Shown: positions 1-5,681 of the stretch, piece after piece
How positions within the stretch are numbered: position 1 is the stretch's first letter
Layout: the number at the start of each line of letters is the position of its first letter
DNA from: a virus
Direction: 5' to 3' (one strand)
IMG/VR virus record: IMGVR_UViG_3300045988_018446
Span: 1-5,681 of that record
DNA length: 5,681 bases
Made by a program: the position numbers and the translations under genes
The notes under the pieces: model-generated
What the model was told of the DNA's origin: nothing
Database searches by the model: none
What the model saw: the letters and a program-made list of their open reading frames with translations, nothing else

Positions 1-77
1 AGTTGGGTATCCTCCACGCTCAATGTTTGCGTCGTTCTCGGACGCTCTGAGGTGCCTTTCCATATATTTATGCCGCC
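1..77. repeat. Terminal direct repeat, copy 1. It is identical to 5605..5681 and marks a circular 5,604-nt genome.
   Basis: A base-by-base comparison shows 1..77 (agttgggtatcc...tttatgccgcc) equals 5605..5681 exactly. An exact end overlap like this is typical of a circular contig closed by an assembler. Confidence 0.95.
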
Positions 78-395
78 TTTGTAGATTTCGCCTGTTTCTG
101 TGTCTTGTGTCGGTACATGGTCATCGTCATAAGTTAGTGTAATAAACCATGTGCTTTCTTTGTCGTATCCGTATGCTTCTAGCTCCATCCGCGTCGCCCA
201 GTCTTTGCGTTTGCGCAGTCTGCACCCGGTACATTGTCCACATGGTATCAACATTACATCTTTGCGGTACATTAAATTTTCGTACGTCATTTTGGTCTTG
301 TGTATCTCGTTAAAAGAGGCGAGTGAGTATACTCGCCCACTCGCCTCTCTGTCATGAGGTACATAAAACCGGATTAGCGGTTTATTGCATCCCAT
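1..395 (-). CDS. VP4: Replication initiator VP4 (HUH superfamily-I Rep), N-terminal segment. The full CDS is 78..395 joined to 4980..5681, giving 339 aa.
   Basis: I translated the minus strand by hand. The ATG is at 393..395 and the nearest upstream in-frame stop is at 405..407. The product reads MGCNKPLIRFYVPHDREASGRVYSLASFNEIHKTKMTYENLMYRKDVMLIPCGQCTGCRLRKRKDWATRMELEAYGYDKESTWFITLTYDDDHVPTQDTETGEIYKGGINIWKGTSERPRTTQT and continues into LSVEDTQLF at 5627. It carries the CxxCxxC motif (222..242) and Rep motif I FITLTYDD (123..146), both typical of gokushovirus VP4. The ATG overlaps the VP2 stop as TAATG. Confidence 0.9.
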   Translation of the reverse strand, partial: MGCNKPLIRFYVPHDREASGRVYSLASFNEIHKTKMTYENLMYRKDVMLIPCGQCTGCRLRKRKDWATRMELEAYGYDKESTWFITLTYDDDHVPTQDTETGEIYKGGINIWKGTSERPRTTQTLSVEDTQ

Positions 396-1240
396 TACTT
401 TAGTTTATTCCTCCAAAATTCTATGTTTTTGTTTCCGACAAAGTCTCTTCCGGGTTTGTATTGGAGCTCGTCTTTGGATGGTTTTCTTCCTGCTCCACCG
501 GTTTTGGGCGTTAGATTGTTCAGGTCGTTGAAGACGTCCTTGAATGCATTAAACGCTTTGTCTGCGCTTGTGTGTGACCAGCTTGTAGCGTCTCCAACTG
601 CTTGTGCCGCGTTGTACCAGTTACTTTCGCTTTTGCTCCATGTGTTGTTGTGGTTTTGACTTACTCCGAGAGCGCTTGCGGTCGCTGCACTGCTGCTTGC
701 GAGGCCCATACTTGCCCCGCTGATAGTTCCCTGACTGCCACCCGGTGTACTTGCTCCGCCTTGCTGGTATGCTAAGATTGGGTTGATGCCGGCTTTGCGC
801 ATATCGTCTACTGCTCTTTGATATGCTGTGTTACTCATCTGCTCTTGCCAAGCTCTGTTTTTGGCTGCTTCCGCGCTGTTGTAGGACATTGCCGCGTTGT
901 TGCTTATCTGGTTATATACACCCTGAGTGATTGCCGCCATGGTGTTATAGCCCATTTGTTCGAACATGCTTTTGCGGTTAAACTTCTGCTGGCTTTGCAT
1001 ATTGCTTTGAATTGCCCCTAGCATACTGTTCCAGTCTTGCAGGTTTTGTTCTCGGTTTACGCCGCTGGCGGCGCTGCTGTAGCCGCCTCCCTGGCTTGAG
1101 CTTTCGTTGTGCTGTTGGCTTCCTCCGTTGCTCTCCATCAGATTCCCGCCCAGGAATTTGTTTATGAGTCCTCCGGCGATTGTTGGGAGTATTTGTTTGC
1201 CGATTCCGAGCAGTGCGCTGCCGATTGCTGCTAACGCCAT
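395..1240 (-). CDS. VP2: Minor capsid / DNA pilot protein VP2 (281 aa)
   Basis: The ATG is at 1238..1240 and the TAA at 395..397. The N-terminus is hydrophobic and Gly-rich (MALAAIGSALLGIGKQILPTIAGGLI). The middle is Q/S/N/G-rich low complexity. The block NTAYQRAVDDMRKAGINPILAY matches what I recognise from gokushovirus VP2 proteins. It sits immediately downstream of VP1. Confidence 0.8.
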   Translation of the reverse strand: MALAAIGSALLGIGKQILPTIAGGLINKFLGGNLMESNGGSQQHNESSSQGGGYSSAASGVNREQNLQDWNSMLGAIQSNMQSQQKFNRKSMFEQMGYNTMAAITQGVYNQISNNAAMSYNSAEAAKNRAWQEQMSNTAYQRAVDDMRKAGINPILAYQQGGASTPGGSQGTISGASMGLASSSAATASALGVSQNHNNTWSKSESNWYNAAQAVGDATSWSHTSADKAFNAFKDVFNDLNNLTPKTGGAGRKPSKDELQYKPGRDFVGNKNIEFWRNKLK

Positions 1241-1248
1241 AATAAAAT

Positions 1249-1271
1249 AGCCCGGGGTTTTGCCCCGGGCT
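1249..1271 (-). terminator. GC-rich hairpin between VP1 and VP2, probably a partial intrinsic terminator or attenuator
   Basis: Positions 1249..1257 (agcccgggg) pair perfectly with 1263..1271 (ccccgggct), giving a 9-bp stem with a 5-nt loop. On the minus-sense RNA the hairpin is followed by AUUUUAUU and then directly by the VP2 AUG. Confidence 0.6.
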
Positions 1272-1285
1272 TCCCCCTTTCCTGT

Positions 1286-2938
1286 TTAATGATGGTCGAC
1301 GAGCCCCGGAATGCTGTACATCGGCATAGGTCTCACGCTGGTGTTATCGATGACCGTGTCCATGATAAATTGAGGCTCGTTGTCTACGGCCAGAGTTCTC
1401 TGAATTTCGGAGTCTCCTTCTTTCATCCATGCCTGGCTTAAGCTCGGCGTTTCCGTGTAGTTGTCGCCGTAGTGCCAGCTGTCCAATGTCCCCGTTGCGT
1501 TCGAACGGAACTTGCCGCTGATGCGGTTAGGTTTCATTCGGTACTCTGCCCAAGCTTCCTGATAACCAAAGGCCTGTTCATCCGTTTTCGTGCCGGTGAG
1601 GTACAGCTCCTTTTTGAGAATCGCTTGCTCTCCCAGATTTGCGAAGACAGGGTAATAGAAATCCAGATTCGTTTTCCGACTCCACATCCGCTCGAGTCCC
1701 TGCTGGTAGGTATGGTCGTGCCGGATGCAGCACACTCCGATAACAAAGCCGTGCTCTTCGAAGCTCTTGGTGAACATACTCCCGTTGTATGGCGTGACGG
1801 ACACTGCTGCCGTGTTACCCTGCGGACTCTCTGCCGTCGTGCCACTGGTCTGGATGACCTGACTCATGTTGATGGTGATGCGTGTACCGCCCAGATACTC
1901 AGGAATTTGTACCGTCTTATCGCTGATTTTGGTGTGGAACAGCGAATAAATCATCTCGCGGTAACGGCTGCCTCCGCGTGCCAGCTGTTCGTAGTATTTT
2001 TGTACTTGAAATGCCTGTCGCAGCTGGTTGATGGTTACTCCGTTTAACTTGTCGAGTCTTGCGCCAAAGTATGCATTTCCGGTGTCTGATGTTCCAACTA
2101 TACCCATCGGCGGCTGATAACCTTGTATTCCGCTGATTGGCCCTACGGCATATAAGCCATTTTTTGGTGTTTCTCTATCCGGTGTTTTGTATGCCAGCAC
2201 CGGTGCATTGCCGCTCAGCGGAATTCTTACCGGTGCCCCCGCTTTCTGCGGAGAAGGCAGTGCGCTGGTGAAGTAGTCGTGGTATTTGTTGACCGGTAAA
2301 GGTCTGCCGCCTGTGTATGCGTTTTGGAGAATATACTCCAAATTCGGTGTTGCTGCGTCCATGCCCTTGGTTTCATCGTCCGTGTAGTTTACGGTTGCGT
2401 CTCCATCGCTGTTGACGGCCGGGTTGTCTACGTTCTGGTCTCTGAACCACTCCTGCCAAATCATGGCGTATGCTCTCATGGGCAGCGCGTTGATAGTGAA
2501 TGCCGTATCTTCTCCCTTGCTTACCTTGGTCGGAATGCCCATGTAGTCAAGGATGCTGCCCTCATAAGGTGCCGGTTTTTCTGCGGTGCCGGTTACTTTG
2601 ACCTGCGGAATGGTGTATTCTTGAGTCTGTGCCCACGGCCCCGTGTCGTTTTCGCCCATGAATCGTTTGAAGTTTTTCCATAGGATTCTGCACGGGACAT
2701 TAAAATAATAAATGTCCATGTGACAGTTATCCATAACCGGGAAGATAGGAGTTGTCATACGTATAATAGCGGCTTGGTCGATACTAAACGTGTCTCCCGG
2801 TAACACCTCGTCCACATAAAATGGGATGAGCTGTCCTGCATTGAGCGTCAGTTTGACATCTTGCCGCCGCTTGAATCGGCTTCGCGTAATGTCCAAGCGC
2901 GGGACTTGGTTAAATCCTGCGTCTTTGTTTCTGTTCAT
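1286..2938 (-). CDS. VP1: Major capsid protein VP1 (550 aa, Microviridae F-type capsid)
   Basis: The N-terminus FNQVPRLDITRSRFKRRQDVKLTLNAGQLIPFYVDEVLPGDTF is the hallmark of the microvirus major capsid N-terminus. The length is typical of Gokushovirinae-type VP1. GGAGG lies 7 nt upstream of the ATG (2936..2938). The ATG overlaps the VP3 stop as ATGA. Confidence 0.95.
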   Translation of the reverse strand: MNRNKDAGFNQVPRLDITRSRFKRRQDVKLTLNAGQLIPFYVDEVLPGDTFSIDQAAIIRMTTPIFPVMDNCHMDIYYFNVPCRILWKNFKRFMGENDTGPWAQTQEYTIPQVKVTGTAEKPAPYEGSILDYMGIPTKVSKGEDTAFTINALPMRAYAMIWQEWFRDQNVDNPAVNSDGDATVNYTDDETKGMDAATPNLEYILQNAYTGGRPLPVNKYHDYFTSALPSPQKAGAPVRIPLSGNAPVLAYKTPDRETPKNGLYAVGPISGIQGYQPPMGIVGTSDTGNAYFGARLDKLNGVTINQLRQAFQVQKYYEQLARGGSRYREMIYSLFHTKISDKTVQIPEYLGGTRITINMSQVIQTSGTTAESPQGNTAAVSVTPYNGSMFTKSFEEHGFVIGVCCIRHDHTYQQGLERMWSRKTNLDFYYPVFANLGEQAILKKELYLTGTKTDEQAFGYQEAWAEYRMKPNRISGKFRSNATGTLDSWHYGDNYTETPSLSQAWMKEGDSEIQRTLAVDNEPQFIMDTVIDNTSVRPMPMYSIPGLVDHH

Positions 2939-3411
2939 TCAGTCGCCTCCGTTTTCGGTTCCTCGGGTTTTTCTTCCTGATAGATTCCCAGATTTTTTGC
3001 CCACTCGACCGTTCCAAACGATGCAATAAATTTGTCGACATCGTTGTCAAATTTGAGCTTTATTTCTTTCGGCACTTCGTCCCAGATTTGCTCTGCTCGC
3101 ATCATGATGTTCTGGAGTTCGGCCAGATTTTGTGGTGCTTCGGCGAAGTCTTGGATGCCGCCCCCGATGTCCGGTTTGATACGTGCTGCAATGTCCGGGT
3201 CGATGCTTGCTTGTCGGATGATGTTTTCTAGCTTGGTTTCCTCGAGATAGCTGTCGATTTCGGCCTGTTGGTCAATGGTCTGGTCGAGCCTCAGCACTTT
3301 TTCGCCTTTTTCATTGCGTTCCCAGAGGTACGTGCGCCTTACGGTTTCCCCGGCCTCGGTTGGTTTTGCTGTGGCGGTCTGCCGCCAGTTACTTACTGAG
3401 CGATACGCCAT
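2935..3411 (-). CDS. VP3: Internal scaffolding protein VP3-like (158 aa from the ATG at 3411; the ORF is open up to a TTG at 3477)
   Basis: The protein is acidic and helical (…IDSYLEETKLENIIRQASIDPD…EQIWDEVPKEIKLKFDNDVDKFIASFG…) and sits directly upstream of VP1, coupled to it. I prefer the ATG at 3409..3411 because AAGGAG lies about 10 nt upstream. The longer track start at 3477 is a TTG with no Shine-Dalgarno (SD) sequence and would overlap the upstream gene by 89 nt. Confidence 0.65.
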   Translation of the reverse strand: MAYRSVSNWRQTATAKPTEAGETVRRTYLWERNEKGEKVLRLDQTIDQQAEIDSYLEETKLENIIRQASIDPDIAARIKPDIGGGIQDFAEAPQNLAELQNIMMRAEQIWDEVPKEIKLKFDNDVDKFIASFGTVEWAKNLGIYQEEKPEEPKTEATE

Positions 3412-3625
3412 CGTAAATGTTCTCCTTTGCCTCGGCGAACTCGCCGGTTTTTTCGTCGAACTTTGCCAGCCTGACAAGCCGGTAGTCGCTCGGCGTCTTG
3501 CTCATCATGTTGTGTTCGTCGGTGAGCGCAATTTTAAAATTACGCTCCGCTACTTTGTCTTCGCGTTCGGTAAAAATGGTGATATAGCCCATCACACAGC
3601 TATCGAAAATTCCGTATACGTTCAT
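3389..3625 (-). CDS. VP5: Small non-structural protein, VP5-like (78 aa)
   Basis: The ATG is at 3623..3625 and is preceded by AAAGAGGAAAAC. The pattern VYGIFDSCVMGY…AERNF…PSDYRLVRLAKFDEKTGEF resembles, from my memory, the conserved gokushovirus ORF5/VP5 pattern (Y/F-x-V/I-F-D … A-x-R-x-F … P-x-D-F/Y … G-x-F-D). This was not verified by a search. Confidence 0.55.
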   Translation of the reverse strand: MNVYGIFDSCVMGYITIFTEREDKVAERNFKIALTDEHNMMSKTPSDYRLVRLAKFDEKTGEFAEAKENIYDGVSLSK

Positions 3626-3635
3626 GTTTTCCTCT

Positions 3636-3734
3636 TTATTTGAACCAGTCTTTGATGATGTTGATTGCGTTAATGACGAGGTAGAACCCCGCTGCGAGAA
3701 ATGCCATAGTCATGCTTGCGAATACAGCGCTCAC
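3636..3734 (-). CDS. Small hydrophobic single-pass membrane peptide (32 aa from the GTG, or 25 aa from the ATG at 3713). It falls below the ORF-track size cut-off.
   Basis: My hand translation gives (V/M)SAVFASMTMAFLAAGFYLVINAINIIKDWFK followed by a stop. The GTG at 3732..3734 overlaps the TGA of the upstream basic ORF as GTGA. The TAA at 3636..3638 lies 10 nt before the VP5-like ATG. The ORF fills an otherwise unexplained gap in a tightly packed one-strand gene string. Confidence 0.45.
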   Translation of the reverse strand: MSAVFASMTMAFLAAGFYLVINAINIIKDWFK

Positions 3735-3850
3735 AGGCGGATTCCCCCTCTCATTGCGCCGCTGCCAAGGTTGATGGCCTTGGTTTTTCGTGCGGTCTTG
3801 TTGTAAATTTTTGCGTCCTTGGATTTGCGGACTTTACTCCTCTTTCCCAT
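3731..3850 (-). CDS. VP8: Small highly basic DNA-binding/packaging protein (39 aa), analogous to phiX174 J and gokushovirus ORF8/VP8. It falls below the ORF-track size cut-off.
   Basis: My hand translation gives MGKRSKVRKSKDAKIYNKTARKTKAINLGSGAMRGGIRL followed by a stop. It has 13 Lys/Arg and 1 acidic residue. As I recall, the C-terminal MRGGIRL is characteristic of small basic proteins in gokushovirus genomes. The ATG at 3848..3850 overlaps the 3' end of the 73-aa ORF by 17 nt, and a GAAGGGAAA purine tract lies upstream. Confidence 0.6.
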   Translation of the reverse strand: MGKRSKVRKSKDAKIYNKTARKTKAINLGSGAMRGGIRL

Positions 3851-4055
3851 GGTTGATTTCCCTTCTGAGGATTTCTACCTCAATTTCTGTCGCTTTTGCT
3901 TTTTTTCTGAAGACCATGTCAAGGTAAAACTTTGCGTCGTCGTACTTTGCGGCCTGTCGTAGCAGTTTGTAAGCGGCGTCGATTTCCTTGTAGGTTCGTG
4001 TCAATTCCTCCATGAGTTTCGTGTCGGTCTGGTCTCTTACGTTCCACGTTTTCAC
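3834..4055 (-). CDS. Hypothetical helical protein (73 aa, GTG start)
   Basis: The ORF is on the coding strand. It is a charged, helical-looking sequence (…LMEELTRTYKEIDAAYKLLRQAAKYDDAKFYLDMVFRKKAKATEIEVEILRREI…). GAGGAG lies 12 nt upstream of the GTG at 4053..4055. I recognise no family for it. Confidence 0.5.
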   Translation of the reverse strand: MKTWNVRDQTDTKLMEELTRTYKEIDAAYKLLRQAAKYDDAKFYLDMVFRKKAKATEIEVEILRREINHGKEE

Positions 4056-4064
4056 CTTGGTTAG

Positions 4065-4211
4065 TTACTCCTCGGGCTTGTTGCCCTCTACTGCGTGATA
4101 AATCTTGTCCAGCATAGCCAAGATTTTGCGGATGTTGTTAAACAGCGCGTCGATTTCCTCGATAGACAGAGCAGACACCTTCTTTTTTAAGTTATTTTGT
4201 ATAAATGGCAT
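4065..4211 (-). CDS. Hypothetical small protein (48 aa). It falls below the ORF-track size cut-off.
   Basis: My hand translation gives MPFIQNNLKKKVSALSIEEIDALFNNIRKILAMLDKIYHAVEGNKPEE followed by a stop. The ATG at 4209..4211 is the first start after an in-frame TAG. Only a weak GGAAAG lies upstream. The stop is 9 nt before the next gene start. Support comes only from strand, packing and a non-random helical sequence. Confidence 0.4.
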   Translation of the reverse strand: MPFIQNNLKKKVSALSIEEIDALFNNIRKILAMLDKIYHAVEGNKPEE

Positions 4212-4254
4212 TGTAAAACAGCACTTTCCGCTGTCTAACTATTTATGTTGTATC

Positions 4255-4283
4255 AAAAAAAACAGGGCTTGTCAAGCCCTGTT
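4255..4283 (-). terminator. Rho-independent terminator on the minus strand, downstream of the Cys-rich ORF
   Basis: Positions 4261..4270 (aacagggctt) pair perfectly with 4274..4283 (aagccctgtt) around a 3-nt loop. On the minus-sense RNA the GC-rich stem is followed by a run of 8 U (plus-strand A run at 4255..4262). The hairpin starts 6 nt after the TAA at 4290..4292. Confidence 0.8.
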
Positions 4284-4289
4284 CTGGAA

Positions 4290-4466
4290 TTATTTTTCTC
4301 TTTTGTTTAGTTCGTCTTTTGCTAGCGCGTGGATGTATTCGCAACGGTAGCTTATGTCGCTACATGGGCATTTTTCGCAATCGTAGTTGCAGTGCTTGAA
4401 TTTGTAGTCCATCCATCTCAAGGTCTCTGTGTCAAGGTCTTTGTACTTTGCTCTTAAAGTTTCCAT
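4290..4466 (-). CDS. Small Cys-rich protein (58 aa), a putative metal-binding protein of unknown function. It falls below the ORF-track size cut-off.
   Basis: My hand translation gives METLRAKYKDLDTETLRWMDYKFKHCNYDCEKCPCSDISYRCEYIHALAKDELNKREK followed by a stop. The cysteine pattern is H-C-x3-C-x2-C-x-C-x6-C-x3-H. The ATG at 4464..4466 is preceded by AAGGGGA with about 8 nt spacing. A consensus promoter lies upstream and a terminator downstream. Confidence 0.65.
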   Translation of the reverse strand: METLRAKYKDLDTETLRWMDYKFKHCNYDCEKCPCSDISYRCEYIHALAKDELNKREK

Positions 4467-4492
4467 AGTCTTTATCCCCTTTCTTTAATTGG

Positions 4493-4521
4493 ATTATACC
4501 ACAACTTTGCTTATTTGTCAA
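4493..4521 (-). promoter_or_regulatory. Consensus sigma70-type promoter with an extended -10 element
   Basis: The minus-sense sequence reads ctcTTGACAaataagcaaagttgTGgTATAATcc. The -35 TTGACA is at 4516..4521 and the -10 TATAAT at 4493..4498. The spacer is exactly 17 nt and TGn lies immediately upstream of the -10. An A/T-rich tract sits upstream of the -35. The Cys-rich ORF's ATG is about 27 nt downstream of the -10. Confidence 0.8.
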
Positions 4522-4644
4522 GAGGTTTTTGGAAAAAAGTTTAGATGCACTATGCCTTGAATGTCATGCGGTAGGCGCGGTGCGCCGTGCGAAGAGCATG
4601 ACGAGACCTTCCGGTTTCGCTCGCCGGACGGCCTTTAATTCGAT

Positions 4645-4653
4645 TTTTCCACA
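4645..4653 (+). promoter_or_regulatory. DnaA-box match TTTTCCACA (fits the relaxed consensus TTWTNCACA)
   Basis: This is a direct read of the sequence. It differs by one base from the canonical TTATCCACA. It has the same orientation as the other two boxes and overlaps the first CACTTTCAA repeat. Confidence 0.5.
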
Positions 4654-4671
4654 CTTTCAACACTTTCAACA
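4652..4671 (+). repeat. Tandem CACTTTCAA x2 (+CA). This is iteron pair 1, containing TTCAACA at 4656..4662 and 4665..4671.
   Basis: This is a direct read: cactttcaa|cactttcaa|ca. The 11-mer CACTTTCAACA recurs at 4717..4727. Confidence 0.85.
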
Positions 4672-4673
4672 GG

Positions 4674-4682
4674 TTTTCCACG
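4674..4682 (+). promoter_or_regulatory. DnaA-box-like TTTTCCACG (two mismatches to TTATCCACA)
   Basis: This is a direct read. It has the same orientation as the box at 4645 and lies 29 nt downstream of it. Confidence 0.35.
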
Positions 4683-4688
4683 AAAAGT

Positions 4689-4708
4689 TGCACAAATGGT
4701 TTTGTGCA
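4689..4708. other. Perfect 8-bp inverted repeat or hairpin, TGCACAAA-tggt-TTTGTGCA
   Basis: Positions 4689..4696 are the reverse complement of 4701..4708, with a 4-nt loop. It lies between the second and third DnaA-box matches. Confidence 0.7.
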
Positions 4709-4716
4709 TATTGCTA

Positions 4717-4736
4717 CACTTTCAACAATTCAACAA
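4717..4736 (+). repeat. Iteron pair 2: CACTTTCAACA followed by a tandem TTCAACAA (TTCAACA at 4721..4727 and 4729..4735)
   Basis: This is a direct read. The 10-mer CAACAAGTTA (4731..4740) overlaps this pair and runs into the perfect DnaA box. The same 10-mer is repeated at 4840..4849. Confidence 0.85.
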
Positions 4737-4737
4737 G

Positions 4738-4746
4738 TTATCCACA
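4738..4746 (+). promoter_or_regulatory. Perfect DnaA box TTATCCACA
   Basis: This is an exact 9/9 match to the canonical high-affinity DnaA box and the only perfect copy in the window. It lies in the non-coding region. Confidence 0.6.
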
Positions 4747-4805
4747 AAAGTATCAACATCAAAATAATCCAAAAAATATCGTTCTAAGGATAAAAATTCA
4801 TGGTA

Positions 4806-4820
4806 TTCAACATTTCAACA
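4806..4820 (+). repeat. Iteron pair 3: TTCAACA at 4806..4812 and 4814..4820
   Basis: This is a direct read (attcaacatttcaaca). All six TTCAACA copies share one orientation and occur as pairs spaced 8 to 9 nt apart. Confidence 0.8.
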
Positions 4821-4824
4821 CTCC

Positions 4825-4869
4825 CTACTATTACGACTACAACAAGTTAATAATAAATAATAATAATAT
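4825..4869. repeat. Trinucleotide-periodic tract (CTA CTA TTA CGA CTA CAA CAA) running into a pure A/T block (TAA)3-A-(TAA)3-TAT. This is a candidate DNA-unwinding element.
   Basis: This is a direct read. Positions 4825..4845 are seven triplets that all end in A. Positions 4847..4869 are 23 consecutive A/T bases built from TAA units. Confidence 0.7.
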
Positions 4870-4910
4870 CACGCACGTGCGTGCGCGATTACGTGCGCGC
4901 GCGTGCGTGT
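4870..4910. repeat. Alternating purine-pyrimidine GC-rich tract that is both Z-DNA-prone and an imperfect palindrome forming an 18-bp hairpin
   Basis: Positions 4870..4887 (18 nt) and 4890..4910 (21 nt) alternate Py/Pu perfectly, with one phase break at 4888..4889. Positions 4870..4887 pair with 4892..4909 as 15 Watson-Crick pairs plus 3 G-T pairs on the plus strand, with loop atta. ACGCACGTGCGT (4871..4882) is a perfect 12-nt palindrome. Confidence 0.85.
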
Positions 4911-4914
4911 CAAT

Positions 4915-4967
4915 ATGAAATAAAATACTCAGCCAAGTATATATACTTGATAGTTACTTGGCTGAGT
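4915..4967 (-). terminator. Hairpin plus U-rich tail 12 nt downstream of the VP4 stop. It is the likely terminator of the long minus-strand operon.
   Basis: Positions 4927..4939 (actcagccaagta) pair perfectly with 4955..4967 (tacttggctgagt), giving a 13-bp stem and a 15-nt loop. On the minus-sense RNA the hairpin is followed by AUUUUAUUUCAU. Nested inside is a perfect 16-nt palindrome, caagtatatatacttg (4934..4949), which offers an alternative fold. Confidence 0.6.
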
Positions 4968-4979
4968 GACACCAAAGTG

Positions 4980-5681
4980 TCAAAATACACCTTTGGCTTT
5001 GCTCATCTTCTTGGACATGGATGCTTCCTTGTCCTTTAGCTGCTCTGCGTATGACTTATCTGTTTCCGCGTTTCTTTCGATTAGGGACGCAATGGCTTTT
5101 TCTTGCCGATACTGTTTGATTCTCCACGCTTTTTCAGGGTTCTCCGCTTCCAGTTTTCGCCAGTAGTATTCCGGTATGGCTGCTCTCTTGCCGTTGGTAA
5201 GCTGTATGTATCCCTGTTGCCAGAGTCGCTCTTGATGGTCTTGAAACCATTGGTCTCCGAGTCCCGGCTTTCGGCTCATTGTGCAAAATGGAGGTATTAA
5301 ACCCATTTTTTGGTAACGCTTTTTGTCGTTGCCGTATAGTTTCTTTGTCACGTACCCTGCAACATAATTATATGTCTCCGGTGTTGCCTGTGCTATGTCA
5401 ACTGCACCTTGTCCCCAGATTTTGACCAGCTTATCACTTGTGTAGTGGCCGTGTCTGGATAGCTTGTGTATAGGTTTTAAGTCGTCAGGATGCCATCCGT
5501 ATAGTATCATGTGATAGTGTGGTCTCGCTGTGTTGTCTCCATACTCTCCGGCTAAAAAGTATCTCAGTGGCTCTTTGACGGCCTTTCTTAGCCTTTTAAT
5601 AAAGAGTTGGGTATCCTCCACGCTCAATGTTTGCGTCGTTCTCGGACGCTCTGAGGTGCCTTTCCATATATTTATGCCGCC
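4980..5681 (-). CDS. VP4: Replication initiator VP4, C-terminal segment (233 aa plus stop). It continues across the circular junction.
   Basis: The frame stays open from 5681 down to the TGA at 4980..4982. The HUH motif PHYHMILYG has its His codons at 5517..5519 and 5511..5513. The two-tyrosine motif YVAGYVTKK has Tyr codons at 5364..5366 and 5352..5354, with the YxxxY spacing seen in phiX174 protein A. The track's start at 5627 is an internal TTG (Leu). Confidence 0.9.
   Translation of the reverse strand, partial: GGINIWKGTSERPRTTQTLSVEDTQLFIKRLRKAVKEPLRYFLAGEYGDNTARPHYHMILYGWHPDDLKPIHKLSRHGHYTSDKLVKIWGQGAVDIAQATPETYNYVAGYVTKKLYGNDKKRYQKMGLIPPFCTMSRKPGLGDQWFQDHQERLWQQGYIQLTNGKRAAIPEYYWRKLEAENPEKAWRIKQYRQEKAIASLIERNAETDKSYAEQLKDKEASMSKKMSKAKGVF
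5605..5681. repeat. Terminal direct repeat, copy 2. This is redundant sequence and should be trimmed to circularise.
   Basis: It is identical to 1..77. The Rep reading frame continues in frame from 5681 into position 78. Confidence 0.95.

Follow-up and report, generated by a model that had tools for sequence, protein, structure and literature searches.

A Cysteine-Rich Mini-Protein Gene in a Predicted Exchangeable Expression Slot of a Gut Gokushovirus

Introduction

Microviruses are among the most abundant phages of the gut, and they have been described as nearly devoid of accessory genes and genetically isolated (PMC9239249). The locus considered here raises the question of what a small cysteine-rich gene, framed by a strong promoter sequence and a terminator-like hairpin, is doing in such a genome, and whether these signals belong to the gene or to the place in which it sits. 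We analyzed the whole stretch of DNA, hereafter "the window" (5,681 nt; IMG/VR record IMGVR_UViG_3300045988_018446). A previous sequence-only reading of it had regarded the locus as a self-contained, moron-like cassette, which would be transcribed ahead of all other genes.

In this study, we propose that the locus is a slot with fixed expression signals and exchangeable content. We hold with high confidence to its genetic architecture, i.e., a promoter (P1), a Shine-Dalgarno (SD) sequence, the 58-aa open reading frame (ORF58), a terminator that contains a second promoter (P2), and a variable slot. The role of the protein, which may be stabilised by a metal and bind some target of the host or of its defences, is put forward tentatively. 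When architecture and protein role are blended into one account, we consider it the best overall explanation and a reasonably probable one.

The Genome and the Position of the Slot

The window is a complete gut gokushovirus genome. The circular molecule is 5,604 nt long, and positions 5605-5681 of the window duplicate positions 1-77. The genome belongs to the Gokushovirinae (Microviridae), as it is circular, lies within 4.5-6 kb, and encodes an F-type capsid protein (VP1), a pilot protein (VP2), a scaffold of the Chlamydia-phage type (VP3), the replication protein Rep (VP4), and VP5; profile searches in the window matched VP1 (Phage_F, 3e-141), VP3 (Chlamy_scaf), VP5 (Phage_ORF5), Rep, and the pilot protein. 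Neither an integrase nor any other lysogeny signal was found in the window by means of the ORF list and the profile search, and an Rfam search over the whole window gave no match.

Because the minus strand carries all the genes, the cassette is read from 4543 to 4247. ORF58 (4290..4466, minus strand) leads after a non-coding stretch of approximately 450 nt downstream of rep, and is thus the first ORF past the non-coding region, as the sequence-only reading had stated. The non-coding stretch at 4525-4665 does not fold significantly as a whole (z = -1.3). From its sequence features, the region 4543..4210, between the post-rep non-coding region and the morphogenetic operon, is a predicted accessory-gene expression slot. 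The GC content of ORF58 (40.7%) lies below that of the genome (47.8%) and of the structural genes (50-51%), although low values are also seen in the adjoining small ORFs and in the non-coding region, and a gene of 177 nt is a small basis for comparison.

Expression Signals Upstream of ORF58

The sequence-only reading had described a perfect sigma70 promoter with a TGn motif and an A/T-rich upstream tract, and this description is accurate. Promoter P1 (4493..4521, minus strand) consists of TTGACA (4521..4516), a 17-nt spacer, and the extended -10 element TGgTATAAT (4501..4493), a match of 12/12 when scored, like all promoter calls in this study, against the E. coli/B. subtilis consensus, which may not be that of the host. 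It is the only 12/12 site in the window, where 0.01 sites with at most one mismatch are expected by chance. Directly upstream of the -35 box lies a UP-element-like A/T tract, TAAACTTTTTTCCAAAAA (4526..4543, minus strand), which has two mismatches to the UP consensus AAAWWTWTTTTNNAAAA and stands at the correct distance from the -35 box (0.21 sites expected window-wide); its TTTTTTCAAAAA motif is retained in relatives. P1-like sites recur at the corresponding place in 38 of the 57 clade genomes, and 18 of these sites are 12/12 matches.

The SD sequence AGAAAGGGGA (4475..4484, minus strand) stands 9 nt ahead of the ATG at 4466, again in agreement with the earlier description. It is complementary to the 3' end of Bacillus-type 16S rRNA, which we take to be CCUCCUUUCU, and its AGAAAG is retained before unrelated ORFs in relatives. 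The predicted product of P1 is a monocistronic mRNA of approximately 230 nt.

ORF58 and Its Protein Family

ORF58 encodes a 58-aa Cys4 mini-protein with the arrangement C26-x3-C30-x2-C33-x8-C42; the five cysteines and two histidines are as quoted by the sequence-only reading. The same reading recognized no homolog of it. We found 57 homologous clusters, some of them in dsDNA phages, which make up a phage-only family of 46-93 aa with a conserved C-x3-C-x2-C-x8-C and identities down to 27%. C26, C30, and C42 are invariant in 57 sequences, and C33 does not vary in a 16-sequence alignment and is kept in at least 90% of the 57. The C-x3-C-x2-C spacing that had been pointed out earlier is therefore the conserved core of the family; neither of the two histidines is conserved.

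Compared with homologues of 62-64% identity, ORF58 has a dN/dS of 0.1-0.24, with synonymous sites saturated. On the basis of this ratio and of the conserved cysteines in the 57 clusters, ORF58 is judged to be a real coding gene under purifying selection. The opposite idea, that ORF58 is untranslated and that the unit from P1 to the terminator is a small regulatory RNA, is hardly credible. Although the transcript is predicted to be short, insulated, and highly expressed, and the ORF is small, this idea conflicts with the strong SD sequence, with the dN/dS values, with a protein family that keeps its cysteines across three phage types, and with the lack of an Rfam match.

The protein matches no named family. 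ORF58 gave no match in Pfam (even at E = 1), PHROGs, or NCBIfam. The PADLOC profiles of known anti-phage defence proteins did not match any of four Cys4 family members. The sole match in a PDB sequence search was a Kunitz-type seed protein at E = 0.7, which explains the spurious nr name "trypsin inhibitor". Similarly, the JGI name "polyferredoxin" for one family member, P0010, is a motif artefact. In the AF2 model of ORF58 there are three helices (pLDDT 73-78), the second and third of which are joined by a Cys-rich loop of low confidence (pLDDT 54-66). Foldseek searches with both AF2 models against the PDB retrieved only generic helical hairpins (E > 2), and in BFVD the one meaningful match, under the mistaken name "Hui1", was to a homologue from another Microviridae MAG.

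With four conserved cysteines within 17 residues, ORF58 resembles Cys4 zinc knuckles or ribbons and ferredoxin-type Fe-S motifs, and its C-x3-C-x2-C-P-C looks like a reversed ferredoxin motif. It differs from all of these in that there is no sequence or fold match and in that it is predicted to be helical, not a beta-ribbon. The C-x3-C-x2-C spacing is also that of radical SAM enzymes; these have a partial TIM barrel of roughly 200 aa or more, whereas ORF58 has 58 aa and no Pfam or NCBIfam match, and it is too small to be an enzyme.

Variable Content of the Slot

Between the window and the nearest genomes, homology ends at approximately 4284 and restarts at approximately 4479, and unrelated ORFs lie between the conserved signals. 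Even the closest relatives (82-94% nucleotide identity) have other ORFs in the slot, with P1, the terminator/P2 unit, and the flanks conserved, and the nearest GenBank relatives have other ORFs or none at the position of the Cys4 gene. Across 58 clade genomes, the slot contains zero, one, or two ORFs from at least six unrelated families: family A (Cys4) in 12 genomes, B in 11 plus three remnants, C in nine, D in 13 plus three remnants, E in two, and F in four, with eight genomes empty; because approximately 50 of the 58 genomes come from a single IMG/VR data set (3300045988), the census cannot be taken as unbiased. For families B to F, Pfam and PHROG searches gave no match. We dropped the idea that all slot genes are common to dsDNA phages: family B, the most common of the alternative occupants, occurs only in microviruses, and such sharing is seen for the Cys4 family alone.

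The view of ORF58 as a moron-like, sporadic accessory gene with expression signals of its own is supported by these data, as 12 of the 58 genomes have the Cys4 gene and the nearest relatives lack it though their flanks are conserved. In other words, presence and absence at one position are seen among close relatives, and a promoter and a factor-independent terminator flank the gene at the sequence level. The cassette is not self-contained, however. Because the promoter and the terminator are conserved around unrelated ORFs, these signals belong to the slot and do not travel with ORF58.

A Terminator That Contains the Next Promoter

The intrinsic terminator (4255..4285, minus strand), identified by sequence and fold, is a 12-pair hairpin at 4285..4259 with the loop GAC, followed by T8 (4262..4255). 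Its 10-bp core begins 6 nt past the stop codon, and the 10-bp GC hairpin with a U8 tail of the sequence-only reading is thus confirmed. The hairpin folds at -16.4 kcal/mol (z = -4.8), a stability that none of 200 shuffles equals. In 22 relatives, 95.5% of cells are paired and seven of ten pairs have compensatory changes, a result reached by 0 of 500 shuffles; part of this covariation is due to a one-pair indel between two stem types. ORF58 had also been thought to be the only gene with its own terminator, and here the earlier reading needs correction, since terminator-like hairpins also follow VP1 (1271..1249, minus strand; dG -20.3) and rep (4967..4927, minus strand; dG -20.7, z -4.7). Another hairpin, at 350..310, was considered as a VP2 terminator and ruled out: the rep frame opens at ATG 392, which places the hairpin inside rep.

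Overlapping the ORF58 terminator is promoter P2 (4247..4275, minus strand): TTGACA (4275..4270), 17 nt, and TGa-TACAAC (4252..4247). Its -35 box is at the apex of the hairpin, the 17-nt spacer consists of the 3' arm of the hairpin and the T-tract, and the -10-like hexamer comes next. In the clade, the apex hexamer is TTGAC(A/G); within TTGAC, the TTG and the C do not vary and the A is at least 90% conserved, with TTGCC as the single exception. In the -10 hexamer, T1, A2, and A4 are invariant, and the spacing is fixed at 17 nt. A further candidate promoter, P3 (TAGACA, 16 nt, TACAAT; 4210..4237, minus strand; 10/12), lies inside the conserved block GTTAGACAGCGGAAAGTGCTGTTTTACAAT, which also folds as a small hairpin (dG -10.5, z -2.4). 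It should be mentioned that the -10 box of P2 in the window itself is weak and lacks the usual final T, and that P3 may be the working restart promoter here.

Promoter-coupled terminators in bacteria, known from chromosomes with mapped RNA ends, have the -35 box in the stem-loop, the T-tract before the -10 box, and an interval of less than 35 bp from the termination site to the start site (Fletcher et al. 2026, bioRxiv 10.64898/2026.08.19.745784). In the window, the T-tract is directly before the -10 box, itself the weak TACAAC, and the -35 box is within the stem-loop DNA; the ORF58 terminator is, by its sequence, promoter-coupled. The element also shares with those of Fletcher et al. its position between tandem genes, with a predicted gap of approximately 15 bp between the two sites. 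It differs from them in being a phage element known from sequence prediction alone, and in that two -35 boxes double as end-points of cassette deletion. Because of this arrangement of apex, spacer, and hexamer, transcription from ORF48 to VP1 could restart at P2/P3 without read-through.

The sequence-only reading had found no second promoter and had arrived at a different model: P1 is the sole promoter on the coding strand, the hairpin attenuates, the structural and replication genes are expressed by read-through, and ORF58 far out-expresses them. Indeed, no other site in the window comes close to P1 as a promoter match, and the TACAAC of P2 is a poor -10 box; moreover, family D genomes have P1 only, with the terminator absent, which suggests that P1 can drive the operon. 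On the contrary, the TTGAC-17 nt-(-10-like) site is conserved clade-wide at the terminator, the 10/12 site P3 follows in the window genome, and at least five genomes (L078, L079, L081, L097, and L099) have lost P1 and keep the terminator/P2 unit alone, to which four genomes with P1/P2 hybrid promoters must be added. Natural variants thus persist with P2 alone or with P1 alone, and a T8 terminator of -16 kcal/mol would be a costly arrangement as the only gate to the capsid genes. We regard the read-through model as improbable, and transcription restarting at P2/P3 is preferred.

A second objection is that the hairpin may be mainly an element of the viral single strand (a complementary-strand origin, a packaging signal, or a Rep signal), its likeness to a terminator and promoter being incidental. 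In its favour, the ssDNA genome has mRNA polarity, the stem shows covariation around a nearly invariant apex TTGAC, and there is a precedent in the filamentous phages, whose minus-strand origins are hairpins that mimic promoters. However, every family D genome and the hybrids, together approximately half of the clade, lack the hairpin, which therefore is not essential for replication. Where present, it is always followed by a T-run and lies exactly at the end of an ORF, and its TTGAC is mostly in the loop, not in a promoter-mimicking duplex. This alternative seems very unlikely, and we retain the promoter-coupled terminator.

Direct Repeats and Loss of the Cassette

The two -35 boxes lie in copies of an 8-nt direct repeat, CTTGACAA. 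The left copy (4515..4522, minus strand) spans the -35 box of P1 and the right copy (4269..4276, minus strand) spans that of P2. The four P1/P2 hybrid promoters (L056, L073, L076, and L106) show the result of a deletion between the two copies. Loss of the cassette proceeds by deletion between the repeats and leaves one hybrid promoter behind.

The Cys4 Family in Other Phages and the Probable Host

The Cys4 family is found in the same slot of distant gokushoviruses (L116, L118, and L124), in phi29-like podoviruses (L113-115, L120, L122, and L123), and in two temperate phages (L110 and L121), where it has its own extended -10 promoter and terminator. In the podoviruses and temperate phages, the gene is located in early or accessory regions. 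Identity between gokushovirus and dsDNA phage members is up to 66-74%; the 74% is that of P0022 (gokushovirus) and P0052, the latter probably podoviral, to judge by the size of its contig and its similarity to P0051. In pig gokushoviruses and L116, the Cys4 gene has P1 and no terminator, so that insulation is not a property of the gene family.

In tBLASTn searches, ORF58, P0036, and P0051 matched only four uncultured pig microviruses among 50,697 GenBank phages, and hence no cultured phage in this set carries the family. Neither the Cys4 profile nor VP1 found a match in 185,579 species genomes, which thus gave no host or prophage lead. The podoviruses with a Cys4 gene have Holin_SPP1, and their nearest cultured relatives are Amedibacillus and Clostridium phages. 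Together with the SD complementarity, these observations point to a bacterium of the Bacillota as the host.

Possible Role of the Protein

We speculate that the ORF58 gene is dispensable and is strongly expressed, either constitutively or early, and that its product is a helical hairpin clamped by a putative Cys4 metal site (Zn or an Fe-S cluster). Its most likely mode of action would be stoichiometric binding of a component of the host or of its defences, in the service of counter-defence or host takeover. As to counter-defence, nothing specific points there, with no match in PADLOC, Pfam, PHROG, PDB, or Foldseek searches.

One alternative is that ORF58 is a small metal-binding transcription regulator of the phage or host (anti-sigma-like or RNAP-binding), which tunes P1/P2 or redirects host RNA polymerase. 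ORF58 is the first gene from the strongest promoter, the Cys4 gene is the very first left-end gene in some phi29-like genomes, and C-x3-C-x2-C resembles the H-x3-C-x2-C of zinc anti-sigma (ZAS) domains. Nevertheless, Pfam gave no match, to zf-HC2 or to any other domain, even at E = 1, the position equivalent to the ZAS histidine is a cysteine, and the neighbouring His25 is not conserved; ORF58 is not a ZAS domain. The protein is neutral to acidic (pI 4.5-6.7) and for this reason is not a typical DNA binder, and close relatives that keep the same promoters dispense with it. A regulatory role is accordingly considered unlikely.

In another alternative, ORF58 and the other slot ORFs guard the infected cell against competing phages (superinfection exclusion or defence) instead of countering host defences. 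The Cys4 members of temperate phages occupy classical moron positions beside ANT/Bro and Mrr-type genes, and exclusion determinants are on record in microviruses, though they reportedly form part of the pilot protein (Kirchberger et al. 2021, cited in PMC9239249). The lack of an integrase or lysogeny signal in the window, the lack of a PADLOC match, and the occurrence of the family in strictly lytic-looking phi29-like phages make this alternative unlikely as well. Binding of a host or defence target, tentative as it is, remains our preferred role.

Significance and Comparison with Known Systems

The locus provides a defined slot, predicted to be strongly expressed, with differing small genes in closely related gokushoviruses, one occupant of which is common to phi29-like and temperate dsDNA phages. 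It also offers what seems to be a natural phage example of a terminator that is the next promoter. The six or more uncharacterised families (55-65 aa) are a screening set for counter-defence, takeover, or exclusion activity, and the slot is a natural site for cargo insertion in gokushovirus genomes. A wider reading is that the slot is a cassette-exchange site of the Microviridae, at which small conflict genes are gained, lost, and swapped by way of homology arms provided by the -35 boxes in the repeats together with the promoter and terminator that are conserved, and that the Cys4 family is a broad counter-defence or takeover factor of Bacillota phages, moving between ssDNA (Monodnaviria) and dsDNA (Duplodnaviria) phages. 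This is doubtful; if true, it would contradict the view that microviruses almost never swap genes outside their own lineages.

The morons of lambdoid and other tailed phages are extra genes between conserved genes (Juhala et al. 2000; Hendrix et al. 2000). ORF58 is like them in being an extra, apparently dispensable gene among conserved genes, absent in close relatives, flanked by a promoter and an intrinsic terminator, and possibly in its lower GC content. Unlike in morons, the promoter and terminator stay with the locus, the ORF being the sole part exchanged, and the terminator also serves as the promoter that follows. The carrier, moreover, is a microvirus whose 5.6-kb ssDNA genome shows no sign of lysogeny.

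Anti-CRISPR loci have a fixed position in Mu-like Pseudomonas phages. By analogy, the slot resembles such anti-defence hot spots in its fixed syntenic position, its dedicated promoter, and its small, unrelated, unannotated ORFs of fast turnover; it differs in that there is no Aca-like regulator, it holds at most two genes, and its occupants are known from sequence alone. PhiX174, also a microvirus, has the promoters PA, PB, and PD and leaky terminators, and resembles the present genome in that gene dosage is set, with no temporal control, by several sigma-70 promoters together with hairpin terminators. It belongs to another subfamily, however, and has no insulated accessory unit or exchangeable ORFs.

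Finally, hypervariable regions of microviruses confer superinfection exclusion, within the pilot protein VP2 of temperate lineages according to the cited account (Kirchberger et al. 2021, PMC8285946, cited in PMC9239249). Those regions and the slot described here are both fast-diversifying, non-core determinants of the Microviridae that probably mediate conflict; as far as that account describes them, the difference is that the present determinants occupy a separate gene slot, between rep and VP5.

Genome organization and signals of the ORF58 cassette

The genome in the window is circular and complete at 5,604 nt (its ends overlap by 77 nt), and every gene lies on the minus strand. Profiles from Pfam and PHROGs identify VP1 (2938..1286; Phage_F, E = 3e-141), VP3 (3477..2935; Chlamy_scaf), VP5 (3625..3389; Phage_ORF5), the VP2 pilot protein (1240..395), and the 339-aa VP4/Rep, which starts at ATG 392, crosses the junction, and ends at 4980. 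By megablast, the genome belongs to a clade of gokushoviruses from human, monkey, and pig faeces, and the closest GenBank genomes show 83-89% identity across 71-90% of the genome. The last part of a 39-aa ORF with a highly basic product, phrog_10695 (3731-3850), overlaps a 32-aa hydrophobic peptide, MSAVFASMTMAFLAAGFYLVINAINIIKDWFK (3636-3734); the ORF could encode a DNA-condensing protein, and the peptide could act in the membrane or in lysis.

The sequence-only reading described a self-contained cassette of promoter, Shine-Dalgarno sequence (SD), 58-aa ORF with five Cys and two His, and hairpin with T-run, and all of these elements were found, on the minus strand. The promoter, P1 (TTGACA 4521..4516, 17-nt spacer, TGgTATAAT 4501..4493), is the sole 12/12 site within the window, where the chance expectation for a site of this type with at most one mismatch is 0.01. 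Immediately 5' of it, and at the right distance, 4543..4526 matches the UP-element consensus, which reportedly goes back to Estrem et al. in 1998, with two mismatches. The SD, AGAAAGGGGA (4484..4475), lies 9 nt 5' of the ATG of ORF58 (4466..4290), and the terminator hairpin (4285..4259) has 12 pairs followed by T8 (dG -16.4 kcal/mol, z = -4.8; 0/200 shuffles equally stable). Terminator-like hairpins are also located 3' of VP1 (1271..1249, minus strand; dG -20.3) and directly after the rep stop, where a 13-bp stem-loop followed by AUUUUAUUU (4967..4927, minus strand; dG -20.7, z = -4.7) is the probable rep terminator, its long loop having caused the terminator scan to pass it over. Contrary to what had been proposed, other genes besides ORF58 thus also have a terminator-like hairpin; the U8 of ORF58 is the most canonical terminator tract.

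A variable slot between rep and the morphogenetic operon

In blastn comparisons with six close relatives, homology ends at about 4239-4284 and picks up again at about 4479-4645. KT264788, MG945657, and KT264790 keep the promoter and terminator with unrelated ORFs between them (one of about 61-65 aa in each of the first two, and two of about 61 and 56 aa in the third). KT264789 has a deletion in this slot, and in MG945780 and PV067914, which lack the terminator, a different ORF again, or what remains of it, is present.

For a wider census, 59 IMG/VR genomes (58 distinct, most of the clade coming from a single data set) were gathered via VP5 and compared from the rep stop to the VP5 start, an interval of 977-1,643 nt. 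Six families of occupants were recognized: family A, the Cys4 family to which ORF58 belongs (12/58 genomes); B, MRKPRL...FDW (11/58, plus three remnants); C, MLHxYEIR... (9/58); D, ...LDPENWVEQ (13/58, plus three remnants); E (2/58); and F (4/58). The slot is empty in eight of the 58, and two-gene slots occur as C+A, F+B, F+D, and D+E. Families B to F have no match in Pfam or PHROG. A family C gene and a Cys4 gene recur as an adjoining pair with abutting stop and start in three genomes (L075, L080, and L092), with a remnant in a fourth (L018), which suggests a functional pairing.

A P1-like site is found at the same position in 38/57 genomes, with a 12/12 match in 18. Because P1 and the terminator are kept around unrelated ORFs, the expression signals belong to the locus, and what lies between them is interchangeable. 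The sequence-only reading held that absence of the ORF from close relatives with conserved flanks would refute the proposal. Such absence is indeed found, but this pattern shows a gene that is apparently dispensable and exchangeable, not spurious.

A terminator predicted to double as a promoter

The slot is closed by a hairpin and T-run in 31/58 genomes. The stem varies widely (CAGGGCTT/AAGCCCTG, GGGGACTT/AAGTCCTC, GCGAGATT/AATCTCTC, and GAGGCTT/AAGCCTC are examples), and the apex reads TTGAC(A/G), in which TTG and C are invariant and A is conserved in at least 90% (TTGCC occurs once). Pairing is maintained in 95.5% of cells, with both-side changes at 7/10 pairs among 22 distinct sequences, covariation that is partly due to a one-pair indel separating two stem types. 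Neither the pairing nor the covariation score was reached by any of 500 shuffles, and in slid controls pairing fell to 38-78%.

Exactly 17 nt past the TTGACA lies a hexamer with invariant T1, A2, and A4 (TATACT, TATAAC, TACAAC, TATAAT, TACAAT, or TATAAA), often preceded by TGn. This clade-conserved promoter, P2, is weak in the window genome (TTGACA 4275..4270, 17 nt, TGa-TACAAC 4252..4247, minus strand), where it was passed over because the promoter scan demands T at position six of the -10 element. A further candidate, P3 (TAGACA, 16 nt, TACAAT; 4237..4210, minus strand), matches at 10/12 positions.

Four genomes (L056, L073, L076, and L106) show one promoter, a hybrid that has the upstream context and -35 of P1 and the spacer and -10 of P2. 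The 8-nt repeat CTTGACAA occurs twice in the window (4522..4515 and 4276..4269), and the hybrid would be the expected outcome of a deletion between two such repeats. In five others (L078, L079, L081, L097, and L099), P1 is gone and the terminator/P2 unit alone is retained, with a family B ORF remnant or none, and family D genomes have P1 and lack both the terminator and P2. A circulating genome can therefore have either promoter alone, comparative evidence for a P2 that probably functions in the clade and for a downstream operon that may be independent of read-through. The "moron-like" label given to the cassette holds in the main. The transcription model derived from it, with no second promoter and the other genes expressed by read-through, is not supported: P2 is conserved, some genomes have P2 only, and P3 follows in this one.

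The Cys4 family

A first search found five close ORF58 clusters (78-90% identity), and tBLASTn found homologues in four pig gokushoviruses (62-64% identity), against which dN/dS is 0.11-0.24 with dS >1.2. Judged by its conservation, ORF58 is a genuine gene. With a profile search of 1.8 billion representatives and another search based on a word index, the family grew to 57 clusters, whose members are 46-93 aa long. L16, C26, C30, and C42 are invariant across the 57 aligned sequences, and Y21, C33, P34, C35, E52, L53, and R56 are conserved in at least 90%; C33 is invariant in a 16-sequence alignment, and the core is thus C-x3-C-x2-C-x8-C. His25 and His46 are variable, and Cys35 is substituted in several members (by Asn in the pig viruses). 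The proteins are neutral to acidic (pI 4.5-6.7), and AlphaFold2 predicts three helices (pLDDT 73 and 78 for the models), with a Cys-rich loop of lower confidence joining helices 2 and 3. Neither ORF58 nor its family matched named families, solved structures, or defence models; the names "trypsin inhibitor", "Hui1", and "polyferredoxin" are database artefacts arising from Cys-rich similarity.

In distant gokushoviruses with members 35-50% identical (L116, L118, and L124), the Cys4 gene likewise lies between rep and VP5; in the pig viruses and L116 it has P1 and no terminator. Non-microvirus contigs carry 11/57 clusters. In phi29-like podoviruses of 14-16 kb (markers DNA_pol_B_2, Phi29_MCP, Podovirus_Gp16, Phage_connector, and Holin_SPP1), the gene lies at the left end of the early operon, or close to it, or right behind the polymerase gene: it comes first at the left end in contig L120 (211-384) and after the DNA polymerase gene in L122 (3765-3923) and L123 (3335-3496). 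From these differing positions among related podoviruses, it is mobile within this group too. Temperate phages of 50-59 kb, which encode a serine recombinase, ANT/Bro, and DnaB, have the gene under an extended -10 promoter of its own, and it ends, with one further small ORF, in a strong terminator; such a unit is a textbook moron. Directly 3' of this unit, two related temperate phages have about 1.8-1.9 kb without a called gene (L110, 6344-8135; L121, 6162-8028).

P0022 of a gokushovirus shares 74% identity with P0052 and about 66% (manual count) with podoviral P0051; P0052 is probably also podoviral, from the size of its contig and its similarity to P0051. The protein of the clade genome L018 is 59% identical to P0036 of a temperate phage. 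The 134 clusters of family B all lie on contigs of up to 8 kb, mostly microvirus-sized, and none of the 134 on large phage contigs. According to Kirchberger et al. (PMC9239249), accessory genes are scarce in microviruses, gene exchange is rare, and the few links are due to small peptides of about 65 aa. The Cys4 family clearly exemplifies a link of this kind, one that reaches dsDNA phages.

A scan of 185,579 species genomes with the Cys4 profile and VP1 found no prophage or relative. Indirect signs point to a Bacillota host: promoters with a sigmaA-type consensus and TGn, long AGAAAGG-like SDs complementary to the 3' end of a Bacillus-like 16S, Holin_SPP1 in the gene-sharing podoviruses, and Amedibacillus and Clostridium phages as the closest cultured relatives of those podoviruses.

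Other elements

About 40 nt 5' of P1, 4563-4602 (minus strand GTCATGCTCTTCGCACGGCGCACCGCGCCTACCGCATGAC) contains a 7-bp inverted repeat around a GGCGC-ACC-GCGCC mini-hairpin. This element is near-invariant across the clade, distant gokushoviruses with little other DNA-level likeness included (4489-4657 is 82-86% identical in MG945135 and KT264798). It may serve as an origin, as a Rep site, or as a regulatory site. Folding of the surrounding region gives no significant structure (z = -1.3). The non-coding region also has iteron-like direct repeats, ACACTTTCAACA / TTCAACAnnTTnTCCAC (4643-4749 and 4806-4849), and gokushoviruses that are otherwise unrelated, KT264791 and KX513868 among them, are 83-86% identical over 4645-4759. 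At 4863-4916, a GC-rich alternating purine-pyrimidine palindrome, ACGCACGTGCGTGCGCG ... CGTGCGCGCGCGTGCGTG (25-nt arms, 76% complementary), lies between very AT-rich flanks; it gave rise to the sole Rfam match, a spurious one.

A very stable 15-bp hairpin at 310-350 (dG -30.4 kcal/mol, z = -6.3), with TATACT in its loop, is overlapped by a promoter-like 10/12 site (355..326) and is intragenic, since rep starts at ATG 392. The origin of phiX174 is located within gene A, and by this analogy the hairpin is a candidate origin.

After the slot, the ATG (4211) of the small ORF48 (4065-4211) is confined to the sub-group of the window genome and lies inside the P3 -10, in a conserved block (4195-4240). 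Relatives have a conserved peptide, ..LTLKEINALFNNIRKILAMLDKIYHAVEGNKPE, after a strong SD, AGGAGGTG, without an ATG; the sole in-frame start candidates are a GTG within the SD and a CTG 6 nt past it (4169..4167 here), and a non-canonical start is possible.

A possible mechanism and its known counterparts

The strong promoter, SD, conserved coding sequence, compensated terminator, coupled P2, exchangeability, and deletion end-points are shown at the sequence level. In the mechanism that we propose, P1 would fire constitutively on the double-stranded replicative form and give a short, abundant mRNA; T8 would halt most polymerases, and transcription would begin anew at P2 or P3 for ORF48 to VP1. 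The protein would be a helical hairpin clamped by a putative Cys4 metal centre and would most likely bind a conserved host or defence component, a reading based on its neutral to acidic pI, a size far too small for catalysis, and its early or accessory position in three unrelated phage types. Counter-defence or takeover is the role that we prefer, with low confidence, over two live rivals: superinfection exclusion and a role as a transcription factor.

The finding combines two known kinds of element, a moron or accessory hot spot and a promoter-coupled terminator, in a virus family believed to be free of such things, and the slot carries an uncharacterised family common to ssDNA and dsDNA phages. 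Promoter-coupled terminators were named in bacteria by Fletcher et al. (bioRxiv 10.64898/2026.08.19.745784), according to whom the dual-use sequences add to promoter activity and the coupled promoter modulates termination. The arrangement read here from the sequence is like theirs, with the -35 in the stem-loop, the T-tract as spacer, and the -10 directly after it.

Follow-up and report, generated by a model that had tools for sequence, protein, structure and literature searches.

An oriC2-type candidate DnaA unwinding cassette conserved among gut gokushoviruses

Positions 4645-4869 of a gokushovirus genome are best explained as a candidate oriC2-type DnaA unwinding origin cassette, in which two arrays of DnaA boxes would feed a basal unwinding system. 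The DNA analyzed here, referred to below as the window, is a stretch of 5,681 nt from IMG/VR that covers the whole of a circular 5,604-nt genome, its two ends overlapping by 77 nt. An initial annotation had read the region as a chromosomal-origin-like DnaA module; that observation is confirmed, and it is stronger than was first thought. A pattern built from the cassette retrieves the replication origins of more than 110 bacterial species, and the cassette itself is conserved in at least 160 microviruses. As judged from sequence, more than 100 gut microvirus relatives carry a faithful copy of a Clostridia-type origin unwinding module, and a copy so faithful and so well conserved suggests that the phage probably recruits host DnaA. 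Binding and unwinding by DnaA at the cassette appear very likely, while the case for theta replication as its purpose is evenly balanced.

Genome context of the cassette

All genes of the window lie on the minus strand. PHROGs and Pfam identify an HUH Rep (phrog_942), VP1, VP2, VP3 and VP5, the last matching a family annotated as DNA-binding, together with three small ORFs for which neither collection returned a family match; the gene set is of the standard gokushovirus type. No phage-encoded theta initiator or DnaA-related protein was found in this gene set with PHROGs or Pfam. The HUH Rep is the only replication protein encoded, and the phage has no repeat-binding initiator of its own as iteron-type theta replicons do. 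Because the gene set is without a theta initiator, any duplex origin must use that of the host. No tRNAs were found in the window. The cassette occupies non-coding DNA between Rep and the small ORFs, downstream of Rep, among the following elements:

4493..4521, minus strand: sigma-70 consensus promoter, TTGACA-17-TGnTATAAT (12/12 matches, extended -10), which drives the small ORFs and lies outside the cassette
4555..4633: two GC-rich hairpins on one flank of the cassette (z = -1.2), conserved in relatives
4863..4916: GC-rich inverted repeat of alternating purines and pyrimidines on the other flank (-16.1 kcal/mol, z = -1.8)
4927..4967, minus strand: terminator hairpin and T-run after the Rep gene (z = -6.8), given for context

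The stability of the GC-rich flanking hairpins is not significantly above that of composition-matched shuffles. Tracts related to the inverted repeat at 4863..4916 are present in relatives, and this repeat keeps its place, outside the inverted unit, in those genomes where the cassette is flipped. Two other readings of the region were set aside. Rfam gave a single chance-level match (E = 0.38) for a non-coding RNA. Against DnaA acting on the neighbouring consensus promoter stand a distance of at least 120 nt between promoter and cassette and the inverted lineage, in which the other end is turned toward the promoter.

DnaA-box arrays

About 11 DnaA-box-like 9-mers, in one orientation throughout, occupy positions 4645-4820. 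The elements of the cassette, in order, are:

4645..4693, plus strand: DnaA-box array 1, with TTTTCCACA at 4645, CTTTCAACA at 4654, CTTTCAACA at 4663, TTTTCCACG at 4674 and a weak AGTTGCACA at 4685
4689..4708: short palindrome TGCACAAA-tggt-TTTGTGCA between both arrays, the right arm approximating an inverted box TGTGCATAT (7/9)
4719..4758, plus strand: DnaA-box array 2, with CTTTCAACA at 4719, AATTCAACA at 4727, a perfect TTATCCACA at 4738 and GTATCAACA at 4750
4759..4803: 45-nt spacer, conserved in relatives, with the inverted repeat TATC-gttctaag-GATA (4777-4792)
4804..4820, plus strand: tandem trio-proximal DnaA boxes TATTCAACA / ATTTCAACA, cores 8 nt apart
4821..4824: spacer CTCC, 4 nt, from the second box to the first trio
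4825..4839, minus strand: DnaA-trio tract, CTA CTA TTA CGA CTA on the top strand, predicted DnaA-bound strand 3'-GAT GAT AAT GCT GAT-5'
4837..4849: phage-specific invariant 13-mer CTACAACAAGTTA, overlapping the last trio
4847..4869: 23-nt A/T-only block, putative DNA unwinding element, the longest A/T run in the genome

Array 1 consists of direct repeats with start-to-start distances of 9, 9, 11 and 11 nt, and its columns are 90-100% conserved across 100 relatives. The three DnaA boxes of the initial annotation are all present, namely TTTTCCACA at 4645-4653, TTTTCCACG at 4674-4682 (7/9 only) and the perfect TTATCCACA at 4738-4746. Its claim that coding DNA holds no further match of 8/9 or better was mistaken, as two more 8/9 matches to TTATCCACA occur at 234 and 2727. 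The six same-orientation copies of TTCAACA had been located correctly, at 4656, 4665, 4721, 4729, 4806 and 4814; all are on a single strand, none occurs elsewhere in the genome, and shuffled sequences hold 1.0 on average, with 0 of 200 reaching six. The enrichment over shuffles that would be expected of a real module is clear for TTCAACA and likewise for TTWTCMACA, which at up to one mismatch gives 18 matches against 5.3 +/- 2.2 expected (0 of 200 shuffles). Half of these (9 of 18) fall within the 176 nt of 4645-4820, on the plus strand only. For the strict E. coli box the enrichment did not hold up as well: 5 of 200 shuffles reach the observed four matches (at most one mismatch), so that this count alone is only marginally significant. 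A cluster of at least three DnaA boxes within about 100 bp has been used as a criterion for oriC (PMC7561715), and the window holds nine host-type boxes, each with at most one mismatch, in 176 nt.

The palindrome at 4689..4708 is the sole stable element of the module as ssDNA. In clade 2 a different hairpin, TTCGTCA-ttt-TGACGAA, lies a few bases downstream of the same position, and bacterial oriC2 sites have an inverted box at the equivalent place. The position of the 4777-4792 repeat is likewise taken in clade 2 by an inverted repeat of other sequence.

The unwinding unit

The basal unwinding system of bacterial origins, which requires boxes and trios and in which strand separation depends on DnaA and ATP, was defined in PMC8287927. 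Its components are a box with at most two mismatches to TTATCCACA or, where known, to a species-specific motif, 0-16 bp from the trios; a short spacer of some 4 bp, as a rule G+C-rich, that separates the last box from the trio tract; and an unbroken run of three or more trios, each with A in the middle on the bound strand and ideally reading 3'-GAT-5' (PMC8287927). The proximal boxes of the window, at 4804-4812 and 4812-4820, are the predicted counterparts of DnaA-boxes #6 and #7 of this system, the second falling within the four mismatches allowed for a tandem box. Both TATTCAACA and ATTTCAACA have three mismatches to the E. coli consensus TTATCCACA and one to TTWTCMACA, the form present at the 114 listed bacterial origins described below, and they would fail the published search program (PMC8287927) unless a lineage-specific box is accepted. 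Clade-2 phages have as their trio-proximal box TTTTCCACA, with a single mismatch to TTATCCACA. A caveat raised earlier, that the perfect box lies 78 nt from the trios, is resolved by the TTCAACA pair, which supplies the trio-proximal boxes 4 nt from the first trio.

The spacer CTCC at 4821-4824 is of the kind defined for the basal unwinding system and also occurs in the C. acetobutylicum unit. Its length is 4 nt in all 146 unique cassettes, among which it takes 27 different sequences, and in 98 of 101 members of a set chosen without reference to the unwinding unit. The spacer and the CTA CTA TTA CGA CTA that follows it at 4825-4839 are exactly as the initial annotation described them. The predicted DnaA-bound strand is the minus strand, which is the viral and coding strand, and it carries GAT GAT AAT, that is, three consecutive trios, then a deviating GCT and then GAT; the fourth triplet, CGA, is without the central A of a trio. 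In the 146 unique cassettes, trios 1-3 and triplet five are invariant, only the fourth differing between cassettes (C[GT]N); relatives mostly have GAT three times. Three trios are the minimum for origin activity in B. subtilis (PMC8287927). Trio tracts start with CTACTATTAC in B. subtilis and with CTACTACTATTAC in C. difficile (PMC10201434, PMC7561715), and the CTACTATTAC of the window coincides letter for letter with the opening of the B. subtilis tract, 5'-CTACTATTACTTCTACTA-3' (PMC10201434).

The 13-mer, or a variant keeping CTACAACAA, is found in about 140 of the 146 unique cassettes (exact in 107) and is absent from the 120 listed bacterial sites. The A/T-rich region that belongs beyond the trios in the basal unwinding system is represented by the block at 4847-4869, also correctly described at the outset; only 1 of 1000 shuffles reaches a run of 23 nt, and the GC content of the genome is at its minimum here. 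Bacterial oriC2 sites have A/T-rich DNA at the equivalent position, and in clade 2 the pure A/T stretch that follows the trios is no longer than about 12 nt. The pattern of constraint (fixed spacer length, trios 1-3, TCAACA/TCCACA boxes) fits DnaA as the predicted binding protein.

Matching sites at bacterial chromosome origins

The 27-nt search pattern TCAACANNTCAACANNNNCTACTAYTA was taken from the phage and comprises a pair of TCAACA cores at 8-nt distance, then 4 nt of spacer and CTACTAYTA. Its chance expectation is roughly 0.5 by our own estimate, which assumes equal base frequencies; it matches at least 120 bacterial species, mostly Clostridia. At 114 of the 120 listed loci the match adjoins dnaA and/or dnaN in oriC orientation, lying between the two genes in 95 cases and at a locus end with a single gene present in the other 19. 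The identity of dnaA and dnaN at matched loci was confirmed with Pfam. The expectation that the region would match the dnaA-dnaN/oriC regions of a candidate host is borne out at the level of the exact box-box-spacer-trio pattern.

Several further features tie the cassette to these origins. Exact identity extends over 29 nt between the window and one uncultured Clostridia genome. The upstream arrays of TTTTCAACA, with 9- and 11-nt spacing, also occur in oriC2 of Oscillospiraceae and Eubacteriales. The TTCAACA-type core, which had been suggested to be a Rep iteron or merely a low-affinity site, is neither; origins of Oscillospiraceae, Ruminococcus and Clostridium have it as their ordinary box core. 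The geometry of the window unit is that of the units of S. aureus, L. monocytogenes, E. faecalis and C. acetobutylicum (supplementary tables of PMC8287927), and the E. faecalis unit, which has a AATCAACA proximal box, has been tested biochemically (PMC8287927). Among the matches listed, most with the 'TT' inter-box form belong to Oscillospiraceae, Ruminococcus and Eubacteriales, the others to some Clostridium species, to Acidobacteria and to one member of the Syntrophomonadaceae. Going by the motif type only, the phage probably infects gut Clostridia of the Oscillospiraceae/Ruminococcus type. The genome-scan matches listed include no microvirus contig inside a bacterial assembly, and no natural plasmid with a similar cassette was found in PLSDB at blastn sensitivity. 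The idea of a captured fragment of host oriC therefore stands as far as motifs and architecture are concerned, but not as a recent copy of a known genome.

Distribution and conservation among microviruses

At least 160 gut microvirus contigs and 42 GenBank records contain the cassette. Most of the IMG/VR contigs belong to a single large dataset, 3300045988, but the same cassette is present in GenBank entries sampled from humans, pigs, monkeys, dogs, mink and raccoons. Conservation in related microviruses had been named as a check on the module, and the boxes and the unit are indeed kept in these contigs with a fixed geometry; across the unique cassettes, box variants are confined to TCAACA and TCCACA. 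When relatives are picked by VP1 similarity, 56 of 61 have the cassette. The remaining five do not qualify as cassette-free genomes: all are incomplete linear contigs, three of which break at or inside the cassette, and the other two (L308 and L330) are without this intergenic region.

Between phages whose VP1 proteins are about 50% identical and whose Reps are 45% identical, the cassette is 95-97% identical. Cassette type is independent of Rep lineage, one cassette being found with Reps that are only 45% identical, and the cassette is common to phages with very different Rep, VP5 and small ORFs. It appears to move between phages. Four genomes (L232, L247, L265 and L276) carry the entire cassette, 13-mer included, flipped with respect to their genes and to the flank on either side; because of this natural inversion the cassette is predicted to act on duplex DNA, in either orientation. 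An independent lineage, L271/L272, with VP1 38% identical, has four to five perfect TTATCCACA boxes and the unwinding unit TTTCCACATTTCCACA-ATGC-(CTA)5-6, followed by A/T-rich DNA. No description of a DnaA or DnaA-trio module in Microviridae or gokushoviruses was found in the openly accessible literature.

Comparison with known systems

The phage cassette has much in common with the basal unwinding system that bacterial oriC contains, in B. subtilis at incC and in clostridia at the oriC2 between dnaA and dnaN: direct tandem boxes with cores 8 nt apart, a 4-nt spacer, at least three trios, A/T-rich DNA and arrays of additional boxes upstream. Unlike bacterial oriC, it sits on a 5.6-kb rolling-circle ssDNA phage without dnaA or dnaN nearby, and it adds the invariant 13-mer, GC-rich inverted-repeat flanks and occurrence in either orientation. 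The location typical of a chromosomal origin, with dnaA/dnaN neighbours and a GC-skew switch, is not seen for a cassette placed between Rep and small ORFs. The cassette is predicted to work like an oriC module, yet it is no chromosomal origin.

In the origins of pSC101, F, P1, R6K and RK2, the plasmid's or phage's own Rep initiator binds iterons, and DnaA acts as a helper. The phage cassette resembles such iteron origins in being extrachromosomal and in the predicted recruitment of DnaA via boxes beside an A/T-rich region, whereas the phage is without such an initiator gene and the repeats are host-type DnaA boxes with trios. Minichromosomes and plasmids based on oriC are small circles made in the laboratory that have a single duplex origin, a DnaA origin of the chromosomal type; the cassette would be a natural candidate case, on a virus equipped with a rolling-circle Rep as well.

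Proposed mechanism and alternative explanations

In the mechanism that we propose, host enzymes would turn the packaged ssDNA into the double-stranded replicative form (RF), and host DnaA-ATP would bind the cassette boxes on the RF. DnaA would oligomerise from the trio-proximal pair onto the 3'-GAT-5' triplets, and the oligomer would open the A/T block. Host helicase loaders (of the DnaD/DnaB/DnaI type in Firmicutes) would then start theta replication of the RF without the phage HUH Rep, amplifying the RF or maintaining it in growing cells. Certain points count against a theta origin. Plasmids based on B. subtilis oriC depend on both clusters of boxes, are poor replicators and show incompatibility with the chromosome, and no rolling-circle phage is known to need a duplex origin. 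The three mismatches of each proximal box to the E. coli consensus, the deviating fourth triplet and the short A/T stretch of clade 2 weigh in the same direction. The phage is also without a partition function, and the 13-mer CTACAACAAGTTA is unexplained by the model. A tentative extension, possible but on the unlikely side, is that gut gokushoviruses are natural oriC minichromosomes: host DnaA alone would replicate the RF in a plasmid-like carrier state tied to the cell cycle. The cassette would then be a host-matched exchangeable module, with TCAACA boxes for Oscillospiraceae-type hosts and TTATCCACA boxes in the other lineage, that moves between phages and marks or limits host range.

The cassette might instead act as a DnaA sink that serves host takeover or the sensing of host state, with many RF copies of about 11 boxes each sequestering DnaA-ATP and blocking host initiation, and with no phage replication starting there. 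In this it would be akin to datA or, in B. subtilis, to the 'inc' regions and clusters of DnaA boxes. Dense arrays that include the perfect TTATCCACA and strong TTTTCCACA sites are what such a sink would use, its orientation independence suits a sink as well as an origin, and established DnaA biology would make titration a side effect of any box-rich multicopy DNA. We nevertheless consider a sink unlikely, and rank theta replication or RF carriage above titration, because the trios and the fixed 4-nt spacer, needless for a pure sink, are conserved; together with the A/T block, for which a sink has no use either, they are the most invariant parts of the cassette. The L271/L272 lineage, too, has a complete unwinding unit beyond its boxes. 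Known titration loci, datA and box clusters that titrate DnaA, have no trio tract and no unwinding element. What they have in common with the phage cassette is a dense box cluster outside oriC; the trios and the unwinding element, its most conserved parts, belong to the phage cassette only.

Opening by DnaA could also aid rolling-circle replication, either by exposing ssDNA for the HUH Rep in the melted A/T block or by loading helicase for a Rep-primed fork. HUH nucleases cut single-stranded DNA only, which counts for this role, as does the position of the cassette adjoining the Rep gene. The invariant block on the viral strand, TAACTTGTTGTAG, moreover shares AACTTG with the phiX174 origin CAACTTG^ATATTAATAAC, although by our own estimate such a hexamer would be shared by chance in roughly 1 in 4 regions of 513 nt. 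Cassette type does not follow Rep lineage, the Reps being 45% identical. In the four genomes where the cassette and 13-mer are inverted, the motif is on the complementary strand, where a nick cannot give viral-strand circles, and we hold an aid to rolling-circle replication to be decidedly unlikely. CTACAACAAGTTA was similarly set aside as a Rep nick site: it shares AACTTG with phiX174, but the block is inverted relative to the genes in four genomes. The phiX174 origin belongs to the same virus family and has the AACTTG of its nick region in common with the window; it lies inside gene A and is cut by a phage protein. No unit resembling the unwinding system was found in phiX174, phiMH2K or Chp2, and SpV4 has a weak, chance-like match only.

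It is very improbable that the repeats are iterons for a phage protein (Rep/VP4, VP5 or a small ORF product) and merely resemble DnaA sites. The six copies of TTCAACA do form tandem pairs, 137 loci have both the cassette and ORF73 (3834-4055, minus strand), and VP5 has its DNA-binding family match. Against this, identical repeats, spacing, spacer and trios are found at dnaA/dnaN in at least 114 bacterial species without such a phage protein, phages that differ greatly in Rep, VP5 and small ORFs have the cassette in common, and L271/L272 carry canonical TTATCCACA boxes.

Hardly credible at all is a complementary-strand origin on the packaged ssDNA, with ABC-primosome-type priming from a box hairpin as in the R6K A site: every ssDNA phage needs host-specific priming of its complementary strand, and the perfect box can pair imperfectly with 4700-4710, but this pairing is mismatched inside the box, has a perfect 8-bp hairpin as its competitor and does not occur in clade 2, the boxes are all direct repeats, the inverted lineage packages the opposite cassette strand, and the orientation-keeping GC-rich flanking hairpins are better candidates for a priming role. 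In the A site of R6K and pBR322 the DnaA box sits in a hairpin stem on ssDNA. The likeness would lie in the use of DnaA by a single-stranded replicon, as predicted here; the viral-strand fold contains no such hairpin, the module as ssDNA being less structured than shuffled controls (z = +0.76). Such priming, one of the roles first suggested for the region, is disfavoured.

Implications

Textbook microvirus replication, as in phiX174 and G4, relies on a phage HUH nuclease and host priming systems, with no known role for DnaA. A conserved chromosomal-type module in a large group of gut microviruses would imply a second mechanism, either of replication dependent on the host initiator or of host control; some of the human-associated ssDNA phages of highest abundance belong to this group. 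The predicted use of DnaA would be of a kind previously undescribed for microviruses; the underlying unwinding system is known from bacteria. In work on DnaA, over 140 naturally occurring versions of a single unwinding unit provide a map of its tolerance, the spacer sequence and the fourth triplet being free and the spacer length and trios 1-3 fixed. Box type and unwinding-unit sequence may give a host-prediction signal for uncultured microviruses, and the cassette is a ready-made minimal origin candidate for Oscillospiraceae and Ruminococcus, which are genetically hard to manipulate. If theta replication does take place, the phage would be a natural replicon on a borrowed oriC, which could explain long-term phage carriage; and if gut gokushoviruses are natural minichromosomes, this would help explain how 'lytic' microviruses persist in the gut for years.

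Genome organization and anatomy of the cassette

A 77-nt terminal direct repeat (1-77 = 5605-5681) closes the window into a complete circular genome of 5,604 nt. Its gene set is that of an ordinary gokushovirus, coded entirely on the minus strand, and the window is ~88% identical to gokushovirus records from human and animal gut. In Microviridae the packaged strand is mRNA sense, so the viral strand is the minus strand of the window.

Features of the genome and of the cassette (plus-strand coordinates)
~393 to 1, then 5604 to 4980 across the circle junction, minus: Rep/VP4
1240-395, minus: VP2
2938-1286, minus: VP1
3477-2935, minus: VP3-like protein
3625-3389, minus: VP5
Minus: three small ORFs with no assigned function
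4467-4979: sole large non-coding region, between the end of Rep and the small ORFs
4521 to 4493, minus: perfect sigma-70 promoter (TTGACA, 17-nt spacer, extended -10 TGnTATAAT), upstream of the small ORFs
4555-4633: two GC-rich hairpins, left flank of the cassette
4645, 4654, 4663, 4674 and, weak, 4685, plus: box array 1 (spacing 9, 9, 11, 11)
4689-4708: short palindrome
4719, 4727, 4738 (perfect box) and 4750, plus: box array 2
4777-4792: inverted repeat TATC-gttctaag-GATA, inside the 45-nt spacer between array 2 and the trio-proximal boxes
4804-4820, plus: tandem boxes TATTCAACA/ATTTCAACA
4821-4824: 4-nt spacer CTCC
4825-4839: trio tract, CTA CTA TTA CGA CTA on the top strand
4837-4849: conserved 13-mer CTACAACAAGTTA, overlapping the last trio
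4847-4869: 23-nt A/T-only block
4863-4916: GC-rich inverted repeat, right flank
4927-4967: Rep terminator hairpin (z = -6.8)

The boxes, TTCAACA copies, trio-like tract and A/T block from which the initial annotation proposed a DnaA-dependent origin all lie where it placed them. The six TTCAACA copies are confined to 4656-4820 on the plus strand, a number reached in 0 of 200 shuffles, and the A/T block is the longest A/T run of the genome (matched by 1 of 1000 shuffles). Enrichment of the boxes themselves depends on their definition: near-perfect E. coli-type boxes alone are only marginal (5/200), whereas the form TTWTCMACA, with up to one mismatch, has 18 genome matches against 5.3 +/- 2.2 expected, nine of them crowded into 4645-4820 in one orientation. 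Coding DNA had been described as free of further matches of 8/9 or better; two more 8/9 matches to TTATCCACA occur, at 234 and 2727.

The inverted repeat at 4777-4792 may be a site for bending or for an accessory protein; phages of clade 2, a second group of cassette-bearing relatives, have an inverted repeat of other sequence at the equivalent place, such as TTACGC-ttta-GCGTAA. In the right-flank repeat purines and pyrimidines alternate (CG/CA repeats), and it might adopt a cruciform or Z-DNA form or fold into a hairpin as ssDNA. Both GC-rich flanks are candidates for the complementary-strand origin; their hairpins are no stabler than composition-matched shuffles (z = -1.8 for 4863-4916 and -1.2 for 4555-4633).

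The promoter at 4521-4493 is predicted to drive the small ORFs. Its extended -10 element and the purine-rich stretch AAAGGGGA, read by eye directly upstream of the first start codon, would fit Firmicutes at the level of motifs. ORF73 (3834-4055, minus) encodes a small helical protein and occurs in 137 cassette-bearing loci, including clade 2 and the lineage with an inverted cassette, and ORF58 (4290-4466) in only 13. Neither has a family match.

Relation to bacterial origins

The basal unwinding system consists of one or two DnaA boxes, a short spacer and at least three trios (3'-GAT-5'), followed by the unwinding region (PMC8287927). Published units agree with that of the phage, TATTCAACA-TTTCAACA-CTCC-CTACTATTACGACTA, in 8-nt core offset, 4-nt spacer and orientation. 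These are, from the supplementary tables of PMC8287927, TTATCAACA-AATCCACA-CTCC-CTACTACTATTAC in C. acetobutylicum, TTATTAACA-TATCAACA-AGCC-(CTA)n in C. botulinum and TTATCCACC-AATCCACA-GCAC-CTACTACTATTACTA in S. aureus, together with TTTTCCACA-G-AATCAACA-TGCC-CTATTAC of E. faecalis, which was assayed for strand separation (PMC8287927). The trio strand is 5'-CTACTATTACTTCTACTA-3' in B. subtilis (PMC10201434), identical to the phage over the first ten trio bases, and CACCTACTACTATTACTACTA in C. difficile (PMC7561715). Judged by its sequence, the phage element matches the basal unwinding system in the features that define it; the exception in this genome is the strict criterion for E. coli-type boxes. 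The cassette differs from a chromosomal origin in its location, and so is not one.

The initial annotation expected resemblance to the dnaA-dnaN regions of a candidate host, and it is there, mostly in Clostridia, that most matches to the unit fall. The exact pattern TCAACANNTCAACANNNNCTACTAYTA was scanned on both strands of one genome per bacterial species (596 Gb), where ~0.5 chance matches are estimated, assuming equal base frequencies. It matched at least 120 bacterial loci. Among those listed, 95 have the match between dnaA and dnaN, reading from dnaA to dnaN, and 19 more have it in the correct place and orientation with only dnaA or dnaN on the piece examined. Six of the 120 listed lie elsewhere, three of them in Porphyromonas (L116, L165 and L181), where the complete box-box-spacer-trio unit is present and no dnaA or dnaN was detected within the 8-kb piece. 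Pfam confirms the identity of DnaA and DnaN in two loci. The matches listed are mostly from Clostridia (Clostridium, Oscillospiraceae, Ruminococcus, Lachnospiraceae), plus Sporomusa and a few others, and one uncultured Clostridia genome has 29 nt exactly in common with the window.

Origins of Oscillospiraceae and Eubacteriales also possess long upstream TTTTCAACA arrays with 9- and 11-nt spacing, an occasional TCCACA and an inverted box, resembling the two box arrays of the phage. From the scan and these arrays, TTCAACA is the normal box core of such origins and no peculiarity of the phage. The 'TT' inter-box form and TTTTCAACA arrays are found mainly in Oscillospiraceae, Ruminococcus and Eubacteriales genomes, and at the motif level we infer a host of this type. 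The dnaA-dnaN regions of two Oscillospiraceae MAGs, L130 and L169, have boxes almost all of TCAACA type. DnaA of L130 (3082-4446) differs from that of Clostridium L171 at four of the six base-contacting positions taken from PMC7561715, with T, N, S and I as the equivalents of P423, D433, T435 and H439. Both points suggest that box preference has shifted in the group of likely hosts.

Conservation and possible exchange among microviruses

A DnaA module should be conserved in related microviruses, and this proved to be so. In IMG/VR, 109 loci, ~105 of them microvirus-sized, match TTCAACANGTTNTCCACNAAA, a stretch from upstream in the module; without reference to the unit in their choice, 101 of these 105 contain it, 98 with the 4-nt spacer. 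The generalised unwinding unit gave at least 120 loci, nearly all microviruses. Most of the IMG/VR contigs with the cassette stem from one dataset. Among 146 unique cassettes the spacer is always 4 nt long and takes 27 different sequences; box variation is limited to TCAACA- and TCCACA-type forms, and triplets 1-3 and 5 are invariant with the fourth free (C[GT]N). This pattern would be expected of a protein that gauges its distance from a box and recognises triplets on a single strand.

The 211-nt module (4640-4850) aligns over ~205 nt at 95-97% identity with eight phages (L002, L008, L010, L040, L062, L078, L082, L102) whose proteins are only ~50% (VP1) or ~45% (VP2, Rep) identical to those of the window, a contrast implying that the cassette is exchanged, very strongly constrained, or both. 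Cassette type does not track Rep lineage. Genomes are mosaic: in L002, VP3 is 91% and VP5 88% identical to the window phage and VP1 only 50%.

Relatives picked by VP1 similarity alone contain the unit in 56 of 61 cases. The five exceptions are incomplete linear contigs: three (L306, L312, L321) end at the cassette or within it, and two (L308, L330) cover none of this intergenic region. The breaks are probably due to the repeats or to a cassette common to co-occurring phages, and surveys of incomplete contigs will undercount the cassette. It is present in 42 GenBank microvirus records (human, pig, monkey, dog, mink, raccoon, rhesus), none of which annotates it as a feature. The cultured model microviruses phiX174, phiMH2K and Chp2 lack such a unit, SpV4 has a weak match only, and no similar cassette was found in PLSDB plasmids at blastn sensitivity.

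Eight larger contigs without a microvirus capsid gene (L260, L242, L253, L268, L281, L282, L291, L293) have the exact box-box-spacer-trio unit. In L260 (1203-1229) it is intergenic, amid small ORFs of no assigned function, and neither dnaA nor dnaN is on the pieces examined. Other phages may carry such units too.

Inverted, distant and phage-specific forms

In four genomes (L232, L247, L265, L276) the entire cassette is flipped against the direction of the genes; the flipped segment extends from the first box through the A/T block, and both GC-rich flanks are left in place. As inferred from sequence, the cassette is a discrete unit that would work in either orientation, and this independence argues for a role on duplex DNA. 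Recombination may have had its endpoints in the flanks, which are GC-rich and partly palindromic.

Two distant 4.7-kb microviruses, L271 and L272 (VP1 38% and Rep 29% identical to the window), have four to five perfect TTATCCACA boxes ~20 nt apart downstream of Rep, then TTTCCACATTTCCACA-ATGC-(CTA)5-6 and A/T-rich DNA, in the orientation of the genes and followed by a consensus-like promoter. Here the design recurs in a separate form that uses canonical boxes. ORF73 is absent from both.

The 13-mer CTACAACAAGTTA is exact in 107 of the 146 unique cassettes, and ~140 retain CTACAACAA. None of the 120 bacterial origin sites listed has it, nor do L271 and L272, and it inverts with the cassette in the four genomes. 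On the viral strand it reads TAACTTGTTGTAG, sharing AACTTG with the phiX174 nick region.

Proposed function

Its architecture, its resemblance to real origins and the pattern of constraint make it highly probable that the module is bound by host DnaA and that its design serves to open the DNA at 4825-4869. The purpose of opening is less certain. Host initiation machinery would start theta-type replication of the replicative form (the double-stranded phage DNA) at the cassette, a reading to which we give an even chance. It is ranked first because a complete unwinding unit is conserved and orientation-free and because no phage-encoded duplex initiator was found in the gene set.

Titration of DnaA, some of which would follow anyway from a multicopy box cluster, is unlikely to be the main role, as it leaves the invariant trios and spacer length unexplained. 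Somewhat less probable still is help to the rolling-circle Rep, against which stand the inversion and the absence of a link between cassette and Rep lineage. That the repeats are iterons for a phage protein, as initially suggested for TTCAACA, is very improbable, as at least 114 bacterial origins have the same arrangement. ABC-primosome-type ssDNA priming, also raised at first, is the least probable reading: the module has no notable structure on its viral strand (z = +0.76), its boxes all repeat in one direction, and where the cassette is inverted the opposite strand is packaged.

In the mainly open-access literature covered, no publication was found that connects DnaA or DnaA-trios to Microviridae. 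What appears to be new is a chromosomal-type DnaA origin module on a rolling-circle ssDNA phage, with phage-specific additions.
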